DNA from: a phage
Strand: one strand, 5' to 3'
Sequence record: PZ496581.1
Length of the DNA stretch: 64,000 nt
The translations under genes were made by a program, and so were the position numbers. The notes beneath the pieces are model-generated. The model was not told the DNA's origin and ran no database searches. It was given only the letters and a program-made list of their open reading frames with translations. Below, in pieces: positions 1 through 64,000 of the stretch. Positions within the stretch are counted from its first letter, which is position 1; the number at the start of each line of letters is the position of its first letter.

Positions 1-172
1 TACCAAGGTTATCGTCGGTATTGAACAGTTTACCAGGAGAAATAAATTTTTCGTCCTGAATCATTTTTAAAATATGTTCTAATGGAAGGTTATATTTTTG
101 GGCAAAATAAGGAAGTCCAGATTGCCAGCTTAAACATACACCATCAATATCAGTCAAAATAGTAGGCTTCAT
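1..172 (-). CDS. Partial CDS (N-terminus only; continues beyond window start): HAD-superfamily hydrolase-like
   Basis: ATG at 172 overlaps stop of 169..636 (ATGA); translation MKPTILTDIDGVCLSW... carries a DxDGV HAD motif-I-like signature. Confidence 0.4.
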   Translation of the reverse strand, partial: MKPTILTDIDGVCLSWQSGLPYFAQKYNLPLEHILKMIQDEKFISPGKLFNTDDNLG

Positions 173-636
173 AAAGAGTCTCTTAATAGGTTTAACACGT
201 CAATAAATTCATCTTCAGTTAGTATTGTATCATCTTTTGTTAGGTGGCTGGCCATGCTGTGCTTCAAAATTTTTCCTTTAGAGGCTTGTAAGGCATCACG
301 AAACCCCTTGTTTTGGATCGCGGCTTCAAAATATGCATTTGTGTATAATTCTTTCCACGCTTCGGAGTATCTTGAAAATGGAACTCCTAACCAGAAGAGA
401 GTCCCACTGTCCTGAGCTCTTGCGTAAGACCTTCCAGCTTGCTGTGCAGCCAATCCAGACAACCCAAATATACGTCTTTGTTGTTCAACATTTTTCACCT
501 TACATCCTTGGAGAAATCCTTCAAGACCTCCGAATTGAATACCATCCATAACAAAAGGCCATTGAGCAAAGTTACTTAATGCACATGACGGCCATTTGAA
601 ATTACTTCTTATTTCTAATTCAGACATCTTTAACAC
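169..636 (-). CDS. Hypothetical early protein (155 aa)
   Basis: Track ORF on the early-gene strand, tightly packed with neighbours; no motif recognised. Confidence 0.5.
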   Translation of the reverse strand: MLKMSELEIRSNFKWPSCALSNFAQWPFVMDGIQFGGLEGFLQGCKVKNVEQQRRIFGLSGLAAQQAGRSYARAQDSGTLFWLGVPFSRYSEAWKELYTNAYFEAAIQNKGFRDALQASKGKILKHSMASHLTKDDTILTEDEFIDVLNLLRDSL

Positions 637-838
637 TTATAATTTCAACATCAGCCCAATGTCCGTATCCAGGTATACGGTCTTCGATAGATAAATTTCT
701 GTCATTTTTAGGCATTTTAATTGACGTAACGTATGGTTCTAAACGGTTTTCCGCGTAATATGGAAAAACGTCGGTTACACGATAAGTAACTTCAATCATT
801 TCCGTACCAAACAATTTCTGGATTAATTTATTCAACAT
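620..838 (-). CDS. Hypothetical small protein (72 aa)
   Basis: Track ORF filling the gap on the minus strand; short overlap with the downstream gene. Confidence 0.35.
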   Translation of the reverse strand: MLNKLIQKLFGTEMIEVTYRVTDVFPYYAENRLEPYVTSIKMPKNDRNLSIEDRIPGYGHWADVEIISVKDV

Positions 839-1025
839 GTTTCAACCCTTTAATAGGAGATAACTCTTTACCCATACGTATGTCAGAAGTCCCATCAACC
901 CATTGAACAGCATACGCTTCATTGATAATTCCAGCGGCAGTTTTAAATTCGTTGAGAACTTTAAAAATCATCCCAGGAATTCCAACACCTTTTAATTGGA
1001 CTGTTTGTGCTATTAAAAATTTCAT
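828..1025 (-). CDS. Hypothetical small protein (65 aa)
   Basis: Track ORF on the minus strand. Confidence 0.35.
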   Translation of the reverse strand: MKFLIAQTVQLKGVGIPGMIFKVLNEFKTAAGIINEAYAVQWVDGTSDIRMGKELSPIKGLKHVE

Positions 1026-1079
1026 ATTTTTCCACTTACTAAAGAAATCATTATACTCTAATCCGTCCTTGGATGTACA

Positions 1080-1694
1080 CTACTTAATGAAATTAATTTC
1101 TACCGGATGAACAACAGGTTGAGCAGTGATATATTGAGTAATTGCTTTCATGACTAGAGCTTCAGAACCAGGATTTTTCTCAACGAATTCACGTGCTAGG
1201 TTATGAGCTTCGAGTTCACTCAATAAACCGGAACGCTGGCATCCACGGTCTTGAGTACCCTGTTCAGATAAAAGGACTACTACATATTTTTCATCGTCGT
1301 AGGGCTTAGCCAGTTGAGCAAATGTTCCTTTACTTCCAAAAGGAGAGTTATGTCGCCACATCACGCCGTGAGGAGTTTCAACCTTCGTATATTCGTGCGG
1401 TCCATTTTTCTTAGTTTCTTGATGTGGAACTTCATAGACCTTAGGGTTAGGACATTCAATAAAATGCTCATCTAAATCGGTCGAGAATATTAAAGTAAAA
1501 CAATTACTGAATTTACCAACACCGGCCTGATAAATTTTACCTTCAGAAGTTCTAATTTCACAAACTGAGCCGGCATCAGTAACTTCTAAAACTTCAAAAG
1601 GCTCAATAAGGTCATATGAGAACATGTTTTTAAGGCGTGGAGTAATATCCCCATTTTTAAAATTCATTTTATAAAAAGTATTAACTTTAAACAT
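1080..1694 (-). CDS. Hypothetical protein (~204 aa; start moved to MFKVNTF)
   Basis: Track ORF 1080..1724; the first 10 codons overlap the hairpin at 1707..1722, so the internal ATG is preferred. Confidence 0.5.
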   Translation of the reverse strand: MFKVNTFYKMNFKNGDITPRLKNMFSYDLIEPFEVLEVTDAGSVCEIRTSEGKIYQAGVGKFSNCFTLIFSTDLDEHFIECPNPKVYEVPHQETKKNGPHEYTKVETPHGVMWRHNSPFGSKGTFAQLAKPYDDEKYVVVLLSEQGTQDRGCQRSGLLSELEAHNLAREFVEKNPGSEALVMKAITQYITAQPVVHPVEINFIK

Positions 1695-1706
1695 AATTTC
1701 CTCAGT

Positions 1707-1722
1707 GGGAGCCGAAGCTCCC
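1707..1722 (-). terminator. UUCG-tetraloop hairpin (RNA stability/terminator-like element)
   Basis: gggagc-cgaa-gctccc; reads GGGAGC-UUCG-GCUCCC on the minus-strand RNA; intercistronic. Confidence 0.35.
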
Positions 1723-1729
1723 AATTAAT

Positions 1730-2095
1730 TTAGATATCAAATTCGTTAAGAACTACATCAAAGATTGCTTCGAGATGTTCAGGTTTAGCTCGGTTACTCA
1801 GGATATGACGAATCCAAGTTTTAACCAGAAGTTTACGATTAACACCATTCCAGCAAGGATGAGTACCTAAATCACGCTGACGGAAATCATCATCTAATGC
1901 AATTTTAAAATTTGAACCTTCCATCGTGATTGAAACCGTGATACCATTTTCAAATCGCATATAAACGTAATTAGGAGTCATGCACTGTTCGATTTCACAA
2001 ACTGTACCGTTTTCGTGTTTCCATAAGCAAATAACTTCAGAAGAACCAGCAATACCGTTAGAAACATATTTACGTTCGAAGTTGGTGTAGTTCAT
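1730..2095 (-). CDS. Hypothetical protein (121 aa)
   Basis: Track ORF; shares a CMTP-containing segment with 2170..2538, suggesting local paralogy. Confidence 0.5.
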   Translation of the reverse strand: MNYTNFERKYVSNGIAGSSEVICLWKHENGTVCEIEQCMTPNYVYMRFENGITVSITMEGSNFKIALDDDFRQRDLGTHPCWNGVNRKLLVKTWIRHILSNRAKPEHLEAIFDVVLNEFDI

Positions 2096-2136
2096 TTTAT
2101 TCTCCAGATGTTTAAGTTGTTTGTTGGTACAGGTCT

Positions 2137-2165
2137 ATAATAACATAACCTGTACCAAAGTAAAC
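2137..2165 (-). promoter_or_regulatory. T4-type early promoter (-35 GTTTAC, 17-nt spacer, -10 TATTAT)
   Basis: Read on minus strand; -10 lies inside the inverted repeat ggtacaggt/acctgtacc (2126..2156); ~40 nt upstream of the ATG at 2095. Confidence 0.4.
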
Positions 2166-2169
2166 TGTT

Positions 2170-2538
2170 TTATGCAACTTTAATCCAATTGTCTAAATTT
2201 AAAACACCTTTGGCTTTCATTTTTTCTATCAGGTTATCTGCTGTAATGCGTCCATTTTGATACCATGTAACATCTTCAGAGTAACCAGTTTCTTCGTCAA
2301 CATATGTTTCTGAACGAATTTTACCGGTAATAATAGTTTTTAATTCGTATGTGTCACCTGTGAAAAAGTTTGCTAACACAATTTTCCAAGAGAAATCATC
2401 AGAAGGACCTTCAGGGGTCATACAACCTACGAACTCAAATTGCTCTTTGTATAACATCCACTGGAATTCTTTAATTTCGATAGCTTTATAACCATCGTGG
2501 TCTTTACATTTGATGTATGAGTTCAGATTGATTTTCAT
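2170..2538 (-). CDS. Hypothetical protein (122 aa)
   Basis: Track ORF; CMTP segment shared with 1730..2095. Confidence 0.5.
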   Translation of the reverse strand: MKINLNSYIKCKDHDGYKAIEIKEFQWMLYKEQFEFVGCMTPEGPSDDFSWKIVLANFFTGDTYELKTIITGKIRSETYVDEETGYSEDVTWYQNGRITADNLIEKMKAKGVLNLDNWIKVA

Positions 2539-2645
2539 TTTGTTCTCCAGGTTGTTTTATTGATTAGATGGTACAAGTCTATAGTAACACATCCTACAGG
2601 AGAGTAAACATCTTTTTAAACTTTTTCTGCCCTAAACGCACAAAA

Positions 2646-2663
2646 GGGAGACCGAAGTCTCCC
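2646..2663 (-). terminator. UUCG-tetraloop hairpin (terminator-like)
   Basis: gggagac-cgaa-gtctccc; weak U-tract follows on the minus RNA; immediately downstream of the small basic ORF. Confidence 0.4.
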
Positions 2664-2668
2664 TAAAA

Positions 2669-2848
2669 TTATGCAACAACCTTTCCAAAACGAGAAGCAT
2701 CATCTCGAAGAACTGCACGTGCTCTGCGCATGATCTTCTCAACTGTTTGATTAATACGAGAGTTCGACCCACGCTTGTATCCAGCGCGTTTAGAGGTACC
2801 ATCAACTTTCTTTTCAACTGCTTTCTTTGCTTTAGCTTGTTTTGCCAT
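2669..2848 (-). CDS. Small lysine/arginine-rich protein (59 aa), not in the ORF track
   Basis: Hand translation MAKQAKAKKAVEKKVDGTSKRAGYKRGSNSRINQTVEKIMRRARAVLRDDASRFGKVVA; ATG at 2848, stop before the hairpin. Confidence 0.45.
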   Translation of the reverse strand: MAKQAKAKKAVEKKVDGTSKRAGYKRGSNSRINQTVEKIMRRARAVLRDDASRFGKVVA

Positions 2849-3143
2849 TATAAATTCTCTTTAAATGAAAATGCAGGACTTATTGACATTGCCTGCGCAA
2901 GCCCTCAAGGGGAACATAGGTTTTGGATATTTAACGACAGGATAACCATAAACCCGTCATCATACCAACCACGACTTAGACAGATAACCTTTTTCTGACG
3001 CGTGATAGTACAAAATACATTCAAGAGGTACACCGTAAAACTGCCGGGGCCTTAAAACTATAATGATTCGCAAATCATTAATCAGACAGTTCGACGGCTC
3101 CTCGATTTTCTAGCCGCACTTAAGGTAGCGAATCACCTAAAAC

Positions 3144-3392
3144 TTATTTAAGGGTAATAACAAAATGACGTACTGCTTTACGAGCTGCAGAAGCCAAAGG
3201 CTTAGCATATTTCAGTTCATCTTTTGCTTCCAGTTCAGAGGCCAAAGCTGCCTGTACCGGGTTCAGATGTTTGAAATAATGCAGGATTTCCAGTGCTTCG
3301 GCTTCAACATCAATCGACGCGCCGTAGTTTTCGTGACCGTTATTCCATGCGTTTCGTTGCAGTTCAAGAGCGTGTTGTAATTGTTTAATCAT
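3144..3392 (-). CDS. rIII: rIII lysis-inhibition accessory protein (82 aa)
   Basis: Length and sequence recalled as T4 rIII-like; sits beside gene 31 as in T4. Confidence 0.75.
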   Translation of the reverse strand: MIKQLQHALELQRNAWNNGHENYGASIDVEAEALEILHYFKHLNPVQAALASELEAKDELKYAKPLASAARKAVRHFVITLK

Positions 3393-3516
3393 TTTAAATT
3401 CTCAATTCGAGATAATATTTAGTAGCCACGTTCGTCTGAATTTCACCTTCTTTCGACAAGTCTCTCAGTTGTAGGCTACCGCTTAGAAGAGTGTTCTCTT
3501 CATATAGTTATTTATA

Positions 3517-3849
3517 TCACTTATAAAGACACGGAATAGCTTTATAGTGGCATGTTACGAATTTCTGTTTAATTTCTTTAGGTTGTTTAAGTCCCAAAGC
3601 CACAAATGGATGTGGAACATTTCGAATTTGTCCAACTGGTAGTGGAGTCAAATCACCGACTTCAACAAAACCTTCAGGAACATCAGGACCTACAGAATGA
3701 ACTACACATAGTTCAGGAACTTCACCTTGAACACGTTTACCAATCACAAGTCCTGATTCGGTAACTTCTTCATCACCTGCTTGAGCGGGTTCAGAAACCA
3801 GAATGACATATTCACCAACAGCACGAATTGGGAGTTGTACTTCAGACAT
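3517..3849 (-). CDS. 31: gp31 co-chaperonin (GroES-like), 110 aa
   Basis: [34 protein letters not shown]... is near-identical to remembered T4 gp31. Confidence 0.9.
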
Positions 3850-3906
3850 CTTATTTCCTTGTTGTTTGACGATAGATTAATAATACCATACTATTCGTAA
3901 AGCATA

Positions 3907-4203
3907 TTACATAAGAAGCAAACGTTCTACCGGAGTACCATCAACCGAAATTACTTTATCAAGGCGGAAAGAACGCCACTGACCTAACTTGGTATCGAAT
4001 GCTCGAACTGATTCACGAGGTTCAGAACGAACTTCTGTTGCCGGATTGTTATTTTCATATTTGACTTCAAGTTCATCACGAGAAGCAAACATCGTACGAA
4101 CATCACCGTTAGCCTTTTCAAACACAACACAATGAACGCCTACAGACAGAATAGTTTTAATACGTTCACGAAGAACCATAGTTTCTTGTTCAGTTAAAAT
4201 CAT
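3907..4203 (-). CDS. Hypothetical protein (~98 aa)
   Basis: Track ORF 3907..4215; internal ATG chosen to limit overlap with the cd stop. Confidence 0.4.
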   Translation of the reverse strand: MILTEQETMVLRERIKTILSVGVHCVVFEKANGDVRTMFASRDELEVKYENNNPATEVRSEPRESVRAFDTKLGQWRSFRLDKVISVDGTPVERLLLM

Positions 4204-4204
4204 A

Positions 4205-4786
4205 TTATTCACCACAAAAGTTTCGAATTTGTTCCCAATTCAGAGAACGAAGATTATTACGAGAGTACTGAATTACTTCAATACCGGCTTGTTTTAGAAT
4301 GTCTGCCCAATTTTCAGGAGATCGGTCATATAATTCTGCATATACAACCTTTTTAATACCTGACTGTGTAATAGCTTTAGTGCAATCAGGGCACGGAGAA
4401 AGCGTAGTATATAACGTAGCACCTTCAATAGAATTACCTTTACGAGCTGCAAACAAAATTGCATTCAATTCAGCATGGATTTCGTTATTAGCAGACCATG
4501 CACTATGAGCGGCCCGATGTTCTTTAGCCAAAACAAAATTATCCACCCGTCCAAATGCTGTAGTGCCTTCTTTATGCCCAGCAACGATGTCCGGGCTTGG
4601 TTTATTCTTCAACCAACCGTTTTCGGATGCATGTTCGCAACAGTTTGTACCACCGGCCGGGCTACCGTTATACCCAGTAGAAATAATGCGCCCATCTTTT
4701 TCAATGACGGCACCAACTTTCCATGAACAACATTTTGATTCTTGAGAAATCAGATATGCAATCTGAAGGTATGTGCTAGCTTTCAT
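4205..4786 (-). CDS. cd: dCMP deaminase (193 aa)
   Basis: Zinc-dependent deaminase motifs HAELNAI and PCPDC; same length as T4 Cd. Confidence 0.85.
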   Translation of the reverse strand: MKASTYLQIAYLISQESKCCSWKVGAVIEKDGRIISTGYNGSPAGGTNCCEHASENGWLKNKPSPDIVAGHKEGTTAFGRVDNFVLAKEHRAAHSAWSANNEIHAELNAILFAARKGNSIEGATLYTTLSPCPDCTKAITQSGIKKVVYAELYDRSPENWADILKQAGIEVIQYSRNNLRSLNWEQIRNFCGE

Positions 4787-5778
4787 TATTGAACCTTATT
4801 AATATGAGTTAACAGCTCTTTAGTTTGTTCCCAACTGATGCACGCATCGGTAACGGAAACGCCATAGGACATATTATCAGAAATTTTTTGATTTCCTTCA
4901 TGTAGGAATGATTCTATCATAATTCCTTTGACCAAATCATTAGCTGCTAAATTTTTACCAATACCAATTTGATTGCTATAATGCCCATCAGCGTTTGCAT
5001 GGCTACAGTCAACCATTACATAATGATTCAGACCTACTGCCCTTGCTTTGTTAGAAGCTTCTTGAATATCAGAAGAATGATAGTTCGGGCCGTTGGTCCC
5101 GCCACGCAATACGATATGCGTATTCTGATTACCTTCAGCTTCAACAATGCCTACAGTACCATCGACGTCCATACCCATATACCGATGAGGCCAGGCGGCA
5201 CTATACATCGCGTCTGTAGCTACTTTAATAGAACCATTGGTTGCGTTCTTGAAGCCTACGCACATCGGTAGACCTGAAGCAATTTCACGATGTGTCTGAC
5301 TTTCAGTCGTACGGGCGCCAATAGCAACCCATGAGAAAATACCAGAAAGATACTTAATCGTGAATGGGTCTAATACTTCAGTTGCTAATGGAAGTCCCAT
5401 ACGTAGAAGTTTACGACACAATGTTCGTGCAACTATAAGACCGTGGTTCATATCAAAACTTCCGTCAAGATATGGATCATTTACAAGACCTTTCCAACCT
5501 ACGGTAGTTCGAGGCTTTTCAAAATAAACGCGCATCACTAACAGAACATTAGGAAGACGAGTTTGAAGTTCAGCCAAACGTTTGCCGTATTCAACAGCAG
5601 CAATAGGGTCATGAATTGAACAAGGACCTACAACAATAAGTTTGCGTGGGTCTTCACCGTTCATAATCGAATTAACTTGTTCGCGATGAGAAGCCACTTG
5701 TGATGCGTAAGCTTCCGACAAAGGAATAATCTCAGCCAGTTCTTTTGGAGAAATAAGTTTTCCGACGACAGGTAACAT
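4786..5778 (-). CDS. 3-deoxy-D-arabino-heptulosonate-7-phosphate (DAHP) synthase, class I AroG/F/H-like (330 aa)
   Basis: Conserved blocks LIVVGPCSIHDP, RVYFEKPRTTVGWKGL, GARTTESQTHRE, CVGFKN, LRGG..PNY, SHAN, ESFLHEGNQ match E. coli AroG from memory. Confidence 0.85.
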   Translation of the reverse strand: MLPVVGKLISPKELAEIIPLSEAYASQVASHREQVNSIMNGEDPRKLIVVGPCSIHDPIAAVEYGKRLAELQTRLPNVLLVMRVYFEKPRTTVGWKGLVNDPYLDGSFDMNHGLIVARTLCRKLLRMGLPLATEVLDPFTIKYLSGIFSWVAIGARTTESQTHREIASGLPMCVGFKNATNGSIKVATDAMYSAAWPHRYMGMDVDGTVGIVEAEGNQNTHIVLRGGTNGPNYHSSDIQEASNKARAVGLNHYVMVDCSHANADGHYSNQIGIGKNLAANDLVKGIMIESFLHEGNQKISDNMSYGVSVTDACISWEQTKELLTHINKVQ

Positions 5779-5898
5779 AACAATCCTTAGGAGATATAAA
5801 CAGATTCTGATTCAACAATACCTTTAACCGGATTAGACAGGCTAAGTTGGTAGTGCTCAGATTTATGACCATTCTCGATAGTAATTAGATAGCTCTCA

Positions 5899-6135
5899 TT
5901 ATAGTGTTCCATATACTCGAGTTGCTTCAACTAAACCGTCACTGCCTAATTTAAGGCTAGTAATCTGGTCACCATCTTTAGGATTAACGATTATGAGAAA
6001 AGAACGTGGAGATTCTTGAATAACTCGTAATGTTGCATCCTGGAAACGTTCAGACACTTTATTGATGAGTGCTTGAGCAAATTCTTTTACTTTAATCTGA
6101 AATTCGTGTACTGTAATTGGGTTTTCACTTAGCAT
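5899..6135 (-). CDS. Hypothetical protein (78 aa)
   Basis: Track ORF with its own early-type promoter upstream. Confidence 0.45.
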   Translation of the reverse strand: MLSENPITVHEFQIKVKEFAQALINKVSERFQDATLRVIQESPRSFLIIVNPKDGDQITSLKLGSDGLVEATRVYGTL

Positions 6136-6164
6136 TTCGATTTCCTCATTGTGTTGGTAGAGTC

Positions 6165-6194
6165 ATAGTATCACAACTCTACCATGTTGTAAAC
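6165..6194 (-). promoter_or_regulatory. T4-type early promoter (-35 GTTTAC, 18 nt, -10 TACTAT) inside an inverted repeat
   Basis: -10 lies in the loop of ggtagagt/actctacc (6156..6183). Confidence 0.4.
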
Positions 6195-6196
6195 CA

Positions 6197-6472
6197 TTAA
6201 ATTGCTTTGCATTCAATTTTTTGTGTACCGAAATTGATATCACATTGGATAACTAAATCGCCGTCAAGATCAAATACCACGATGACGTGTGCAGACCCAG
6301 GGAGAAGAGTAATAGCAATAGAATCTACTTGGTCTGGGAGCAAAGCATTGAGTACATGAGTTACTTGAGCATGAACTCTGAGTTCGGCTGCATTATCAAG
6401 CACTTCAAACATATTATTAGCAATAATCTGACTGAAGACTACCTTTACAATTTCAGAATAAGTTGGGAACAT
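6197..6472 (-). CDS. Hypothetical protein (~91 aa; start at MFPTYSEIV)
   Basis: Track ORF 6197..6532 trimmed to an internal ATG to avoid overlap with 6480..6704. Confidence 0.4.
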   Translation of the reverse strand: MFPTYSEIVKVVFSQIIANNMFEVLDNAAELRVHAQVTHVLNALLPDQVDSIAITLLPGSAHVIVVFDLDGDLVIQCDINFGTQKIECKAI

Positions 6473-6479
6473 AATTACC

Positions 6480-6704
6480 TCAGTGTACAGTGTGCACTTT
6501 AACTCGAACAACAAATCGCTCGGTTGGTTCACCTACAGGAACAAACTCTACATGATATTCACCTTTGTAACGAGTATTCAGATCATTACGAATTCCTGCG
6601 AGTTTGTTGATTAATGTAGGACTCATATTAAGTCCCACTAGTTTACGAAGCATTTTGTATGCTTCATCTTCGATTTCATGATGTTTATCATACATAGTTT
6701 TCAT
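6480..6704 (-). CDS. Hypothetical protein (74 aa)
   Basis: Track ORF, minus strand. Confidence 0.45.
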   Translation of the reverse strand: MKTMYDKHHEIEDEAYKMLRKLVGLNMSPTLINKLAGIRNDLNTRYKGEYHVEFVPVGEPTERFVVRVKVHTVH

Positions 6705-6875
6705 TTAACCATTCAATTGCTTGGTCAACACTATCGAAAATAGCACCATCCAAACGTTCTTCATGCTCATAGTCCAGCACATCAATACCGAACTGTCCAT
6801 TTACTAAAGGCCAGGCTACAAACAAATATTCTTTATGCTGTTCGATGGCCTCAATCACTTCATATAATCGTTTCA

Positions 6876-6876
<1 letters not shown>
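6688..6876 (-). CDS. Hypothetical protein (62 aa)
   Basis: Track ORF; start overlaps the pseT stop. Confidence 0.45.
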
Positions 6877-7962
<1,086 letters not shown>

Positions 7963-7963
<1 letters not shown>

Positions 7964-8262
7964 TATTTTATTCCTAAGAAAGTTTCAAGAATACGAATGT
8001 TATGCTCGCGCCGGTCTTTATTAATTTCAGCAACGTTTTTATTAATTGACGTACTTCTAACGTTTGAAGAAATAAATTTAATCATATGACTTTTGAGTTG
8101 TTGCAAATCCAACCCTTTTTCTTTAGCAGCTTTACGAAGAGCTTTACCTGCTTCATCTAGTGCCTTTGCTGCATCTTTGTCATAATCTACAAGTGTCATT
8201 CCACGGCAGATATCAATATACTCATCAGACCGTTTGATGTAATTCTCTAGTAATGTTTTCAT
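7963..8262 (-). CDS. Hypothetical protein (99 aa)
   Basis: Track ORF with promoter module upstream. Confidence 0.45.
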
Positions 8263-8290
8263 TTAGATTTCCTCAATTATCCATAGGAGC

Positions 8291-8320
8291 ATTATACTCT
8301 GCTCCCGAGAGTTTGTAAAC
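8291..8320 (-). promoter_or_regulatory. T4-type early promoter (-35 GTTTAC, 18 nt, -10 TATAAT) inside inverted repeat ggagca/tgctcc
   Basis: Read on minus strand, ~30 nt upstream of the ATG at 8262. Confidence 0.4.
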
Positions 8321-8544
8321 TATTTTACTAAAGATTCAATATACTCATGAAGAGCTTTAGTCGCTACTGCCCACTTATTCTGATATTCATTTTTCAGATT
8401 AGCACGAGACTGAACTAACAAGCGGTCATTAGTCGGAGGCAAAGATTCTAATCGTTGAATCTGGCGTCCATAAATCATAGCCGCCATTTCAGATTCATAG
8501 ATAAGCCCTTTAATGTATTCATGCTGTTCTTTAGTCATTGGCAT
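8320..8544 (-). CDS. Hypothetical protein (74 aa)
   Basis: Track ORF. Confidence 0.45.
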   Translation of the reverse strand: MPMTKEQHEYIKGLIYESEMAAMIYGRQIQRLESLPPTNDRLLVQSRANLKNEYQNKWAVATKALHEYIESLVK

Positions 8545-8825
8545 TTTTCCTCTTTTAAACCACTACGATAATAACATAACATAGTCTTCTGGTCATGTAT
8601 ATATCTTTTTACGTCGTTTAACCAGATACGAAATTCTTGAGAGTCTTCAAATGGCATTCCAACCCACGGATTACCATCAATAACCTTTACTTGCCATTTC
8701 TGGTTATATTCAACAATAGATTCTGGCCATGGCGGATGTAAAGTTTCTTTAGGGCTTAAGGGCACATCCTGGGCACATCCAGCCAAAATACCAATAGATA
8801 ATACAACTGCGGTTAATTTAATCAT
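8535..8825 (-). CDS. Lipoprotein; candidate outer-membrane spanin subunit (96 aa)
   Basis: Signal peptide with lipobox LAGC; 4-nt overlap with the upstream TM/coiled-coil gene; lies upstream of pseT where T4 carries its spanins. Confidence 0.5.
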   Translation of the reverse strand: MIKLTAVVLSIGILAGCAQDVPLSPKETLHPPWPESIVEYNQKWQVKVIDGNPWVGMPFEDSQEFRIWLNDVKRYIHDQKTMLCYYRSGLKEEKCQ

Positions 8826-9178
8826 TCTGAGAGCTTCCTGAGGTCTTCTGCAAAGGAATCGAAGGACCTGTTGATTTGTTTTTCGACCAATCCTGGCTTA
8901 CTTGCCACCACGTTCTTCTTCTTCGAATCCTGACGGAGCTTTTCATTTTCGGCCTTAAGTTGGTCAACTAAAACACGGTTCTTATAAGTCATTTCTTCGA
9001 TTGACTGATATTGAACCTTGAAGTCGTCTAATACTTTAGCATTGTTTTTAGCGGCCTCTTTGACAGAAGCTAATTCAGTATTCAACGAATCAACTTTGTT
9101 GTTTAAGACAACTATTGTTACCGTAGAAACTAGAGCAAAAGCTGCTACTATAGCATAAATCGGATTTACTTTAAGCAT
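8822..9178 (-). CDS. N-terminal TM plus coiled-coil protein; candidate inner-membrane spanin subunit (118 aa)
   Basis: Hydrophobic N-terminus (PIYAIVAAFALVSTVTIVVL) followed by a charged helical region; overlaps the lipoprotein gene. Confidence 0.45.
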   Translation of the reverse strand: MLKVNPIYAIVAAFALVSTVTIVVLNNKVDSLNTELASVKEAAKNNAKVLDDFKVQYQSIEEMTYKNRVLVDQLKAENEKLRQDSKKKNVVASKPGLVEKQINRSFDSFAEDLRKLSE

Positions 9179-9666
9179 GTTTTAATAATCTCAATGATTT
9201 CATCTCGGGATAATCCATTGATAAGAACGGTTTTCAAACCATCACACTGGATTTTGTACGATTCAAACAATACACACAACTCTTCTGCTGTATGATACGG
9301 ACTTGAAATTCCGAGGCGGTTGAATTTGTCGGTAAGAGGGTCGCAAATAATGTAGAATTTTATACCTGCGATATGTACGTTTGGTTGACTAATATTAATG
9401 AACACATTAGCGTCATATTTAGTCAAATTGTTTTGAAGAAATTCTACCATGGCATTAACTGCTTCCGGCATCGCTTCGCGTTTCTCTTCAGCGTATCGGG
9501 TGGAATACTCTTTTTGTTTTACTTTCTTTTTAAGATTTTTGGCCAGTGTAACACGTAGGTCAGTAAGATAACCAACTGGACGTCCCTTCTTAAAGACCCG
9601 GATTCCGTCAGTTGTGTCTCCAAAAGCGGTTACGACCATATCGTTAGTAATCAATTGCATATTCAT
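9166..9666 (-). CDS. Hypothetical protein (~166 aa; start at MNMQLITN)
   Basis: Track ORF 9166..9729; its N-terminal extension is the reverse complement of the promoter module, so the internal ATG is preferred. Confidence 0.45.
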   Translation of the reverse strand: MNMQLITNDMVVTAFGDTTDGIRVFKKGRPVGYLTDLRVTLAKNLKKKVKQKEYSTRYAEEKREAMPEAVNAMVEFLQNNLTKYDANVFINISQPNVHIAGIKFYIICDPLTDKFNRLGISSPYHTAEELCVLFESYKIQCDGLKTVLINGLSRDEIIEIIKTCLK

Positions 9667-9696
9667 AATTTTCTCCTCGTGTTGTTGATAAAAGCC

Positions 9697-9726
9697 ATAG
9701 TAACACCATCCTTGGTGTTTGTAAAC
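9697..9726 (-). promoter_or_regulatory. T4-type early promoter (-35 GTTTAC, 18 nt, -10 TACTAT)
   Basis: Palindrome caccatccttggtg lies in the spacer; -35 overlaps the stop of gene 63. Confidence 0.4.
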
Positions 9727-9728
9727 CA

Positions 9729-10862
<1,134 letters not shown>

Positions 10863-10902
10863 TCAGTTAGTTTTTTAAATTGTACCACAATCCTTGTGGT
10901 GT

Positions 10903-10934
10903 GTAAACTACTTTTTCTTATGTTGGATATTCCA
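10903..10934 (-). promoter_or_regulatory. Candidate early promoter for gene 63 (-35 GTTTAC, -10 TACAAT)
   Basis: Palindrome ccacaaggattgtgg lies in the spacer; position relative to the denA stop is approximate. Confidence 0.3.
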
Positions 10935-11318
10935 AGGCGGGTTGAACTTTTTGATAAAAAGCGGTTCTTCAAGGTCCATTGTTGCGATGGTCATTGAACC
11001 AAGTTCGTTGGTGACTGAAAGGTCAAAACATTGGCGGGCCCAGAATTCAACCTTTTTGCCTTGCATTAAGGCATCCAAAATCATAAGTGATTTTCTTGAA
11101 TCTGAAGTCTGGTCTTTTCGATTTATGGCTGTTCGATAATAGTTAATGCGTTTCTTTAAATTCTTGGTTTTACCAATATACACAAGTTCGTCATCTATAG
11201 CAATAGCGTATATGACATTTTTCTTATTAGGGACATCAACTGTTTTAATTGTTGCATCTTCTAATAGCTCCAATTCTGTATATTTAATAAAGGAATATTC
11301 GGCGGCAATATCTTTCAT
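10908..11318 (-). CDS. denA: Endonuclease II (GIY-YIG-like), 136 aa
   Basis: VIYAIAIDDELVYIGKTKNLKKRINYYR GIY-YIG-like core; same length and position (beside nrdB) as T4 DenA. Confidence 0.8.
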   Translation of the reverse strand: MKDIAAEYSFIKYTELELLEDATIKTVDVPNKKNVIYAIAIDDELVYIGKTKNLKKRINYYRTAINRKDQTSDSRKSLMILDALMQGKKVEFWARQCFDLSVTNELGSMTIATMDLEEPLFIKKFNPPWNIQHKKK

Positions 11319-11326
11319 AATAAAGT

Positions 11327-11340
11327 GGGACCGAAGTCCC
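11327..11340 (-). terminator. UUCG-tetraloop hairpin
   Basis: ggga-ccgaag-tccc between the nrdB stop and the denA start. Confidence 0.35.
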
Positions 11341-11344
11341 GTCC

Positions 11345-12523
11345 TTAGAAATATTTTTTGTATGAATTGATTACATTTTGGTCTACATCATTATCAATTT
11401 GTGCGACAAGATAAGAACTGATTTCAACTTCCTGAGGAGCTGCTTGAACTAAATCAGAGTTCAGATATTCACGAATCCAAGGATACGGATGCTTGGTCGG
11501 AGCATCAGTGATTGGGCATGGCAAACCACACTGTTTCATACGAGACACAGTCAAGTAATCAACAAAAGCACACATACTCTGTGTATTGATACCTGGGCAT
11601 GTACCGTCTTTAAAGAGGTGTGCAGCCCATTCCTTCTCTTGACTATTTACTTCCATAAAAATGTCAACTGCTTCTTGTTCACATTCTTTAGCAATTTGAA
11701 CCCACTCATCGCCATCAGTACCAGATTGAAGTTGACGGATGATGTACTGAGTACCCTTGAGGTGGAGTTGTTCGTCACGAGCAATGAACTTCATAATCTT
11801 TGCATTACCTTCCATAATTTCCATATTTTTATGGAAGTTGAAAGTACATGCAAATGATACGTAAAAACGAATAGCTTCTAAGGCGTTGATAACATGCAAA
11901 CAGAGGTAAAGAGATTTCATTAGCTCACGCTTCCAATATGTCTCATGCTCAATAGCATCTTCAATAACGTCTTCGTCTGCATTAATTTCTTTTTGGTATT
12001 CGATATCAGCTTTAGCATTTTCCCAATAACGAGTTTTAACCAAGACATCATCGTAATAGCGACCAATAGATTCAGCGCGTTTCATGATTGCTTCGTCTAA
12101 TACAATCTCATCAAATACCTTAGATGGGTCCGTATAAAGATTTCGCATAATATGAGTATACGAACGAGAGTGAATAGTTTCACTGAATGTCCATGTTGCA
12201 ACCCACGTATCTAATGAAGGGTCAGAAATCAGTGCCATAAGTACCGCAGATGGGGCCCTGCCTTGGATAGAATCTAATAATGATTGATACTTAAGATTGT
12301 TTGTAAAGATGTCCTGTTGGAACTGAGGAAGCTTATTGAACTGCGCAGAGTCCAACATCAAGTTTACCTCTTCGGGACGCCAGAAAAATGACAAGGATTT
12401 TTCTATAAGTTCTTCAAAAACTTTATGACGCTGAATATCATACCGTGCGAGGCCAAGACAAGAACCAAAGAACATCGGTTCATTCAAAACATCGACTTGT
12501 TGTGTGTTAAAAACTGTACTCAT
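11345..12523 (-). CDS. nrdB: Ribonucleotide reductase small subunit (392 aa), intronless
   Basis: Continuous ORF of full NrdB length, adjacent to nrdA; no intron-sized gap. Confidence 0.85.
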   Translation of the reverse strand: MSTVFNTQQVDVLNEPMFFGSCLGLARYDIQRHKVFEELIEKSLSFFWRPEEVNLMLDSAQFNKLPQFQQDIFTNNLKYQSLLDSIQGRAPSAVLMALISDPSLDTWVATWTFSETIHSRSYTHIMRNLYTDPSKVFDEIVLDEAIMKRAESIGRYYDDVLVKTRYWENAKADIEYQKEINADEDVIEDAIEHETYWKRELMKSLYLCLHVINALEAIRFYVSFACTFNFHKNMEIMEGNAKIMKFIARDEQLHLKGTQYIIRQLQSGTDGDEWVQIAKECEQEAVDIFMEVNSQEKEWAAHLFKDGTCPGINTQSMCAFVDYLTVSRMKQCGLPCPITDAPTKHPYPWIREYLNSDLVQAAPQEVEISSYLVAQIDNDVDQNVINSYKKYF

Positions 12524-12578
12524 TATATTTTCTCACTTAGTTATTAACTCATCCATGAGTAAATTATAATCAAAAGTC

Positions 12579-14834
12579 TTAAAGCTTACAAGCAGAACAA
12601 TCTTCAGCTTTAGGTGTTTCTAATTCATAGTCATCTGTACCTGACCCATCACGAGTGTTATGATAGTAGAGATTTTTTCCGCCAAAGTACCAGAAGTAAA
12701 GCAGATCGTCAAGCATTACTGACATTGGCACTTTACCTTTCTCAAACACTGCAGGGTCATAGTAAGTATTAGCAGAAGCAGATTGGCACACCCATTTCAA
12801 CATGATAGCAACTTGGGTCAAATAAGGTTTATTACCTTTCTTAGCAAGTTTCCACGCATAGTCGTAAAGACTCATGTTATGTTCTATATTAGGAACAACC
12901 TGACGGAAGTTGCCTTCTTTAGATTCTTTAATACTCACTGGACCACGCGGCGGTTCAATCCCGTTTGTAGAGTTTGATACTTGACTGCTTGACTCACAAG
13001 GCATGAGTGCAGACAACGTTGAGTTACGAATTCCATGTTCTTTGAGTTCAGCTCGAAGTTCTTCCCAATCACATACGTAGTTCGGGGCTGCGATTTGGTC
13101 AATCTTTTTATTGTACCAGTCGATAGGTAATTCGCCTCTAGACCATTTAGTGTCTGAATAATACTCGCAACATCCTTTTTCTTTGGCGAGTTTGATTGAT
13201 GCTTTGATAAGGCCATATTGCAATCTCTCAAACAATTCATGAGTCAAATCGTTAGCGTCTTCATATGAAGCAAAGTTAGAAGCTAACCATGCAGCATAGT
13301 TCGTAACACCAACACCAAGATTACGACGCTTTTTAGCTTTTAAAGCTTCTGGAACCGGATAATCTTGATAGTCTAACAGGTTATCAAGTGCACGTACTTG
13401 TACTTCAGCAAGTTCATTAATTTTATCTTGGTCTTGCCAATCAAATTTATCCAATACAAAAGCAGATAATGTGCATAAACCAATTTCAGCATCAGGACCA
13501 TTCACATCATTAGTTGGAATAGCGATTTCACAACATAAGTTACTCTGACGAATTGGAGCTTTTTCACGAATAAATGGAGTGTAGTTATTCGTGTTATCAA
13601 CAAACTGTGGATAAATTCGAGCGGTGCCAGAACGTTCAGTCATGAACAATTCAAAGAGTTCTAGTGCTTTGATTCTTTTCTTTCTGATTGTCGGGTCTTT
13701 TTCAGCTTTCTCATAAAGCTCACGGAATTTATCTTGATCTTCAAAGAACGAGTAGTATAGTTCGCCTGACATTTCATGAGGGCTAAATAAAGTAATATAA
13801 TCATTTTTACCAAGACGTTCCATCATAAGGTCATTAATCTGAATTCCGTAGTCCATATGTCGAATACGGTTTTCATCCACGCCTTTGTTATTTTTCAGAA
13901 CTAATAGGTTCTCTACTTCTAAGTGCCACATCGGATAATACGCTGTAGCAGCACCACCACGAATACCACCTTGAGAACAAGATTTTACTGCAGTTTGGAA
14001 ATGTTTCCAGAATGGAATAACACCCGTATGTCGAACTTCACCCATACCGATCTTAGAACCTTCTGCACGAAGCATACCAACGTTGATACCGATACCAGCT
14101 CGTTTAGAAATATATTCAATAATTGATGCTGAAGTTTTGTTAATAGATTTTAACGAATCACCGGCTTCAATAACTACACAACTAGAGAACTGGCGAGTCG
14201 GAGTACGAGCACCTGCCATAATTGGAGTAGGCAATGAAACTTGATGAGTAGAAACGGCGTCATAAAAACGAATAATATGTTTCAAACGGTCATGAGTTTC
14301 GTCTTGGTGTAAGGCCATGCCAATAGCCATGATAGCAAACTGTGGAGTTTCATAAATCTTCCCAGTTGTTTTATCTTTAACTAGATATTTTTCTTTAAGC
14401 TGCATAGCACCAGCATAAGTCAGGTCAAAGTCTCGTTCATGTTTAATCTGTGAATCGAGATAAATGATTTCTTCTGCTGAATATTGAGACAACAGCTCAG
14501 GGTCATATTTGCCTTCATTAACACAGTAAGAAATATGGTCGATAAAAGCAGGCGGTTCAAACTGCCCATATACATCTTTACGAAGTGCAAACATTAGCCC
14601 TTTGGCGGCGACATACTGATAATCAGGTTCTTCGACAGAAATCGAGTTAGCTGCAACTTTAATACAAATCTTCTGAATATCTTTGGTGCTCATACCATCG
14701 ACAAGATGGGTCTTAATTTCTTCGTACAATTCATATGGGTCAATTTGTGTTCCTTCACATTGCCAAGTTAAGACTTGAATAATTTTCTGTGCATCAAAAT
14801 TTTGGGATACACCACTGCTCTTAGTTACTTGCAT
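12579..14834 (-). CDS. nrdA: Ribonucleotide reductase large subunit (751 aa)
   Basis: Class I RNR length and active-site region NLCCEIAIPT; T4 gene order. Confidence 0.9.
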   Translation of the reverse strand: MQVTKSSGVSQNFDAQKIIQVLTWQCEGTQIDPYELYEEIKTHLVDGMSTKDIQKICIKVAANSISVEEPDYQYVAAKGLMFALRKDVYGQFEPPAFIDHISYCVNEGKYDPELLSQYSAEEIIYLDSQIKHERDFDLTYAGAMQLKEKYLVKDKTTGKIYETPQFAIMAIGMALHQDETHDRLKHIIRFYDAVSTHQVSLPTPIMAGARTPTRQFSSCVVIEAGDSLKSINKTSASIIEYISKRAGIGINVGMLRAEGSKIGMGEVRHTGVIPFWKHFQTAVKSCSQGGIRGGAATAYYPMWHLEVENLLVLKNNKGVDENRIRHMDYGIQINDLMMERLGKNDYITLFSPHEMSGELYYSFFEDQDKFRELYEKAEKDPTIRKKRIKALELFELFMTERSGTARIYPQFVDNTNNYTPFIREKAPIRQSNLCCEIAIPTNDVNGPDAEIGLCTLSAFVLDKFDWQDQDKINELAEVQVRALDNLLDYQDYPVPEALKAKKRRNLGVGVTNYAAWLASNFASYEDANDLTHELFERLQYGLIKASIKLAKEKGCCEYYSDTKWSRGELPIDWYNKKIDQIAAPNYVCDWEELRAELKEHGIRNSTLSALMPCESSSQVSNSTNGIEPPRGPVSIKESKEGNFRQVVPNIEHNMSLYDYAWKLAKKGNKPYLTQVAIMLKWVCQSASANTYYDPAVFEKGKVPMSVMLDDLLYFWYFGGKNLYYHNTRDGSGTDDYELETPKAEDCSACKL

Positions 14835-14921
14835 ATATTCCTCAGTATAGGTTGATAGACATTACTCCAAACGGGATAGTATTTATCCCGTTAATTTATT
14901 ATACACTTTTAAACTGAAGCG

Positions 14922-15176
14922 TTAATTATCCTCAGCAATAATTTCTTCGTATTCTTTAGGTGTCAAGACTGTGATATCGAAATAAACCAATGGTTCTTTT
15001 TCCATACCGTAACCACCACAAAATTCACGATATTCATAAATTCGTTCATGTGAATAACAAATGAATCGTTCACCTTTAACTGTGATTTCACTATTCGGTG
15101 AAGGGATATCTAGTTCGGTAGGATTTTTCATTTCAAAAATTGTGGTGCCATATGAATTAATAAAACGTAAAATCAT
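14922..15176 (-). CDS. Hypothetical protein (84 aa)
   Basis: Track ORF between td exon 2 and nrdA. Confidence 0.45.
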   Translation of the reverse strand: MILRFINSYGTTIFEMKNPTELDIPSPNSEITVKGERFICYSHERIYEYREFCGGYGMEKEPLVYFDITVLTPKEYEEIIAEDN

Positions 15177-15488
15177 TTATACCGCCATTTTAGCTTTGAT
15201 AGTTGGATGAGATTCGTAATTTTTAAGAACGAAATCAGAATGTGTCATCGTTCCAGTAACCCAGTCCATTTGGATTTTTGTAGGCCAATTCTCAAAATTA
15301 CTAGGCCAATTAATTTCAAGAGAACATAATTCTTTAGGTTCACGACGAAGAACTTCTTTGCATTGTTCTACATGATTGCTGTAGATATGCGTGTTGCCGC
15401 CTGAGAACACTAAATCACCTGGGATAAGGTTACACATCTTCGCTACAATATGCGTCAAGGCAGCGTACGAGGCAATGTTGAACGGCAG
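15177..15488 (-). CDS. td: Thymidylate synthase, exon 2 (103 codons plus stop)
   Basis: LPFNIASYAALTHIVAKMCNLIPGDLVFSGGNTHIY is the TS C-terminal core; exon begins CUG CCG UUC immediately after the intron-terminal ...AUG. Confidence 0.8.
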   Translation of the reverse strand: MPFNIASYAALTHIVAKMCNLIPGDLVFSGGNTHIYSNHVEQCKEVLRREPKELCSLEINWPSNFENWPTKIQMDWVTGTMTHSDFVLKNYESHPTIKAKMAV

Positions 15489-16504
15489 CATTATGTTCAG
15501 ATAAGGTCGTTAATCTTATCCCGGAATTATATCCAGCTGCATGTCACCATGCAGAGCAGACTATATCTCCAACTTGTTAAAGCAAGTTGTCTATCGTTTC
15601 GAGTCACTTGACCCTACTCCCTAAAGGGATAGTCGTTAGGCATTTATGTAGAACCAATTCCACTTATCAGATTTTACACGGTAAGTAACTAATCCTGATG
15701 AAATTTCAAAATGTCTAGCCGCATCGGCTGCACATTCAAAAATAATCCCATCGCATGAAATCTTTTTGATGTTAGCTGGCTTTTTGCCTTTCATCTTTTC
15801 AGATAGTTTAGTTTTAGTTTTTTCTGAATGTTTGTGATTAAAGAACGGGTTATTTTCACCTGAACGTTTTCGGCACTTTCCACAAGTATCGGCCGAAGAT
15901 GGTATGCGAACACCGCATTTACAAAACTTGTGGTTTTCTGGATTCCATCGGCCATTTTTACTTCCGTGTTTACCATAAAGAGCTTTCCGACCATCAGGAC
16001 CAAGCTTAAGCATCTTAGCTTTAACAGTTTCAGCTCGTTTCTTAGCAATTTCTTCTTTTAATGGATGATTTGAAAGCACATCGCCAAAAGACGCATCAGC
16101 AATATTATATCCATTAATTTTAGAATTTAGCTCTTTAATCCAAAAATTTTCTCGTTCAATAATCAAATCTTTCTCATATGGAATTTCTTCCAGTACAGAG
16201 CATTCAAAAACATTACCATGTTTATTAAAAGACCTTTGAAATTTTATAGAAGAGTGAACACCGTTTTCAAGGTCTTTAAAATGTCTCTTCCATCTTTTCT
16301 CAAAATCTTTAGCACTTCCAACATACACTTTACCGTTTAAAGTGTTTTTAATCTGATAAATTCCGCTTTTCATAAACACCTCTTTTTATATAGAAGTATT
16401 TATTAAAGGGTAGTCCTACAATTTAGCACGGGATTGTCTACTAGAGAGGTCCCCCGTTTAGATAGATTACAAGTATAAGTCACCTTATACCTAGGCCTAA
16501 ATTA
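15489..16504 (-). mobile_element. Group I self-splicing intron in td (1016 nt) carrying a homing-endonuclease ORF
   Basis: Intron 5' end UAAUUUAGGCCUAGGUAUAAGGUGACUUAUACUUGUAAUCUAUCUAAACGGGG closely matches the remembered T4 td intron; exon 1 ends GGU; length matches T4. Confidence 0.8.
15636..16373 (-). CDS. GIY-YIG homing endonuclease I-TevI (245 aa)
   Basis: MKSGIYQIKNTLNGKVYVGSAKDFEKRWKRH... plus C-terminal zinc finger CKCG...CGKC; near-identical to remembered I-TevI. Confidence 0.9.
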   Translation of the reverse strand: MKSGIYQIKNTLNGKVYVGSAKDFEKRWKRHFKDLENGVHSSIKFQRSFNKHGNVFECSVLEEIPYEKDLIIERENFWIKELNSKINGYNIADASFGDVLSNHPLKEEIAKKRAETVKAKMLKLGPDGRKALYGKHGSKNGRWNPENHKFCKCGVRIPSSADTCGKCRKRSGENNPFFNHKHSEKTKTKLSEKMKGKKPANIKKISCDGIIFECAADAARHFEISSGLVTYRVKSDKWNWFYINA

Positions 16505-17878
<1,374 letters not shown>

Positions 17879-17880
17879 AA

Positions 17881-18144
17881 TTATTTCCTCAGATTTTTCT
17901 TAACAACTTTCCAATCAGCTTTAAACGATTCAACATCAGAGTGGTGAATCCAGAATCCTGCACTTTCACCATCTTCGTAGAGTGGACATCCATCACATTC
18001 TTCGTTCCAACCCATTTCACGTAAAGCTTCTTCAGCTTGTTCAAGGAGTTCAGCATCTTTACCAACGATGTTGAAGTACCATTTACCTCTAACTTCAGAA
18101 TCTTTGATGCTCTGGCGTTGCAATCTCATTTTATTCTCCTTCAC
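17881..18144 (-). CDS. Hypothetical protein (87 aa)
   Basis: Track ORF. Confidence 0.45.
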   Translation of the reverse strand: MKENKMRLQRQSIKDSEVRGKWYFNIVGKDAELLEQAEEALREMGWNEECDGCPLYEDGESAGFWIHHSDVESFKADWKVVKKNLRK

Positions 18145-18151
18145 TTTTATT

Positions 18152-18191
18152 TGATAGGGCTACTATAACATAGCCCTATCTTGTTATAAAC
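18152..18191 (-). promoter_or_regulatory. Early promoter module (-35 GTTTAT, -10 TATAGT) with 9-bp inverted repeat gatagggct/agccctatc
   Basis: -10 lies in the hairpin loop; upstream of the ATG at 18144. Confidence 0.4.
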
Positions 18192-18583
18192 TACTTTTTA
18201 AAAGTTTTTTGCAAAAGTTTGATGATTTCGTCGACGTTGGTTTCATCTACGATACAATGTATTTTTGTTACACCTAAAGTTATACCTTCGTTAGTAGGTT
18301 GAGGCTTTACTAAATCTACCTCAGTAAAGTATTTGAACTCGTCAGGATAAATCTCAAAATAAGTTTCAATTTCACCACCGGCAGAACATACAGTACCATC
18401 TTCCATAGTTACACTTACTACGTTTGATGTATCGCTATCATAATCAGGTTCCATTCCGTTTACAACAAAACTGGGCCCATGGAGTTCAATCAATTTTAAC
18501 ATCTTAGCGTTATTGTGTGGTGCTTCTTGAACAAAGTCATCTTTAAATAAAGGGTTAATGATATAAGATTTTCCGATTTCCAT
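18191..18583 (-). CDS. Hypothetical protein (130 aa)
   Basis: Track ORF. Confidence 0.5.
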   Translation of the reverse strand: MEIGKSYIINPLFKDDFVQEAPHNNAKMLKLIELHGPSFVVNGMEPDYDSDTSNVVSVTMEDGTVCSAGGEIETYFEIYPDEFKYFTEVDLVKPQPTNEGITLGVTKIHCIVDETNVDEIIKLLQKTFKK

Positions 18584-18611
18584 TTTGATTTCCTCATGTT
18601 GTTGATAGGTC

Positions 18612-18640
18612 TATACTAACACATCCAGGGAAGAAGTAAA
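18612..18640 (-). promoter_or_regulatory. T4-type early promoter (-35 GTTTAC, 17 nt, -10 TAGTAT)
   Basis: Read on minus strand; ~30 nt upstream of the ATG at 18583. Confidence 0.4.
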
Positions 18641-18672
18641 CAACTTTTTCGGTAATTTACAGATACTCAAAA

Positions 18673-18690
18673 GGGAGACCGAAGTCTCCC
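18673..18690 (-). terminator. UUCG-tetraloop hairpin terminator-like element downstream of gene 32
   Basis: gggagac-cgaa-gtctccc followed by UUUU on the minus RNA. Confidence 0.45.
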
Positions 18691-18696
18691 AATTTA

Positions 18697-19614
18697 TTAT
18701 AGACCAGCTAACAGGTCATCGAGGTCGCCATCATCAGAGGATGAGGTAGAGCTCATGAAGTCATCTTCAGTTTTTGCAGAACTAAAGGCTTCCATGTCTT
18801 TATCAAAATCGTCAAGGTCAGAAGCAACTTTATCTGCAACAGAAGCTGCTGCGGCTGCTGCACCACCAAGAGCGGCAGTACCAAGAGCGGCAGTACCAAG
18901 AACCTTAGCGAAAGATTCATTTAATTTTTCAAAGGATTTGAACTGGTCTTTAGCCGTCAAAGTAGTAAGGTCTACCATCTGGTCATATAGTTCTTTCTGG
19001 AATGCTTCGTCATTAATACGAGGAATTTCAGATTGACCCAAGAATTTAGATTCGTCATAGTTGCTAAAACCTGAAACCTGCTTAGCTTTCAGAACGAAGT
19101 TAGCACCTTCAAACGGACAAGTAACATCAACTGGAGTTTCACCCATTTCGGTATCAACAGCAATCATTGCATTGATTTTGTCCCAAATCTTTTTACCGAA
19201 ACGATATTTAAATACTTTACCTTCGTTATCTGGAGCTTGAGGGTCTTTAACAACCAGAATATTAGCCCAATAAGAAGTTTTACGTTTCAGTTGAGAATAT
19301 TCATTTTTGTTGGTATTGTACAGGTCATTTTTACTAATGTACTGACATACAGGACAAGAGTCATAATCACCATGTGTAGAAGAGCAATTTTCAATATACC
19401 ATTTACCATTTTTCTTGAAACCGTGGTTAACAAGAATTGCAAATGGTAGTGCATCATCAGTTTTTGCTGGCAAGAAACGAATTACCGCTTGACCATTACC
19501 GGATGCATCTAGCTTCAGCTTCCATTCGCCTTTATCTTCTGAAGAGAAACCTTTGTTACCATTCAGTTTAGCCATTTGAGCAGCGAGGTCAGCAGTAGAT
19601 TTACGTTTAAACAT
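18697..19614 (-). CDS. 32: gp32 single-stranded DNA-binding protein (305 aa)
   Basis: Zinc site [16 protein letters not shown] and acidic C-terminus [12 protein letters not shown]; near-identical to remembered T4 gp32, with an extra LGTAA repeat. Confidence 0.9.
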
Positions 19615-19621
19615 GGATTAT

Positions 19622-19735
19622 TACCTTTTATTTAGATTATTTAATTTATTTACAGTTGGTTGCTACGACACTAGTTGGTTGCTACGACACTTATACCTCG
19701 TAGCTGGTATGATTTATTTATAAAGTAATTTTAAC
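19622..19735 (-). promoter_or_regulatory. Gene 32 5' leader: candidate translational operator (structured element plus AU-rich tract)
   Basis: Stem GCUACGA/UCGUAGC, then CAACCAAC, then AU-rich UAAAUAAAUUAAAUAAUCUAAAUAAAAGG before the AUG; contains a 19-bp tandem duplication. Confidence 0.5.
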
Positions 19736-19751
19736 ACACAAGAAATAAAGC

Positions 19752-20405
19752 TTAATACTTACATGATTTGATTGTTTCTATGAACAATTTCTTAGCAGCA
19801 TTTCCATCGATTTGAAGTATTTTTCGATATGCCTTTAATTTGGTAGAATAATTTTGCCAGACTAAATTATCGGTGAGTTCGTCGTGCTTATCTATAATAT
19901 TCAAAAACGAGTCCAACAATAAGAAAGTTTCAAATGAAATTATATTGCTTTGTAGCAATTTAAATATGTAGCTCGACTGAACGTTGTTATTATAATCAAA
20001 TATCTCTTGAAGCGCACTAACTTCAACTTTCTTACTGAAATAGTAGATGTTACGTACGTCTTCAGCAAACGTCTCTTTAGCTTGTTTTAGTCGTCCAATA
20101 TATTCCCTATAGAAAACTAATGCATCAGCGTCTGATATCTCACCAATCCATGCGTCTTGGTTAGCAACTAAGTTGCTTATGAATATCAAGGTGAGTTCCT
20201 TCAATTTATATTTCTCTGATAGTTTTTCAAAGAAATATTTATCTCGGCGTTTTTGATACGCATTATCCGAAACACGCATGCACCAGTTATATTTGATTAC
20301 GTCATACCGACCACCAAAGTGGTTTTTGCACATCAAGTATAGTTTATATACTGATTTACCGTTAATATAACGTTCTCCGTCAGGAGGCATACGTATTTTA
20401 ATCAT
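19752..20405 (-). CDS. 59: gp59 helicase loader (217 aa)
   Basis: MIKIRMPPDGERYINGKSVYKLYLM...KYNWCMRVSD...QSSYIFKLLQSNIISFETF near-identical to remembered T4 gp59. Confidence 0.9.
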   Translation of the reverse strand: MIKIRMPPDGERYINGKSVYKLYLMCKNHFGGRYDVIKYNWCMRVSDNAYQKRRDKYFFEKLSEKYKLKELTLIFISNLVANQDAWIGEISDADALVFYREYIGRLKQAKETFAEDVRNIYYFSKKVEVSALQEIFDYNNNVQSSYIFKLLQSNIISFETFLLLDSFLNIIDKHDELTDNLVWQNYSTKLKAYRKILQIDGNAAKKLFIETIKSCKY

Positions 20406-20740
20406 AATAAGAAATCTAACGTATTAGTTTTTTCACCACGAGCAACTGATGGGCGAAGCATGTTTTCGTCAATTGCTTCGCTTGTAATTTTTTCAACAAT
20501 TCCTGTAGGAATAAATTTAGCAAATTGTGTTTCTGGAATAGAATTTTCTTCCAAGAAAGCAGTTGTTGCTTCTAAATAAGACATACCAAATTGTTCAACC
20601 ATGGATTCGATAATGAATCCGTTTTCTTGTCGGTCAAGCAATTTAGCGATATCATCTTTATCGTGTTTTACTGCTAATTCTTGTTCAGATAAACCGGCCT
20701 CATCAACCGGTTTAATATCACTTAGTGAAAACTGTGTCAT
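20402..20740 (-). CDS. 33: gp33 late-transcription co-activator (112 aa)
   Basis: Length, position between 59 and dsbA, and C-terminal ...TNTLDFLL tail. Confidence 0.8.
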   Translation of the reverse strand: MTQFSLSDIKPVDEAGLSEQELAVKHDKDDIAKLLDRQENGFIIESMVEQFGMSYLEATTAFLEENSIPETQFAKFIPTGIVEKITSEAIDENMLRPSVARGEKTNTLDFLL

Positions 20741-20987
20741 AAAGCTCGACTACCTCTTCGTTTTCAGCTTCAAATTGGTCACGAGCGTCTTTATGATAAA
20801 GAGCTAACAAACGATTAAACATTTTTCCATCGACACCAAGCTCTTCTTTAACACGAGTACGAATGTCTTTAATCAGTTCATTATAACCAGAAATTTTAAG
20901 TTTGTTATCGGAAGCTTCCTTGACTAGTTTAGCCAGTTCTTCACCATGCACATCTTGATTAAATTCAACTGCTTCTTTCTTAGCCAT
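20718..20987 (-). CDS. dsbA: DsbA late-transcription accessory dsDNA-binding protein (~89 aa; start at MAKKEAVEF)
   Basis: Position between rnh and 33; size matches T4 DsbA once the start is moved to an internal ATG. Confidence 0.6.
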   Translation of the reverse strand: MAKKEAVEFNQDVHGEELAKLVKEASDNKLKISGYNELIKDIRTRVKEELGVDGKMFNRLLALYHKDARDQFEAENEEVVELYDTVFTK

Positions 20988-20994
20988 GTTTACC

Positions 20995-21912
20995 TCAGAA
21001 TTCATTAATTACACTTGTTAATTTAGAAAGACCGGATTTTACAAAATATGAATAAATCTTGCCTTTAGGTTGTTGTTTATATGAGTTATAATACTCTATA
21101 ATGGTTGAAGCAATATTATCAGGGATATAATCAAAATCAATGAGAACCAAATTTTCTTGATACCGTTTATATTCTTCTGCACTTAATAATACTTCAGCTT
21201 GAGAACGGTCATTGGCAATTGCTTCAATAATCGTTGTTTTCATGCTCGGAGTTCGTTCACCATCAACTCTGGTAAACCAGAAGTCGCCACGAACTCGAAC
21301 AGATGCAACACCATCCTTACGGTCACCTTTAAGAATTTTAGTCATGCAATCAATTTCAGCAGAACCGTTCTTAATTTTAACCCATTTTTTCTGTGGTGGT
21401 GACCACTGTTTAACGTTAGGATATTTGTGTAATTGTGTAAAGTCACCATCTGATGCAACAATACATACTTTATGTCCGGCTAATGACAAATATTTAGTTA
21501 ATACACCAATATGGTCATCCGCTTCATACTTGTCAATATCCATTACAACGTATGGCATGTATTTCTTAATCTCATCAACAACTTGATGGAGTGCAGTAAA
21601 ATATCCTTCCCAATCCCACTTTGAAGCTTCACGATCGGTTTTACGATTTTTCTTGTAATAGTAAGCAAAGTCCCGACGCCAATAACCTGAAGTAGCATTA
21701 TCCATACACAATACAAATTTTGTATAGCCTTGCTTACGGAACATCACTACGTTTTTACGAATTGAATTCAAGATTACATGGCGAACCATCGGAACAGTAA
21801 TTTTATCACCATCTTCAAAGTTGTTTAATGCGGCTGCCAATGCAATGTTACTAAAGTCGGCAAGTGCAATACCTTCTTTGTAATCTTCATCCAACATCAT
21901 TTCTAAATCCAT
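20995..21912 (-). CDS. rnh: RNase H (5'-3' exonuclease, FEN family), 305 aa
   Basis: Same length as T4 Rnh; divergent from gene 34 as in T4. Confidence 0.9.
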   Translation of the reverse strand: MDLEMMLDEDYKEGIALADFSNIALAAALNNFEDGDKITVPMVRHVILNSIRKNVVMFRKQGYTKFVLCMDNATSGYWRRDFAYYYKKNRKTDREASKWDWEGYFTALHQVVDEIKKYMPYVVMDIDKYEADDHIGVLTKYLSLAGHKVCIVASDGDFTQLHKYPNVKQWSPPQKKWVKIKNGSAEIDCMTKILKGDRKDGVASVRVRGDFWFTRVDGERTPSMKTTIIEAIANDRSQAEVLLSAEEYKRYQENLVLIDFDYIPDNIASTIIEYYNSYKQQPKGKIYSYFVKSGLSKLTSVINEF

Positions 21913-21944
21913 ATGAACCTCTTGTTCAGTTAGTCAACTTGACT

Positions 21945-21974
21945 ATAGTAACACACTCATTTGAAAGCGTAAAC
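21945..21974 (-). promoter_or_regulatory. T4-type early promoter for rnh (-35 GTTTAC, 18 nt, -10 TACTAT)
   Basis: Palindrome agtcaacttgact lies downstream of the -10; back-to-back with the gene 34 late promoter. Confidence 0.45.
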
Positions 21975-21977
21975 TGG

Positions 21978-21985
21978 TATAAATA
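21978..21985 (+). promoter_or_regulatory. T4 late promoter TATAAATA for gene 34
   Basis: Exact TATAAATA ~30 nt upstream of the gene 34 ATG, with an AAAGGA ribosome-binding site between. Confidence 0.55.
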
Positions 21986-22015
21986 AGTATTATTGAAACA
22001 ATAAAGGAAAAACGA

Positions 22016-25000
22016 ATGGCCGACATCAAACGTAAGTTCAGAGCCGAAGACGGTCTGGACGCCGGTGGCGACAAGATTGTTAACGTAGCATTAGCCGACC
22101 GTACAGTAGGTACTGATGGCGTAAACGTTGACTTCCTGGTACAAGAAAACACCGTTCAAGTATATGATTCTACGCGTGGATATAACAAAGGATTTGTTGT
22201 TCTTTATGACAACCGTTTATATCAAGCAATAAATGATATCGTGTCTCCTTCCGGGGCATTTAACCTTTTACAATGGCGTGCAGTTCGTACCGATGCACAA
22301 TGGATAACTGTCGCTTCTGGGACTTATCAACTTTCTTCAGGTGAATCGATTTCGGTTAACACTGGTGCCGGCAATGATATGGTTTTCACATTGCCAAATA
22401 CTCCGGTTGATGGTGATACTGTTGTTTTGGCTGATATTGGTGGAAGAACCGGGACAGTTAAAGTACAGATTAACGCGTCTGTGCAGAGTATTTTAAACTT
22501 TAGAGGTGAACAAGTTCGTACAGTTTTAATGACGCGCCCACGTTCACAACTATTGTTTGTGTTTAGTAATCGTTTGTGGCAGATGTATATTACCGATTAT
22601 GGTAAAGAATCAATCACTGTTACACCTGCGACACCATATCAAGCACAAGCAAATGATTTTATCGTTCGTCGTTTTACTAGTGCAGCACCAATCAACATTA
22701 CACTTCCACGTAATGCTAATAATGGTGATATAATCCACCTAGTTGATTTAGATAAATTAAACCCACTGTATCATACAATTGTTAAAACATTTGATGATAC
22801 AACGTCTATTGGTGAAGTCGGGACTCATATTGCCGAAGGCAGAAATGACTCTGACGCGTTTTTTGTTTTTGATGCTGCAAATAGTTTATGGCGTATATGG
22901 GAAGGCGACCAGAAATCGCGTCTTCGTATTATCCGTGCGGATTCAAATATTCGTCCAAATGAAGAAGTTCTTATTTTTGGCACAAATAACGCTACAACCG
23001 GAACTATTAATCTTACGCTGCCTTCCGGAATTTTGAGTGGTGACAGTGTTAAAATTTCAATGAACTACATGCGTAAAGGCCAAACAGTAAAAATTAAAGC
23101 TGCCAAAGGTGATACAATTGCTTCTTCTGTTGCATTGCTTCAGTTCCCTAAACGTTCTGAATATCCACCTGATGCTCAATGGGTCTCTGTTACTGAACTA
23201 GAATTCAATGGCACTACTTCATATGTTCCTGTATTAGAATTAGCGTATATCGAAGACACCGTTGCTGGTACACGTTATTGGGTTGTGCAACAGAATGTCC
23301 CTACGGTAGAACGTGTTGATGCTGGAACTGATGCTACACGAGCTCGTTTAGGTGTTATTGCTCTTGCTACTCAAGCGCAAGCAAATGTTGATTTAGAGAA
23401 TACTCCAGCTAAAGAAGTGGCTATTACTCCTGAAACGTTGGCAAATCGTACAGCAACTGAAGCTCGACGTGGTATCGCTAAAATTGCTACAACAGCACAA
23501 GTTAACCAGAATTCCACAGCAGCATTTGTGGACGATACTATTGTTACGCCTAAAAAACTAAATGAGCGTACAGCAACTGAAACTCGTCGCGGTCTTGCTG
23601 AAATTGCTACTCAGACTGAAACCGATGCTGGTCTTGATGACACAACGATTATTACACCTAAGAAATTGCAGGCACGTCAGGGTTCTGAAACACTATCTGG
23701 TATAGTTAAATATGTATCAACTACTTCTGCTACTCCTGCTGAAACTCGTGGGGCTGCAGGCACTAACGTTTATAATAAAACCGTAAATAATTTAACTATT
23801 TCTCCTAAAGCCCTTGACCAATATAAAGCAACTTATGCTCAACAAGGTGCAGTAATTTTAGCTGTTGATAGTGAAGTAATTGCTGGACAATCTCAAGCAG
23901 GTTATTCTCATGCTGTAGTAACTCCTGAAACACTACATAAGAAAACTTCTACTGATGGACGTATTGGTTTAATTGAAATTGCTACGCAAGCAGAAACTAA
24001 TGCTGGGACTGATTATACACGTGCAGTAACGCCTAAGACGTTAAATGATAGGAAAGCTACGGAAGGATTATCCGGCATAGCCGAACTTGCTACGCAAGTT
24101 GAATTTGATACTGGAACTGATGATACTCGTATCTCGACTCCACTGAAAATTAAAACTCATTTTGATTCTTCTGACCGTACCAGTGTTAATTCTGATTCCG
24201 GACTTATTGAAGAAGGAACCTTGTGGAACCATTATACTCTTGATATTTCTAAAGCAAATGAAACACAACGTGGTACACTTCGCGTAGCGACCCAGGCAGA
24301 ATCTAATGCAGGAACTTTAGATGATGTTCTTATTACTCCTAAAAAGCTTTTAGGGACTAAGTCCACTGAAACGTCTGAAGGCGTAATTAAGGTTGCTACT
24401 CAGGCTGAAACTGTAACAGGAACTTCTGCTAATACTGCTGTATCTCCTAAGAATTTAAAATGGATTGTCCAGTCTGAACCAACATGGGCTGCTACTACAG
24501 CAATTCGTGGATTTGTTAAAACTTCATCTGGTTCAATTACATTCGTTGGTAATGATACAGTCGGTTCTACCCAAGATTTAGAACTGTACGAGAAAAATAG
24601 CTATGCGGTATCACCATATGAATTAAATCGCGTATTAGCAAATTATTTGCCATTGAAAGCTAAAGCCGTAGATAGTAATTTATTAGATGGACTAGATTCA
24701 TCTCAGTTCATTCGTAGGGACATTGCACAGACGGTTAATGGTTCACTAACCTTAACCCAACAAACGAATCTGAGTGCCCCTCTTGTATCATCTAGTACTG
24801 CTACGTTTGGTGGTTCAGTTTCGGCAAATAGTACATTAACTATTTCTAACTCTGGAACAGCAACTCGTCTGATTTTTGAAAAGGGACCTCAAACTGGAAC
24901 TAACCCAGCGCAGACGATGACTATCAGAGTTTGGGGAAATCAGTTTGGCGGCGGATCAGATACAACACGTTCTACTGTATTTGAAGTTGGAGATGAAACA

Positions 25001-25891
25001 TCTAATCACTTTTATTCTCAACGTAATAAAGCTGGGAATATAACGTTTAGCGTTAACGGTACTGTGATGCCGATAAATGTTAACGCTTCAGGTTCTTTAA
25101 ATGCGAATGGCGTTGCAACATTTGGTAGTTCAGTTACAGCCAATGGTGAATTCATTAGCAAGTCTGCAAATGCTTTCAGAGCAATTAGTGGTGATTACGG
25201 ATTCCTTATTCGCAATGATGGCACTAATACCTATTTTTTGCTAACCCATCCAGGAGGCCAGACTAGTGGATTTAGTGGATTACGTCCTTTAGCTATTAAT
25301 AATGCATCTGGCCAAGTAACGATTGGTGAAGGCTTAATCATTGCCAAAGGTGCTACTATAAATTCAGATGGTTTAACTGTTAACTCGAGAATTCGTTCTC
25401 AGGGCACTAAAACATCTGATTTATACACCCGCGCACCAACATCTGATACTGTAGGATTCTGGTCAATTGATATTAACGATTCAGCCACTTATAACCAGTT
25501 CCCAGGTTATTTTAAAATGGTTGAAAAAACTAATGAAGTGACTGGGCTTCCATACTTAGAACGTGGCGAAGAAGTTAAATCTCCTGGTACATTGACTCAG
25601 TTTGGTAACACACTTGATTCGCTTTACCAAGATTGGATTACTTATCCAACAACTCTAGAAGCACGTACAACCCGTTGGACACGTACATGGCAGAAAACTA
25701 AAAATTCTTGGTCAAGTTTTGTTCAGGTATTTGATGGCGGAAACCCTCCTCAACCTTCTGATATTGGTGCTTTACCTTCTGATAATGCAACAATCGGAAA
25801 CTTGACAATAAGGGATTTCTTAAGGATTGGTAATGTCCGCATTATTCCAGACCCTGTGAATAAATCTGTTAAATTCGAGTGGATTGAATAA
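22016..25891 (+). CDS. 34: gp34 long tail fibre proximal subunit (1291 aa)
   Basis: N-terminus MADIKRKFRAEDGLDAGGDKIVNVALADRTVGTDGVNVDFLVQENTVQ matches remembered T4 gp34; length matches. Confidence 0.9.
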   Translation: MADIKRKFRAEDGLDAGGDKIVNVALADRTVGTDGVNVDFLVQENTVQVYDSTRGYNKGFVVLYDNRLYQAINDIVSPSGAFNLLQWRAVRTDAQWITVASGTYQLSSGESISVNTGAGNDMVFTLPNTPVDGDTVVLADIGGRTGTVKVQINASVQSILNFRGEQVRTVLMTRPRSQLLFVFSNRLWQMYITDYGKESITVTPATPYQAQANDFIVRRFTSAAPINITLPRNANNGDIIHLVDLDKLNPLYHTIVKTFDDTTSIGEVGTHIAEGRNDSDAFFVFDAANSLWRIWEGDQKSRLRIIRADSNIRPNEEVLIFGTNNATTGTINLTLPSGILSGDSVKISMNYMRKGQTVKIKAAKGDTIASSVALLQFPKRSEYPPDAQWVSVTELEFNGTTSYVPVLELAYIEDTVAGTRYWVVQQNVPTVERVDAGTDATRARLGVIALATQAQANVDLENTPAKEVAITPETLANRTATEARRGIAKIATTAQVNQNSTAAFVDDTIVTPKKLNERTATETRRGLAEIATQTETDAGLDDTTIITPKKLQARQGSETLSGIVKYVSTTSATPAETRGAAGTNVYNKTVNNLTISPKALDQYKATYAQQGAVILAVDSEVIAGQSQAGYSHAVVTPETLHKKTSTDGRIGLIEIATQAETNAGTDYTRAVTPKTLNDRKATEGLSGIAELATQVEFDTGTDDTRISTPLKIKTHFDSSDRTSVNSDSGLIEEGTLWNHYTLDISKANETQRGTLRVATQAESNAGTLDDVLITPKKLLGTKSTETSEGVIKVATQAETVTGTSANTAVSPKNLKWIVQSEPTWAATTAIRGFVKTSSGSITFVGNDTVGSTQDLELYEKNSYAVSPYELNRVLANYLPLKAKAVDSNLLDGLDSSQFIRRDIAQTVNGSLTLTQQTNLSAPLVSSSTATFGGSVSANSTLTISNSGTATRLIFEKGPQTGTNPAQTMTIRVWGNQFGGGSDTTRSTVFEVGDETSNHFYSQRNKAGNITFSVNGTVMPINVNASGSLNANGVATFGSSVTANGEFISKSANAFRAISGDYGFLIRNDGTNTYFLLTHPGGQTSGFSGLRPLAINNASGQVTIGEGLIIAKGATINSDGLTVNSRIRSQGTKTSDLYTRAPTSDTVGFWSIDINDSATYNQFPGYFKMVEKTNEVTGLPYLERGEEVKSPGTLTQFGNTLDSLYQDWITYPTTLEARTTRWTRTWQKTKNSWSSFVQVFDGGNPPQPSDIGALPSDNATIGNLTIRDFLRIGNVRIIPDPVNKSVKFEWIE

Positions 25892-25899
25892 GAGGTATT

Positions 25900-27027
25900 A
25901 TGGAAAAATTTATGGCTAAGTTTGGACAAGGATACGTCCAAACGCCATTTTTATCGGAAAGCAATTCAGTACGATTTAAATTAAGCATAGCGGGCTCTTG
26001 CCCGCTATCAACATCTCCTACTTATATTAAGTTCCAGGATAATCCACTCGGGTCCCAGGTTTTTTCCGTTGGATTAAACGTTCGTGTAATAAATCCTACA
26101 ACAGGTGCAGTAGTTGAATCTAAGTCATATAATTTCTCTACTGAAAATGACGCCACGTCAAGTGCATTTGTTACTTTCATGGACACATATGCTTCAAATT
26201 TTATATTTGCTCTTGTTACTAACGCTAAAACAAACTTTCCACCTGAAGTTCTTGCATGGTTTACTAAAGCTGGGAGTTCTGCTATTCCATTAGCTCAACA
26301 AGTTTTAAATATAGTGGACATTTCTTATTCTGCATTTTATATTTCTGGTAAGAATGCTATAGCACTAGAACATATTAAGTATAGTAATAAGAAAACTTCA
26401 ACCGACTATAGTACACCACTTGATGTTGTGTACGACACGATCGATGATATTGGTGCTACCGGCTTCCCTAGTCGTACGTACGAATCGACAGACACATTTT
26501 TATCTGCTGTTGGAGGTACTAATAATGAAATTAAAAGGATGCCTACAACATCCCTTATTACACCTCTCGCTGGGTATAAATTGAAGCCTGGAGATTTCCT
26601 TTATATGAAATTCCAACTAATGGCCGATGCTGATTTGTTAGCACAAGGGACGACACGACTTTCTATTCGTTTCTTTAAATCTTCTTCCACTTCACCTATT
26701 TCATTTAAGGATACAAACTTTGATGGGGTTGCAGGTGAATGGAAGATATATGAAGACTACATAGAAATTCCTGCTGGTGCTGACGGGTTCACGATTTATT
26801 GTTATCGTACAGCTCCAGTCGGGCAAGGTGGATTAAGAAACGTTATATTCACTGAAGTATCATGTAATGGAAGCGTTTCAAAACCTGCTGAGTTTGGTAT
26901 AAATGGTATTCGTGTAAATTATGTTTCAGAGTCTTTAAGTGCCCCAGACATAATGACATTACCTACTCAATCTTCAACTGATACTGGTAAGGTATTTGGA
27001 CAAGAATTTAAAGAAGCATCAGAATAA
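25900..27027 (+). CDS. 35: gp35 long tail fibre hinge connector (375 aa)
   Basis: Position and length within the 34-35-36-37 cluster. Confidence 0.8.
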   Translation: MEKFMAKFGQGYVQTPFLSESNSVRFKLSIAGSCPLSTSPTYIKFQDNPLGSQVFSVGLNVRVINPTTGAVVESKSYNFSTENDATSSAFVTFMDTYASNFIFALVTNAKTNFPPEVLAWFTKAGSSAIPLAQQVLNIVDISYSAFYISGKNAIALEHIKYSNKKTSTDYSTPLDVVYDTIDDIGATGFPSRTYESTDTFLSAVGGTNNEIKRMPTTSLITPLAGYKLKPGDFLYMKFQLMADADLLAQGTTRLSIRFFKSSSTSPISFKDTNFDGVAGEWKIYEDYIEIPAGADGFTIYCYRTAPVGQGGLRNVIFTEVSCNGSVSKPAEFGINGIRVNYVSESLSAPDIMTLPTQSSTDTGKVFGQEFKEASE

Positions 27028-27032
27028 ATTTA

Positions 27033-27050
27033 GGGAGACTTCGGTCTCCC
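27033..27050 (+). terminator. UUCG-tetraloop hairpin (plus-strand orientation) after gene 35
   Basis: gggagac-ttcg-gtctccc followed by a T-rich tract. Confidence 0.45.
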
Positions 27051-27057
27051 ATTTTTG

Positions 27058-27065
27058 TATAAATA
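27058..27065 (+). promoter_or_regulatory. T4 late promoter TATAAATA for gene 36
   Basis: Exact TATAAATA ~25 nt upstream of the gene 36 ATG, ahead of an AAGGAG ribosome-binding site. Confidence 0.55.
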
Positions 27066-27089
27066 TGGTATACATATAAGGAGACAACT

Positions 27090-27752
27090 ATGGCCGATTT
27101 AAAAGCTGGTAGTACAACTGGCGGTGCTGTTATATGGCATCAAGGTAATTTCCCTTTAATGCCAGCAGGTGATGACGTCCTGTATAAAACGTTTAAACTC
27201 TATTCAGAATATAATAAGCCACAAGCTGCTGATAACGATTTCGTTTCTAAAGCAAATGGTGGTACTTACGCTGCAACTGTTCGATTTAATGGAGGAGTAC
27301 ATGTTCCTACTGTAGGTAGTAGTCAACAGTGTGGTGTTTATCCAGGTAACGGTGATGCAGCTACTTTTGATATGGCAAATATTGACATCGTTTCGTGGAA
27401 TGGTATTGGTTTTAAGTCATCACAAGGTTCAGCAGACCGAACTGTTGTAATTAATGCACGCAATGGTGATATTAGTACAAAAGGCGTTGTGACAGCAGTA
27501 GGTCAAATAAGAAGTAATGCAGTTGCTCCAGTTGCAGCGAATGACCTTACTAGAAAAGATTATGTTGATGGACGAATAAATATTGTTACGGATAACGCAA
27601 ATTCCCGTGTATTGCGTTCTGGCGACACCATGACTGGTACTTTAACAGCACCAAACTTTTTCTCACAGAATCCGGCGTCTGAGGCTAATCATGTTCCTCG
27701 TTTCGACCAGATTGTAATTAAAGATTCTGTTCAAGATTTCGGCTATTATTAA
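27090..27752 (+). CDS. 36: gp36 long tail fibre distal connector (220 aa)
   Basis: Length and position. Confidence 0.8.
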
Positions 27753-27760
27753 GAGGACTT

Positions 27761-30700
27761 ATGGCTACATTAAAACAGATACAATTTAAAAGAAGCAAAG
27801 TGGCAGGAGTTAATCCTACTGCAGCACAATTAGCCGAAGGCGAATTAGCGATAAACTTAAAAGATCGAACTCTTTTTACTAAAGATGACCTCGGTAATAT
27901 TATTAGCCTAGGCTTTGCTAAGGGCGGGGATATTAACGGTAATGTAACTCAAAATGGTGATTATTTACAAAACGGCACATATAATCTTAATGGAAATCAG
28001 TTTGTTTATGCAGGAAAATATATTGAATTTTTACCTAAAATAGCTGGTAATGGCGCTTGGGCAAATCAACACCTAAATAAAGCTCCTATCTTTACAGATT
28101 TAAGTTCAACTACTTCTGTTTCAGAATACCATCCGCTGATTAAACAACGCTATAAAGATGGAACTTTTTCTGCTGGTACATTAGTAAACGAAGGTAGTTT
28201 TAAATTCCATTATATTGATGAAACCGGGACTTCAAAATACTGGACTTTTAATAGAAATGGTAATTTCATCGTAGATTCTGGCAATATTGAAGTTCGTGCC
28301 GGTAATATTTCTGCTTCAGGCAATATAAATTCAGCTACTGGGCGAGTTTCGGCTCCTCGTGTCATTACAAAAAATATTAATTTAAGTACAAAGACTTTTA
28401 TTCCTAATAACGACGCCGGGTATGATTTAGTTTCTTTGCCTACTTGGATTTATAATCCGCCGGCAGATGGTTCTGACCGTAATACAAATGGTCTTAACTA
28501 CATTCGTAAGATGAGAGCTTCAAATACTTCTAGTATTTTCCATGAAATAGTTGATTGCCGTTCAGGAAAGCCACAAGAAATTTCTTGGTGGACAGGTGTA
28601 GGCCCGGAATCTTTCCAATGGGCGTTTGATACCTCCGGTCGTATTACTGCAGGTAAATCGATTTCGGTAGGTCTTCCTGATAATGGTACAAATGGACGTT
28701 ATCCTTTAGATTCTGCGATTTCTATAGGTATTGCAATTGGTGATAACGACACCGGTATTAAATGGGTCCGCGACGGTGTTATTGATTTCATGGCTAACGG
28801 TATTTCATCCGCTACCATTTTGAATAACGGTATTAACAGCACTAAGAAATTGATGGTCGGTTATAGCCGCGATTCTGGTACTACTTGGGATTACCCAAAT
28901 AACAACCAAGCAATGTTTACTGCGCGTACCGATGTTGATGGTAATAATAACGGCGATGGGCAAACTCATATCGGTTATAGCAGCAATGCCAAGATGTATC
29001 ACTATTTCCGTGGTACAGGTCGTATGTCCGTTAGTATGGACGATGGACTTCTTGTTGAGCCTGGCATTTTAGATATTAAAACCGGTTCTAATAGCGTTGC
29101 TATTAGAGCAGACGGAACAATTAACTCCACCCAACGTATTTCAATGCGTACGGGCTTGTTTTTAAATGGTGATGATAATACCAATGCTTTGTCATTTAAA
29201 GCGCCTACAGGTGTTGACGGGACAAAAACCATTAACTGGGATGCAGGTACTCGTAATGGTCAGAATAAAAATACTGTAACCATTAAAGCATGGGGTAACT
29301 CATTTAACGCTGAAAAGGGTAATAGAGAAACTGTATTTGAAGTATCAGATTCACAAGGTTATTATTTTTATGCTCAACGTACCAACCCGGCTTCTGGTGA
29401 AACAGTAGGTCCGGTTAACTTTAAATTTAACGGAACTGTCGAAACAGGCCGTATCATAGGCCTTGGTAATATAAGTGCCTCCGGTACAGGTTCTTTTGGT
29501 GGCAATGTTACTATGTCTAACGGTTTGTTTGTCCAAGGTGGTTCTTCTATTACTGGACAAGTTAAAATTGGTGGAACAGCTGATGCATTAAGAATTTGGA
29601 ATGCTGAATACGGGGCTATTTTCCGTAGTTCTGAAGATAAGCTTTATATTATTCCAACTCCACAGAATGCTGGTGAATCAGGTGGTATTTCTAATTTACG
29701 TCCGTTCTATATTACATTAAGTACCGGTAAAGTTTCTATGGATCATGATGTAGATATCGGCGGCGGTAGATTTAAAGTAGAAGCGGCTGGAACTACGGCT
29801 GGTCAACGCATAACAGTAAATATGGCATCAGATGCTATTAGAATAAATGCTCCAACACAAGAGTCTTCTAACTTCATTCAAGGACGTAAAGCAGATGTTC
29901 CGAAATGGTATTTAGGTATTGGCGATGGCGGCAACGTCGTTCGTATGCACAGCTACACATATTCACATGGTATTGCATTAAACTCTGATTCTGTCGATAT
30001 TACTAAACCATTAAAAGTTGGTAATGCTCAATTCGGTACTGATGGTAATATTACTGGCGGTTCTGGTAATTTTGCTAACTTGAATACCACAATAAATAAC
30101 CTTAAGACGGATATTGTCTCGAGTTACCCAATTGGTGCTCCGATTCCTTGGCCTACTGATACACCTCCTGAAGGTTATGCCATAATGGAAGGTCAAACAT
30201 TTGATGTTGGCTTGTATCCTAAGTTAGCTGCGGTGTATCCTTCCGGCGCTCTGCCTGATATGCGTGGTCAAACTATCAAGGGTAAACCATCTGGGCGTGC
30301 TGTATTAAGTACAGAAGCAGATGGTGTTAAGTCACATAGCCATAGTGCAAGTGCATCAAGCACAGATTTGGGTACTAAAAACACATCAAGTTTTGATTAT
30401 GGTACTAAAACATCTTCAAGCTTTGATTATGGTACTAAGACCAGTAATACCACTGGTGACCATAACCATACAGTAAGCGGTACCACTGACGCAGCAGGTG
30501 ACCACCAGCACTCACAGACCGGTCCAAGGGGTCCTAATAATCAACCAACAGGAATATATCCTAATGGATCTACTCAAATTAGCGGAACCCTGGTTGTTGG
30601 TTTTGGCCTAAGCAACGGTGTTGTGCCTGGTACAAGCCAATATATTGCAAAGTCATCGACAGAAGGTAACCATACACACTCTTGGTCTGGTACTACTAGC

Positions 30701-30883
30701 TCTACGGGTAACCATGCCCATACCGTTGGTATTGGTGCCCATACACATACTGTAGGTATTGGTGCCCACTCTCATTCGGTAGCGATTGGTTCTCATGGTC
30801 ATACAATAACTGTAAATGCCACAGGAAATACAGAAAACACAGTTAAAAACGTTGCTTTTAACTATATCGTTCGTTTAGCATAA
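27761..30883 (+). CDS. 37: gp37 long tail fibre distal subunit with His-rich tip (1040 aa)
   Basis: C-terminal HxH repeats GNHTHSWSG...[34 protein letters not shown] and terminal [11 protein letters not shown] as in T4-type gp37. Confidence 0.9.
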
Positions 30884-30889
30884 GGAGAA

Positions 30890-30908
30890 GGGACTTCGGT
30901 CCCTTTTT
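30890..30908 (+). terminator. UUCG-tetraloop hairpin plus T-tract after gene 37
   Basis: ggga-cttcgg-tccc followed by ttttt. Confidence 0.45.
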
Positions 30909-30913
30909 ATAAT

Positions 30914-31465
30914 ATGAAACTCTATCATTATTATTTTGACACTAAAGAATTTTACAAAGAAGAAAATTATAAACCATTAAAAGGCGTAGGATTTCCGGCT
31001 CATTCGACACCAAAAAAACCTTTAGACCCTAAAGAAGGCTATGCTGTTGTATTTGATGAACGTGAACAAGAATGGGTATATGTTGAAGACCATCGTGGAA
31101 AAACAGTATGGACTTATGATAAGCAAAAAATTGTTATTGACACTCCAGGTGCTCTTCAAAATGTTACTACAGAAGAACCTGGCGAATTTGACATTTGGAC
31201 CGACGACGGGTGGAAGGAAGATGAAGCATATAAACGCGTAGTTCAACGTGATAAGAAAATTCATGAACTCTATAAATTATTCAGTGTTTTAAGTTCTCTT
31301 ATTGACGCAGAGGTTGCTAATAGAGAAGAAAAACGAAAATTTAAAGAGCTCAAAAAATTCTTTGCCCTTTTAGAAAAACATGAACATCTTGGCGGCGAAT
31401 TCCCTAAATTCCCTGACCTTGAAAACAAATCTATTGTCAAAGCGATTATAAATATCTTTAAGTAA
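30914..31465 (+). CDS. 38: gp38 tail-fibre assembly chaperone, T4-type (183 aa)
   Basis: MKLYHYYFDTKEFYKEENYKP...FALLEKHEHLGGEFP matches remembered T4 gp38. Confidence 0.85.
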   Translation: MKLYHYYFDTKEFYKEENYKPLKGVGFPAHSTPKKPLDPKEGYAVVFDEREQEWVYVEDHRGKTVWTYDKQKIVIDTPGALQNVTTEEPGEFDIWTDDGWKEDEAYKRVVQRDKKIHELYKLFSVLSSLIDAEVANREEKRKFKELKKFFALLEKHEHLGGEFPKFPDLENKSIVKAIINIFK

Positions 31466-31476
31466 GGAGGTATATT

Positions 31477-32136
31477 ATGGCAACACCAAAAGTGTCATTT
31501 TCGCCTAGTGATATTCTATTTGGGTTGCTAGATCGTATTTTCAAAGATAACGCTACTGGAAAGGTTTTAATGTCCCGAGTAGCGGTAATTATTCTTTTGT
31601 TCCTAATGGCACTAATATGGTACAAAGGAAGTATTTTGCTGGATTATTATGTAAGAGCTAAGTATGATACTTATACTGAAATAATCCAAAAAGAACGAGC
31701 TTTACGTTTTGAATCTGCGGCTCTAGAACAACTGCAAATAGTTCATATCTCATCTGGTGCAGATTTTAGTGCTGTGTATTCTTTCAGACCTAAAAACTTA
31801 AATTATTTTGTCGACCTTATAGCTTATGAAGGCAAACTACCTAGCACAATTTCTGAAAAGTCCCTTGGTGGATTCCCGGTGGATAAAACGGCCAATGAAT
31901 ATATAATTCATTTAAGTGGCCGTCATTTCTCATCTAAATCAGAATTTGCATTTTTGCCTACAAAATCTAAGACTGCCGAACTTTCTTATATGTATAGTTG
32001 TCCATACTTTAATTTGGATAACATCTATGCTGGAACTGTGACGATGTATTGGTATAAGGGGAATAATATACTTGAGGAAGATCGCTTAGCGGCTATATGC
32101 AACCAAGCGGTCCGAATACTAGGAAGGGCTAAATAA
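31477..32136 (+). CDS. t: Holin T (219 aa)
   Basis: MATPKVSFSPSDILFGLLDRIFKDNATGKVL... with a single N-proximal TM segment; ends NQAVRILGRAK as in T4 T. Confidence 0.9.
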   Translation: MATPKVSFSPSDILFGLLDRIFKDNATGKVLMSRVAVIILLFLMALIWYKGSILLDYYVRAKYDTYTEIIQKERALRFESAALEQLQIVHISSGADFSAVYSFRPKNLNYFVDLIAYEGKLPSTISEKSLGGFPVDKTANEYIIHLSGRHFSSKSEFAFLPTKSKTAELSYMYSCPYFNLDNIYAGTVTMYWYKGNNILEEDRLAAICNQAVRILGRAK

Positions 32137-32409
32137 TTAGTTGTTAGAATACATCGCTAAATGACGATAAATATTTTCAAAACCTTCATTGAATTCACTA
32201 ATCAGTGTTTTCTTTTCTTCGGCAGTTAAATTTGTAATTAGTTTTCTAAAAGAATTCTGATTTAGCTGCCGACCATCTTTTTTAATTCCAATCTCATTCA
32301 AGAATCCGATGAAACTTGCTCGGTCTTCAACAATATCTTCCCTAGAGAATTTAATCAAAATAGAAGCAATAGTAATAATTTCACGTACGATTTCAATGTC
32401 TTTATTCAT
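32137..32409 (-). CDS. asiA: AsiA anti-sigma-70 factor (90 aa)
   Basis: MNKDIEIVREIITIASILIKFSREDIVEDRASFIGFLNEIG... near-identical to remembered T4 AsiA. Confidence 0.9.
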   Translation of the reverse strand: MNKDIEIVREIITIASILIKFSREDIVEDRASFIGFLNEIGIKKDGRQLNQNSFRKLITNLTAEEKKTLISEFNEGFENIYRHLAMYSNN

Positions 32410-32455
32410 AACGTTTTATTCATTCCATTTAGTTGATATGGATATAGTACCATTA

Positions 32456-32617
32456 TCAGTGTTGATTGTAAACGGCTTTTTCTACGCTTTTAACGTAATT
32501 GGTATAGTCTTCCTGTTCGTACGAGTGTAAGACCAAGAACAGAACTAATAGTTCATTATAGACTAAAGCCTCACGCTCACGTTCGGCCTCTACTACGTTC
32601 TGAAGATTATGACTCAT
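32456..32617 (-). CDS. Hypothetical small protein (~53 aa; start at MSHNLQN)
   Basis: Track ORF 32456..32671 trimmed to an internal ATG to limit overlap with 32607..32906. Confidence 0.3.
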   Translation of the reverse strand: MSHNLQNVVEAEREREALVYNELLVLFLVLHSYEQEDYTNYVKSVEKAVYNQH

Positions 32618-32906
32618 ATTGTTCCTTATAACTATCAATGTAGTCCTGTATGTCAAAGAATGACATTTCATATTCTAGGACATTAAGAGCCTGTTCTTCG
32701 GTGTAGTCAGAACCAAATACAATAGTGATTTCACCGGGTTTAGAATGACTGAAATCAACACTAAACTCAATTCGAGAACAGACTTCATCTTCCATATCTA
32801 CGATAACACTACGACACACTTCTCGGTTAACCTGATAAAGCTCTGCAAGTTCTTCACATCGAATAACAAGTTCAGTGGCAGGATTTTCTTTTATTTTAGT
32901 AAGCAT
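32607..32906 (-). CDS. Acidic small protein (99 aa); weak positional candidate for an Arn-like anti-restriction protein
   Basis: Strongly acidic (many E/D); next to asiA, where T4 encodes Arn; no sequence match could be verified. Confidence 0.4.
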   Translation of the reverse strand: MLTKIKENPATELVIRCEELAELYQVNREVCRSVIVDMEDEVCSRIEFSVDFSHSKPGEITIVFGSDYTEEQALNVLEYEMSFFDIQDYIDSYKEQYES

Positions 32907-32980
32907 AGTCTTTACCCTTATGTTTTTGTTTGCGTTTAGATTGAAGTTCTGATTTCTTTTTGTCCTTATGGACAGAAGCC

Positions 32981-33208
32981 TTATTGAAATCGTGTTTTGC
33001 TACAAGATTGTTCATAATGATTTATAACCTCATTTAAACATTTATCGGTAAAAGAAAACTTTTTAGCCACAGAACATTCGATAATGTGCTCTTTCAAATC
33101 TTTAGAGTCGGTATATCCCATCTCAGTAATAAAGTGGCGAATTAAAGCTTTATTCTTATCATTAACAGAATTAAAATAATCTGCTTTAGAATCAATTATT
33201 CTCATCAT
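32981..33208 (-). CDS. Hypothetical protein (75 aa)
   Basis: Track ORF. Confidence 0.4.
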   Translation of the reverse strand: MMRIIDSKADYFNSVNDKNKALIRHFITEMGYTDSKDLKEHIIECSVAKKFSFTDKCLNEVINHYEQSCSKTRFQ

Positions 33209-33473
33209 CTAATTTCCTTAATTGATATTGCAACGAGCTAATAATTTCTTCGTTCATTTTAATATACATGTCGCGCAAGAAAGGTTTTAACCCATCACGA
33301 ATAATTGCTAACGTATCACCTTTACATAAATTAACCAAATAAGGATGGTCTAAAGCATCCCAACCAGGCTGATTAGCATACATACCATAGTTTTCTTCCA
33401 TCATATGATTAAGACGTTTGATATCTTGGATACGTGATTCAATAGCATCTTTCTGGAGCTGTTTAATATTCAT
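33192..33473 (-). CDS. Hypothetical protein (93 aa)
   Basis: Track ORF. Confidence 0.45.
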   Translation of the reverse strand: MNIKQLQKDAIESRIQDIKRLNHMMEENYGMYANQPGWDALDHPYLVNLCKGDTLAIIRDGLKPFLRDMYIKMNEEIISSLQYQLRKLDDENN

Positions 33474-33934
33474 TAGTAAAGGTCCTCAGAGTAAAGTTCT
33501 TTTTCATTACCACCACGTTCAATACGTACTTGTCCAGCGTAAGTTGCAATAATCATTGCTTCTTCACGCGTCCAGTAATTAGAGTATTGGTCAATAAAGC
33601 CTTGGTCGTCATCACAAACTTGTTGAGTAACTAATTGAGGTTTAACTACATCTAAAACTTCTGCCATATCTTTAGAATAATGACGAGCACCTGGAATAAT
33701 AAGAGTTCGTCCATCTTTTAATTTAAAACGGTTGGCTGCACAGACAATTCGTCGTTGATACTTTTGGTTTTCATCCCAATACAAAGTCTGCCAACAGATT
33801 TCAGGAACTTCATCTAAAACATTTTGTTCTGTATATTCACCGCCGTAAGAAGCTAATTTAGCAGCCAGACTTTCCGGAGTCTCACGCGACAAAGCTTTAT
33901 CTAACAGAGCTAAACGTTCTTTAAAAGTTTTCAT
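33473..33934 (-). CDS. Hypothetical protein (153 aa)
   Basis: Track ORF; ATGA-type overlap with neighbours; no motif recognised. Confidence 0.5.
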
Positions 33935-34260
33935 TTAAACCATCCTTTAATACGTTGCCAAATAGATTTTTGTGCTTGTTTATTTACACCAATCGAACGA
34001 ATAACCGGTTGTGACTGCTGATATTCTTTATAATCTTCTTTATAGATTTCGTAAGCTGCATCAACAAATGAACTGATCGCTGCCATGTAGTTTTTACGAA
34101 GGCCAAATGGCGCGTCATTATTTTCACGAATAACCATATATTGGCCTGCTTTAATCTTTACAATTGTCCCTAAATAAGCCCCGTGGTACCAAATATCCCA
34201 TCCTTCCTGAGTAGGTTCTGCACATTTACGAAGTTCGTTAATAATATTCAGCTTATTCAT
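33931..34260 (-). CDS. Hypothetical protein (109 aa)
   Basis: Track ORF immediately downstream of motA. Confidence 0.5.
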
Positions 34261-34270
34261 TATGTATTCC

Positions 34271-34903
34271 TCACAGTACGTTAGTTACAAGGGTAATGAT
34301 TTCTTTAGACACATTAGGGAAGTCAATGTAAGTATATTTACCACCGATCTTAATCTTAACATCATTTTCAAGAGAAGTAAACAGCTTTGATTCAGTTTCT
34401 GACATGTTGTATGCAAAGATTCTAAGAGAACCATCTCGACGAATTTCGATCTGACGAATACCTAGAACTCGTTTTGCAAATCGAACTTCCAAGTTACTAC
34501 GGTTTTCACCAATTTCTTTAACTTCAACTTTATCTTTAATATTTTCAAAAACAAAGTTTGCTAATTCATGCATTTCAGGAGTAACTCCACGTGCTTTTCT
34601 AGTGTTACGTTTCTGAAGAAGTTCTGGAGCATTTTCTTGAGCAAATAAGTCTGCAGCTTTTTGGATAATATCCATTGCTTCGCCTGTTGCTACAAGTCCA
34701 TCACCGGATTTTTCGACTAAACCTTTCTTAATCAATACACCAATGTTAGAGTTAACAACCGATGCATTGTATTCCGCTTCCAGAGCTTCACGGACATTGG
34801 CAGCAGTGGTGAAGTTGTTCTTAATGATATAAACCATTATTGCAGCAGTTTTTTCATTCAGAGCGTTTTCAGAAGCTTTGATGATGTAAGTAACTTTAGA
34901 CAT
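34271..34903 (-). CDS. motA: MotA middle-transcription activator (210 aa)
   Basis: MSKVTYIIKASENALNEKTAAIM...NSNIGVLIKKGLVEKSGDGL... near-identical to remembered T4 MotA. Confidence 0.9.
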   Translation of the reverse strand: MSKVTYIIKASENALNEKTAAIMVYIIKNNFTTAANVREALEAEYNASVVNSNIGVLIKKGLVEKSGDGLVATGEAMDIIQKAADLFAQENAPELLQKRNTRKARGVTPEMHELANFVFENIKDKVEVKEIGENRSNLEVRFAKRVLGIRQIEIRRDGSLRIFAYNMSETESKLFTSLENDVKIKIGGKYTYIDFPNVSKEIITLVTNVL

Positions 34904-34940
34904 TTTATTTCTCCAAATTAGTATTTGTTTTGATAGGTCT

Positions 34941-34969
34941 ATAATATCATGTTTGAAGCAAAAGTAAAC
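34941..34969 (-). promoter_or_regulatory. T4-type early promoter for motA (-35 GTTTAC, 17 nt, -10 TATTAT)
   Basis: Near-identical copy of the module at 35263..35291. Confidence 0.45.
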
Positions 34970-35007
34970 TTTATTTTGGGCTCTTTTTCCAAAAGCCCTG
35001 GTAAAAT

Positions 35008-35223
35008 TTACAAACTCATTTCTTTAATAAGGCCAATAAGTTTTGCCTTTTTAGAACGAAGCTTTTCTAAACGATGTCCATTTGAACCGCGAACCACTAA
35101 AGAATTGATTTCAACTTCTAAGAAATTTAATTCTTCAACAAGTGCTTTACGGGGAGCATTCATACCAGGTTTAACTTTACCGAAACGAGTAGTTGTGTTT
35201 TGGGTTAATTTCATTTTAGACAT
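35008..35223 (-). CDS. Hypothetical basic protein (71 aa)
   Basis: Track ORF flanked by two near-identical promoter modules. Confidence 0.45.
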   Translation of the reverse strand: MSKMKLTQNTTTRFGKVKPGMNAPRKALVEELNFLEVEINSLVVRGSNGHRLEKLRSKKAKLIGLIKEMSL

Positions 35224-35262
35224 TTTATTTCTCCAATTTGGTTGTTTTGTTTTGATAGGTCT

Positions 35263-35291
35263 ATAATATCATGTTTGAAGCACATGTAAAC
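35263..35291 (-). promoter_or_regulatory. T4-type early promoter (-35 GTTTAC, 17 nt, -10 TATTAT), duplicate of the motA promoter
   Basis: The ~35-nt core ttgataggtctataatatcatgtttgaagca recurs 320 bp away. Confidence 0.45.
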
Positions 35292-35316
35292 TGTTTTGTG
35301 AGAAAAATGCACAAAA

Positions 35317-35332
35317 GGGAGCCGAAGCTCCC
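35317..35332 (-). terminator. UUCG-tetraloop hairpin downstream of gene 52
   Basis: gggagc-cgaa-gctccc followed by UUUU on the minus RNA. Confidence 0.45.
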
Positions 35333-35408
35333 TAATCATGTTTGTCCAACCAATACAGCCAAATCACTAGTGCAGCTATTGCACCGAGAAATCCTAAGGC
35401 TAGGGCAC

Positions 35409-36734
35409 TCAAAGTGCCTCCAAGTCTTTAGTGTACTCTATCACAACATCAGTAGACTTCCAATACTCATTTTCTTCTTTCTTAGCTTTAGCTTCTTCTG
35501 CTAGTTTACGTGCTTCATCGGAAGTGATATGGAAGATGTTAAGACCTACCAGTTTATCGACATGTTCTTTATACATTTCGATTTGTGCTAGCTCTTCAGT
35601 CAAAGCTTTACGAGTCTTGCCCTGAATCACAATTTCGCCACTGATAACTTTTTTGATGAAGTGTGCCTTAGCAAAAGCAAGTTTAAATGCTTTTTCAGAT
35701 TCAAGGATTTTATTGTCAATACGTTTCTGAACGTAAGTCTTACGGACTTCAACAAAATCTTTGATTAAGTCCACTACGTTATCGTAGACCGCTAATTTAC
35801 CCTTTTCATTAATCACTGTGATGTTTTGTGAACGACGTTCGATGAGACTAAAATCTTTCATGATTTTTTCATGACGTAGCTCTTCATCATCAGGAAGCGA
35901 GTACTCTTTACGGAACTTCACCTTAAACCCAAAGCCGTGTTCACCACAATCATCTTCCCATGAGATTAGACCTTTGTCTTCCAACGGGTCAAGAACCTTA
36001 CTCACATACGTTTCACGGTCGAATTTATATGGGATTTCAGTTATCTGCATTTGAGTGCGAGATGTGAACTTATACGTTCCGTGAATCTCATAACGCCCAT
36101 CAACTTCATGTACTTCACCACGGAATTCCGGGAATTCAACTTTTGGCTTAGTGACATTTTTACCTTGAAGAGCTTGTAATACAGCCTTTTTTACCGATTT
36201 AAAACTATGAGGCAGAATATTTGTTGCGTAACCGGTTGCAATACCAGAGACGCCATTCAAAAGAACTGTCGGAATAATAGGAAGATAGAATTTTGGTGGA
36301 ATGTGTTCTTTATCTTCATGAGCTGGAGCATATTCAGTATCTTTATATACGTTATAGAAATTTTTACTTACACGAGCAAAAATATAACGAGATGCTGCAG
36401 CTTTTTGGACTGTTCGAGAACCAAAGTTGCCTTGGCCATCTAACAGTGGATAGTTGTTGTTCCATGTGTTAGCCATCAATGCACCTGCATCTTGTGCAGA
36501 ATATTCACCATGGTGATAACCTAAATCTGCAACACCGCCTGCAATTGACGCAAGTTTATGAAATTTTTCTTTATTACCACGAGCCAAATCTAACGCACGA
36601 TGAACCACAAAACGTTGAACCGGCTTAAATCCATCAATCATGTTTGGGATTGCACGGTTTTCAACGGTGTACATCGCATATGCTAAGGCTTCGTTATCAA
36701 TAATACTTTTTAGATTACGAGAATTCAATTGCAT
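35409..36734 (-). CDS. 52: gp52 DNA topoisomerase II medium subunit (GyrA-like), 441 aa
   Basis: DGFKPVQRF, catalytic-Tyr region AASRYIFARVS and DGQGNFGS motifs. Confidence 0.9.
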   Translation of the reverse strand: MQLNSRNLKSIIDNEALAYAMYTVENRAIPNMIDGFKPVQRFVVHRALDLARGNKEKFHKLASIAGGVADLGYHHGEYSAQDAGALMANTWNNNYPLLDGQGNFGSRTVQKAAASRYIFARVSKNFYNVYKDTEYAPAHEDKEHIPPKFYLPIIPTVLLNGVSGIATGYATNILPHSFKSVKKAVLQALQGKNVTKPKVEFPEFRGEVHEVDGRYEIHGTYKFTSRTQMQITEIPYKFDRETYVSKVLDPLEDKGLISWEDDCGEHGFGFKVKFRKEYSLPDDEELRHEKIMKDFSLIERRSQNITVINEKGKLAVYDNVVDLIKDFVEVRKTYVQKRIDNKILESEKAFKLAFAKAHFIKKVISGEIVIQGKTRKALTEELAQIEMYKEHVDKLVGLNIFHITSDEARKLAEEAKAKKEENEYWKSTDVVIEYTKDLEAL

Positions 36735-36738
36735 ATTT

Positions 36739-36879
36739 TCACCATATTAATGAACGAATAACCATTATAACATCTGAAATGAAAAGCACTACTTGGATTA
36801 GTCCAAACATCACACCATAGTACAGAACCGTAAGCAACAACAAGAGCCCGAAGGCTCCTGCTAAGATTTTCTTAATCAT
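36739..36879 (-). CDS. Small hydrophobic protein (46 aa), not in the ORF track
   Basis: Hand translation MIKKILAGAFGLLLLLTVLYYGVMFGLIQVVLFISDVIMVIRSLIW; start overlaps the stop of the next small ORF. Confidence 0.35.
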   Translation of the reverse strand: MIKKILAGAFGLLLLLTVLYYGVMFGLIQVVLFISDVIMVIRSLIW

Positions 36880-37025
36880 TACTCGCCTTTTAACACGTTA
36901 AGAAGAGCTAAGACCGCTAAGGTACCTTGTGATACGGCCTGTTGAAATACTGTTGTTTCGCCTGTAACTAAAGTGTTAACGAATAAAAACGACCAACACA
37001 GCAATGCAATAATCCATGCTACCAT
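36879..37025 (-). CDS. Small hydrophobic protein (48 aa), not in the ORF track
   Basis: Hand translation MVAWIIALLCWSFLFVNTLVTGETTVFQQAVSQGTLAVLALLNVLKGE; lies where T4 carries ac/stp. Confidence 0.35.
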   Translation of the reverse strand: MVAWIIALLCWSFLFVNTLVTGETTVFQQAVSQGTLAVLALLNVLKGE

Positions 37026-37077
37026 TTTAATTACCTCAAAAATAAATTAAAGGCCCAACTTAATAGGCCTATATAAA

Positions 37078-37524
37078 TTAGTAACTCTGCAGAATGAATT
37101 TGAAATTATCTGCCAGAAGACGGTTCATTTCAGTGAGTGTTTGATATTCTGATGTATGGTTGCGAGTGAATGCCAGAGCCAATTGTCCTTTACCATAACC
37201 AGTAGTCAGTGGTTTCATGTTCTTAGCTGCAACAAAGATTACATCATATTCAATATTGTTAGTGCCCATGGTACGGGCTAGTTGCGAACGGCCTTGACGA
37301 ATGTGAGAAAGAATTGCATCCAACCCTTGTTTAGAACGTTGACGTCCTACAAAGAATCGTGCTGCTACTTGTCGCCAATCAGATGAACCTTTAACGAAGA
37401 AGTAAAAACCTTCACGAGAACGAAACTCTTTAGAAACTTCAGAACCGTATTCGCCATTACGAACTACTGCAACAACTTCACCGCCAACTGCCAGAAGGTC
37501 TTTACGAGTTAAATATTTGGACAT
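37078..37524 (-). CDS. ndd: Ndd nucleoid-disruption protein (148 aa)
   Basis: [10 protein letters not shown]...[32 protein letters not shown]...[40 protein letters not shown] matches remembered T4 Ndd. Confidence 0.8.
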
Positions 37525-37600
37525 GCTAATTTCCTCAATTGATTAATGTTTTTGTAATCCATGAGAGCATTATACTCTGCTCTCAAGAGTTTGTACAATT

Positions 37601-37801
37601 TTATTCGGCTATATCAGAACGTTCAAAAAGCTCTTCAACAGTTAAACATTCAGTGTCATCTTCAATAAAGAATCGAGTCCAACACGTTGGGGCGATACAG
37701 TTATGAGTTTGTCCGGCGATAGAAGCTACACGAATAAGCTGCTGACCATTATTCAGGACAAATTTTTCACCAATTTCAACATCTTTAAAAAGCTTAGCCA
37801 T
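37601..37801 (-). CDS. Hypothetical protein (66 aa)
   Basis: Track ORF with early promoter module at ~37826..37859. Confidence 0.4.
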   Translation of the reverse strand: MAKLFKDVEIGEKFVLNNGQQLIRVASIAGQTHNCIAPTCWTRFFIEDDTECLTVEELFERSDIAE

Positions 37802-38051
37802 TTTGTGTTCCTCATATTTTGATAGGACTACTATACCATAATCCTACCTTGATGTAAACAATTAAATTACATTAAAATATGTTAAAGCCAACCATGTTCC
37901 AGTGAACGAACATGCGATGTAAAAACCCGTATCACAAATTGTTCTTAGTACAATAAGAAGTGCATTTTTCATAAGTACCTCAATGCAATTGAAAATATTA
38001 TACAAATCATAGGGATACTAAGCAACCATATTCCGATCCACATTTTAGAGC

Positions 38052-38315
38052 TCATATCTCAACTTCCGCGAGTTCCATATATCCTTTGTTGATAACCTCT
38101 TTAAGGTCTTTAGAAAGAATAACACCAAAATGGTCGTTCATATGTCCATTAACCAGACGAGTTATTTCGGATTCAGATGACATATAAGGCACGTCTGAGT
38201 CCCAATGAGATAGACCCAAATGGGTATAAATCATCCCTTCGTCATCTGCAGTGTTGTACATTGAAACAAATTCGCCTGTTACTTTATGTTTTGCGTAGAA
38301 AAATTTAAATTTCAT
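38052..38315 (-). CDS. Hypothetical protein (87 aa)
   Basis: Track ORF; promoter module upstream. Confidence 0.45.
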   Translation of the reverse strand: MKFKFFYAKHKVTGEFVSMYNTADDEGMIYTHLGLSHWDSDVPYMSSESEITRLVNGHMNDHFGVILSKDLKEVINKGYMELAEVEI

Positions 38316-38341
38316 GATGTTATCCTCTTTTAGATAGGACT

Positions 38342-38371
38342 ACTATATCATAGTCCTACTTAGTTGTAAAC
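38342..38371 (-). promoter_or_regulatory. T4-type early promoter (-35 GTTTAC, 18 nt, -10 TATAGT) inside an inverted repeat
   Basis: Inverted repeat taggacta/tagtccta flanks the -10. Confidence 0.4.
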
Positions 38372-38383
38372 ACTTTTATGAAA

Positions 38384-38860
38384 TTAAAGATGAAGATACC
38401 ACCCGTTGTAGTTGCTCTTGCGGACGATTTTCTTTAGGTCTTCATGGTCTCCCACGAACTTTATAGAATAAGAGAAGACGTCAGGTGAGGTTTCTTTGAC
38501 ATCTAATATAATAATGCAATCTGCGACTCGATGATTCAAGAAGGGCCCTATATTGATTCCATTACCACCCGGATAATCACCACTGTATCCTGTGGTAACC
38601 GAAATCCATTTAGAATCTATCTGGTGCGTCTTGACTTCGACACGCAACCCGCAGTATTTAGGATGAGCTAACACATCCCATGCATACGTGTACGGGTCTT
38701 CTACGTCTTCATTACCTTTATTAACATATCCGTCTAGCCAATTTGCTACTACATACTCTGCAAAGACTGCAACCTTACAACGTCGAACAACGTCTTCTTT
38801 TATTTGACCTGGATCTTGTTTCAACGAGTACCGAGCAGTGTCAGCAATCTTCACCTTCAT
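38384..38860 (-). CDS. Hypothetical protein (~158 aa; start at MKVKIADTARY), in the T4 denB position
   Basis: Track ORF 38384..39004; its N-terminal 48 codons overlap 38877..39164 out of frame, so the internal ATG is preferred. Confidence 0.45.
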   Translation of the reverse strand: MKVKIADTARYSLKQDPGQIKEDVVRRCKVAVFAEYVVANWLDGYVNKGNEDVEDPYTYAWDVLAHPKYCGLRVEVKTHQIDSKWISVTTGYSGDYPGGNGINIGPFLNHRVADCIIILDVKETSPDVFSYSIKFVGDHEDLKKIVRKSNYNGWYLHL

Positions 38861-38876
38861 TTCACTAGTCAAAAAC

Positions 38877-39164
38877 TCATTCGACAGGATAAATGTCGGA
38901 AGACTCTTCAGCCTCAACAGCCCCAAGTTCGTCTTTACCATAGATACCTCTGATATGTAGTTCGCCAAAATAAATGCGGTCACCTTCTTCAAGATATTCT
39001 GCATCTACAGGCGGAATTTCAATAACAACTTCGTCGCATTCTAACCAGCCGTAGTGTGCATCGCCAGGATGTTTTACCAATTTAGCACAATAAACTGATT
39101 TACACTTATGATGACCACGAAGATTAGCAATTTTGGATTCTGATACGTCAAATGGATGAATCAT
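38877..39164 (-). CDS. Hypothetical protein (95 aa)
   Basis: Track ORF immediately downstream of rIIB. Confidence 0.4.
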   Translation of the reverse strand: MIHPFDVSESKIANLRGHHKCKSVYCAKLVKHPGDAHYGWLECDEVVIEIPPVDAEYLEEGDRIYFGELHIRGIYGKDELGAVEAEESSDIYPVE

Positions 39165-39184
39165 AATTACCCCTAAAGAAAAAA

Positions 39185-39200
39185 GGGGACCGAAGTCCCC
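39185..39200 (-). terminator. UUCG-tetraloop hairpin plus U-tract downstream of rIIB
   Basis: gggga-ccgaag-tcccc followed by UUUUUU on the minus RNA. Confidence 0.5.
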
Positions 39201-39205
39201 AATTA

Positions 39206-40153
39206 TTATTCTGTAAATAATTCAGTAACGTCTGAAATTACTTCATAACGACAAGTACGCATCTTAGCATCACCATAGTCAACCGGGATGGATACAACAT
39301 CACGTGGATGAACTTTAACTTTCACAACTTTATCTGAGCTTGAACCAAAGTGGCGAATATAAGATTTAGCACAAACGTGGAGACCGCGAGAACAGGTTTG
39401 AGTATCATCGTCGTTAACTCGAGTACGAGGCATTGAAACAACTTTACCTGGGGAGTTATCAAATGTACCACTATAACAGTCTAAATAGTCCTTACGAACT
39501 ACTTTCCACGCATAGAAATGACCATCTTCAGTGATTTCAATATCGTTTGCAACCAAGAAGTCGAATAAACGTTGTACAGCTTTTTCGCTTGGGTTTTCTA
39601 ACAGGTTTTCAAGGAATGGCAGATAGAATTTAAAGTCTTCACCTTTTTCCATGGAATCAATAATACGGTTAACCAGCCCTGAACGAATCTCTATACCTTG
39701 ATAAAATAAACTACCACCTTCAATAGTAACATTACCATCAACAAACTTAGTAATAGCTTTCTTGATGTTAATAAGTTCGACAGCTTTACTAAGGTTTCCT
39801 GCGACCAGATTAGCTTTAATTTCTTCAAAATTTGCATGACTTGATGGAGTCGCATTGTATGCTACGCGTCCTTCAATAATTGAAATAAATTTAGATGACG
39901 CGTTCCATACGATTTCAGGACGATGTCCGCCGATAATAGGTTCATCATTTTCTGGAACTTCTTCGATTACATAAGAGGCATCGTTTGCTTCAGGGACAAC
40001 GCCTTCTGCTTTAAAATTCTTAACAATCTTACGAAGAGTATCTGTTGAAATGTCGAAGTAATCGGCAATTTCTTTACGAGTCCATTTGCCTGATTCAACC
40101 AGGCCGTAAGCTTCTAACTGTTCTTCTTGGGACAAGCATTTAATATTGTACAT
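39206..40153 (-). CDS. rIIB: rIIB (315 aa)
   Basis: MYNIKCLSQEEQ... and C-terminal block SPGKVVSMPRTRVNDDDTQTCSRGLHVCAKSYIRHFGSS match remembered T4 rIIB. Confidence 0.85.
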   Translation of the reverse strand: MYNIKCLSQEEQLEAYGLVESGKWTRKEIADYFDISTDTLRKIVKNFKAEGVVPEANDASYVIEEVPENDEPIIGGHRPEIVWNASSKFISIIEGRVAYNATPSSHANFEEIKANLVAGNLSKAVELINIKKAITKFVDGNVTIEGGSLFYQGIEIRSGLVNRIIDSMEKGEDFKFYLPFLENLLENPSEKAVQRLFDFLVANDIEITEDGHFYAWKVVRKDYLDCYSGTFDNSPGKVVSMPRTRVNDDDTQTCSRGLHVCAKSYIRHFGSSSDKVVKVKVHPRDVVSIPVDYGDAKMRTCRYEVISDVTELFTE

Positions 40154-40162
40154 AATGTTTCC

Positions 40163-42378
40163 TTATTTGGCCGCTTCCACGGCCTTCATGAATTTAACGA
40201 TTTGAGCGACCTGTTCTTTGGAAAGAGTACCACGTCGTCCCATGTATTCTGACACAATATGATAATTGGTTTCGAATTCAATAACCATTTTATCATCATT
40301 ATCGTAAGCATTATCTTTAAGCTTATCGAAAATTTTAGCGCACAATTCTAACTTCCTGTTCAGGTCTCTGTTATCAGCACCTGCGAATCGATTCCATCCC
40401 CAGCGATTATTTACTGTTGAGAGTTTTGCAAAGTCTTTACTGATTTCTTTGTTCTTAGAGCTAAAATACTTACTAAGGAAGTTAAGCTCTTCGTTACGAG
40501 TAATATGATTCAAATAAGGCTGTGCTCTACGACTTGGTGATACATACTCATCATAATCCACTTTATCAATTAGCGTAATATAGTCGTTAATTGATTTTTC
40601 GAACAAGCATTCTACTTCACCAAGTTTACGAACTTTCTTAGCAATCTGTGGACGGACTACAGTGAACTCTTTAATACCTGACAAATCAGCAATACGGGTC
40701 AAGAAATTGGAGTCATAGTTCAACCAACCTTTATCTGCGTCAAGACATTCAGCATTAGAACGATTACGAACTATAGCATAACCTTGGATTTCATCAGCTT
40801 CACTCGCTGGAATAAAGAGATCTTCCGATACCCAAACATCGTTTTCGTTCTTGAAGAAACGATGGGCACTCGGTGATTTAGGGCGAGGCCCATTAGAACG
40901 AGTCTTGACTTCAATCCATGGCTTAACGATTTGTAAAAGCTCTGAAGTCTTGTACATGTTAATGTTGTCGCCATCAAAGATAACTTTAAGGCGTTCCAGA
41001 AGTTTCATTGCATCTTCGTCTGTAGGGTCAACGAATAGTACGCTTTTACCAAAACCGCGTGGAACTTTACCGGTTAATTTAACCTCGTCTTTAGACATTT
41101 CAATTGAATTAAGAGCTCGCATTAATGGAACGCGTCCCTTAACGTCGTCAATAACAATTTCAACGTTTTTAATGTTAATGCCAATCAGGCTATTAATTGA
41201 AATGGTTGTTGATGAGCTACCACTTTCACGAATACGACGAAGACGAGGGGATTCAACGATATCGTATACGACGCCAAGATTACACCACTCAGGCCCCATT
41301 TTAAAACGTTTGTACAACTCGGAATAAGTTAGTTGTTCTTTAGAGTATTTCAGTGATTCAATATTAGACCCGGCCTTTTCCATGTATTTACGAGCGGTAT
41401 AGCCAAGAGAATCAATTTCACGGAACACATGACGTGGGTATTTACAATCAATCCATTTCTTAGAATCTTCAGCGAACAATTTAGCATCGATTTCTGCAAC
41501 ACGTTTATGGATATTTGCTACTGTACGTTTATCAAATGACAATGCTTCACGAGACGGGGCTACATCTAGTTCACCCATAGGGAATTTAATATAAGCTGTA
41601 GTGCATCGCGTCATCATCCATGTTTGTTCTTTAATAACACTTCCGATTGGATATACAATACCACCATAAACAGCCATGATATTACCACGTTCACCCCATG
41701 GAGCTTCCTTGGCCAAATATACATCGTCAAATTCAGGAAAGTATTTAATATCTTTAACACCACGAACTTCTGCAATATCACCTAGAGGACGCATAACATA
41801 TGCAATTTCAGATGCGAACTTTTCAAAATCTTCTGGGTTAACCGGTACAACTACTTCTACACCCGTACGGTCATCGGGGCCCATCTTATCTACAAAGGTT
41901 GGCTTAATTTGTGGACCTGTGTCATCTTGGTAGATTACGTAACCACGAACTTCACCGTTGTGATAAGACGTAAGGTTAAACGTATCGGTATATGCTAGTG
42001 GAGCTTTAGAGCCGAGTCCGAATCCACCAATGAAATCGTTACTCGATGTTTTAGTTGAAGCAAAATATGAGTTATAGATTCCTGGCTCTTCGTCATTACC
42101 TCGAATGGTGAAATCACTCATACCAGGACCAAAGTCTCGAACTACAAAACGCGGGTCTAAACGACCTGGAGCCTGAACAATAAACTTATCAGTGCAACCA
42201 TTAAGAATTTGTCCATCGATACAGTTTGTGATTAATTCACGTACACAAGCCAATTCTTTGTTTGTATAAAGGTCTCATTAGACAAAATCTTATAAACTTT
42301 GCTATTGCCTTGAATAGTGAATGCTGTGCTCTTACCGCCTGAACCAATAATTGTTTCTTTAGCCGTTTCAATAATCAT
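40163..42378 (-). pseudogene. rIIA: rIIA with broken reading frame: 48-codon N-terminal ORF (42232..42378) plus 696-codon remainder (40163..42253) in another frame
   Basis: N-terminus MIIETAKETIIGSGGKS...KILSN then frame break at gaga (plus tctc 42273..42276); the downstream frame reads DLYTNKELACVRELITN...DFGPGMSDF...GGFGLGSK (GHKL-like). Confidence 0.6.
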
Positions 42379-42390
42379 ATTTTTCTCTCA

Positions 42391-42591
42391 TCACAAGTTA
42401 CGTTTAAAAATTTCTGCTACTTCAAGAAGTTCTTCTTTAGTAGCTGTATCGGTTTGTATTTTATATCGAATTTCTTTAAAGCGTTCTTTAAAGGACTCTG
42501 CTGACTCGATATCAAAAAATCTTTGGATAAGCCGGAATTCCCGGAGCACTGCTTTATCAAAAAGTTCCAAGTCCACGTTATATGTTCTCAT
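42391..42591 (-). CDS. Hypothetical small protein (66 aa), rIIA.1 position
   Basis: Track ORF directly upstream of rIIA. Confidence 0.45.
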   Translation of the reverse strand: MRTYNVDLELFDKAVLREFRLIQRFFDIESAESFKERFKEIRYKIQTDTATKEELLEVAEIFKRNL

Positions 42592-42683
42592 AATATTCTC
42601 TTCAGTAGATTCCTAGGGCACTATTACTAAAGACCATATAATCTATCATCTTATGTGTAATAGTGTCTCAGGCTATTCAGGAT

Positions 42684-43784
42684 TTACGCTGTGAAGATTT
42701 TATCCCACATCGCAACAACTGCATCTCGGTTATACTTCTTCCATACTGCTTCAGCACGTTTAACTCGAGCTTCGTATGTGTCAGTGAATTCTAATACAGC
42801 TTTTGTGTAAAGCGCAACTACTTCTTTCTTAGGAGTAGAGGAATCAATTTCTACACGCACAGTATCTGGGTCATATTCGAATGTCGCGTGCGGATAATCC
42901 TTAAAAACTAACTGGATTACAGGGACACCTTTAGAGATGGCTTCAATAGAACTATTCTCTACCGTACCTGTGTCAGGACATGTATTAATAAGTGCTTTAG
43001 CTGTTTTAAGACGTTCCATGATTTCACTGTGTGGAGCATCAATAATAACAGGATATTTAGCTGGTGGTGCCCATTTGCTTGGACAATAACCAATACCATT
43101 TTCGCCTAGTGCTTTAATTGCTTCAAGAGCAACATCAGTGCGACGCATTTTAGTGTCATAACGTTGAGCACTAATAATCAAATCAGTTGCTGGGAGAACT
43201 TCTGGCTTTTCAGTCAAACAAATAACCGGATAATCTTCGGCTTCAAACAACGGATTTGCTCGCCAATAATCATAATCAATTTTGTCAGTCAGACCTGAAG
43301 TCATATAACAATATTTGCGTTCAAATTCACGGAAGGCTTTAGTAGGAGCATAACTCTTACCACCATTCTTATGAATTTGAATAGTCTGGTCCCAAATTTG
43401 AACAATGCCACGAGATACCGGTTCAAATGGTGTTGCCATAAAATTCTTATGAACTTTAGAGAGACCTGCGTCTTTAATTGCCTGAACGGTTAGTTTAGTC
43501 GGTTCCATAGTAACAACAAAATCGTATTCATGGATGCCGGCTAGTTCAACAATCTTACGAGCCATAGTATAACTCATACCTAGACTGAATTTAGTCAGAT
43601 GACCAACAGGATGGTGTGTAACTTTCCAGTCACCAAACGTGTCATTATCAAAGCCGATATAATCAATATCAGCACCGATGGACACAAGATATTTCAACAC
43701 ATTTAAATGTACTGCTTCAAGACCACCTTGTACACGGTCAGGATTAAATGGGACTGCACGAGATGGGATAAACATAACTTTCAT
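42684..43784 (-). CDS. Putative GT-B-fold glycosyltransferase (366 aa)
   Basis: N-terminus MKVMFIPSRAVPFNPDRVQGGLEAVHLNVLKYL and C-terminal E..A.....PVI block typical of GT-B retaining glycosyltransferases; between 39 and rIIA.1, where T4 has none. Confidence 0.55.
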   Translation of the reverse strand: MKVMFIPSRAVPFNPDRVQGGLEAVHLNVLKYLVSIGADIDYIGFDNDTFGDWKVTHHPVGHLTKFSLGMSYTMARKIVELAGIHEYDFVVTMEPTKLTVQAIKDAGLSKVHKNFMATPFEPVSRGIVQIWDQTIQIHKNGGKSYAPTKAFREFERKYCYMTSGLTDKIDYDYWRANPLFEAEDYPVICLTEKPEVLPATDLIISAQRYDTKMRRTDVALEAIKALGENGIGYCPSKWAPPAKYPVIIDAPHSEIMERLKTAKALINTCPDTGTVENSSIEAISKGVPVIQLVFKDYPHATFEYDPDTVRVEIDSSTPKKEVVALYTKAVLEFTDTYEARVKRAEAVWKKYNRDAVVAMWDKIFTA

Positions 43785-43811
43785 AATTAAGCCTTATTAA
43801 AATTAAAATGA

Positions 43812-43827
43812 AGCTCCCGAAGGAGCT
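43812..43827 (-). terminator. UUCG-tetraloop hairpin at the 3' end of gene 39
   Basis: agctcc-cgaa-ggagct. Confidence 0.35.
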
Positions 43828-45644
43828 TAGGACATCCATTCTTTACGAAGTTCTGAATCATCACCCATCAACATTTCAAAGAGTTCTTTCCAATTTTCAG
43901 GAAGTTTAACTACGTCGTACACAGGGTTCTGAATCATTTCACGATATTCTGACTTTTCAAGGGAGCCTAATCCCTTGATGTATCGAATACTATGCTTAGG
44001 CAGTGTATCTTTAACTTCTTCATACTCAGCTACAGTATAAAACCATTTTTGAGTTTTGCCAATTTGTGCAATAATTACAGGCGTTTTAACAAAGCGAATA
44101 CGTCCTTGTTCAAACAATTCAGGCCAATTACTAAAGAAAGCAAGCAAAGCCGGATAGATACTTCCAAGACCGTCGTGATCTGCATCAGTCATAATTGCAA
44201 TATTACGATAGTTCGTATTCTCTGCCTTTTCACCAAGAATAAGACCTGTGATAGCACAGATATCAAAGAGCTCTTTGTTCTTCATCATATCAGCATATGA
44301 CATACCCCAGCTATTCATCACCTTACCACGTAATGGGAATCCGCCGTGTAGTTCACGGTCACGAACATCAATGAGATAACCAATTGCCGAATCACCTTCT
44401 GTTAAAAACAATGTCGTATCTGCATCTTTACCACATTGGTTAGCTTTAATATGCTTATGAACCTTAGCTTTAGTCGCCTTTTTAGCTGCTTTAGTTTCTG
44501 CAGCCTTTTCTGCTGCCAATTTACGAGCTAATGCTGCTTCAACAATAGGCATAATCAAGGCTTCGTTTTTAAGAAGTGCCTGAGCAATTTTCTTAGCATC
44601 TAATTGGATATGATTACGAATATCACCATACGTTGACGTTAAACGTTCTTTAGTCTGAGAATCAAAACGCATGTTGCTCATGTCTCTAATAAACATCAAC
44701 ATTGTGAGGCATTCTTTAACACGAGCTTTAGTGACTTCAATACCCTTATATTTCTTTTTAATACCCGGCAAAAGATGTTCACAGATATCATCCATTACAC
44801 ATTCAACATGATGGCCACCATTTTTAGTATGGATGTTATTCACATAAGTTAAATGACGGAAGCCATCTGGTGATGTTGTGAATGCTATAGAGACTTTATC
44901 ATTTTCTTGAATGATGTTATCTTCACCGAATTGTTTAGCAAATCGTTTAAAATTACCATCAACCTTTTTACCATTAAATGTGAACTTGATATCAGGATAA
45001 ACGACTGCCAATGTTTGAAGTCGGTCTAAAGTAATATCTAAATAAATTTGAGATAAATTATGCTCTTCAAATGAAGTGAAATCAGGAGTGAAGATTACTT
45101 TAGTGCCTTTACCTTTAGATTTCTTAGAAGACCATGATTTGTTTTCCATTCCGTTTGAACAGTTAACAGTGATTTCATTTTCGCCATCTGATGTGATGCC
45201 TGTAAACAACGTAGAGAAGATATTAGTTAAACTACTCCCGACGCCGTTCATACCACCAGTCTTGCGTTCAGAGTCATCACCAAAGTTACCACCAGCCTTT
45301 GGAATAGTCCAGGCTGCTACAGGCCCAGGAATTTGTTCACCCGTTTGGTCGGTAACTAAACCTTGAGGAATACCACGTCCGTTATCTTCCACCGAAACTT
45401 GATTATTTTTAATTTGCACATCAATTTTATTTGCAAACTTAAATGATGTACGAATAGCTTCATCAACCGAGTTGTCAATAATCTCATCGATTAATTTAAC
45501 CAGGCCAGGAACATATTCAACTTGTTGATATTTACCAAACAAAAAACGCTCATGTGCTTCTTTAGCCGAAGAACCAATATACATACCACTACGTTTCTTA
45601 ATATGTTCTACATCTGACAATACCTTAATTTCATTTTTAATCAT
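43827..45644 (-). CDS. 39: gp39 DNA topoisomerase II large subunit (GyrB-like ATPase plus TOPRIM), uninterrupted 605 aa
   Basis: GHKL N-terminus with SGMYIG; TOPRIM LFLTEGDSA; one ORF covers both the T4 gene 39 and gene 60 equivalents. Confidence 0.9.
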   Translation of the reverse strand: MIKNEIKVLSDVEHIKKRSGMYIGSSAKEAHERFLFGKYQQVEYVPGLVKLIDEIIDNSVDEAIRTSFKFANKIDVQIKNNQVSVEDNGRGIPQGLVTDQTGEQIPGPVAAWTIPKAGGNFGDDSERKTGGMNGVGSSLTNIFSTLFTGITSDGENEITVNCSNGMENKSWSSKKSKGKGTKVIFTPDFTSFEEHNLSQIYLDITLDRLQTLAVVYPDIKFTFNGKKVDGNFKRFAKQFGEDNIIQENDKVSIAFTTSPDGFRHLTYVNNIHTKNGGHHVECVMDDICEHLLPGIKKKYKGIEVTKARVKECLTMLMFIRDMSNMRFDSQTKERLTSTYGDIRNHIQLDAKKIAQALLKNEALIMPIVEAALARKLAAEKAAETKAAKKATKAKVHKHIKANQCGKDADTTLFLTEGDSAIGYLIDVRDRELHGGFPLRGKVMNSWGMSYADMMKNKELFDICAITGLILGEKAENTNYRNIAIMTDADHDGLGSIYPALLAFFSNWPELFEQGRIRFVKTPVIIAQIGKTQKWFYTVAEYEEVKDTLPKHSIRYIKGLGSLEKSEYREMIQNPVYDVVKLPENWKELFEMLMGDDSELRKEWMS

Positions 45645-45694
45645 GTTGTCTCCTCGTTATGAAGGTATTCTATCATCCAAAATCTAAAGCAAAA

Positions 45695-45708
45695 AGGGCC
45701 TAAGCCCT
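45695..45708 (-). terminator. Hairpin plus U-tract upstream of gene 39
   Basis: agggc-ctaa-gccct followed by UUUUU on the minus RNA. Confidence 0.4.
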
Positions 45709-46134
45709 TATTTAAATTTAATTTTCTGAAGTGCATCAATTGCAGCCAAACGCCCTTGTTCACTTTTAACTGTAATGACCACATCGCCTGATACGATCAC
45801 CGAACCATCAACAAATTCTATAGAGCCCTTTTTTGAAATCGACAGCTGTATCTGGTTCCGGAACTTCTTCAAAGAATTTAAATTCTGCACCATAAAGCAG
45901 AATATCACCTTGCATACTATGAATAGTTCGGCCATAATCGCCTACGGCTTCTACAGCAATCATCGAAACACCGTAACCAATCATCTCTTCCACAATAAAA
46001 TCTTTGGACAATAAAGTAGTATGCAGATTAGTATTAAGACGTTTACCAGTCGTATTAAGAATTCTCAAGAAATTATCTTCCTGTCCTTTGATAATACGAT
46101 ATTTCTTACCAACTTCAAAACCTTTAAAAGCCAT
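45708..46134 (-). pseudogene. Apparent single gene (~143 aa) split into two overlapping ORFs by a frame change at a homopolymer run
   Basis: ORF 45808..46134 ends 8 codons after the A6 run (plus T6 at 45829..45834); ORF 45708..45935 carries the protein-like C-terminus GSIEFVDGSVIVSGDVVITVKSEQGRLAAIDALQKIKFK in the +1 frame. Confidence 0.4.
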
Positions 46135-46136
46135 AA

Positions 46137-46315
46137 TTAACCCTTCTTAAGTAAGTCGTAAAAACCACCGTTCACATGTTTAGGAGCAGAAACCCGACGA
46201 GTAGACAGACGATGACATTCAGGGCAAACATCGTTTTCTCGTTCAGAAATTCTTTTAATTTTTTCATATTCATGACCACAATCTTCAGATTGACATTTAT
46301 AGTCGTATAACGGCA
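46137..46315 (-). pseudogene. FmdB-like zinc-ribbon protein gene with apparent frame break at an A5 run
   Basis: N-terminus [19 protein letters not shown]; reading the run as A6 restores ...VCPECHRLSTRRVSAP...GGFY (second CxxC half); as written the frame runs into a hydrophobic tail. Confidence 0.35.
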
Positions 46316-46747
46316 TTATTGTTCCTTAAAGTGAGCTTTCAACATTTGATACAAAGACCATGCCTGGTCGTTATTTTCGATAGTAATCGTCATCACCGGA
46401 AATTCAGACAATTCGTCAAGTTCACCAGAATCTTGCTCTTTAGACTCTTGATATGGATTTCCAACTTCGTCAAAGAACTCTGCTTCATTCGTGGAGAGCC
46501 AGATAAAGTTTTCATCAAGGATATCACCGCCTGTTGCGTATCCAACCATGCCAGTAGATGTCACAATTTTAGTAGGACGACCAAGATGGTCAACATCTAA
46601 TACTTTAAATGGTTCCATGCCAAGACGTCGTGCATAAATCCCATTATCAGTGTGGTCTTTAATAAACTCTTCTTGGGCACGTTTATCTTTAAATTGGTAC
46701 CATGAGTTAACGCGGAATTTATTAGCCATTAGTAAGTTTCCTTCCAA
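46316..46747 (-). CDS. Hypothetical protein (143 aa)
   Basis: Track ORF. Confidence 0.45.
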
Positions 46748-47001
46748 TAAGTTGTACCGTTTTCAGTGATTTCACGGAAGATACCATAGATAGGCATTTC
46801 ATCGCCGAGTTTTTCGTAAACGTAAACCACTTCAGTGTAGCATAAAAATTCGGTCCAGTTTTTCTGTACAACAACTAAATCAGGATTAAACAGAACATCT
46901 TCAAACTCATCGATGTTTGAATCAGTAGTTACGTTTTTAATGATTTGACGTTTCATAATATTCTCCTCTTGTTTTGATAGGTCTATAGTATCATAGACCA
47001 T
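46729..47001 (-). CDS. Hypothetical protein (90 aa)
   Basis: Track ORF; promoter module ~46976..47010 upstream. Confidence 0.45.
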
Positions 47002-47013
47002 AGTTGTTGTACA

Positions 47014-47538
47014 TCATTTTAGCAAAATAAAATCAACTTGTTCTGCCAATGAACGTCTGAACATTGATTGACAACTTCCGAGTATGAAATCAGGTGCTTC
47101 ATAGACCGCGATGTAGTATCCTTTAGCTTTCAAGAGTTCAACATCCACCTGGTCATCAAACCATGCATAAACCGCGTCAACACTTTCAAATCCAAAATAG
47201 AACCCTTGAGCCCAATCTTCACTCAATTCAAATGTGTGCTCAATTCTATAGTATCTTAAGATATTTTGTTCAAGGAGTTTGTCTTCATTTACTGTAGGAC
47301 GATTAGGGACGTTATAGTTGTCGCCGTGATGGTAGAAATTACCTGAGATTATTCCATGTTTATCAAGGAACTCCCATGTTTCTTCAGAGTTGTCGGTGCC
47401 CGACCAACCGTATGGTGAGCGAGGTTCTTTATTCCAAGAGGTTTCCCAAATTCTGACGGCTTTACCGTCTTCGATAGCAATTCCTGGTAATGATTCACGT
47501 TGAGTACAAAAACTACGTTCTACGCGGTAAACTAACAT
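47014..47538 (-). CDS. Hypothetical protein (174 aa)
   Basis: Track ORF; its ribosome-binding site lies in the 3' arm of the promoter-embedded inverted repeat. Confidence 0.5.
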   Translation of the reverse strand: MLVYRVERSFCTQRESLPGIAIEDGKAVRIWETSWNKEPRSPYGWSGTDNSEETWEFLDKHGIISGNFYHHGDNYNVPNRPTVNEDKLLEQNILRYYRIEHTFELSEDWAQGFYFGFESVDAVYAWFDDQVDVELLKAKGYYIAVYEAPDFILGSCQSMFRRSLAEQVDFILLK

Positions 47539-47564
47539 ATTATTCTCCTCTGGTTGATATGGTT

Positions 47565-47593
47565 ATAATACCAAAACCAGAGGAGAAGTAAAC
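47565..47593 (-). promoter_or_regulatory. T4-type early promoter (-35 GTTTAC, 17 nt, -10 TATTAT) nested in a 9-bp inverted repeat that pairs with the downstream Shine-Dalgarno
   Basis: 5' arm CUCCUCUGG lies in the -35/-10 spacer; 3' arm CCAGAGGAG (47545..47553) contains the GAGGAG ribosome-binding site of 47014..47538. Confidence 0.45.
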
Positions 47594-47597
47594 AACT

Positions 47598-48017
47598 TTA
47601 TGCGAAAGCAGCTGGGCTATATTTTTTAATTTGGAATTCAGGAACTACCATGAACTGTCCAGCGAAAACGATGTTATAAAGCTTAACACCATCTTCTACC
47701 CAACGGTCGCTAATAAATCCAGCGATTTGCTTAGTTTTCCACGGTGTTCCATCAGTTGCCGCAGCAATAGTGAATTCATGGTCTTTTTCAACAGAAACTG
47801 ATCTGCATAGTCCCCATTTGAACGCTTTTTCTTCTGGTTCAATGAATTGGCTTGAGACATAACCAATGTTACCATCAGCGTCACGAACTTTAACTTCGTT
47901 ACGTCCAAAAACCGGATCACTCACAGAAAGAACTTCAACCAACTTCCCGGCAACTTTAGAGCGAGAAGCAACGGATACATATACATAATCACCTGTAGAG
48001 AGATTTACAATATTCAT
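47598..48017 (-). CDS. Hypothetical protein (139 aa), tandem paralogue of 48027..48491
   Basis: Shared blocks SRSKxAGKLVEV, FKWxLC, GFISDxWVEDGxKLYNIVF with its neighbour. Confidence 0.5.
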   Translation of the reverse strand: MNIVNLSTGDYVYVSVASRSKVAGKLVEVLSVSDPVFGRNEVKVRDADGNIGYVSSQFIEPEEKAFKWGLCRSVSVEKDHEFTIAAATDGTPWKTKQIAGFISDRWVEDGVKLYNIVFAGQFMVVPEFQIKKYSPAAFA

Positions 48018-48026
48018 AATAATTCC

Positions 48027-48491
48027 TTAAGCTTTACGAGGAGACACATAGCGAGTGATTTCAGATTCTTTAACAACTCGGAAGTCACCTAAGAATACGA
48101 TATTGTATAACTTTTCACCATCTTCAACCCATTGGTCACTAATGAAGCCACACATAGTATCAGTTTTGCTTGGATAACCGTATTCGTCGATGTAATCAAA
48201 TTCTTTATCGGTTATAAATTCAACGCCTTTGCAAAGGGCCCATTTGAACTGTGTAGTAGGCTCAACGATATCGCTTGAAGCAAAGTGGGCACTTACACGA
48301 GTTTCCAAAAATTTAGGACTTACGTAAGCGTACTGAGTTTCAGTTTTTCCAGAACTAGGAATGATTCGAACTTTAACTTCTTTAATACGGCCCATGCCAT
48401 TAGTACGAAGTCCTACTACTTCAACCAGCTTTCCTGCAGCTTTAGAACGAGACGCTGTCGATACACGTTTAATTTCACCAATATTAATCAT
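48027..48491 (-). CDS. Hypothetical protein (154 aa), tandem paralogue of 47598..48017
   Basis: See paralogue; own promoter module ~48523..48552. Confidence 0.5.
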   Translation of the reverse strand: MINIGEIKRVSTASRSKAAGKLVEVVGLRTNGMGRIKEVKVRIIPSSGKTETQYAYVSPKFLETRVSAHFASSDIVEPTTQFKWALCKGVEFITDKEFDYIDEYGYPSKTDTMCGFISDQWVEDGEKLYNIVFLGDFRVVKESEITRYVSPRKA

Positions 48492-48557
48492 ATTTTTTTC
48501 TCTCTTTGTTTAAGATAGATTCATTATACTCCAACCATCCTTGGTTGTAAACTGGTT

Positions 48558-49235
48558 TTATCGCTGTTTTACACTTAACGGGTCAGGATTCTCAGGGACA
48601 TCTTCAAGGCCAAGCGCATAACGCTGAGCATATTTTAACATCAAAATATCTTTAGCACAATCATGAATACTATCATGGGCAACGAATCCTTTTAGCGTAC
48701 CCATCGGTAATGGACACATACTTAATCCTCGTGTCAAAGAGTAAGCTTCGATTGCCGTACGAATATCACGTTGAGCCCAGAATTTAACAGGTTCTAATTT
48801 ATCAGTATCAATATCTGGTTCAAGAACACCTTCATCACGATAGAGGTCACGAATCAAATCGACCAAGATCGGGAAGTCAAAGCTCATACCACGGCACCAC
48901 ATCTGTGATTTCCATTGGTCAACTTTATTAGCTCGGCAATAGTCTAAAAAGATTTTAATGCCTTCAAGCGTAGTGACATCGTCTTCAGACGGAGCCAAGT
49001 TTTTACGCGCTTCAACCGATTGTTCTTTCCACCATTTCATAGTTGATTTAGCGAAAACTCGCTTCCCTTTCTGAGAAGCTAAATTAAATTTAATTCGCTT
49101 ACCTCGTTGAACAAGTTCTTCAAATGATTCAACAACTTCAGGGTCGGAATTATATGCAATAACCGCAAGGTCAATAACAGCCGCTTTTGATGTATTGCCG
49201 AATGTTTCAAAATCTATAATAACATCAGTGCTCAT
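48558..49235 (-). CDS. dexA: DexA 3'-5' exonuclease (DnaQ-like), 225 aa
   Basis: Exo I motif IIDFETFG; immediately downstream of dda as in T4. Confidence 0.8.
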   Translation of the reverse strand: MSTDVIIDFETFGNTSKAAVIDLAVIAYNSDPEVVESFEELVQRGKRIKFNLASQKGKRVFAKSTMKWWKEQSVEARKNLAPSEDDVTTLEGIKIFLDYCRANKVDQWKSQMWCRGMSFDFPILVDLIRDLYRDEGVLEPDIDTDKLEPVKFWAQRDIRTAIEAYSLTRGLSMCPLPMGTLKGFVAHDSIHDCAKDILMLKYAQRYALGLEDVPENPDPLSVKQR

Positions 49236-49244
49236 AATTTTCTC

Positions 49245-50558
49245 TCAAATAAAATGGACGTCAAACCGACCACGAGTTGTGCCGACGTACAATAACTGTT
49301 TAGCTAATTCTGAATCAGCATAATGGATACACGGTGTATAAACAAAGGCCGTGTCAACAGACATACCCTGGGCCTTATGGAAGGTTGATACTGGTAGTGC
49401 CTTCACCTTAGTGAACATACGTTTAGCATCCCAGAATTCGCTCCATGGAGCTTTACCGCCTTTATTCCAGAATTTGTATGTTTCTGCGGTCTTAGCCAAA
49501 AACAAATTGAATTTATAAAGCTCTTCTTCAGAAGAAATAACCTTTATATCTTCGCGGATATATTCTTCATCATCCCCATATGTTTCTACTGTAAGATTCC
49601 AGTATCGTATCATATATTCGCCTGAAACACCACGTGCTTTAACGAATGTAGACGTTTCTACAGCATCTCGAATACGAACGAATTGCCCGTTATTGAAAAG
49701 CATTTCGGTCATATTTTTACCATCTAGCTTATATGTCTTAGTAAATGGCTCTTGTAGAACAATGACTTCGTCTTTAATAAATGGTTTTTCTGTTTCAAGA
49801 AGTTTTCGGCGAATAATTGAATTTAACTTATCCACCGACTTATTTGTGAATGCCATCATTCGATTTTCGAAAAGGTCTTCAGGAGTTTTAACGACGTTAA
49901 AATAGTTCATCATATACGATTTAAGGTCTGTATATCCATGAACACCGTGCCCATCAACTACTTTATCGTAAATCCATTTGCCATTACGAATATCAGTCGC
50001 AACATCAATAATTGGTGCATTGCTACGTTTAACTTCTGTAAGGTTGCATTGCACGAAGTCTTTGTGAGTGAAGAAAGGACTTAGATACGCAGTTGATTCG
50101 CCTGGGTCTACCGGTCGAATCTGACATCGGTCACCAATTCCAATTACTGTGCACCATTTAGGGATACTAGCTAACATTATTTTAAACAGAGAACGGTCGC
50201 ACATTGACGCTTCATCAAATAACAGTACACGACACAAGGCTAAGTCGGGAACCTTTTTCTGTTCAAACAATACGTTTTCTTCGTATGTAGTTGGGTTGAT
50301 TTTAAGAATGCTATGAATAGTCGATGCTTCTTGACCCGCAAGTTTGCTTAGAACCTTTTTAGCAGCATGTGTAGGGGCTGCTAAAATAATACCTGATTCT
50401 CCAGAAGAAATAAGGGCTTCAACGATGAATCTAGTAAGGGTTGTTTTACCTGTACCAGCGGGCCCATTAATAGTTACATGATGTTTCTTTTCTTTAATAG
50501 CGTTCATAACAACGTTGAAGGCGTTTTTCTGGCCTTCAGTCAAATCATCAAATGTCAT
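49245..50558 (-). CDS. dda: Dda DNA helicase (SF1), 437 aa
   Basis: MTFDDLTEGQKNAFNVVMNAIKEKKHHVTINGPAGTGKTT... near-identical to remembered T4 Dda. Confidence 0.9.
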   Translation of the reverse strand: MTFDDLTEGQKNAFNVVMNAIKEKKHHVTINGPAGTGKTTLTRFIVEALISSGESGIILAAPTHAAKKVLSKLAGQEASTIHSILKINPTTYEENVLFEQKKVPDLALCRVLLFDEASMCDRSLFKIMLASIPKWCTVIGIGDRCQIRPVDPGESTAYLSPFFTHKDFVQCNLTEVKRSNAPIIDVATDIRNGKWIYDKVVDGHGVHGYTDLKSYMMNYFNVVKTPEDLFENRMMAFTNKSVDKLNSIIRRKLLETEKPFIKDEVIVLQEPFTKTYKLDGKNMTEMLFNNGQFVRIRDAVETSTFVKARGVSGEYMIRYWNLTVETYGDDEEYIREDIKVISSEEELYKFNLFLAKTAETYKFWNKGGKAPWSEFWDAKRMFTKVKALPVSTFHKAQGMSVDTAFVYTPCIHYADSELAKQLLYVGTTRGRFDVHFI

Positions 50559-50866
50559 CGTAAAGTCCCTGCAATTGGAATACTAACAATACGGCCTGTG
50601 TCCAGGATTCGTTGATACAATCTTTGCGTCTCCGCATCTAGTTTAATGTGTTTCATTTCAAGCTTATTAAACCAGAACTTACGCGGAGTTTCGACCATTC
50701 TTAGAACTCCCATTTTTAAATCTGTTTTATACTGTGTTTTCAAAGTATCGAAAACTTTATCTGCAATATCCTTTCTAAAAAATACTGCAGGACGATGCTC
50801 ATCAAGTGGAACCGGGACAGTAAATCCTTCCATATCTCGATAAACTATTGCATATACATAAACCAT
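50555..50866 (-). CDS. Hypothetical protein (103 aa)
   Basis: Track ORF; ATGA overlap with dda. Confidence 0.45.
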   Translation of the reverse strand: MVYVYAIVYRDMEGFTVPVPLDEHRPAVFFRKDIADKVFDTLKTQYKTDLKMGVLRMVETPRKFWFNKLEMKHIKLDAETQRLYQRILDTGRIVSIPIAGTLR

Positions 50867-50868
50867 AA

Positions 50869-51615
50869 TTAACCTTTAATCAGTTGGAATAATGATGCGC
50901 TAAGTGGTAAGCCACGTTTCAATTTTAATTTACCAATGAAACCAATCTTTTCAAAACGTTGCAGACCTTGGATAACTTTATCATATGTATCGAAAAGCGA
51001 TTCAGCGTCAGTTAATTTAGTTTTAGTTTTCCAGTCAGAGCCTTTAAGAAGAACGTTGAGTTTAGTAAGTTCATGGCCTTCTGCTTGATGTGAGCCATTA
51101 ATGCGTGCTTTCAAAGCAACAATTCTAAGTTTAGATTCGTTAGATAAAGGTTGATTTTTCATCATGTTCGCCATATGCTTAACACGATTTTCACGTTTTG
51201 CTCGGATTTTTAAAATAGTGTCATAAACCTTTTTAATTTGGGCCCATTTCTTCTCGTCGAGATTAAGTTTCTCTACTTTACGGGCAGAAGGATTAGCGAT
51301 ACGTCTTGCAATGGCATCACGTTTCCTAATAAGTTCTTCTAATGTTAAATCAGAACGAGCCGTGTTATATTTTTTCTTAACTGGGATAACATTACCTTTA
51401 ATGTAGCCTATATCATTATTAAAACGTTCTAAGGATAATTTCTCACCTTCAACAGAGTTATTAAAAGATTCACCTGAGTAAGCGCAGACCTTTTGATCAA
51501 GAATGTTTTTAAGGTAATTAAAGTCTAAGTTAAAATCCTTAGAGCGTCTCTTCGCAGAAGCTCTGGTGTGGTCAAGACGTCGATTGATTTTGTTAATTTT
51601 ATTATTTGATAACAT
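50869..51615 (-). CDS. Basic protein with degenerate HNH-like segment (248 aa); positional candidate for Srd
   Basis: VCAYSGESF...LSLERFNNDIGYIKGNVIPV resembles an HNH core without the usual Cys/His ligands; lies between dda and the Mod paralogues. Confidence 0.4.
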   Translation of the reverse strand: MLSNNKINKINRRLDHTRASAKRRSKDFNLDFNYLKNILDQKVCAYSGESFNNSVEGEKLSLERFNNDIGYIKGNVIPVKKKYNTARSDLTLEELIRKRDAIARRIANPSARKVEKLNLDEKKWAQIKKVYDTILKIRAKRENRVKHMANMMKNQPLSNESKLRIVALKARINGSHQAEGHELTKLNVLLKGSDWKTKTKLTDAESLFDTYDKVIQGLQRFEKIGFIGKLKLKRGLPLSASLFQLIKG

Positions 51616-51768
51616 AATATTTTCCTCTGTCTTACGGACGTTAAGGTCATTTAGCTGATAAGCTTATAATATCATGCCCTCAGGTAGTGTACACTCTTTT
51701 TTCATAAAATGCTTTAATTTTTTATGTGTTATAATGGTTCTGAGTTCCATCCGGTTATTCCAATTCAG

Positions 51769-52377
51769 TCAGTAACTGACAATAGACAGATTCCAGATTG
51801 TATAACGTCCATCTTGAATAATAGAATCTACACGTAGTGTAGTCCCTATAGGGAGCATAAATTCACATTCGTCAGATATAAGTCTAGCATTAGACCGTCT
51901 TGTCGCTTCAGGGAAAGCTCCATTGAACTCACAAGATGGCGCAGCCAGAATCATGTTAAGCATATGTTCACGGAAGTTGAAAGCAAATGGTGCATCTTTG
52001 ATGCAGAACATATTAAATGTTCCGTAAAAATTATACGAAGCAAAGTTACGTGCTACACCGAACACTGGGCTGAAGCTCATTACTCTGTCAAATTTAATAA
52101 TACTACCAATGCCTTTATCATCGAGTGTGGCCATAGTTTTCTTAGAGATTCCACGATACATTGTCTCAGGAACAGAAGACGACCAATTTCTACGAACAAT
52201 TGCACTTAAATCTTGTTGGATGCTATCGGGCTTGTTTTCCATACACTGCCACAGTACACTTTGTTCAATGTCGCTGAATTGCTCATCGATTTTGTACTGA
52301 AGCATATCTTGATAATCTGGGCATTGAGCACGACGAACCATTTCTTCAATTTCACACTCGTTATACGGCATAAACAT
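51769..52377 (-). CDS. Mod-family ADP-ribosyltransferase-like protein (202 aa)
   Basis: R-S-E style motifs: MYRGI, FSPVFGVARNF, SDECEF; tandem paralogue of 52435..53016; ModA versus ModB not resolved. Confidence 0.6.
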   Translation of the reverse strand: MFMPYNECEIEEMVRRAQCPDYQDMLQYKIDEQFSDIEQSVLWQCMENKPDSIQQDLSAIVRRNWSSSVPETMYRGISKKTMATLDDKGIGSIIKFDRVMSFSPVFGVARNFASYNFYGTFNMFCIKDAPFAFNFREHMLNMILAAPSCEFNGAFPEATRRSNARLISDECEFMLPIGTTLRVDSIIQDGRYTIWNLSIVSY

Positions 52378-52401
52378 TTAGGTTTCTCCTCTGGATGATA
52401 G

Positions 52402-52432
52402 GTCTATAATATCATCGTCCTTGTTGTTTGTA
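52402..52432 (-). promoter_or_regulatory. Candidate early promoter (-35 GTGTAC, -10 TATTAT) with the conserved downstream CCTATCA element
   Basis: Module gataggtctataatatcat upstream of the ATG at 52377. Confidence 0.35.
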
Positions 52433-52434
52433 CA

Positions 52435-53016
52435 CTAAAAATTCAACATTTTCAAATGAATGATTTTGTATAATCGAGATAAAGGGTCATATTCTAAGTC
52501 TTCAATTTCCACAATCTCAAATCGAGAGATACCTGAGACCATGTACTCTTGTTCAGATTCAATCATATCTAGGACATCGATACGAGTTTCTTCCATAACA
52601 TGCTTAGGGTTCTTTCCGGCGAGTACAATGTTAACCATGTTTTGGTAGTAATCAAAAATGAATGGAGCATTCCTGAGACTAAGAATAGTGTACGTCTGAT
52701 ATTCCCATCTCCCGGAGAATTGACGAGCTGTACTGAAATCAGTTGTGAACGATGTTACTCGTCCAGGAGACCAATGGCATCCAACAGAAAGAAGGGAAAG
52801 ACGTTCTACTTCTTCTGGAGTTACACCACGGTAGAGTTCTACTGGTACTGTAGAAGTCATATGCTTACGAACAAGATGGTCTAATTCATAGTGGAAATCC
52901 GGGTCTTCCTTAGAATCGGTGCAAGCCCAGAGAATGTTTTGTTCTTGGCGGGTGAATTTGCTATCAATCAGATTTGTTAGGTATTCACGTTCTTGAAGTT
53001 CAGATTGACATGTCAT
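52435..53016 (-). CDS. Mod-family ADP-ribosyltransferase-like protein (193 aa)
   Basis: R-S-E style motifs: LYRGV, FTTDFSTARQF, ESEQEY; tandem paralogue of 51769..52377. Confidence 0.6.
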   Translation of the reverse strand: MTCQSELQEREYLTNLIDSKFTRQEQNILWACTDSKEDPDFHYELDHLVRKHMTSTVPVELYRGVTPEEVERLSLLSVGCHWSPGRVTSFTTDFSTARQFSGRWEYQTYTILSLRNAPFIFDYYQNMVNIVLAGKNPKHVMEETRIDVLDMIESEQEYMVSGISRFEIVEIEDLEYDPLSRLYKIIHLKMLNF

Positions 53017-53232
53017 GATAGACCTCCATTTAAAGATAAGCCTATCATAACACGAGAGGAGGGAATGTAAACTACTTTTTAAGCTTTCCTACTAAAGGTC
53101 CATCAGGACCAGGTTGTTCTAACATGAATAAGGATGCTTTAAAAAGCAATGTCAACCCTTTCACCATTCGATACCATGTCTCAAAGTCTTTTTCCTTGAT
53201 TTCTAGTAAGAATTTCTCTTTAAATTTCTCTT

Positions 53233-53421
53233 TCATTTCCAAGGACTCCATGGTGGAGGGTCGTCATAATAAGAGGCAAGGTCTTTCAGGGCTTCGACAG
53301 GTAAACTAAAGCCGTGTCGTTGTATAATACTATCTAGTTCATCAACAAGTTCACTACGATGCACTTTAAGAGCCTCAACTTCAGGCTCGTCAAACATACT
53401 CATAAGGTCCATATTATTCAC
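53233..53421 (-). CDS. Hypothetical protein (62 aa)
   Basis: Track ORF. Confidence 0.4.
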   Translation of the reverse strand: MNNMDLMSMFDEPEVEALKVHRSELVDELDSIIQRHGFSLPVEALKDLASYYDDPPPWSPWK

Positions 53422-53878
53422 CTAAATAAAAACTAGGCTGCTCGGAGAATGTTTCTAGCACTACACCTTTTGTCTTAAAAAATTTCCAAATAGCTCGTTG
53501 CAAATGGATTAAATCTGCTAATGATGTAATAAAGTATTTTTTGGCAAAATACTTATGGTCTCGCTTTTCAAACAAGTCTAAACGCTTTTCAGGATTCACA
53601 TAAACGGCATTTTCCGTAGATTCATAACCTAAGTCCTTTATGCCTTCTTCAAGACTAAACGGAGAATTTTTAGAACGAGTAATAGCTCCAACTCGCTCTA
53701 CACGAATTTTGTAACCTTTAGGAATCTGCAATTTGCAGAATTCTTCTACGATATATTGCGGATTATTTAGACTTTTGTTAATGAGGATAGCTATTTCTAG
53801 TGGAGTCTTATCTTCCACTGGTATATGTTTAAATGACTTGGCTTCAAGCAAATACATTTTAAATAGCATAGCATCCAT
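53414..53878 (-). CDS. Hypothetical protein (154 aa), mrh position
   Basis: Track ORF between soc and the Mod paralogues. Confidence 0.45.
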   Translation of the reverse strand: MDAMLFKMYLLEAKSFKHIPVEDKTPLEIAILINKSLNNPQYIVEEFCKLQIPKGYKIRVERVGAITRSKNSPFSLEEGIKDLGYESTENAVYVNPEKRLDLFEKRDHKYFAKKYFITSLADLIHLQRAIWKFFKTKGVVLETFSEQPSFYLGE

Positions 53879-54057
53879 TATAATTTCCTCGATGGTTCAC
53901 CCATATAAAGTTTTACAATACGTTCGCCTTCATCTTCGACGAGCTTTTCTTCATGTTTCTGGAATTCTTTAGCCATATTCTCTTCAAGAACATCCAGCCA
54001 ATCTTCTGGACCGACACCATCGTCCCAGCTTTTAAACCATCTTACCAATCTGTTCAT
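53878..54057 (-). CDS. Hypothetical small protein (~59 aa)
   Basis: Track ORF 53878..54084 trimmed to an internal ATG. Confidence 0.3.
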   Translation of the reverse strand: MNRLVRWFKSWDDGVGPEDWLDVLEENMAKEFQKHEEKLVEDEGERIVKLYMGEPSRKL

Positions 54058-54302
54058 TCGCAGCTCCCTGAGCTTGAACCACAATCAGAATAACTTGACC
54101 CAGAATCACCAGGCCAAGACGATACGTATGAATGATTATAACTTGAAGAGCTTGAAGCATTAACATGTTTTGTTTTTGGACGAACAACTTCTTCCATCAT
54201 TCCGTCACCGATATATTCCCAACTTTTTTCGTGTGTATCAGGAATAGGCATCATACCTTCGCCTGGTTTAACAGCAAACAACTTCTTCAGTATCGTAAGC
54301 AT
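54054..54302 (-). CDS. Hypothetical protein with Ser-rich C-terminal tail (~82 aa)
   Basis: Track ORF 54054..54377 trimmed to MLTILKK; C-terminus NASSSSSYNHSYVSSWPGDSGSSYSDCGSSSGSCE. Confidence 0.4.
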   Translation of the reverse strand: MLTILKKLFAVKPGEGMMPIPDTHEKSWEYIGDGMMEEVVRPKTKHVNASSSSSYNHSYVSSWPGDSGSSYSDCGSSSGSCE

Positions 54303-54495
54303 TAATTGTTCCTCGAACAAAACGAACACCACCATCATCCCAGCGGATTTCGGCATTAAATTTGACGTCTTCACCATCCATCATGAATGAGTGTACGACT
54401 ACATCATCATAATATCCAAGACCGTACTTTAATGAAACTTCTTGAGCAATCAAAGCACCTAATGTGTTATTAGGTTTAATCCAACGATTTAACAT
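54268..54495 (-). CDS. Hypothetical protein (75 aa)
   Basis: Track ORF. Confidence 0.4.
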   Translation of the reverse strand: MLNRWIKPNNTLGALIAQEVSLKYGLGYYDDVVVHSFMMDGEDVKFNAEIRWDDGGVRFVRGTINAYDTEEVVCC

Positions 54496-54561
54496 ATTGT
54501 TCTCCTCTTGAGTAAGTAAGATATCTTAACACAGTTTTTAGTGGTTGTAAACTGTAGAAAC

Positions 54562-54589
54562 AAAAAAAAAGGAATCCCGAAGGATTCCT
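54562..54589 (-). terminator. Intrinsic terminator downstream of soc (UUCG hairpin plus U9)
   Basis: ggaatcc-cgaa-ggattcc followed by nine U on the minus RNA. Confidence 0.55.
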
Positions 54590-54598
54590 TAAATTATT

Positions 54599-54838
54599 TA
54601 ACCATTTACTGGTGTAGGGGTAAACATTGCAGCGTTCTTAGTTTTCCAGTCAGCTGCATCAGAAACTACAGTAGAATAAGCTGCCTTTTCTGATGGAAAG
54701 ATTTGGTAATGAGAATCTGCAATCCGATGTTCGTTTGAATAAATCTCAAACGGCACAGAAACTTCCATACCTTTAACTTCTTTACTTTCACCAGCAGGAT
54801 GCGTAAAGGTTTTGATGTTTACATAACCACCAATAATT
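54599..54838 (-). CDS. soc: Soc small outer capsid protein (~78 aa), no canonical start codon
   Basis: GYVNIKTF...HYQIFPSEKAAYSTV matches remembered T4 Soc; not in the track because no ATG/GTG/TTG precedes the conserved N-terminus; AAGGAG is followed by TTA ATT ATT GGT GGT. Confidence 0.7.
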
Positions 54839-54871
54839 AACTCCTTTGTTGTTTAATTACAGGTGTATTTA

Positions 54872-55087
54872 TTATGCATATTTCTTGTCGATATAAAAAT
54901 GACCACCGCCTTTAACAAAGACCCAGAATAGATTTCTATCGTCTGTATCCCGGCAGTAAAAATCATCTAACCGGAAATAGTTTTCTTCAGGGAATTCAAG
55001 ATGTCGCCCGAGTTCTATCGCATCAGAACCGAACGCTTTAGTAGCGGGACGACCATCATCGTCCCATTTCTTGAAATTGAATTGCAT
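54872..55087 (-). CDS. Hypothetical protein (71 aa)
   Basis: Track ORF; stop overlaps the gene 56 start. Confidence 0.45.
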   Translation of the reverse strand: MQFNFKKWDDDGRPATKAFGSDAIELGRHLEFPEENYFRLDDFYCRDTDDRNLFWVFVKGGGHFYIDKKYA

Positions 55088-55608
55088 TAATAACCTCGGT
55101 CTTGGCGAGCGAAGTTTTCAGCATTCTTCAGATAATACAGTTTGAAGATTTCTTCAGCAGAAAGTCCCAGACCTTGGAACATATTTAGAACGAAATGCAG
55201 AATATCAATCATTTCAAATTTAATTTCAAGCTGGTCTTCAGGAGACAGTTCATCGATACGACGATTTCGATATTCAGCATGTTGTGCTTTCCATGGCTTC
55301 CATACAGAGCTAGCGGCTTTCTCACCATTGCTCATACCGCCAAGTGAAGTCAGCAGTTCACGGAATTCATCATCAATATAATCTTTCTGATTACGCAGCC
55401 AATCAACAACATCGCCAGCAGTAGCCAATTCATCAGGATGTTTGTTATGTTCAGGCTTGTCATTTGCCAGACGAACCTGTAAAGATTTCTGCATATCAAG
55501 CATTACCTGCAGTGGGTCTTTATCTTCGTGAATCAGAGCATTAAAATAAGCTTCTTCTGCTTTATCAACACCAGAAATAAGTTGTGAACATTCGTTAAAG
55601 TGCGCCAT
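55087..55608 (-). CDS. 56: gp56 dCTPase/dUTPase (MazG-like), ~173 aa
   Basis: MAHFNECSQLISGVDKAEEAY...DPLQVMLDMQ...EIFKLYYLKNAENFARQDRGY matches remembered T4 gp56; start moved to MAHF. Confidence 0.8.
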   Translation of the reverse strand: MAHFNECSQLISGVDKAEEAYFNALIHEDKDPLQVMLDMQKSLQVRLANDKPEHNKHPDELATAGDVVDWLRNQKDYIDDEFRELLTSLGGMSNGEKAASSVWKPWKAQHAEYRNRRIDELSPEDQLEIKFEMIDILHFVLNMFQGLGLSAEEIFKLYYLKNAENFARQDRGY

Positions 55609-55696
55609 TATTTTTCCTTTCAATTCAGTATAAGAGAGTTAATTCTAACATTAATTTTATAAAGCGTAATAAATAATAGGTAACTAAGGAGATATT

Positions 55697-55894
55697 ATGT
55701 TTAAACTTCCATCGTTAATCAACGCTATTAAAGGCAATAAAAAGAAAACTGCTATCGCTGCAATAGTTGTAGGTGGCATTATTTCATGGAACTTCGGGAT
55801 TGCACCATTGTTAGTTGCCCATGGTGTTATGGTTCCTTCTGTTCCATTGGATACTGTAGTTGATTTGGCCTTTGCTATTATAGGGCTTGTTTAA
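55697..55894 (+). CDS. Small membrane protein (65 aa) on the opposite strand
   Basis: Strong ribosome-binding site AAGGAG 7 nt before the ATG; two hydrophobic segments; convergent 3-nt stop overlap with gene 61. Confidence 0.4.
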   Translation: MFKLPSLINAIKGNKKKTAIAAIVVGGIISWNFGIAPLLVAHGVMVPSVPLDTVVDLAFAIIGLV

Positions 55895-56913
55895 ATCTTC
55901 GAATAACGAGATAATCTCATTTTAGCATGCAACCCACTTGAAATATTCTGTTTCATATATTCTAAAATTTCTTGTGGTGTTGCATTTTCTTTCATTACCA
56001 TATCATTCACATCCTTTGATCTCCATGGAGCTCGGTCCCAGAACATGACACGTTCGCCTGCATTAACTAATCGCTTCATGCGAGCTATAGTATCCGGATG
56101 CCTAGGTTCATTATCCATTACCCATACCCGACGTTCTTTAAATGGTACCACATCTAAATCTATTGAGCCGCCTGTAATAGCGATTGCATTGGGTATGAAT
56201 AAACTATCAATAGGACCTTCCATTACCCAGACGTCTCCTTCCTTAACACGTTCAACACCATAAATTTTTGTTGCAGATTCAAAAGCTTTAATAGTGATAT
56301 ATTTTTGAGGAGCATCTTTACGAAGTGCACGTCCTTGGAATGACTCGGCCTTCCCATCTTTATTAAAAATAGGAATAACTAAACGCGGTTCAGGAATCTC
56401 TTTCTTATATGTGCCAGGTTGAATCTTGTTGACCAATTTAGGCCATTCTAATGTGAACCATAATCTGTTCCATGATTCTTTAGGAATGCATCTAGACTTA
56501 ACATATTTCACAATAGGATGCTCTTCAGGCAGCTTGTCCAGACGAGAACAAGACGGCAAAGAATTTATAGTCTTTTTTTCCGGCTCCGGCTTAGCTTCAG
56601 GAACCTTTTCAATCTTTGGTTCCATTCTAGCTTTTTCTTTACGAACTTCCATTAGATATTCGCGATAAAGCTCTTCATCATACTCTTTTAAGTATCCGGA
56701 AATTGTATTGTGGTATTGACAGTTATAGCAATGTACATTACCAGGAGTACCGCCATAATACCATCCGCGAGCTTTCATTGCATCTGTCTGGGAGTCGCCA
56801 CAAACTGGACAACGAAACGTTAATTTAAATGTGCTTGAATTATTGATTTGTCTAAAACGAGGGAGGTGAGAAAACGCACGATAAGCAAATTCATTATCTA
56901 TCCATTCAGCCAT
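55891..56913 (-). CDS. 61: gp61 DNA primase (340 aa)
   Basis: Zinc ribbon FRCPVCGDS...CYNCQYH followed by a TOPRIM-like region; length as in T4. Confidence 0.9.
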   Translation of the reverse strand: MAEWIDNEFAYRAFSHLPRFRQINNSSTFKLTFRCPVCGDSQTDAMKARGWYYGGTPGNVHCYNCQYHNTISGYLKEYDEELYREYLMEVRKEKARMEPKIEKVPEAKPEPEKKTINSLPSCSRLDKLPEEHPIVKYVKSRCIPKESWNRLWFTLEWPKLVNKIQPGTYKKEIPEPRLVIPIFNKDGKAESFQGRALRKDAPQKYITIKAFESATKIYGVERVKEGDVWVMEGPIDSLFIPNAIAITGGSIDLDVVPFKERRVWVMDNEPRHPDTIARMKRLVNAGERVMFWDRAPWRSKDVNDMVMKENATPQEILEYMKQNISSGLHAKMRLSRYSKI

Positions 56914-56952
56914 AGTATTCTCCAGAGGCCTTAAATTAATAAGGCCATCTTA

Positions 56953-57447
56953 TCACAACTTATTAATATTTACTTTAATTCGCTTTCTTTTCTTGGAAGG
57001 AATTTGTTCGGGACCTTTATTTACGACTGCACCTGTAGTTGTTCCTGATGCAATAGCTTGAGGACTGCCGCCTGAATCACCAGCAACCATATCCTCAAAT
57101 AAAGGGAGTTCTTTAAATATTTCTTTCTGTTGTTCTTCCGTAATGTTATAGCGTGAAGCTACAGCACTCCAAGCAGACATCATTGATGCCATTCCATTAA
57201 GACCTGGAACAGTGTTCATCATTCGCTTCATTGAACGAACTGAAGCATGAAAAGGTGTATAAGCCGCTTTCTCTTCAGGAGTGGAAGGGCGTTTAAGAAC
57301 ACTTCCACGTTCATCGATGATTTTGGCTTCGTATGCTTTCCATTCGGTAAAAGGTTTTTGCATTAGTCGAATAAACTTATATGCGTAAACAGAATCTATT
57401 GCAGTGTTAATAATACCCATAGGTACCTCCTGAGTATATTTAATCAA
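56953..57447 (-). CDS. Hypothetical protein (164 aa)
   Basis: Track ORF. Confidence 0.5.
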   Translation of the reverse strand: MIKYTQEVPMGIINTAIDSVYAYKFIRLMQKPFTEWKAYEAKIIDERGSVLKRPSTPEEKAAYTPFHASVRSMKRMMNTVPGLNGMASMMSAWSAVASRYNITEEQQKEIFKELPLFEDMVAGDSGGSPQAIASGTTTGAVVNKGPEQIPSKKRKRIKVNINKL

Positions 57448-57637
57448 TTACAAAGATTGCTTTGTCACCATTTATATCTGTGACTTCATATGTAGTGCCT
57501 TCATACTGTGGAATATTCCAAATTACACCGTCATTAGCTTTTACGCTAATATGGCATTGGTGTTTTGAAACAACTTCATAATCTTCAAAACTTGTAAAAA
57601 CACTAATTTTAGAACCAGTGCAAATTGCAGTAGTCAT
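57440..57637 (-). CDS. Hypothetical protein (65 aa)
   Basis: Track ORF. Confidence 0.4.
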   Translation of the reverse strand: MTTAICTGSKISVFTSFEDYEVVSKHQCHISVKANDGVIWNIPQYEGTTYEVTDINGDKAIFVID

Positions 57638-57638
57638 T

Positions 57639-58298
57639 TTAACCTCGATTCATAAATGCATTAAATATTTGGTCATCAACAGAAATTTCTAATTCGACTT
57701 CAATTGCTTCAGCCTTTTCTTCAGGTGGTAATTCGTATCCACACACTACAATTTTTTCATCGATATCAAAATATACAGAAGCAATACGATTAATGTTATT
57801 TTCAGTTAAGTCTAATTCAACATCAACATCTTTTTGGCCTACACTTAGAGGATAACTAATACGGGTTATTTTATTATCTTTAACAAAGAGTCCACCAACA
57901 TACTCTGTACTACGTTTGAAGTTTACACGTTTCCGAATTGAAAGATATGATGCATCTTTACCGTGAGCTCGGCTCATAGCACATAATGAATAGCTAGAAT
58001 AAGAGATGTCAAATCCTACACCTTCAATATGAGCCAACGTGTCATGATTAAACCAATTATAATCATATGCCAAATCCATTATATTGTAATATGTGAAAGG
58101 CACAGGATTAACATCATATGTTGTACCTTTAAAATCTGCCCAGGCAACGATTTCGTTATCTTTAACAATTACAAAAATTACACCGAGATGGTATCCGTTA
58201 TTATTTTCATTCGGCGTTATATTATAACATTGTGCATTAGGAAATTTACCATATTTAAATGGCGCATTTTTGTGCATATAATAAATCATATTATTCAC
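57639..58298 (-). CDS. Hypothetical protein (219 aa)
   Basis: Track ORF. Confidence 0.5.
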   Translation of the reverse strand: MNNMIYYMHKNAPFKYGKFPNAQCYNITPNENNNGYHLGVIFVIVKDNEIVAWADFKGTTYDVNPVPFTYYNIMDLAYDYNWFNHDTLAHIEGVGFDISYSSYSLCAMSRAHGKDASYLSIRKRVNFKRSTEYVGGLFVKDNKITRISYPLSVGQKDVDVELDLTENNINRIASVYFDIDEKIVVCGYELPPEEKAEAIEVELEISVDDQIFNAFMNRG

Positions 58299-58584
58299 CT
58301 GTGATTTCGGTTACGATATCTTTGTTATCGAAATTAGGGTCACAATACAAAACATAGTTGTACTGCATGATACCGCCAGACTTAAGTTGTTCAACAACTT
58401 TATTAACCATATTAGGACGGTCTCGTTTAGTGATGTTCATGATATCAGAGAAGATTTGTTGTTCAACATCTTCTTGATTTGCAGTCATTGACCACTCACA
58501 GAGGTCTTTATCATAACCTGCCGTAACTGGAGCCGGTGCACATGATACTGCAAGTAAGATTGCTGCCAATGATAACTTTTTCAT
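58291..58584 (-). CDS. sp: Spackle periplasmic superinfection-exclusion protein (97 aa)
   Basis: Signal peptide then AGYDKDLCEWSMTANQEDVE...LKSGGIMQYNYVLYCDPNFDNKDIVTEITGE, matching remembered T4 Sp. Confidence 0.8.
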   Translation of the reverse strand: MKKLSLAAILLAVSCAPAPVTAGYDKDLCEWSMTANQEDVEQQIFSDIMNITKRDRPNMVNKVVEQLKSGGIMQYNYVLYCDPNFDNKDIVTEITGE

Positions 58585-58647
58585 TTTAACTCCTTAGTTG
58601 ATTTGATAGGACTACTATACTATAGTCCATCTATAATGTAAACAAGT

Positions 58648-58896
58648 TTATTCTTTTTCGCGAATAATAATTACTTGTTGAGGCTGCTGAGCCGATTTCT
58701 TTTCGGCAACGATAGACCAAATTAAAGTTCCAATCCAACCAACCATCGTCCAGTTAAAGAGTAAAGATACAAAGAAAATTGCTGTTGTGCTTTTTGTGCC
58801 ACGAATAAGTGCGATTACCCAAGGCAACATGTAAATGATGATTGAACCAATACCTGCGATTAAAACTGCTACTGAACTAGCTACGAATAATTCCAT
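58648..58896 (-). CDS. Superinfection-immunity (Imm-like) small membrane protein (82 aa)
   Basis: YMLPWVIALIRGTKSTTAIFFVSLLFNWTMVGWIGTLIWSIV resembles the superinfection-immunity family signature; two TM helices. Confidence 0.5.
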   Translation of the reverse strand: MELFVASSVAVLIAGIGSIIIYMLPWVIALIRGTKSTTAIFFVSLLFNWTMVGWIGTLIWSIVAEKKSAQQPQQVIIIREKE

Positions 58897-58957
58897 GTTA
58901 ATTTCCTCTTGATTTGTTATGTTTATAGTATCTTATTTTAACTTTGGTGTAAACCAA

Positions 58958-59326
58958 TTAATTAAATTTGTTTAAACGTTCAATACACTGGACGTAGTTA
59001 TTCGCGATTTGTTTCTGGGTAGGCTCTTTACCGGTTGTTTCAACATAGCGAATGAATGCGATTTCAGTAGCCTGTAAGCAATGTTCTTTAACGCGTTGTT
59101 CTTTTGACAATGCTACAGTATCAGAGTCACGATAACGTTGAGCATGGGCATCAGCTTGAATCATTCGATTACCTACAGTAACCGGGTCTTCCACTTCAAC
59201 TTTAGGTTGGTCGTACTGTTTAACATTCGGATTGTAAATCAATTGGCCGACGTTATTAGGGATAAAGCCATGGGCACCACATCCGGTTAATCCAAACACC
59301 ATTGCTAAAGCGATTAATTTTTTCAT
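58958..59326 (-). CDS. Lipoprotein (122 aa)
   Basis: Signal peptide with lipobox LTGC (MKKLIALAMVFGLTGC). Confidence 0.5.
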   Translation of the reverse strand: MKKLIALAMVFGLTGCGAHGFIPNNVGQLIYNPNVKQYDQPKVEVEDPVTVGNRMIQADAHAQRYRDSDTVALSKEQRVKEHCLQATEIAFIRYVETTGKEPTQKQIANNYVQCIERLNKFN

Positions 59327-59386
59327 TTCAATTTCCTCTGTAGTTGATAGAAAGATAGTAACACAGTATGTGGTGCTTGTAAACAG

Positions 59387-59644
59387 CTATTTTAAACTTT
59401 TGCGAAATTTGCGTTTTTCTTGACGAATCTGTCGTTTAGTCGGACGTACAGCAAATTTAACGAAGTCCACTTTGCCGTGTGGAAACTTTTCAGATGCTTC
59501 GCAGTCCATCATTAGTTCCCATCCTTCCAGAATAAGAGCTTTCCATTGTGTAGTTGATGCAAATTCGTATGTTGATGGTTTAAACACAGTTGAATACATA
59601 TTATCCTCTGAAATCAGCTTCAAAAACTTTCTCGTCATTAACAA
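59387..59644 (-). CDS. Hypothetical protein (85 aa or shorter)
   Basis: Track ORF; C-terminal basic tail. Confidence 0.4.
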   Translation of the reverse strand: MLMTRKFLKLISEDNMYSTVFKPSTYEFASTTQWKALILEGWELMMDCEASEKFPHGKVDFVKFAVRPTKRQIRQEKRKFRKSLK

Positions 59645-59792
59645 ATGCTTTAACTAATGCTTTGTTCACTTCAGCAAGTTGTACCGTAACCCACTCGATT
59701 TCTTCGCGATCACCTGATAACATGATATCTTTAGTGAACATCTCACCGCTTTTAAACCAACCGATAAAAGTAACTTTAGTTAATTTGCTCAT
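59601..59792 (-). CDS. dmd: Dmd antitoxin (inhibitor of RnlA/LsoA RNases), ~63 aa
   Basis: KVTFIGWFKSGEMFTKDIM...AEVNKALVKAFVNDEKVFEADFRG matches remembered T4 Dmd; start moved to MSKLTKV. Confidence 0.75.
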   Translation of the reverse strand: MSKLTKVTFIGWFKSGEMFTKDIMLSGDREEIEWVTVQLAEVNKALVKAFVNDEKVFEADFRG

Positions 59793-60106
59793 ATTTCCTC
59801 GCAAAATGCCCATTCAGCGTGATAAACTGTAGCACCTTTAGTATTATTCATTTGAACTACGTCTACCGGAGAAATTACTCGATAGAGACGTGGTTCACCT
59901 CCATAAGAGCGTGCTGCTCGTCCTGCATAAATCTTTGCTAAACCGATATCTTCAGTAAAGAATACACGATCCAAGTTTTTCTTACGTCCAGTTTCAGACA
60001 GAACTCCTGTTTCCTCAGGAGGACAAAGCATGTTTTCGATGTTAGCTGAACTACTTGAACCGTGATAAAAAATCTTAAATTCTGCTTTACAATCGATGGT
60101 TTTCAT
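59789..60106 (-). CDS. Hypothetical protein (105 aa) with H-G-S motif
   Basis: Track ORF; contains FYHGSSS; between gene 41 and dmd. Confidence 0.45.
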   Translation of the reverse strand: MKTIDCKAEFKIFYHGSSSSANIENMLCPPEETGVLSETGRKKNLDRVFFTEDIGLAKIYAGRAARSYGGEPRLYRVISPVDVVQMNNTKGATVYHAEWAFCEEI

Positions 60107-60132
60107 TTTGTTCTCCAGTAGTTGATAGGACT

Positions 60133-60161
60133 ATAATAACACAACTACTGGAGAAGTAAAC
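60133..60161 (-). promoter_or_regulatory. T4-type early promoter (-35 GTTTAC, 17 nt, -10 TATTAT) nested in a 12-bp inverted repeat that pairs with the downstream Shine-Dalgarno
   Basis: Arms at 60142..60153 (in the spacer) and 60113..60124 (contains the GGAG of 59789..60106). Confidence 0.45.
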
Positions 60162-60536
60162 TTAAAAACGTAATTTAGATATATCTGCGTTGATTTCGTT
60201 TTGGTTTGCATCGTATGCAATTAAACGAACCGCTTTAGATGGGTCATTCAATGCATAGAAATGATGGAACATTGCTCGAACGATATCACCATTTACGAGT
60301 TCTACCTGGATAGGAGAACCTTTTTCGAGTTGGAAATGTTCATAAGCTTTGATGGTTCGTAGATAATCAAGTTTTTGATTTCCGGCTCCAACTATTTGTA
60401 CGATACGTTTGCCCATGTTTTCCATACGAGATACAATAGTTTTAGGAGCAAGAATAACGTAGGTTGCCAGTGGAGAAACTACTTCAACAGTTGTGTTTTC
60501 GGTGATTGCAGTAAAAATTGCTTGAGACATATTCAT
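60162..60536 (-). CDS. Hypothetical protein (124 aa)
   Basis: Track ORF directly downstream of gene 41. Confidence 0.45.
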   Translation of the reverse strand: MNMSQAIFTAITENTTVEVVSPLATYVILAPKTIVSRMENMGKRIVQIVGAGNQKLDYLRTIKAYEHFQLEKGSPIQVELVNGDIVRAMFHHFYALNDPSKAVRLIAYDANQNEINADISKLRF

Positions 60537-60602
60537 AATGTTTTCCTCTTGGTTGGTGTAAGTACATCATATCATGCCTAGAGGAAGATGTAAACCCCGA
60601 AA

Positions 60603-60618
60603 GGAGACCGAAGTCTCC
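60603..60618 (-). terminator. UUCG-tetraloop hairpin downstream of gene 41
   Basis: ggagac-cgaa-gtctcc; the -35 GTTTAC of the next promoter follows. Confidence 0.4.
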
Positions 60619-60625
60619 TTTTTTA

Positions 60626-62068
60626 TTAAAATTTTAACTCATTGGCTAAGCTATCTAGGTCAGCACGTGTTGCTTTGGCTTTACCTACGCGTTCCGTACG
60701 ATTCACCTCTGCCTGACGCATCTGAGCACCTGCGTTTTCATTTACTGTGTTAGGTGTGTTCATGCCTTCTTGCTCAATCTCAATCCATTTCTGGTTGCCT
60801 TTACGTACACCCATCAGGAATTTATTCCACTTATTCTTATCACCATATCGTGATTTGATTTGTTTGATAAGTTGTTGTTCAGCTTGTGCAAGTTCTTCGG
60901 TTTCAATTACGGCCAACATGAAATCTGCCGTTGCTGGTAAACCTGCTGATTCTGCGATATCACTCATGTTCATATCCGAAGCATCCCATGCTGCACGTCC
61001 TACTTGAGCTGCAGTCCATAGAACCGTTTCAGATTCTACTGCTAATGCACGAAGTTCTTCTGCGATAGCTTTAACTAATGTGTAGCTATTTTCAGTGTAA
61101 ACTCTGATACGACAAGACCCACAAATACCTAAGTAATCAACCATGATTACAGATGGCACAAAGTTCTTCTTAAGTTTTAACTCATTAAGCAATGCACGGA
61201 ATGTATTAGCATTAGCTCCACCAGTAGGATACTGTTTAACTACTAAACGTCCTAATGTGGATTTTGAACGCCATTTTTCCATCTTGGCTTTATATTCAGC
61301 ATAAGATACGTTACCATCATCGATATCATCGAGTGATACGTCAAGCATGTTTGCATCTATACGCTTAGCACAAACTTCTTCAGCCATTTCCATGGAAATA
61401 TAAAGAACATTATGACCTGTTTGAAGATAATCTGCAGCAAGTGAACAAAGGCCTAAAGATTTACCAACGTTAACACCGGCCATTAAAACGTTTAGTGTAC
61501 CTGTTTCAGCACCACCTTTAGTGATTTTATTCAAAATGTTTAATTTGAACGGGACCTTACGTGCTTTATTTAGATAAGAAAGCCAGCGTGCTTCGTAGTC
61601 TTCCATCCAGTCATGTCCAACATAACTATCGAACGAAATTGAAAGTGCTTGACGCATAATATCAGGAATAGCTCCTACGTCAGGCATTTTCTTGTTACGT
61701 TGTTCTGGAGGTAGTTCAGCATTAGACTGAATCTCAATGATTTTGGATGTAGCATTATACATCGCTTTTTGCTGGACATATTTCTCAGTTTCTTTAACCA
61801 ACCATTCATGGTCTTCAGGAGTATCAGCCAATTTTTCAATTAGGTCTGAAGTTCCTTTATATTCGGCTTCAGTTAAAGAACTGTTATCTAAAGCCACCTT
61901 TAACGCATTGATAGATGGCATTGCATTATATTCGTTAACGTGGCTCTTTATAATTTTAAAGACATTTTTTGCCGGTCCACGCTCAAAATACTCAGAATCC
62001 ATATAAGGCCAGACCTTAGAAAAATAAGCCTGGTCATATACGAGATGAGACAAAATAATTTCTACCAC
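60626..62068 (-). CDS. 41: gp41 replicative helicase (DnaB-like), 480 aa
   Basis: Walker A GVNVGKS; N-terminal helical domain; T4 gene order 41-61. Confidence 0.9.
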   Translation of the reverse strand: MVEIILSHLVYDQAYFSKVWPYMDSEYFERGPAKNVFKIIKSHVNEYNAMPSINALKVALDNSSLTEAEYKGTSDLIEKLADTPEDHEWLVKETEKYVQQKAMYNATSKIIEIQSNAELPPEQRNKKMPDVGAIPDIMRQALSISFDSYVGHDWMEDYEARWLSYLNKARKVPFKLNILNKITKGGAETGTLNVLMAGVNVGKSLGLCSLAADYLQTGHNVLYISMEMAEEVCAKRIDANMLDVSLDDIDDGNVSYAEYKAKMEKWRSKSTLGRLVVKQYPTGGANANTFRALLNELKLKKNFVPSVIMVDYLGICGSCRIRVYTENSYTLVKAIAEELRALAVESETVLWTAAQVGRAAWDASDMNMSDIAESAGLPATADFMLAVIETEELAQAEQQLIKQIKSRYGDKNKWNKFLMGVRKGNQKWIEIEQEGMNTPNTVNENAGAQMRQAEVNRTERVGKAKATRADLDSLANELKF

Positions 62069-62077
62069 GATAACTCC

Positions 62078-62440
62078 TTAAAAGAATTTAAATTTTTTCT
62101 TGGTTCGTTCATTAAAAGCTTGTTGTACTTGCATTGTAACACATTTTTCAACATGTGGTGCAAGTTCTGCTTTTCTGTCCTGGTCAAGAACTGCAAAGTC
62201 CATTACGATTTTACCATCAACCCAGTCTAGTTTTGTAATATAGACTATATGATGGGAACCGTCTTCAAGTGTAATCAGAATCTCTTGAATGACATTTTCC
62301 ATTGCTGAACGGATAATTTTAAGAGATTCATTAAACACTCGTTCTTTGCGAATGTCCTCCCCTTCCGAAGAAGGGGATTCATCAACGATTTCTAGATTTA
62401 AATCATCGAGATTATTCATCGAAATCTTCCATTTCGTCAA
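62078..62440 (-). CDS. 40: gp40-like protein (120 aa)
   Basis: Position between uvsX and 41 as in T4; similar size; sequence not independently recognised. Confidence 0.55.
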   Translation of the reverse strand: MTKWKISMNNLDDLNLEIVDESPSSEGEDIRKERVFNESLKIIRSAMENVIQEILITLEDGSHHIVYITKLDWVDGKIVMDFAVLDQDRKAELAPHVEKCVTMQVQQAFNERTKKKFKFF

Positions 62441-63584
62441 GGTCGTTTTCTATATCTGCTGCAGATGGAGCATCAGAAGTTTTAACCGGAACTTTAGTTG
62501 TTGCTTTGCAATTAATAAGGTCGTTAACAGCGTCATCAACTTCTTTAATAGAAGAGATAGCACCTAGTTTATATTTAGTTTCAATTGCATCTCGGAAAGG
62601 TTTGTGTTTAAACAAAGGTCCCCAGAATTCTACACAATCAGTAGCTTTAGCACGCCATGATTTTTCTTCACGAATCATTTCACCTGTTTCTTCGTCAAGG
62701 AATTCGCGAGCATACCAACCGGCTTTAGGCTTAACCACAAAACCGATTTCAGTTGCCATTTCTAACAAGCCACTGAATGGGTCAATACCGCCATCAAAAT
62801 TAACCGTGATCGGGAAAGTAGATTTCTCTTTAACTGTGCGAGATTTTTCTGCTTTCAACGTGAAGTCATAACCGGTCAATTCTGTACCTTCTTTAACCTG
62901 ACGTTTAGAGATAAAAAACACTGTGTTGGCAGAATAAAGAATACCTGTACCACCGCCCATAATCTCTTTAGGATACAATCCGCCAATTTCCATTGCGGTA
63001 TGGTTAATTGCAACACACGGAATATCTTTAATAGTCAGATACGGGGTCACAATACGGAAAAGAGATTTAAGTGCCTTAGCACGAGACATATCACCTACAA
63101 CTTTCTCGTTCAATGCATCTTCAGTTTCTTTCTTAGATGCAGTATTACCGATTGAATCGATAAAGATAATAACTTTATCACCCCGTTCAATCGCGTCAAG
63201 CTGATTAGTCATATCAACTTTAAGTTGTTCGACGGATTGAATCGGAGTATGAACTACACGGTCTAAATCAACACCCATTGAACGAAAATAAGATTCTGAA
63301 GCACCGAATTCTGAGTCATAAAACAAACAGATTGCATCTTTATATTTCTTCATATACGCTGCGACCATAGTTAGTCCAAACAATGTTTTAAAATGTTTAG
63401 AAGGTGCAGCAAAAATAGTCAAGCCTGATTGCAATCCTGCATTCAGAGCACCACCTAGTGCAATATTCAACATCGGAATACGAGTAGGGACTTCATCACG
63501 ATTATTAAACAGCTTAGACTTAGTCAAGTCTGCAGTCATTTTAGAAGTAGAAGCTTTAATCAGACGAGATTTTAAATCAGACAT
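62412..63584 (-). CDS. uvsX: UvsX recombinase (RecA-like), 390 aa
   Basis: MSDLKSRLIKASTSKMTADLTKSKLFNN...IPMLNIALGGALNAGLQSGLTIFAAPSKHFKTLFGL matches remembered T4 UvsX. Confidence 0.9.
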   Translation of the reverse strand: MSDLKSRLIKASTSKMTADLTKSKLFNNRDEVPTRIPMLNIALGGALNAGLQSGLTIFAAPSKHFKTLFGLTMVAAYMKKYKDAICLFYDSEFGASESYFRSMGVDLDRVVHTPIQSVEQLKVDMTNQLDAIERGDKVIIFIDSIGNTASKKETEDALNEKVVGDMSRAKALKSLFRIVTPYLTIKDIPCVAINHTAMEIGGLYPKEIMGGGTGILYSANTVFFISKRQVKEGTELTGYDFTLKAEKSRTVKEKSTFPITVNFDGGIDPFSGLLEMATEIGFVVKPKAGWYAREFLDEETGEMIREEKSWRAKATDCVEFWGPLFKHKPFRDAIETKYKLGAISSIKEVDDAVNDLINCKATTKVPVKTSDAPSAADIENDLDEMEDFDE

Positions 63585-63682
63585 TGTATTTTTCCATAGG
63601 CATCATTATATTTTACTCATGTTTAAAAGATAAGATGATTATATACTAAGGGTTATACAGCATTTAAAACTTTAAATGGCTC

Positions 63683-64000
63683 TTAACGAGCCCATTTGAT
63701 GATTTCTGTAATCAAATCATTACGTTCGCTTGCATTAAATCCTATAACTTTGTTAGCACCATCATGATTAAGTAATTGATACGTTTGGATTTTGTTATGA
63801 ATTGCAAACTCTTCAAAATGTGAAATGACTGTATTAAAACCGAATGAAGACAAAGTAATAAGGTCGTCTTCAAAACTTTCAGTCATTTCGTTACGTGTTA
63901 AAATAATTGTGAACACATCATGGTTTTGGCAAAGACGAACATAATCCTGTTCATAAACGTCAAGAACCGAGTCCGCATCTTGTCGAATACGTCCATAAAC
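63683..64000 (-). CDS. Partial CDS (C-terminal part; 5' end beyond the window), hypothetical
   Basis: The frame of track ORF 63683..63916 stays open upstream to position 64000 with no stop; the GTG at 63916 is probably internal. Confidence 0.4.
   Translation of the reverse strand, partial: VYGRIRQDADSVLDVYEQDYVRLCQNHDVFTIILTRNEMTESFEDDLITLSSFGFNTVISHFEEFAIHNKIQTYQLLNHDGANKVIGFNASERNDLITEIIKWAR

What the first reader, a model, noticed from the sequence alone, without database searches (positions are those of the whole stretch)
42684..43784. Glycosyltransferase-like gene inserted between gene 39 and rIIA.1
T4 has no gene here. The 366-aa product has a GT-B-like N-terminus (MKVMFIPSRAVPFNPDRVQGGLEAVHLNVLKYL) and a C-terminal E..A.....PVI block. 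T-even phages modify hydroxymethylcytosine with sugars, and some T4 relatives use non-glucose sugars via dedicated transferases at non-canonical loci. This is therefore a candidate DNA-hypermodification enzyme that would change restriction sensitivity. The window ends just upstream of uvsX, where T4 carries beta-gt, so the canonical glucosyltransferase complement cannot be assessed from this window.
Basis: inference. Interest (0 to 1): 0.65.

Follow-up and report, generated by a model that had tools for sequence, protein, structure and literature searches.

The report
Known phage DNA arabinosyltransferase (RB69 ORF003c)

Summary

In these phages the base is reported to be 5-hydroxycytosine, not hmC, carrying beta-D-Araf-(1-3)-alpha-D-Araf. 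This enzyme is proposed to add the second arabinose; a different transferase in the uvsX-gene 43 cluster adds the first. Three of my results support that role:
- Full-length homologs DLP3 gp76 and gp77 (40-43% identity) are the enzymes shown in vitro to extend arabinosylated DNA from UDP-Araf.
- In Acinetobacter phages two copies sit inside the arabinosylation cluster.
- The first transferase occurs in 349 phage records, this family in only 212.

"T4 has no gene here" is wrong: T4 has 60, 60.1 and mobA there. Verdict: correct call, already known, low interest.

The parts
42684..43784 (-). Gene for the 366-aa GT-B glycosyltransferase, ortholog of RB69 ORF003c/gp3, Bas46 bas46_0103 and the HY126 glycosyltransferase (PDB 9iqz/9ir0); proposed second (beta) DNA arabinosyltransferase
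   Evidence: ORF; PHROG 8302 E 3.8e-222; PDB 9iqz E 4.8e-250, ~98.6% identity; 156 phage records >=95% identity; model and fold searches; literature
43792..43795 (-). Shine-Dalgarno AAGG, 7 nt upstream of the ATG
   Evidence: Read directly from the sequence
43811..43828 (-). Hairpin AAGCUCC-UUCG-GGAGCUU overlapping the gp39 stop codon, followed by a T-rich run. It is terminator-like or an RNA-stabilising element between gene 39 and the transferase gene. No convincing promoter lies in the 42-nt spacer, so the gene is probably co-transcribed with gene 39 (inference).
   Evidence: Terminator-like scan; fold -10.5 kcal/mol but z only -1.22
43827..45644 (-). Context: unsplit topoisomerase II large subunit gp39 (605 aa, equals T4 gp39 plus gp60)
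   Evidence: Pfam; tblastn with T4 gp39 and gp60
42391..42591 (-). Context: rIIA.1
   Evidence: Pfam T4_RIIA1 E 2e-30; 71% identity to T4 rIIA.1
63686..64000 (-). Same pathway: C-terminal 105 aa of the kinase-like protein (RB69p045 / bas46_0140). It is the first gene of the arabinosylation cluster that in relatives fills the space between uvsX and DNA polymerase. The rest of the cluster (first arabinosyltransferase, 5-hydroxy-dCMP synthase, UDP-arabinose enzymes) lies beyond the window edge.
   Evidence: 99% identity to bas46_0140; reading frame; Bas46 map; Pfam domains of the cluster genes
55087..55608 (-). Same pathway: dCTPase (gp56-like), which removes dCTP so that the modified cytosine replaces C
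   Evidence: Pfam dUTPase_2 E 1.7e-6; Bas46 annotation 'dCTPase / dCDPase' at the corresponding position; listed as a pathway member for RB69 (RB69p028) in PMC13326640

Best explanation
The gene encodes a soluble, UDP-sugar-dependent GT-B glycosyltransferase that works on phage DNA after replication. In RB69-type phages cytosine is replaced by 5-hydroxycytosine (made as 5-hydroxy-dCMP by a thymidylate-synthase homolog). A first transferase, encoded in the uvsX-gene 43 cluster, attaches alpha-D-arabinofuranose to the C5 oxygen. This enzyme then transfers a second arabinofuranose from UDP-Araf onto O3 of the first, giving beta-D-Araf-(1-3)-alpha-D-Araf-5-hydroxy-dC. The bulkier disaccharide further blocks nucleases and glycosylases that recognise modified cytosine. 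Shown here: the gene, its fold, its orthology to the crystallised UDP-binding HY126 protein, its homology to the biochemically tested DLP3 enzymes, and its phyletic pattern. Taken from papers: the chemistry of the base and the DLP3 in-vitro activity. Inferred: that this particular protein performs the second addition, alone, and that this changes defence sensitivity.
Against: In the papers I could read, no experiment on the Mosigvirus enzyme itself shows the step it catalyses; the assignment there is a proposal. The two papers most likely to contain the direct test (He et al. 2026 Nat Chem Biol; Mahler et al. 2025 Cell Host Microbe) are not in the library. The DLP3 homologs worked only as a pair and produced the third sugar, not the second. 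The nearest structural relatives are retaining enzymes, whereas the proposed product linkage (beta) differs from that of the first sugar (alpha), so one of the two phage transferases must invert if they share a donor. This is unresolved. The canonical GT4 E-x7-E motif is altered (G273 replaces the first Glu). The sugar counts for phages that lack the family are only partly documented in what I could read.
Confidence: 0.8

Rival explanations
1. It is the first, base-proximal transferase that attaches arabinose directly to the modified cytosine. This was the original 2018 proposal for RB69 ORF003c as 'the' arabinosyltransferase.
Against: A second GT-B-like protein (RB69 gp46:47 / bas46_0141) lies next to the ThyA-like synthase in every arabinosylation cluster and is far more widespread (349 versus 212 records). 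Phages with that transferase but without this family exist, for example Serratia LC53, reported as arabinosylated. The DLP3 homologs of this protein did not modify 5hoC DNA but extended already arabinosylated DNA.
Confidence: 0.08
2. It is a DNA arabinosyltransferase that works only together with a partner transferase (as a complex or an obligate sequential pair) rather than as an autonomous second-step enzyme.
For: The DLP3 homologs gp76 and gp77 were inactive alone and active only together.
Against: Mosigvirus genomes carry a single copy of the family (one matching place per record), so any partner would have to be the unrelated first transferase (no sequence similarity). The HY126 ortholog crystallised on its own with UDP bound.
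Confidence: 0.08
3. It glycosylates something other than DNA (host envelope glycan, a phage or host protein, or a small molecule), or uses a sugar other than arabinose.
For: The nearest structural neighbours act on lipids, small molecules and glycans (PimA, BshA, tetrahydrobiopterin glucosyltransferase, WaaG). In Mosigvirus the gene lies about 20 kb from the modification cluster. Two divergent family members lie in unrelated neighbourhoods.
Against: Homologs are embedded in the DNA-arabinosylation cluster in Acinetobacter phages and act on DNA in vitro. The family is restricted to phages that have that cluster. The family is extremely narrow and phage-only in the contexts I examined (11 representatives among 1.84 billion proteins).
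Confidence: 0.04

Closest known systems
RB69 ORF003c / gp3 (NP_861693.1), Bas46 bas46_0103, and the phage HY126 glycosyltransferase (PDB 9iqz apo, 9ir0 with UDP)
   Same: Same protein for practical purposes: 366 aa, ~98.6% identity to the crystallised chain, same position between rIIA.1 and gene 39, same genus of phage.
   Different: Five substitutions against the 9iqz sequence over 366 residues. Nothing suggests a functional difference.
Acinetobacter phage DLP3 gp76 and gp77 (and Maestro 077/078), DNA beta-arabinosyltransferases 2/3
   Same: Full-length homologs (40-43% identity) with the same invariant motifs. They use UDP-Araf and act on arabinosylated 5-hydroxycytosine in DNA.
   Different: There are two tandem paralogs (56% identical to each other in Maestro) located inside the modification cluster, needed together, giving a tri-arabinosyl product. 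Here there is a single copy about 20 kb away from the cluster, and the phage group is di-arabinosylated.
GT4-type retaining GT-B glycosyltransferases (PimA 2gej, BshA 3mbo/6n1x, MshA 3c4q, sucrose-phosphate synthase 6kih, tetrahydrobiopterin glucosyltransferase 5zer/9v0l)
   Different: 10-15% identity; no Pfam or NCBIfam model detects the protein and no sequence-profile hit to any other PDB chain. The first Glu of E-x7-E is replaced by Gly273, with a new invariant Glu276. The acceptor is a sugar on duplex DNA, and the proposed product linkage is beta.
T4 alpha-glucosyltransferase (1y6f/1xv5) and beta-glucosyltransferase

Membership tests
RB69 ORF003c / HY126 glycosyltransferase family (PHROG 8302) | Full-length sequence homology to the founding members | tested here: met
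   PHROG 8302 E 3.8e-222 over 1-366 of 366; PDB 9iqz E 4.8e-250, ~98.6% identity; 156 phage records >=95% identity
RB69 ORF003c / HY126 glycosyltransferase family (PHROG 8302) | Position between rIIA.1 and the topoisomerase large-subunit gene in Mosigvirus genomes | tested here: met
   same order in Bas46; stated in PMC13390438
RB69 ORF003c / HY126 glycosyltransferase family (PHROG 8302) | Co-occurrence with the 5-hydroxycytosine arabinosylation cluster in the same genome | tested here: inconclusive
   The window ends inside the first cluster gene (63686..64000, 99% identical to bas46_0140) and is 97-98% identical in DNA to Bas46 up to its last base. Bas46 carries the whole cluster. The cluster itself is outside the window.
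RB69 ORF003c / HY126 glycosyltransferase family (PHROG 8302) | Binds UDP and transfers arabinofuranose to arabinosylated DNA | not testable with these tools
   9ir0 is the HY126 ortholog with UDP. In-vitro transfer is shown only for the DLP3 homologs gp76+gp77 (PMC13326640).
GT-B fold glycosyltransferase superfamily | Two Rossmann-like beta/alpha/beta domains with an interdomain cleft | tested here: met
CAZy GT4 / Pfam Glycos_transf_1 (PF00534) type retaining transferases | Detected by the family's sequence profile | tested here: not met
   No Pfam family at E <= 10 and no NCBIfam family. Only sub-threshold GT4-conflict or Glycos_transf_1 hits in divergent relatives P0006, P0010 and P0015. Thomas 2018 reports HHpred links (E 1e-24 to 1e-27) to GT4 structures.
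CAZy GT4 / Pfam Glycos_transf_1 (PF00534) type retaining transferases | E-x7-E motif in the C-terminal domain | tested here: not met
   The second Glu (E281, followed by A...G.PVI) is invariant, but the position of the first Glu is the invariant G273, and an invariant E276 gives E-x4-E. The distant relative P0015 keeps ETAGYAVFEA, and its first Glu aligns with G273.
CAZy GT4 / Pfam Glycos_transf_1 (PF00534) type retaining transferases | Retention of anomeric configuration | not testable with these tools
   The reported linkages are alpha for the first and beta for the second arabinose. The donor anomer is not known to me.
T4 alpha-/beta-glucosyltransferases of hydroxymethylcytosine DNA | Sequence homology to T4 AGT or BGT | tested here: not met
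T4 alpha-/beta-glucosyltransferases of hydroxymethylcytosine DNA | Acts on 5-hydroxymethylcytosine with UDP-glucose | not testable with these tools
   Papers report 5-hydroxycytosine and arabinose for this phage group, and that RB69 has no AGT or BGT homologs (PMC13326640 and PMC13390438). No AGT, BGT or gp42 homolog is found in the window.

The most novel reading that the evidence does not exclude
The enzyme could be an inverting transferase built on a scaffold whose nearest structural relatives are all retaining GT4 enzymes. RB69 DNA carries an alpha-linked first and a beta-linked second arabinofuranose. Both phage transferases look GT4-like, so if they share one UDP-Araf anomer, one of them must invert. 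This family's replacement of the first Glu of E-x7-E by an invariant Gly, together with a new invariant Glu276, might be the mark of that switch. It would also be a rare GT-B enzyme whose acceptor is a sugar already attached to duplex DNA. He et al. 2026, which I could not read, may already settle this.
Probability: 0.3. Interest if true: 0.4.

Novelty: already known. Interest (0 to 1): 0.15.

Why it matters
Arabinosylated cytosine lets RB69-type phages escape restriction enzymes, some CRISPR systems and the glycosylase Brig1, according to papers that cite Mahler et al. 2025. The number of sugars is set by how many transferases of this family a phage carries. This matters for choosing and engineering therapeutic coliphages, for sequencing and cloning their DNA, and for understanding Type IV restriction specificity (BrxU cleaves such DNA). 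For this window, however, the gene adds nothing new. It is a near-identical copy of a gene that was predicted in 2018, crystallised with UDP by 2025, and placed in a pathway in 2025-2026.

Tried and rejected
- Pfam, NCBIfam and PHROG function lookups gave no functional name.
- Sequence and profile searches of the PDB found only 9iqz/9ir0; all other hits had E > 0.3 and were noise.
- The first AlphaFold run, on a 6-sequence alignment, was poor (pLDDT 58). Its fold search already pointed to GT-B, but I did not rely on it. A 12-sequence alignment that included divergent homologs fixed the model.
- The word-indexed and exhaustive protein searches showed a tiny family: 5 clusters among 5.8 billion proteins and 11 representatives among 1.84 billion. 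No bacterial relatives were available for inference beyond the marginal P0015.
- The IMG/VR scan returned only genomes already in GenBank.
- He et al. 2026 and Mahler et al. 2025 could not be read. A text search for the PDB code found only an unrelated paper.
- The sigma-70 promoter scan gave fewer hits than shuffled sequence (8 versus 12.7), so I make no promoter claim. I looked by eye for a MotA-box promoter in the 42-nt spacer and rejected it, because the spacing would remove the ribosome-binding site.
- I considered a horizontally acquired island and rejected it: base composition does not differ from the flanks.
- I considered paralogy with the first arabinosyltransferase and rejected it: no similarity (E 4.1).

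Full report
**Observation.** An AAGG ribosome-binding site lies 7 nt upstream of the ATG. The gene is flanked upstream by a 605-aa topoisomerase II large subunit (43827..45644) and downstream by rIIA.1 (42391..42591) and rIIA. All are co-oriented and were identified by Pfam and by tblastn with the T4 proteins. Base composition matches the surroundings. The statement "T4 has no gene here" is wrong in detail. T4 has genes 60, 60.1 and the mobA remnant between rIIA.1 and 39. In this window gp39 is the unsplit form that covers T4 gp39 (79% identity) plus gp60 (49-64%), and the transferase gene follows it.

**What the window is.** The 6 kb around the gene is 97-98% identical in DNA to many Mosigvirus (RB69-like) coliphages: JM17, APCEc01, mar005P1 and Bas46 "ChristianSchoenbein". 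The protein is encoded at >=95% identity in 156 coliphage and Shigella phage records and at about 43% identity in 56, essentially all of them Acinetobacter phages. Bas46 annotates it "putative hmC-arabinosyltransferase".

**Identity of the protein.** Pfam and NCBIfam do not recognise it, and PHROG 8302 (E 3.8e-222) carries no function. It is, however, about 98.6% identical over its full length to PDB 9iqz/9ir0. The PDB library describes these as "phage HY126 glycosyltransferase" and the same "with UDP", released 2025-07-16. HY126 is one of the Mosigvirus records hit. The family is extremely narrow: 5 clusters at 90% identity among 5.8 billion proteins and 11 representatives among 1.84 billion in an exhaustive profile search.

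A 6-sequence alignment gave a poor model (pLDDT 58). A 12-sequence alignment with divergent homologs gave pLDDT 90.5 and pTM 0.87. That model superposes on the crystal structure 9iqz at TM 0.98 and 1.1 A RMSD. All other strong matches are GT-B enzymes, mainly retaining GT4 types:
- Foldseek E 1e-12 to 1e-9: tetrahydrobiopterin glucosyltransferase, PimA, BshA, MshA, WaaG, LmbT.

**Conserved residues.** Across the family 36 columns are invariant, including R125, G142, Q207-R208-x-D210, R214, N267-T268-C269, G273-T274, E276, E281-A282, G286 and H299-A300-T301-x-E303. The segment E281-A...G-x-P-V-I is the classical end of the GT4 E-x7-E motif. The position of the first Glu, however, is the invariant G273, and a different invariant Glu (E276) sits five residues before E281. 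A marginal relative, P0015 (hhalign probability 96.9%), keeps the canonical ETAGYAVFEA, and its first Glu aligns with G273.

**What the literature says.**
- Thomas et al. 2018 (PMC6024577) found arabinose in RB69 DNA. They identified ORF003c (366 residues, unique relative to T4) as the likely arabinosyltransferase, with HHpred E-values of 1e-24 to 1e-27 against T4 AGT and GT4 structures.
- Lee et al. 2026 (PMC13326640) revised the chemistry by NMR. The RB69 base is beta-D-Araf-(1-3)-alpha-D-Araf-5-hydroxy-2'-deoxycytidine, made from 5-hydroxy-dCMP by a thymidylate-synthase homolog, and RB69 lacks AGT and BGT homologs. They propose gp46:47 (in the uvsX-gene 43 cluster) as the first transferase and gp3 (this gene's ortholog) as "beta-arabinosyltransferase 2".
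- They also showed that purified Acinetobacter phage DLP3 gp76 plus gp77, with UDP-Araf, convert RB69 DNA to the tri-arabinosyl form. No single transferase acted on bare 5hoC DNA.
- PMC13390438 found 5-ara-dC and 5-ara-ara-dC in another Mosigvirus and notes that the second putative transferase lies between rIIA and the topoisomerase gene.
- Bas46 and Bas47 are described as doubly arabinosylated. Deletion of an arabinosyltransferase "Aat" in Bas46 reportedly sensitised it to a defence system. I could not determine which transferase that was.

**My own tests of the second-sugar role.**
1. DLP3 gp77 and gp76 are full-length homologs of the window's protein: 43% identity (E 1e-109) and 40% identity (E 6e-98). 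The published in-vitro activity therefore belongs to this family.
2. In Maestro and DLP3 the two paralogs (56% identical to each other in Maestro) lie directly beside the kinase-like gene, the first transferase, the ThyA-like synthase, the phosphatase, the bifunctional NTP-transferase/kinase and the SIS isomerase.
3. The first transferase occurs in 349 phage records, including Klebsiella, Serratia, Enterobacter, Proteus, Yersinia and Dhakavirus-type coliphages. This family occurs in only 212 records: one copy in Mosigvirus-type phages and two in Acinetobacter phages. This fits zero, one or two extra sugars.
4. The two transferases share no sequence similarity.

**The rest of the pathway and the window edge.** uvsX is inside the window (62412..63584). 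The last 315 bases encode the C-terminal 105 aa of the kinase-like protein that opens the arabinosylation cluster in Bas46 (99% identity). T4 has segA and b-gt at that place. The window is collinear with Bas46 at about 97.8% identity up to its last base, so the parent genome almost certainly carries the cluster. The dCTPase gene of the pathway is at 55087..55608. The window has no homolog of T4 a-gt, b-gt or gene 42.

**Expression.** The 42-nt spacer after gene 39 holds a UUCG-loop hairpin that overlaps the gp39 stop codon, followed by a T-rich run. It holds no credible promoter, and the promoter scan for the whole region gave fewer sites than shuffled sequence. Co-transcription with gene 39 as an early or middle gene is the simplest reading; this is an inference.

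**Open point.** The first sugar is alpha-linked and the second beta-linked, yet both phage transferases resemble retaining GT4 enzymes. If they share one donor anomer, one of them must invert. I could not resolve this, because He et al. 2026 and Mahler et al. 2025 are not held.

**Verdict.** The gene is already known, crystallised and placed in a pathway, so novelty is nil and interest is low.

Noticed in passing
window 43811..43828 (-): Hairpin AAGCUCC-UUCG-GGAGCUU overlapping the gp39 stop codon, followed by CATTTTAATT. It is terminator-like, but its stability is not unusual against shuffles (-10.5 kcal/mol, z -1.22).
   Followed up: partly
window 42592..42683 (-): The 92-nt spacer between the transferase gene and rIIA.1 folds into a long imperfect stem-loop (CACUAUUAC...GUAAUAGUG; -21.4 kcal/mol, z -2.35; 5 of 200 shuffles fold as well). 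Its function is unknown.
   Followed up: partly
window 43827..45644 (-): gp39 is the unsplit 605-aa topoisomerase subunit, equal to T4 gp39 plus gp60. This phage has no gene 60 translational bypass, no 60.1 and no mobA remnant.
   Followed up: yes
window 63686..64000 (-): The window ends inside a kinase-like gene (99% identical to bas46_0140 / RB69p045), the first gene of the arabinosylation cluster. T4 has segA and b-gt at this position.
   Followed up: yes
L012 10001..11140 and L011 3040..4224: Divergent family members (35-39% identity) sit in quite different neighbourhoods. One is among structural genes (gp13-like, terminase) on a 21-kb contig from a sequencing run; another is next to DNA ligase and DsbA on a metagenome contig. 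It is unknown whether those phages arabinosylate their DNA.
   Followed up: no
phage collection: About 137 phage records (Klebsiella, Serratia, Enterobacter, Proteus, Yersinia and Dhakavirus-type coliphages) carry the first arabinosyltransferase but no member of this family. They should be mono-arabinosylated or use unrelated extenders. One record named 'Tegunavirus' did match this family and was not examined.
   Followed up: no
protein residues 273-290 (window 42915..42968): The family replaces the first Glu of the GT4 E-x7-E motif with an invariant Gly273 and has a new invariant Glu276 (E-x4-E). A distant relative, P0015, keeps the canonical motif.
   Followed up: partly
window 45694..45709 (both strands): Palindromic GC-rich hairpin AAGGGCTTAGGCCCTT just upstream of gene 39, scored as terminator-like on both strands.
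   Followed up: no

Follow-up and report, generated by a model that had tools for sequence, protein, structure and literature searches.

Two overlapping reading frames next to gene 39 of an RB69-like phage are the halves of one ORF005c-family gene

Two reading frames between the zinc-ribbon gene and gene 39

The stretch of phage DNA analysed here, which we call the window, comprises 64,000 nucleotides (sequence record PZ496581.1) and belongs to a distinct isolate of Mosigvirus, the RB69-like T-even phages, with no near-clonal relative in the collection searched. A megablast search with positions 45600..46400 returned 162 phage records, nearly all of them Escherichia or Shigella Mosigvirus, at 90-99.6% identity, and the best records are about 97-98% identical to the window over 24 kb. 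The genes in this part of the window are carried by the minus strand. The features of the locus are the following:

43827..45644, minus strand: gene 39, large subunit of topoisomerase II (605 aa), from the list of open reading frames (ORFs)
45694..45709, minus strand: hairpin resembling an intrinsic terminator, AAGGGCTTAGGCCCTT and then TTTGCTTT, annotated as a terminator in relatives
45708..45827, minus strand: C-terminal remnant of the split gene in the +1 frame, Gly103 to Lys141 plus stop codon
45708..45935, minus strand: 75-aa ORF that includes this remnant
45798..45800, minus strand: in-frame GTG in the C-terminal frame, a hypothetical re-initiation start read from the sequence
45808..45810, minus strand: TGA, stop codon of the 108-aa ORF
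45808..46134, minus strand: 108-aa ORF, N-terminal fragment of the split gene, from the ORF list and alignment
45826..45828, minus strand: position of the added base; the coding strand has GGG here (CCC on the plus strand), every relative examined GG
45829..45834, minus strand: A6 run (T6 on the plus strand), codons of Lys101 and Lys102, conserved in relatives
46137..46316: 39.2 zinc-ribbon gene, by a match to the domain Zn_ribbon_8
46319..46729: the true goF gene, separate from the split gene, by a tblastn match

The position of the ORF005c gene between the 39.2 zinc-ribbon gene and gene 39 is the same in NRG-P0074, PhAPEC2, T6 and RB5, and in the window the terminator-like hairpin overlaps the last two bases of the stop codon of the split gene. 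In NRG-P0074, a homing-endonuclease gene of about 800 nt directly follows gene 39 (comparison locus L010, 20224..21017) which is absent from the window (around 43833..43838). Three short accessory segments of the window, at 48485..48560, 54875..55090 and 59364..59612, are replaced or absent in comparison with SHSML-52-1, moskry and NRG-P0074; they concern a motB-region paralogue, the soc.1/soc.2 region and small ORFs near dmd, and such differences are typical T-even mosaicism.

The 108-aa ORF ends in VDFKKGLYRIC (in full, AVDFKKGLYRIC) and is made up of residues 1-102/103 of a conserved 141-aa protein, followed by five out-of-frame residues (LYRIC). At the junction, the coding strand reads GAT TTC AAA AAA GGG CTC TAT AGA ATT TGT TGA. 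An earlier note on this DNA had the ORF run into an A6 run and stop eight codons later; it does stop soon past the run, but the run itself is two Lys codons, after which come six sense codons before the stop. What was mentioned there side by side as A6 and T6 is a single run, read on either strand. The 75-aa ORF consists of the C-terminal remnant and an overlapping out-of-frame leader. It opens with approximately 35 nonsensical residues rich in Cys and Phe and closes with KKGSIEFVDGSVIVSGDVVITVKSEQGRLAAIDALQKIKFK, so that both the implausible N-terminus and the protein-like C-terminus described before were seen again. The remnant shows 100% protein identity to the relatives.

Upon deletion of one base, the two ORFs fuse into a 426-nt ORF coding for 141 aa; a single fused protein had been anticipated, albeit with a length of about 143 aa. 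The repaired protein is 100% identical to XKC24188.1 of NRG-P0074 (tblastn E 1e-77), and its sequence occurs in a collection of 15 billion proteins. When the SHSML-52-1 orthologue was used as a tblastn query against the window, residues 1-103 matched in frame -2 (96% identity) and residues 101-141 in frame -3 (100% identity). A joint match of both pieces, in two frames, to a conserved protein at 100% identity is far beyond chance. The ORFs 45808..46134 and 45708..45935 on the minus strand are two halves of one gene with a frame break, as had been proposed from the letters, given that the fusion by a one-base deletion yields the conserved protein.

The protein family of the split gene

The split gene belongs to the family of RB69 ORF005c (NP_861695.1), which corresponds to phrog_622 and is of unknown function; the match to phrog_622 is full-length (E 1.5e-21, residues 4-141). 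Relatives annotate a single CDS of 426 nt as a hypothetical protein 'similar to RB69ORF005c'. RB69 ORF005c and the Mosigvirus orthologues, among them XKC24188.1 of NRG-P0074 and PhAPEC2_5, are the same gene at the same position (39.2 zinc-ribbon gene, this gene, terminator, gene 39), with proteins 92-100% identical to that of the window after the removal of one base. Whereas these orthologues are one intact ORF of 139-148 aa, the window has a 108-aa fragment and an out-of-frame remnant of 39 aa. The copy in the window, split by one additional nucleotide, is a disrupted member of the family. For annotation, this means that both ORFs should be recorded as one disrupted gene, a homologue of RB69 ORF005c, and not as two hypothetical proteins.

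Profile searches recovered two subfamilies only, one in Mosigvirus with members of mostly 139-148 aa and one in Tequatrovirus with members of mostly 122-124 aa, the latter being 36-47% identical to the repaired protein over 96% of its length. In Pfam, no family was found apart from a sub-threshold match to FapA (E 0.029), which we disregarded, and a search for literature on the RB69ORF005c family found nothing. In T6 and RB5, the gene is situated between 39.2 and 39.1, and the T4 genome (NC_000866) contains no gene of this family. As to the neighbouring gene, T4 39.1 (65 aa; comparison locus L007, 5398..5659) resembles an N-terminally frame-shifted version of the 86-aa 39.1 of T6 and RB5, whose protein starts with a lipoprotein-like signal, MKYINRSIAALVLAVSLVGC; residues 1-24 of T6 39.1 align in another frame just upstream of the T4 ORF.

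The best-conserved part of the family is formed by the last approximately 30 residues (SGD..TVK.E..RL..LQ.IKFK), which are missing from the 108-aa product. AlphaFold2, run on a 50-sequence alignment, gave a model of moderate quality (pLDDT 65.7) with a predicted alpha/beta N-terminal domain (block-mean pLDDT of 67-87 over residues 1-90), a linker (residues 94-119, pLDDT < 50) and a C-terminal helix (residues 125-137). The frame break after K102/G103 falls inside this predicted linker, which is deleted in the Tequatrovirus orthologues and in P0035.

A possible relationship to other early proteins was seen in several searches. Small early proteins of the GoF (comC-alpha) or MotB.1 type are similar in size and neighbouring in location, and the GoF PHROG phrog_13003 gave a weak C-terminal match, limited to residues 103-141 (E 5e-6). 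Against GoF itself, neither BLASTP (E 0.04) nor hhalign (E 0.014, probability 3%) was significant. Foldseek comparison of the query model (pLDDT 65.7) with viral models returned small T-even early proteins with E values of about 1e-4 to 5e-4 and TM scores of about 0.3-0.5; the match to the GoF model had an E value of 3.3e-4 and a TM score of 0.5, and likeness was also found to the T4 13.8 kDa protein encoded between motB and dexA (P39415) and to 'transcriptional regulator' models. Since the BLASTP and hhalign comparisons with GoF were not significant, we regard a GoF-like relationship of the ORF005c family as a hint only. There are likewise hints that the early-gene cluster on the minus strand, 45708..46134 together with 46319..48491, might be an expanded paralogous family.

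Position and uniqueness of the extra base

Where the relatives read AAAAAAGG, the window reads AAAAAAGGG, and a third G after the A6 is found in the window only. In an alignment with NRG-P0074, BEU50, PhAPEC2 and moskry, all sequences have A6, with AAAAAAGGGC in the window against AAAAAAGGC or AAAAAAGGT in the others, and all 40 matches listed for the 801-base megablast query span 800 bases. A 66-nt probe from the window, centred on the site, had an exact match in none of 158 related phage records, whereas the 65-nt version with A6GG was found exactly in 53 of them, RB69 included. Because of the A6 in the relatives and these two probe counts, the change reads as a one-base tandem duplication, GG to GGG. 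A miscount of the A run was rejected, as the alignments show A6 in the relatives and the added G in the window.

The earlier note had located the break next to a homopolymer, which was correct, and had taken the A run for the variable element, which was not: the A6 is conserved and the extra base is a G. It had also pointed out that one A fewer would restore the frame. This holds, and even the wild-type residues would be regained (AAA AAG GGC, K K G), so that the A6 run is the sole place where slippage at a low level could restore the frame; as an account of how the break arose it is wrong, the extra base being a G.

The GGG allele was absent from the viral contigs of IMG/VR, the metagenome contigs of JGI and the genome contigs of GTDB, while the wild-type pattern, used as positive control, gave three matches, in viral contigs. 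In the collection of 15 billion proteins, neither the 108-aa nor the 75-aa product was present. Among the 158 relatives, the only other length variant was found in the draft record ECCR664 (OL631257.1, comparison locus L011, 134 kb), which has A5GG instead of A6GG at the same site (approximately 401..464 of that locus). This variant is frame-breaking, and no CDS is annotated at the spot; it represents either a mistake in a record of low quality or another independent event at this place.

Mutation, sequencing error, gene fission or recoding

In order to survey the frames over the whole window, every annotated SHSML-52-1 CDS covering it was translated and compared with it by tblastn, and 105 of them gave a conserved match. 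Exactly two of these 105 are frame-broken in the window, namely the ORF005c gene and rIIA. The other flagged matches were two that extend past the ends of the window, one in an accessory segment that has been replaced, and td, which is interrupted by an insert. The features of rIIA are the following:

42232..42378, minus strand: rIIA piece
40163..42253, minus strand: rIIA piece
42273..42276: 2-nt insertion in rIIA

The insertion lies 3.5 kb from the ORF005c site and is a tandem duplication of two nucleotides (GA to GAGA) by which AATGACC on the coding strand becomes AATGAGACC. The rIIA protein stops after 48 codons, and the remaining approximately 700 codons are in another frame. A search of 155 related phage records found the duplication in none. 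On hosts that are not lysogens, rIIA is not essential. The interrupted td gene (thymidylate synthase; 15177..17053, minus strand) is broken by an insert of about 1 kb containing a 247-aa ORF (15636..16379) with GIY-YIG, I-TevI zinc-finger and I-TevI DNA-binding domains. This insert resembles the group I intron of T4 td, and an Rfam search of it gave no intron family at the gathering threshold.

We are highly confident that the locus is a single ancestral gene rather than a device for recoding, whether its break is due to mutation or to error. A non-programmed one-base insertion of this type is no new kind of feature; it reflects either a recent mutation of an ordinary sort or an error in sequencing. 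The explanation that we prefer, and to which we give an even chance, is a real and very recent frameshift mutation, not a programmed one, that struck a dispensable accessory gene of the isolate. A G would have been added to the GG after the conserved A6, as a tandem one-base duplication of the replication-slippage kind. The ribosome would then read 102 correct residues, followed by GGG CTC TAT AGA ATT TGT and a stop codon, and the resulting 108-aa product would be devoid of the most conserved module of the family at the C-terminus; a second mutation of the same kind would have affected rIIA of the same isolate. In T-even phages, short tandem duplications are the classical mark of replication slippage. 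The classical spontaneous T-even frameshifts of the Streisinger type, studied in the rII system, share with the window a short repeat with one or two bases duplicated in tandem, the ensuing frame shift and early stop, and the non-essential gene; mechanistically there is no difference between them, but the mutation in the window is known from a consensus sequence alone. A closer relative was sought by which the change could be dated, and the collections contained no near-clonal comparator. The truncated 108-aa product is probably non-functional. The ORF005c gene is probably dispensable, since T4 does without it and other broken alleles exist in nature.

Somewhat short of an even chance stands the explanation that the extra G and the 2-nt insertion in rIIA stem from base calling, the polishing of the consensus or editing, and that the phage itself has AAAAAAGG and an intact 141-aa gene. 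Sequencing error was one of the causes named in the earlier note, and it is still a live explanation: none of the collections searched contained the allele, the downstream frame is free of decay and 100% identical to the relatives, the site flanks an A6 run, and the A5 of ECCR664 at the same place shows that the spot is prone to error or to mutation. The uniqueness and the undecayed downstream frame are predicted equally by a mutation and by an error. Against an error, only two frame-breaking indels were found among the 105 matched CDSs, both in dispensable genes, and neither G2 to G3 nor GA to GAGA is a miscount of one of the longest runs, despite the presence of 49 A/T runs of at least six bases in the window; at the other 48 of these runs, no conserved gene is broken. 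In addition, the duplication of a dinucleotide is not a typical consensus error. The dispensability of both broken genes slightly favours a real mutation over an error, although this argument is weak and worth roughly a factor of three. Because of the short tandem duplications, the non-homopolymer contexts, the dispensable genes and the 48 unbroken runs, we incline slightly to a genuine mutation, in which case the additional base would be present in the phage DNA.

If both changes are real, the isolate is an rIIA frameshift mutant, with effects to be expected on lysis inhibition and on how lysogens exclude it. The rIIA frameshift would then be of greater practical consequence than the loss of the small ORF005c gene.

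The frame break in the linker has a natural counterpart in Tequatrovirus. In this split allele (P0081), found in metagenome contigs (L012, 1201..1574, and also L013-L015), a T4 run has lost one nucleotide (GATTTTGA to GATTTGA), and this deletion has led to ORFs of 94 aa and 30 aa with an ATGA stop/start overlap. Since it recurs in 13 contigs from independent samples (the four shown are from four independent samples), this allele is certainly real. In P0082 and P0083, as in P0081, the family is truncated independently. The Tequatrovirus allele and the window have in common a one-base indel in the same linker that parts the N-terminal domain from a C-terminal module of about 30 residues. The former, however, is a recurrent deletion with an ATGA overlap, whereas the latter is a unique insertion with only a nearby GTG.

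We consider it very unlikely that the window echoes this Tequatrovirus allele in being a tolerated or functional split, in which the 108-aa N-terminal domain and a 30-aa C-terminal module would both be made, the latter by termination-reinitiation at the GTG. Such a split would agree with the position of the break in a variable, predictedly disordered linker that orthologues can lose, with the independent deletion in the same linker of the Tequatrovirus contigs, and with the GTG itself, which lies in frame 7 nt past the stop of the N-terminal ORF and would give a 30-aa peptide with the conserved C-terminal module. But no evident Shine-Dalgarno sequence precedes the GTG, so that re-initiation there is speculative, the uniqueness of the allele gives no sign of selective maintenance, and the absence of the gene from T4 and the truncations in P0082 and P0083 fit simple dispensability better. 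It is likewise a long shot that the linker might be a recurrent break point, at which indels yield an N-terminal domain and a separately translated module of about 30 aa by stop/start coupling, with the window as a second independent gene fission and leakiness at the A6 adding a trace of full-length protein.

The last explanation, and in our estimate the most improbable of all, is programmed recoding, either by +1 ribosomal slippage or by an RNA polymerase that drops one A, or else an on/off switching of the tract in the population. The product of such slippage, as improbable as the recoding as a whole, would be a fused protein containing DFKKGSIEFVDGSVIVSGDVVITVK. An mRNA that is one A shorter encodes exactly the wild-type protein, the Lys codon in the P site can re-pair in the +1 frame (AAA to AAG), and the length at the A6GG spot has changed in two of 159 genomes, namely the window and ECCR664. 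The two-ORF arrangement, however, is not conserved. The relatives in Mosigvirus are single ORFs, and so are the distant orthologues in Tequatrovirus, which align end to end; of 594 records, 581 gave an alignment at a single place covering 80% or more of the protein, the full-length rows listed being single pieces. The earlier note had called for a comparison with orthologues and had named orthologues that are also two separate ORFs, together with high-quality reads confirming six residues, as the outcome that would speak against a broken gene; the orthologues proved to be single ORFs.

The site itself is also poorly equipped for recoding. Shuffled sequences fold as well as the 111 nt downstream of it (z = -0.89), and we found no stimulatory RNA structure 3' of the site and no GGAGG-like or Shine-Dalgarno-like stimulator in the sequence upstream of it. 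The A-site codon is GGG, a sense codon, and is neither a stop nor a hungry codon. The tracts at the site are only A6 and G2/G3, and they hardly vary, 53 records having the identical tract and one other variant (A5, in ECCR664) being known. Phase-variable tracts are longer than A6. Productive transcriptional slippage is known for runs of about 8-9 or more A or T (PMC1088944), and the A6 at the ORF junction is below this length. The systems to which the window bears a likeness, prfB (+1), dnaX (-1 at A AAA AAG) and the A9 runs of IS elements, likewise have two overlapping ORFs at an A-rich, slippery-looking stretch; in these, however, the arrangement is conserved and there are stimulators or runs of 8-9 or more (PMC1088944), whereas the window has in-frame orthologues, an A6 and no stimulator that we could find.

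With uninterrupted orthologues, no RNA structure downstream of the site and a tract of insufficient length, there is no support for programmed recoding. The suggestion of phase variation or genuine slippage, made in the earlier note beside that of sequencing error, finds no support on the same grounds, the tract being short and near-invariant and the two-ORF arrangement not conserved. At most, leakiness at a low level would be expected; it is conceivable that RNA polymerase occasionally drops an A or that tRNA-Lys re-pairs from AAA to AAG, with no designed mechanism behind it. We found no evidence of a new recoding mechanism.

The value of the frame break thus lies in annotation and quality control, and the site, together with the rIIA insertion, bears on any comparative or phenotypic use of the genome. 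Apart from these two genes, small intergenic indels were observed against each relative covering the respective site, at 31474 (an additional AT between ribosome binding site and start codon), at 54521 (one A fewer) and at 60619..60624 (T6 versus T5 beside a ribosome binding site).

Follow-up and report, generated by a model that had tools for sequence, protein, structure and literature searches.

The 64,000-nt stretch of DNA that we analysed (PZ496581.1; the window) comes from a Mosigvirus, an RB69-like T-even phage, and carries 25-26 T4-type early promoter modules, every one of them on the minus strand. A pattern scan of the window for GTTTAC-N17/18-TATNNT gave 12 matches, all on the minus strand, against an expectation of 0.67. 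A relaxed scan yielded 25 intergenic modules, each with a Shine-Dalgarno sequence (SD) and an ATG downstream; an additional module, with the -35 ATGTAC, lies upstream of cef. The layout is an A-rich UP element, GTTTAC, 17-18 nt, TGn (found ahead of the -10 in 22 of the 25), TAnnnT and then AGACCTATCAA, the consensus 3′ of the -10 hexamer in the 25 modules. The sequence-only reading that preceded this work had described more than twenty minus-strand intergenic modules of shared architecture with a conserved CCTATCAA-like element after the -10, and our scans bear out both points, that element matching the consensus.

The co-oriented genes downstream are early-gene orthologues, for example motB.2, modB, sp and motA, and by their sequence we identify the cassettes as sigma-70 early promoters of T4 type, placed in the ~60-nt gaps that separate early genes. 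They have the UP/-35 GTTTAC/TGn/-10 architecture in common with the early promoters of T4 and RB69 (Hinton, 2010, PMC2988021; Nolan et al., 2006, PMC1524935), and the C-rich -3 to -1 region reported for RB69 corresponds to the CC of CCTATC in the window modules. The RB69 Pe predictions of Nolan et al. include equivalents of window promoters. Transcription starts and immediate-early activity of the modules are predicted from the T4/RB69 consensus, with each start placed by the T4/RB69 rule at the seventh nucleotide past the -10. The T4 and RB69 promoter papers deal with promoters only and do not treat hairpins; the terms hairpin, stem, palindrome and dyad were all absent when the text of Nolan et al. 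(PMC1524935) was searched.

Three promoters with hairpins over the translation start

At three of the modules, all with counterparts among the RB69 Pe promoters (PMC1524935), an inverted repeat connects the promoter to the translation start of the next gene:

47588..47593, minus strand: -35 GTTTAC; early promoter of motB.2, RB69 counterpart Pe:7443
47575..47587, minus strand: 5′ arm TTCTCCTCTGGTT, an anti-SD inside the 17-nt spacer, contained only in read-through RNA
47565..47570, minus strand: -10 TATTAT with TGn ahead, in the apical part of the motB.2 hairpin; predicted start A at 47558
47543..47555, minus strand: 3′ arm AACCAGAGGAGAA, which contains the SD (GGAG 47548..47545); ATG 47538..47536
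47014..47538, minus strand: motB.2 homologue, 174 aa, the gene behind the hairpin
60156..60161, minus strand: -35 GTTTAC of the RB69ORF040c-homologue promoter, equivalent to RB69 Pe:20537
60142..60155, minus strand: 5′ arm TTCTCCAGTAGTTG within the spacer of that promoter
60133..60138, minus strand: -10 TATTAT of that promoter; predicted start A at 60126
60111..60124, minus strand: 3′ arm CAACTACTGGAGAA with the SD inside; ATG 60106..60104
59789..60106, minus strand: RB69ORF040c homologue, 105 aa
53072..53067 (-35) and 53049..53044 (-10 TATGAT), minus strand: modB promoter, equivalent to RB69 Pe:13466; predicted start ~53037
53039..53054, minus strand: 5′ arm CGTGTTATGATAGGCT of the modB switch, spanning the spacer end, -10 and discriminator
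53009..53024, minus strand: 3′ arm GGTCTATCATGACATG of the modB switch, spanning the 3′ end of the SD and the start codon ATG 53016..53014
52435..53016, minus strand: ModB homologue, an ADP-ribosyltransferase

At the motB.2 site the two arms are perfectly complementary over 13 bp, and at the RB69ORF040c-homologue site perfect 14-bp arms link the spacer to the SD. The arrangement that had been claimed for these two sites, with the 5′ arm between -35 and -10 and the SD in the 3′ arm, is thus what lies there; the third occluding module, at modB (ATG 53016), was absent from the sequence-only reading. The 174-aa motB.2 homologue has no Pfam match. The 5′ arm is upstream of the module's own start in all three, either in the spacer (47593, 60161) or across the -10 and discriminator (53072), and because of this geometry, given the predicted starts, own-promoter transcripts should lack it.

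On read-through RNA, the switch stems (13-16 bp) are predicted to hold the SD and/or the AUG inside the helix. The folds at 47593 (-25.5 kcal/mol, z -5.0) and 60161 (-24.7 kcal/mol, z -6.0) were matched in energy by 0 of 200 dinucleotide shuffles, and the own-promoter leaders of the three switches are without structure (z -0.1, +0.5 and +0.8). An index of the probability that the SD pairs anywhere 5′ of the start site was dropped as saturated (at least 0.5 in 120 of 219 modules), since weak pairings prevail in RNAs that are short and isolated, and differences in opening energy with cross-copy controls were used in its place. As a thermodynamic prediction, opening of the translation start (TIR) becomes costlier between own-promoter and read-through RNA, going from 1.7 to 20.0 kcal/mol for ATG 47538, from 3.4 to 18.1 for ATG 60106 and from 5.3 to 18.2 for ATG 53016. 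For the first two sites this agrees, at the level of prediction, with the earlier proposal that read-through hides the ribosome-binding site (RBS) and that the promoter's own transcript leaves it open. For the remaining 22 modules the opening cost is 0.8-8.4 kcal/mol, inside the range of the cross-copy controls. Modules that occlude the SD or AUG therefore number 3 of 25 in the window (4 of 44 over the whole RB69 genome), too few for RBS sequestration to be called systematic, as it had been; the other repeats leave the SD unpaired. Among 96 predicted gene starts scanned, stems of at least 12 bp cover the TIR at four only: the three early-promoter switches and the I-TevI homologue (ATG 16373), the textbook example, which serves as a positive control.

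The inverted repeats of the other modules are real as well. Of the 25 modules, 12 have a perfect stem of at least 6 bp whose 5′ arm lies in the spacer (shuffles 3.35 +/- 1.66) and 6 have one of at least 8 bp (shuffles 0.26), so that the repeats stand but their presence in "most" copies was too strong a claim for what is about half. The three examples quoted in support of it were located at 6184/6155, 18180/18153 and 38363/38327. In the non-switch repeats the spacer pairs either with the -10/start-site region (class A) or within itself (class C), and these repeats stop 19-28 nt 5′ of the ATG with the SD unpaired. The individual cases are as follows:

18153..18180, minus strand: class A hairpin GATAGGGCTAT/GTAGCCCTATC, spacer with the -10 end and start-site region; excludes the SD, 23 nt from the ATG at 18129
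6155..6184, minus strand: class A hairpin TGGTAGAGT.../...ACTCTACCA, enclosing the -10 TACTAT
2124..2158, minus strand: class A hairpin TTGGTACAGGT/ACCTGTACCAA, enclosing the -10 TATTAT
38327..38363, minus strand: class A hairpin TAGGACTAT/ATAGTCCTA
37821..37848, minus strand: class A hairpin GGTAGGATTAT/GTAGTCCTATC, with G-U pairs among its pairs
58605..58631, minus strand: class A hairpin GGACTAT/GTAGTCC of the sp (spackle) promoter
48532..48547, minus strand: class C hairpin CAACCA-AGGA-TGGTTG, spacer-internal; similar ones at 9702..9719 and 10884..10900
60543..60586, minus strand: weak spacer-SD pairing TTCCTCT/AGAGGAA at the ORF041c-homologue promoter

The last of these has a canonical terminator upstream, and its opening cost shows only a small rise, 2.6 to 7.2 kcal/mol. 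Orthologues of the sp promoter in other lineages have different stems in the same position. Whether class A hairpins keep the RBS more open than in cross-copy controls gave mixed ranks, and we make no claim of it.

Conservation and compensatory change

Each spacer pairs with its own leader better than with those of other copies (-10.4 versus -7.1 kcal/mol; permutation p < 5e-5), and pairing of -12 kcal/mol or stronger is found in 29% of 80 non-redundant modules as against 6% of cross-copy pairs. The motB.2 hairpin is kept in Mosigvirus, JS98-like phages and T4 (where it has 17 bp, 3 of them G-U pairs, and z -6.5), the modB hairpin in five lineages, and the regB hairpin, which lies outside the window, in at least four lineages, T4 included. 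For these three genes, whatever the lineage, the SD or AUG lies under the 3′ arm, and the remainder of the arm has diverged. The early promoters of motB.2, modB and regB in T4 itself thus carry hairpins of this kind too, and in this respect the phage does not differ from T4. A 44RR-like phage has an unrelated spacer-SD hairpin. The extended hairpin at 60161 is specific to Mosigvirus, with only 5-6 bp in other lineages. The motB.2 orthologues were obtained with the T4-like protein and from GenBank records; searching IMG/VR with the MotB.2 protein of Mosigvirus returned three near-identical loci only.

In a table anchored on the SD, the SD core is invariant and each position beyond it shows 2-4 pair types. 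A covariance-model alignment, seeded with the ungapped alignment of the paralogues, comprised 21 distinct modules; it was fitted to the model structure and is biased towards it, and in it 90.2% of the cells are paired (shuffles 76.2 +/- 1.4; slid controls 46-64%) and 12 of 14 pairs have changed on both sides (shuffles 5.6 +/- 1.3), with 0 of 500 shuffles equalling the observed value on any measure. MAFFT alignments of the orthologous cassettes (A1, A2 and A3) were unused for pair counts since their paired columns are out of register across lineages. Within lineages, G-U-compatible changes outnumber A-C changes by 10 to 5 in helices of at least 10 bp, a weak excess, and by 7 to 1 with the cut at 11 bp, still only a weak trend; the census over all predicted helices of at least 7 bp (20 versus 16) was uninformative.

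The earlier statement that pairing is kept while the copies differ thus extends across genera, where orthologous promoters pair with different sequences, and arm complementarity is far better than in the controls, whether judged by cross-copy swaps, shuffles or the structural-alignment count. With the hairpin kept by different compensating arms in T4, in JS98-like phages and in other lineages, the three switches look to be under selection.

A proposed translational gate and its alternatives

We think it reasonably probable that the three cassettes are gates that tie translation to their own early promoter, and that the rest are stem-loops of the promoter-early stem-loop (PeSL) type. A polymerase arriving from an upstream promoter would transcribe both arms, and the RBS of the read-through RNA would be locked into a 13-16 bp helix as it emerged, leaving the gene untranslated. 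A polymerase starting at the cassette promoter would instead make an RNA whose 5′ end falls between the arms, with an open and very short leader, and since this RNA would lack the 5′ arm, protein output would be tied to the gene's own early promoter. The gated gene would be insulated from upstream transcription and from later (delayed-early or middle) transcription. What the analysis itself shows is the sequences, their geometry, the predicted energies and conservation through compensatory change; the start sites, the translational repression itself and its biological purpose are the steps that we infer. The SD-free stem-loops would most likely act on read-through RNA as an attenuator, a 3′-end protector or a structural insulator, and would stand in for the canonical upstream terminator of other cassettes.

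Translational control by a promoter within a hairpin is known in T4 (e, soc, 49, I-TevI/II/III and segB) and for mobE of Aeh1 (PMC3014915, PMC2988022). In these late switches long transcripts hold the SD and/or AUG in a stable helix, as predicted here, and the transcript of the nested promoter has no 5′ strand and is translated, the same geometry as in the window, where the I-TevI homologue (ATG 16373) carries exactly the T4-type hairpin. In all documented cases the gene is late and its promoter a gp55-type late promoter (TATAAATA), which is stated as their common feature (PMC2988022), whereas the nested promoters of the window switches are of the early, sigma-70 type and the genes gated in this way are immediate-early (motB.2, modB, regB, ORF040c). 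A gate of the early type would restrict expression to the earliest transcripts; the T4 late gate postpones it. Relative to the two reviews, in which switches of this kind are listed for late genes only (PMC3014915, PMC2988022), the early-promoter version is a new variant, of which earlier mention elsewhere is possible. The T4 precedents alluded to in the sequence-only reading all have late promoters (PMC2988022, PMC3014915). Upstream early promoters fire simultaneously with the nested one, and because of this the temporal logic is less clean than for the T4 late genes.

The generic combination of promoter and stem-loop is already published as PeSL (Arbiol et al., 2010, PMC2839356; Comeau et al., 2014, PMC4122927), a literature that the sequence-only reading did not mention. 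A PeSL cassette is defined by a stem-loop at an early promoter, in an intergenic region that ends in SD and ATG, and this is what the window contains. The correspondence covers the strong sigma-70-type early promoter with its A-rich upstream region, the stem-loop between or over the -35 and -10 boxes, the stop codon at the upstream end with SD and ATG at the other, and the numerous copies among small early genes; the published link to gene gain and loss may have its counterpart in the TH58 case described below. PeSLs have been described for RB49/phi1, PST/T4 and nt-1/KVP40, and RB69-type phages are not among them; RB49 PeSL stems are G/C tracts, whereas the window stems are of mixed sequence. 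The five published subclasses have the stem upstream of the -35, over the -35, between the boxes, over the -10 or immediately ahead of the start site, and unlike the three window switches none extends to the SD or AUG. The words "ribosome" and "translation" are absent from the text of the 2010 paper (PMC2839356).

It is conceivable, if unlikely, that all the stem-loops, the three SD-covering ones included, are PeSL attenuators, terminators or 3′-end protectors that also provide homology for cassette shuffling, with the cover of the RBS incidental. An RB49 PeSL stem-loop cut lacZ read-through about as strongly as rrnB T1 (PMC2839356), and the hairpins embedded in window promoters occur only in cassettes without a canonical upstream terminator (0 of 6, versus 11-12 of the 19 others; hypergeometric p ~0.01-0.02). 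Most repeats (classes A and C) are clear of the SD. Recombination at PeSLs also predicts events like that in TH58, a single case in which the 5′ part of the motB.2 promoter is fused to the cef leader at a junction inside the cassette and motB.2 is absent, and the three Mosigvirus spacer-SD cassettes are paralogues with 88% identity. Against this, the 3′ arm at motB.2, modB and regB lies over the SD or AUG in all lineages, a cover for which a plain 3′ hairpin has no need. Intrinsic terminator identity of the SD-covering hairpins is ruled out on anatomy: their loops are 12-19 nt long with no U-tract behind any switch stem, and a terminator scan of the window, with no T-run after the stems, left the hairpins at 47593, 60161 and 53072 unflagged. 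No Rfam 15 family matches anywhere in the 64-kb window at or above gathering score. Attenuation and translational gating are compatible and not mutually exclusive.

A quite improbable alternative is that the SD-covering hairpins mainly protect the GGAG of polycistronic RNA against RegB (or RNase E), so that long transcripts survive to express downstream genes and the promoter-proximal copies alone are cut. RegB control, which includes autoregulation of regB, targets the GGAG/GGAU SDs of motB.2, modB and regB (PMC3014915, PMC1702504). RegB is inhibited by secondary structure, the SD of T4 motB.2 is cut in vivo and T4 modB RNA is structured (PMC1702504); the sequence after the SD at 47548..47545, AAUAAUA, agrees with an A-rich RegB context, and the regB gene has the hairpin itself. 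Shielding of GGAG sits less well with the modB-type hairpin, in which the AUG is buried as well, and with the leader at 60106, where a C interrupts the A-rich tract. Shielding and translational gating predict alike in the present data, and shielding is best taken as an added consequence. RegB is a nuclease acting in trans and the hairpin a cis element; the hairpin is undescribed as part of the RegB circuit in PMC3014915 and PMC1702504, and earlier mention elsewhere in the T4/RegB literature is possible. RegB cuts some structured sites in vivo on nascent RNA (PMC1702504), and co-transcriptional events may thus weaken the hairpin block.

We consider it very improbable that the repeats act as DNA, as cruciforms or pre-melted promoters that tune promoter strength. 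The -10 hexamer is at the centre of the repeats and the Mosigvirus arms are perfectly Watson-Crick paired, but the T4 and JS98-type stems have 2-4 G-U pairs each, which are A-C mismatches on the opposite strand, and G-U pairs are commoner in sense folds (145 of 986) than in antisense folds (79 of 776). Loops of 12-19 nt are unfavourable to cruciform extrusion, and arms that differ from copy to copy are unfit for a common binding protein. We give as little credence to the repeats being non-functional leftovers of replication template-switching or inter-cassette recombination, since in spite of heavy recombination in T-even phages and the paralogy of the cassettes, pairing is kept across genera through compensatory changes, the hairpins are consistent in geometry, and hairpins and upstream terminators are mutually exclusive.

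Returning to the translational gate, RegB cutting of the exposed GGAG, added to the gate, would limit output to a short immediate-early pulse. Over-expression of ModB is lethal and synthesis of RegB is described as tightly controlled (PMC3014915). More tentatively, with rather less than even confidence, we suggest that T4, RB69, JS98 and the T-even phages between them have in common an undescribed class of cis-acting translational gates at early promoters, through which potent enzymes of host takeover, among them the RegB RNase, the ModB ADP-ribosyltransferase and MotB.2, would be translated solely from RNA started at their own promoter; as part of this same tentative suggestion, RegB cleavage of the exposed SD would sharpen expression into a self-limiting pulse, and the SD-free sister hairpins would be complementary insulators.

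The claim is directly testable in T4, whose regB, modB and motB.2 have the same structure. The arrangement also offers an annotation rule for recognising gated genes and, for work on phages and in synthetic biology, a short element of ~60 nt that would make expression depend on the promoter from which an RNA originates. If the claim is true, at least some PeSL-type stem-loops would be translational devices and not only terminators or recombination sites. If the gate works, it would be a third layer timing the first minutes of T-even infection, beside promoter shut-off and RegB cleavage, and would explain how toxic early enzymes are made in a brief burst despite continued transcription from upstream and middle promoters.

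Early promoter modules and their repeat geometries

The stretch is 96-98% identical to genomes of Mosigvirus, the RB69-like T-even phages (top match, Escherichia phage AV116), with the classical early region on its minus strand (frd/32, motA, rII, 39, cef, motB, dexA, dda, modA/B, 56, 61, sp, dmd, 41/uvsX) and tail-fibre genes on its plus strand. A strict early promoter pattern occurs 12 times (0.67 expected), in all 12 cases on the minus strand, and a relaxed scan yielded 25 intergenic modules, every one with a Shine-Dalgarno sequence (SD) and an ATG downstream. Together with a 26th module upstream of cef, which the GTTTAC pattern misses, this bears out the sequence-only reading, which had counted more than twenty. 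The plus-strand image of the cef module, at 46980..46999, was caught by the terminator scan.

In the module consensus an A-rich upstream region is followed by GTTTAC, TGn (22/25), TA(T/C)(T/A)AT and then AGACCTATCAA; the "CCTATCAA-like element" earlier described after the -10 is therefore real, and the predicted start site falls within it. The spacers of two near-duplicate promoters (35291..35263 and 34969..34941, minus strand), one of them upstream of motA, contain TGCTTCAAAC, a sequence similar to the core (TGCTT) of the MotA box in middle promoters, so the two may be early/middle hybrids.

Perfect stems of at least 6 bp are found in 12/25 modules (3.35 ± 1.66 in shuffles) and stems of at least 8 bp in 6/25 (0.26 in shuffles). 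The repeats take three geometries.

Repeat geometries among the promoter modules (modules named by -35 start)
Class A, 58643, 38371, 37859, 18191, 8320, 6194 and 2165, minus: spacer pairs with the -10 end and start-site region
46957..47012, minus: module upstream of cef; -35 ATGTAC, -10 TACTAT, class A stem GGTCTAT/ATAGACC
Class B: 3′ arm is the ribosome-binding site; 17-nt spacer, 5′ arm directly after the -35
Class C, 48552, 9726 and 10908, minus: small hairpin confined to the spacer

Class A stems end 19-28 nt from the ATG and leave the SD unpaired; their sequence changes while their position is kept, as three lineages show at the sp promoter. Across the window, RB69 and related loci, spacer length goes with hairpin type: 17 nt for SD-pairing modules, whose spacers start with a pyrimidine-rich anti-SD (TTCTCC, TCCTC), and almost always 18 nt for the -10-straddling class A. 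When every spacer was paired with the leaders of all modules, own-copy duplexes averaged -10.4 kcal/mol versus -7.1 for cross-copy ones (permutation p < 5e-5). In a non-redundant set of 80 modules, which adds related loci to those of the window, 29% reached -12 kcal/mol or lower versus 6% of cross-copy pairs; this copy-specific complementarity stems from a subset of the modules, not all.

Hairpins over ribosome-binding sites

The two sites that had been singled out have exactly the sequence and layout claimed.

Sites with hairpins over the SD or start codon
47593..47543, minus: motB.2; GTTTAC, 17-nt spacer opening with TTCTCCTCTGGTT, TATTAT; leader has the perfect complement AACCAGAGGAGAA
60161..60111, minus: RB69ORF040c homologue; arms TTCTCCAGTAGTTG and CAACTACTGGAGAA; ATG at 60106
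15636..16373, minus: gene for an I-TevI homologue, 245 aa, with GIY-YIG, I-TevI zinc-finger and DNA-binding domains; hairpin at 16373..16410
RB69 11303..11362 and T4 3237..3298, minus: regB early promoter in an SD-sequestering hairpin, 14-15 bp

At motB.2, AACCAGAGGAGAA includes the SD, 4 nt ahead of ATG 47538. Leaders on read-through RNA are predicted to fold at -25.5 (47593 site) and -24.7 kcal/mol (60161 site), with z of -5.0 and -6.0 and none of 200 shuffles equal. When 96 predicted gene starts were screened without bias, the translation initiation region lay under a stem of at least 12 bp in only four: ATG 60106, 47538, 53016 and 16373. The third, the modB homologue, had been overlooked by the sequence-only reading; here the -10 (TATGAT) and discriminator pair with the SD 3′ end and AUG. 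The fourth, the I-TevI homologue, is the classical T4 textbook arrangement and served as our positive control: SD and AUG lie inside a 12-bp hairpin (ATAAATACTTCT/AGAGGTGTTTAT, -19.2 kcal/mol, z -5.0), with late-promoter-like TATAAATA-type sequences on the 5′ arm and loop.

The computed energy to open positions -14 to +4 rises from 1.7 kcal/mol on promoter-initiated RNA to 20.0 on read-through RNA for ATG 47538, from 3.4 to 18.1 for ATG 60106 and from 5.3 to 18.2 for ATG 53016. For the other 22 modules, opening on read-through RNA takes 0.8-8.4 kcal/mol, indistinguishable from cross-copy controls. In the complete RB69 genome the rise is at least 13 kcal/mol in 4/44 modules (motB.2, regB, ORF040c and modB) and 6-9 kcal/mol in about five more, including denV, mobD.2a and motA. 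Because so few modules raise the cost steeply (3/25 in the window, 4/44 in RB69), sequestration of the ribosome-binding site is a recurrent minority design; the earlier proposal holds for three cassettes but fails as a generalisation, and "systematic" does not describe it.

At the srd homologue (51694..51607, minus; ATG 51615), a 46-nt loop separates the -10 region GCATGATATT from AATATTATGT at the start codon, with which it can pair; the opening cost shifts modestly (5.7 to 8.4 kcal/mol). Either chance or a weak form of the modB-type design may explain this.

Conservation and compensatory change

Orthologues of motB.2 retain the spacer-to-SD hairpin though the arms differ by lineage: TTCTCCTCTGGTT/AACCAGAGGAGAA in Mosigvirus, TTCTCCTCATG/CATGAGGAGAA in JS98-like phages and, in T4 and T4-like phages, TCCTCGGT(T)AGTTGTGGT/ACCATAGCTACTGAGGA (17 bp, three G-U, -27 kcal/mol, z -6.5 to -7.3). 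In modB orthologues from five lineages the -10/discriminator always pairs with GGAGG..AUG, and the pairs in between differ in a compensating way. At regB, which lies outside the window, Mosigvirus, T4 and two more lineages have a spacer-to-SD hairpin of 12-15 bp, with four distinct distal stems. A 44RR-like phage has an unrelated spacer-SD hairpin (-22.8 kcal/mol). In a table anchored on the SD, its core is invariant and each position beyond shows 2-4 pair types. The long stem at 60161 is Mosigvirus-specific; related lineages retain a 5-6 bp anti-SD in two compensatory variants, and several have a canonical upstream terminator instead. RegB is the nuclease that cleaves such SDs, and at least four T-even lineages have an SD-sequestering hairpin at its own promoter.

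The three Mosigvirus spacer-SD cassettes are paralogues that align without gaps at 88% identity and differ by compensatory doublets (TC..GA versus AG..CT, A..T versus G..C). A covariance model built from this alignment recovered 21 distinct sense-strand modules. As the sequence-only reading would have it, arm complementarity there exceeds shuffled controls: 90.2% of cells pair (76.2 ± 1.4% in shuffles, 46-64% with slid partners). Both sides change in 12/14 pairs (5.6 ± 1.3 in shuffles), and 0/500 shuffles attained the observed value on any measure. Having been fitted to the structure, the alignment is biased in its favour, but slid controls fall short by a large margin.

In Escherichia virus TH58 (20108..20169, compared with window 47593..46954), motB.2 is absent and the 5′ part of its promoter (GTTTAC TTCTCCTCT) is fused to cef and its leader; in the fusion, 9 bp still form between TTCTCCTCT and AGAGGAGAA. 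The arrangement resembles a deletion between two cassettes, as has been proposed for promoter-early stem-loop (PeSL) cassettes.

A probable translational gate and its attenuator rival

What we observe is the arms themselves, how they are placed relative to -35, -10, SD and AUG, how stable they are predicted to be, and their conservation with compensatory change. These hairpins rather probably gate translation, so that the gated genes depend on their own early promoter. Transcription would start at the A seven nt past the -10 (the T4/RB69 rule), giving an open leader of about 20 nt. Read-through RNA would arise from the next upstream early promoter, since this is 0.4-1.5 kb away across a terminator-free interval, and on it the helix would form while the SD emerges, blocking 30S binding. 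The 5′ arms start 6-16 nt beyond the upstream stop codon, which we judge out of the terminating ribosome's reach; translational coupling should therefore not open them. The genes motB.2, ORF040c and modB, and regB outside the window, would likely owe their output solely to their own promoters, and it would stop once these shut off and the exposed SDs have been cleaved by RegB; on long RNAs the gated cistron would likely be untranslated and shielded from RegB.

The chief alternative is that the hairpins serve first of all as attenuators or 3′-end protectors and cover the SD incidentally, a role compatible with gating. PeSL cassettes were read by their authors as a terminator or attenuator stem within a recombination site (Arbiol et al., 2010, PMC2839356; Comeau et al., 2014, PMC4122927). 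In our terminator scan the three hairpins did not look like intrinsic terminators, since their loops are long and they have no T-run, and an Rfam search of the window gave no match. T4 and JS98-type stems contain G-U pairs, which on the opposite strand would be A-C mismatches; over all modules, G-U pairs make up 145/986 in sense folds and 79/776 in antisense folds, and a polymorphism census gave a weak trend. Canonical UUCG-type terminators lie just upstream of six modules.

Near-identical UUCG-tetraloop terminators
20-60 nt upstream of promoters 2609, 18641, 35291, 54552 and 60595, minus: GGGAGACTTCGGTCTCCC TTTTG, AAGGAATCCTTCGGGATTCCTT TTTTTTT

None of the six has a strong embedded hairpin, compared with 11-12 of the 19 others (p about 0.01-0.02), which points to two alternative means of handling read-through RNA, the embedded hairpin and the terminator.

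The generic module, a T4 early promoter or PeSL, is already known. The five PeSL subclasses are defined by stem position; in none does the stem reach the SD, and translation is undiscussed (PMC2839356, PMC4122927). The three corresponding RB69 promoters (Pe:7443, Pe:13466, Pe:20537) are among the predictions of Nolan et al. (2006, PMC1524935), who mention no structure. In T4, the motB.2 SD is cut by RegB in vivo, structure blocks RegB and modB RNA was noted as structured (PMC1702504). A 2010 review on post-transcriptional control in T4, long on regB regulation, mentions no hairpin at regB, modB or motB.2 (PMC3014915); older literature might mention such hairpins. Promoters inside such hairpins have precedents at T4 e, soc, 49, I-TevI/II/III and segB and at Aeh1 mobE, all late genes with late promoters according to reviews (PMC3014915, PMC2988022), whereas in our three cassettes the nested promoter is early. 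A gate on translation nested in an early promoter, as conserved across phages from T4 to RB69, looks like a hitherto undescribed form of a device already known in T4; it is of moderate interest, with T4 as an easy test system.

Follow-up and report, generated by a model that had tools for sequence, protein, structure and literature searches.

The imm.1, imm and sp genes of an RB69-group phage: probably three known T-even early genes in the Mosigvirus order

Do three small genes for envelope-targeted proteins, lying side by side between dmd and the primase gene of a T-even phage, form an exclusion locus beyond that of T4, or are they known genes in a different order? The question is raised by a stretch of 64,000 nucleotides of phage DNA (sequence record PZ496581.1, hereafter the window), in which a preliminary description placed a Spackle gene (sp) next to the genes of an Imm-like membrane protein and an extra lipoprotein, and proposed a consolidated superinfection-exclusion or envelope-modification locus. 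The three minus-strand open reading frames are present (Table 1), and the cluster does lie between dmd and the primase gene. It was also correct that T4 imm is found near gene 42, and that the genes are grouped differently in T4. Taken together, the evidence makes it very probable that three already known T-even early genes are found here in the order of Mosigvirus, the RB69 group.

Comparison with phage RB69 (Mosigvirus) revealed 99.0% nucleotide identity over 3 kb. Gene set, order and spacing are all shared with RB69, with no difference of substance; the window represents another Mosigvirus isolate, the genome start point of which differs from that of RB69. The GenBank record of RB69 (AY303349) already labels the three genes as imm.1 (AAP75939), imm (AAP75938) and sp (AAP75937), and the locus is thus ordinary and previously annotated. 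At 95% identity or more the same arrangement was found in about 156 phage records (roughly 134–156 Mosigvirus records). Several Mosigvirus isolates have an Imm that is 100% identical to that of the window, and Imm.1 shares 99.2% identity with its RB69 counterpart. All three proteins score above the curated Pfam cut-offs and have matches in PHROGs, and no match was found for any of them in NCBIfam or PADLOC. A search of 57–61 kb against Rfam returned nothing at E values up to 0.1. No experiments on Imm.1, Imm or Sp of the RB69 group were found in the searchable literature, so that the functions given here follow from orthology with the T4 proteins; lipidation and promoter activity are likewise predicted. 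The main genome review of the T4 family does not mention imm and sp.

Table 1. Genes and putative early promoters of the imm.1–imm–sp locus (positions in the window).
Feature	Position	Strand	Description
sp (spackle, gp61.3)	58291..58584	-	97 aa; periplasmic gp5 tail lysozyme inhibitor, by orthology
Early promoter of sp	58614..58643	-	GTTTACA-N17-TATAGT; -10 inside 6-bp-stem palindrome GGACTA..TAGTCC
imm orthologue	58648..58896	-	82 aa; two hydrophobic segments; superinfection immunity protein, by orthology
Early promoter of imm	58925..58954	-	GTTTACA-N17-TACTAT; consensus match; without T4 counterpart
imm.1 orthologue	58958..59326	-	122 aa; putative periplasmic lipoprotein with lipobox L13-T-G-C16; Cys83 and Cys114 conserved
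Early promoter of imm.1	59355..59384	-	GTTTACA-N17-TACTAT; consensus match only

The product of sp was described as clearly recognisable, and the profile searches agree. It matches the Pfam T4_Spackle family PF25676 over residues 1–96 of 96 (145 bits, cut-off 27; E 1.1e-42), and the solved Spackle chains 6x6o/6xc0/7cn6 in the PDB are matched with an E value of 1.4e-39. Alignment to T4 Spackle (PDB 6x6o, 6xc0/6xc1, 7cn6), also of 97 aa, is ungapped, with 66% identity. On sequence comparison, the signal region MKKLSLAAILLAVSCAPAPVTA/GYDKD aligns to the T4 signal peptide without gaps, and the GYDKD at the start of the mature protein is conserved relative to T4, for which a mature protein of 75 residues has been reported (PMC7677548). 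The disulfide pair of T4 Spackle, the residues contacting gp5 and the mechanism have been described (PMC7677548), and the roles of both Imm and Sp have been documented (PMC7677548, PMC11436027). Cys29 and Cys81, as well as the gp5-lysozyme contacts S32, M33, T34, A35, Q37 and N76, are all found at T4-equivalent positions in the translated sp. By orthology with T4, Sp would be a secreted periplasmic protein that binds the lysozyme domain of the incoming phage tail-spike gp5, and inhibition of this lysozyme would leave incoming tail tubes unable to cross the cell wall. In both phages sp is located upstream of 61.2, whereas its own upstream neighbour is imm in the window and 61.4 in T4. The sequence of the sp promoter in the window is not obviously that of the T4 sp promoter.

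The 82-aa protein, which contains the core LPWVIALIRGTKSTTAIFFVSLLFNWTMVGWIGTLIW quoted in the preliminary description, had been called Imm-like on the basis of this core. A profile search places it in the superinfection-immunity family and not in an unrelated membrane-protein family: it matches PF14373 (Imm_superinfect) over profile positions 1–42 of 42 with 56.9 bits (cut-off 27.9), and PHROG 1039, "immunity to superinfection", with an E value of 1.2e-30. The family assignment therefore stands, whereas the implied additional gene does not, as the protein is the sole imm orthologue. It is collinear end to end with T4 Imm, with 53 of 83 positions identical (64%) and one gap. Each of the 1041 phage records that gave a match has a single imm site, and no imm was found in the gene 43–42 interval of RB69. 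The two hydrophobic stretches of Imm comprise roughly residues 1–34 and 38–63, and Kyte-Doolittle windows > 1.6 cover residues 1–34 and 40–59. T4 Imm (83 aa; PF14373) is of nearly equal length and shares the two hydrophobic segments, the C-terminal tail QVIIIREKE and the position of imm.1 in front. The two phages differ in the location of imm, which is between 61.4 and sp in the window but between 43 and 42 in T4, and in its start, which in the window has its own promoter within a 61-nt spacer, whereas in T4 it follows imm.1 after 11 nt. Imm is predicted to be a small inner-membrane protein, and would stop the delivery of superinfecting phage DNA across this membrane. Even for T4, little is understood of how Imm works (PMC6832632).

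For the 122-aa protein, the suggestion of a lipoprotein agrees with visual inspection of its start, MKKLIALAMVFGLTGC, which carries a canonical L-T-G-C lipobox. The N terminus consists of a basic n-region (MKK), a hydrophobic h-region (LIALAMVFG) and the lipobox LTGC16, as judged by pattern match ([LVI][ASTVI][GAS]C within the first ~25 residues). The cysteine of the predicted lipid anchor is conserved in five of six full-length members of the Imm.1 family, and the Cys83/Cys114 pair is invariant in family alignments from which one divergent, possibly frameshifted homologue was left out. The view of this gene as an extra one could not be upheld. It is the orthologue of T4 imm.1, to whose product (125 aa) it aligns over the full length with 32% identity (E 1e-18), and it matches PF17578 (DUF5481; 37.3 bits, cut-off 27) and PHROG 1754 (E 5e-29). 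Furthermore, imm.1 is located directly upstream of imm not only in the window and RB69 but also in T4 and in a metagenomic T-even contig (L011). The T4 protein (PF17578) has the lipobox LAGC where the window has LTGC, and a YNPNVK motif, an AQ-YR-SD motif and two conserved C-terminal cysteines are found in both, whereas an extra cysteine pair near the N terminus of T4 Imm.1 is lacking in the window. The RefSeq label of T4 imm.1, "iduronate sulfatase", is supported by nothing in these data.

Homologues of Imm.1 are few. A word-indexed search returned only three matches, and an exhaustive HMMER search only eight cluster representatives in 1.84 billion. The family has too few members to be aligned in depth. 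Built from an alignment of six sequences, the AlphaFold2 model was of poor quality (mean pLDDT 63.5) and confident only for a C-terminal helical hairpin at residues 75–120; a Foldseek search of this low-confidence model against the PDB gave no match below an E value of 4. No functional inference can be drawn from such a model. Between RB69 and T4, Imm.1 is 32% identical while its neighbours are 57–86% identical, and given this divergence its function may differ between the two phages. Receptor-blocking exclusion lipoproteins such as Llp of T5 and Cor of phi80/N15 (PMC9586334, PMC11436027) resemble the predicted Imm.1 lipoprotein in being small, phage-encoded and made to act in the envelope; this is a possible functional analogy only, as Pfam, PHROGs, NCBIfam and PADLOC gave no relationship of Imm.1 to Llp or Cor, the only matches being DUF5481 and PHROG 1754. 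We consider imm.1 to be the gene of a putative small periplasmic lipoprotein that travels with imm.

How the two genes came to lie beside sp is indicated by their position in relatives. Downstream of gene 43, which encodes the DNA polymerase, imm was found in T4, JD18, Merlin, PS2, 4S, fDHCT2, RZ and the metagenomic contig L011, and sp directly follows 61.4 in T4 and in a Dhakavirus that shares genes of the size of the RB69-specific ORF041c/040c. In T4 and JD18, the two genomes for which both positions were mapped, imm and sp are ~6 kb apart and sp is located between 61.4 and 61.2. A relic marks the old site: T4 has a small membrane ORF behind imm, which is absent after imm in the window and is kept in the original interval as RB69 ORF054c. 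The latter is homologous to the small ORF of the T4 imm–42 spacer (57% over 30 aa, E 6.5e-11) and also to the ORF after imm in L011. The imm.1–imm pair has thus been relocated as a unit, into an order that only Mosigvirus shows; the direction of the relocation is argued by parsimony from an unrooted set of about eight sampled lineages. In the RB69 lineage the pair, together with the imm.1 promoter, would have been excised from the gene 43–42 interval and re-inserted between 61.4 and sp, and the small membrane ORF left behind.

Two further proposals on the move were discarded. In L011, imm.1–imm seemed to lie at a third genomic site, after frd.3; the first ORF of this contig is the C terminus of gp43, so this is the ordinary site near gene 43 with one extra gene. 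Displacement of the pair by the arabinose-modification cluster that follows gene 43 in RB69 is not required either, as both imm and a gene for arabinose-5-phosphate isomerase are present there in Serratia phage 4S.

The locus resembles the promoter-flanked mobile cassettes (PeSL elements) of T4-type phages, in which single genes are bracketed by TTTACW-N17-TAYWAT promoters, lie in a plastic region and vary in position among relatives (PMC4122927). All this applies here. The stem-loop component of such elements is clear here only at the promoters of sp and ORF040c and downstream of gene 41. It was proposed that the lipoprotein gene has its own promoter, and a T4-type motif is indeed located upstream of it; imm.1, imm and sp are each preceded by GTTTACA-N17-TA(C/T)(T/A)(A/G)T, in agreement with the early promoter consensus of the T4 group, TTTACW-N17-TAYWAT (PMC4122927). 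In the window, GTTTAC-N18-TANNNT was found at 15 sites, always on the minus strand, against a chance expectation of 0.94. This 16-fold over-representation argues for a real promoter class and not for chance matches. T4 has no counterpart of the imm promoter, because its imm.1–imm spacer is only 11 nt long. When eight early promoter regions were compared by hand, the imm.1 promoter was closest to that of T4 imm.1 (30 of 45 positions); likenesses between promoters are only suggestive, as they reach at most 30 of 45 positions with the shared consensus included. No terminators were found after imm.1, imm or sp. Since each gene has its own predicted early promoter and no terminator intervenes, nested transcripts that read through the locus would yield all three products in the first minutes after infection.

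The pairing of imm.1 with imm deserves separate consideration. In at least six lineages imm has a lipoprotein gene in front of it, a modestly new point that suggests that Imm.1 works with Imm. In its strong form, this would make Imm.1 a third, unrecognised factor in exclusion or envelope protection, which might contact the incoming tail tip or a receptor from the periplasm, with Imm acting in the inner membrane. We regard this as a possibility, though one that is probably wrong. In support of this speculation, genes for lipoproteins that carry the lipobox L(T/S/A)GC and a pair of cysteines near the C terminus directly precede imm in Tequatrovirus, Mosigvirus, Jiaodavirus, Moonvirus, Muldoonvirus and Serratia phage 4S, the pair stayed joined during the Mosigvirus move, and the profiles of the mature proteins are weakly related (hhalign E 1.7e-4). 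The fast divergence of Imm.1 (32% identity against about 65% for Imm and Sp) also fits conflict-driven selection. However, hhalign gives a probability of only 50%, imm lacks such a partner gene in Dhakavirus-like, Gaprivervirus and Gualtarvirus phages, and one homologue has lost the lipid-anchor cysteine. The structural model is of poor quality and is without structural neighbours, and adjacency alone does not prove a shared function. Moreover, imm alone on a plasmid reportedly excludes T4 (Lu and Henning, 1989). It is equally tentative, and somewhat doubtful, that the lipoprotein and Imm form a conserved two-component module of the Straboviridae, present in these lineages and kept together in the Mosigvirus move, and that Imm.1 would be a periplasmic third player whose fast divergence sets which competitors are excluded.

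The new position beside sp could itself be adaptive, in that imm.1 and imm were selected to lie there for co-regulation or for joint inheritance as an exclusion module. The arrangement is fixed across the Mosigvirus records, the upstream promoters may read through into sp for lack of intergenic terminators, and the neighbours are also conflict genes, namely dmd on the upstream side and 61.2/AdfA (anti-DarT) on the downstream side. Fixation among the close relatives of a single genus demonstrates inheritance and not selection, however, and each gene has kept or gained its own promoter, which makes an operon logic unneeded. The genes work at a distance of ~6 kb in T4, where both functions were defined, the separation is the same in JD18, and six further lineages keep imm beside gene 43. 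In T4-type phages, promoter-flanked cassettes are also known to change places among plastic regions with no grouping by function (PMC2839356, PMC4122927). An adaptive clustering is therefore improbable, and we found no evidence for the functional regrouping implied by a "consolidated" locus. Lastly, that the 82-aa protein is an added, diverged Imm-like paralogue and the lipoprotein a new acquisition, forming with sp a novel dedicated exclusion locus, would fit the position unlike that of T4 and a pangenome study in which Imm.1 was scored absent from the RB69 group (PMC5885020), a score that shows how far the gene has diverged, but it is already refuted, and can be given hardly any credence, by the single copy of imm in every phage record with a match and its absence from the RB69 43–42 interval, by the end-to-end identity with T4 Imm, by the full-length alignment of the lipoprotein with T4 Imm.1 and its passing of the DUF5481 cut-off, and by the T4-like order of imm.1 then imm.

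The relocation of known genes thus very probably accounts for the locus, and for discovery this means little, as the names in the RB69 GenBank record are years old and the biology of Sp, and partly that of Imm, has been worked out in T4. The comparison does show T-even phages moving promoter-flanked gene cassettes between plastic regions, here with a clear before-and-after and a relic ORF at the old site. Since the genes of Imm.1 or similar lipoproteins accompany imm in many genera, a knockout of imm.1 would be an inexpensive and reasonable approach to the mechanism of exclusion by Imm.

ORF calling recovered three minus-strand ORFs exactly where the preliminary description had placed them, and the plus strand at the locus carries short ORFs only (≤50 aa). 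A 3-kb stretch around the locus is 99.0% identical to RB69 (genus Mosigvirus) and matches about 156 phage records at ≥95% identity, 134 of them with coverage of ≥80%. The names imm.1, imm and sp are already given to these ORFs in the RB69 GenBank record, and the genes of the locus are known and previously annotated. A search of 57-61 kb against Rfam gave no match.

Coordinates of genes and sequence features at and around the imm.1-imm-sp locus
Feature	Position	Strand	Description
RB69ORF032c/61.1	56953..57447	-	fused ORF
61.2	57639..58298	-	directly after sp; Pfam AdfA (anti-DarT factor A), 3.8e-118
sp	58291..58584	-	ORF, 97 aa
imm	58648..58896	-	ORF, 82 aa
imm.1	58958..59326	-	ORF, 122 aa
RB69ORF040c	59789..60106	-	105 aa, PHROG 2110; overlaps dmd start
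Inverted repeat	60113..60153	-	spacer ORF041c/ORF040c
GC-rich hairpin	60596..60625	-	just 3' of gene 41

The 82-aa protein matches the Imm_superinfect family PF14373 (56.9 bits, cut-off 27.9) and PHROG 1039 "immunity to superinfection", and contains two hydrophobic stretches. Aligned end to end, it shares 64% of its residues with T4 Imm, the C-terminal QVIIIREKE among them. A translated search with this protein found 1041 phage records with exactly one match in each, and no imm is present in the RB69 43-42 interval, the site of imm in T4. The 82-aa gene is therefore the only imm of the phage and not an extra copy. By analogy with the T4 orthologue, Imm would reside in the inner membrane and block DNA delivery by superinfecting phage (PMC11436027); the mechanism of T4 Imm is still unclear (PMC6832632).

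Sp matches Pfam T4_Spackle end to end (1.1e-42), PHROG 1586 and the solved Spackle chains in a PDB sequence search, and aligns with T4 Sp at 66% identity without gaps. The Cys29/Cys81 pair of T4 Spackle is kept at the same positions. Furthermore, the residues that touch the gp5 lysozyme domain in the Spackle crystal structure (S32, M33, T34, A35, Q37 and N76; PMC7677548) are retained. Like its T4 orthologue, Sp would be exported to the periplasm and inhibit the gp5 lysozyme domain of incoming virions (PMC7677548).

The 122-aa protein is Imm.1: it matches PF17578 (DUF5481; 37.3 bits, cut-off 27) and aligns with T4 Imm.1 over the full length (32% identity, E 1e-18). At the N-terminus both have a basic, hydrophobic signal sequence that closes with a predicted lipobox, LTGC here and LAGC in T4. 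DUF5481 is a tiny family (8 of 1.84 billion cluster representatives) that conserves the motifs YNPNVK and AQ-YR-SD; two C-terminal cysteines are invariant in alignments omitting P0004, a divergent, possibly frameshifted member whose C-terminal part differs. Imm.1 is by far the most diverged protein of the locus between T4 and this phage (32% versus 57-86%), which is why one pangenome study recorded the RB69 group as lacking it (PMC5885020). The T4 RefSeq label for imm.1, "iduronate sulfatase" (NP_049661.1; 11637..12014 of the T4 region L002), copied into other phage records, is unsupported: the product is a 125-aa predicted lipoprotein that matches DUF5481 only. In P0002, a 46% identical homologue on a metagenomic T-even contig (L011 718..1086), LAGF replaces the lipobox LAGC, with loss of the anchor cysteine, and is followed by a signal-peptidase-I-like site (AHA/S); this homologue is probably soluble in the periplasm rather than lipid-anchored.

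The gene order in T4 is 43, imm.1, imm, 42, with 41, dmd, 61.4, sp, 61.2 elsewhere, whereas RB69 is transcribed in the order 41, ORF041c, ORF040c, dmd, 61.4, imm.1, imm, sp, 61.2, ..., 61. Since imm.1 precedes imm in T4 as well, the lipoprotein gene, previously taken for an extra one, is the normal upstream neighbour of imm, and the pair moved jointly. A position of imm just 3' of gene 43 is shared by T4, Klebsiella phage JD18, Citrobacter phage Merlin, Serratia phages PS2 and 4S, the Dhakavirus-like fDHCT2, Gaprivervirus RZ and the metagenomic contig L011. In JD18 sp stands on its own between 41 and 61, and in a Dhakavirus phage with RB69-type genes after 41, 61.4 is followed directly by sp. 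A relic is found at the old site in RB69: ORF054c (36 aa; 5924..6034 of the RB69 region L003) shares homology with a small membrane ORF located between imm and 42 in T4 (57% over 30 aa, E 6.5e-11) and with the ORF after imm in L011 (1341..1490). The simplest account is that imm.1-imm was excised from the 43-42 interval in the Mosigvirus lineage and inserted between 61.4 and sp. Promoter-flanked cassettes are known to shuffle in T4-type phages (PMC2839356, PMC4122927).

Members of this membrane ORF family comprise 36-49 aa and end in ...PVMIPT..GW....LQ.K(Y/F)EC(F/I)N; the T4 member (L002 ~11231..11320) is unannotated in the RefSeq record, and RB69 retains its member despite the departure of imm. 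The RB69 interval after gene 43 (L003 1598..6699) holds sugar-nucleotide genes, namely those for a nucleotidyltransferase and a GutQ-like arabinose-5-phosphate isomerase. In Serratia phage 4S a gene similar to the latter follows imm immediately at the same site (L010 1647..3195), so the sugar-nucleotide cluster and imm can coexist there.

In each of the three short spacers, the coding strand has a promoter-like site (GTTTACA-N17-TACTAT/TACTAT/TATAGT) and, after it, a Shine-Dalgarno sequence. The 64-kb window contains 15 copies of GTTTAC-N18-TANNNT, always on the minus strand, where chance predicts 0.94; this count was reached in 0 of 100 shuffles. As a sequence motif, it agrees with TTTACW-N17-TAYWAT, the consensus of early promoters in the T4 group (PMC4122927). 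A simple terminator scan, which failed to flag the GC-rich hairpin after gene 41, found no terminator-like site between imm.1, imm and sp, and read-through by upstream transcripts is therefore expected. Expression of the three genes would be very early, through their own predicted promoters and read-through. Among eight early promoter regions compared, that of T4 imm.1 is closest to the imm.1 promoter in the window (30 of 45 positions), which weakly suggests that the promoter travelled together with the gene.

A perfect 12-bp inverted repeat (CTCCAGTAGTTG ... CAACTACTGGAG) flanks the -10 element of the predicted promoter upstream of ORF040c, and the Shine-Dalgarno GGAG of this gene sits within the second arm; in read-through transcripts the hairpin would mask the ribosome-binding site. 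Two other promoters have similar palindromes across the -10 element, that of sp here (6-bp stem) and that of T4 dmd (10-bp stem). The hairpin after gene 41 (GGAGAC-TTCG-GTCTCC, then TTTC) immediately precedes the next early promoter, a terminator-plus-promoter layout that resembles composite motifs of T4-type phages.

ORF040c had no match in Pfam, NCBIfam, PADLOC or PDB sequences. For a related phage, one RefSeq record apparently labels a gene in this stretch "ADP-ribosyl transferase", a name that our searches neither support nor refute. The AdfA profile begins at residue 4 of the listed 61.2 ORF, and we therefore place the true start, probably, at the ATG at 58289, one base past the sp stop codon. 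Near 57270 the window has one A more than the RB69 reference (GAAGAGAAAGCGG versus GAAGAG-AAGCGG), which fuses RB69ORF032c and 61.1 into one ORF of ~155-164 aa; this reflects either an error or frameshift in the 2003 RB69 sequence or a true isolate difference.

The preliminary description suggested that the trio forms a consolidated superinfection-exclusion or envelope-modification locus. Its interpretation as a whole is partly supported. The grouping is real and fixed within Mosigvirus, but promoters, spacing and synteny gave no evidence that it was selected. Each gene has a separate predicted promoter, and imm in RB69 has gained a candidate promoter that T4 imm lacks, the imm.1-imm spacer being 61 nt here versus 11 nt in T4. 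Furthermore, ~6 kb separates imm from sp in T4 and JD18, and six further lineages still have imm adjoining gene 43. Conflict genes are generally abundant around the locus, with dmd upstream and 61.2 downstream.

The association of imm with a lipoprotein gene is wider. Directly upstream of imm, JD18, Merlin, PS2 and 4S carry a gene for a 146-152-aa predicted lipoprotein whose lipobox reads L(T/S)GC and which has two C-terminal cysteines; at least six lineages thus combine imm with a lipoprotein, whose gene stayed beside imm during the move. Three other lineages have imm without such a gene. Comparison of mature-region profiles between Imm.1 and the 146-152-aa group is suggestive only (hhalign probability 50%, E 1.7e-4), and two metagenomic relatives of Imm.1 have motifs common to both groups. 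It is plausible that Imm.1 acts alongside Imm; the structure model of Imm.1 was too poor to inform such a role. The relocation is a small note for comparative genomics, and the Imm.1-Imm partnership, a modestly new point, may serve as a testable lead of modest interest.
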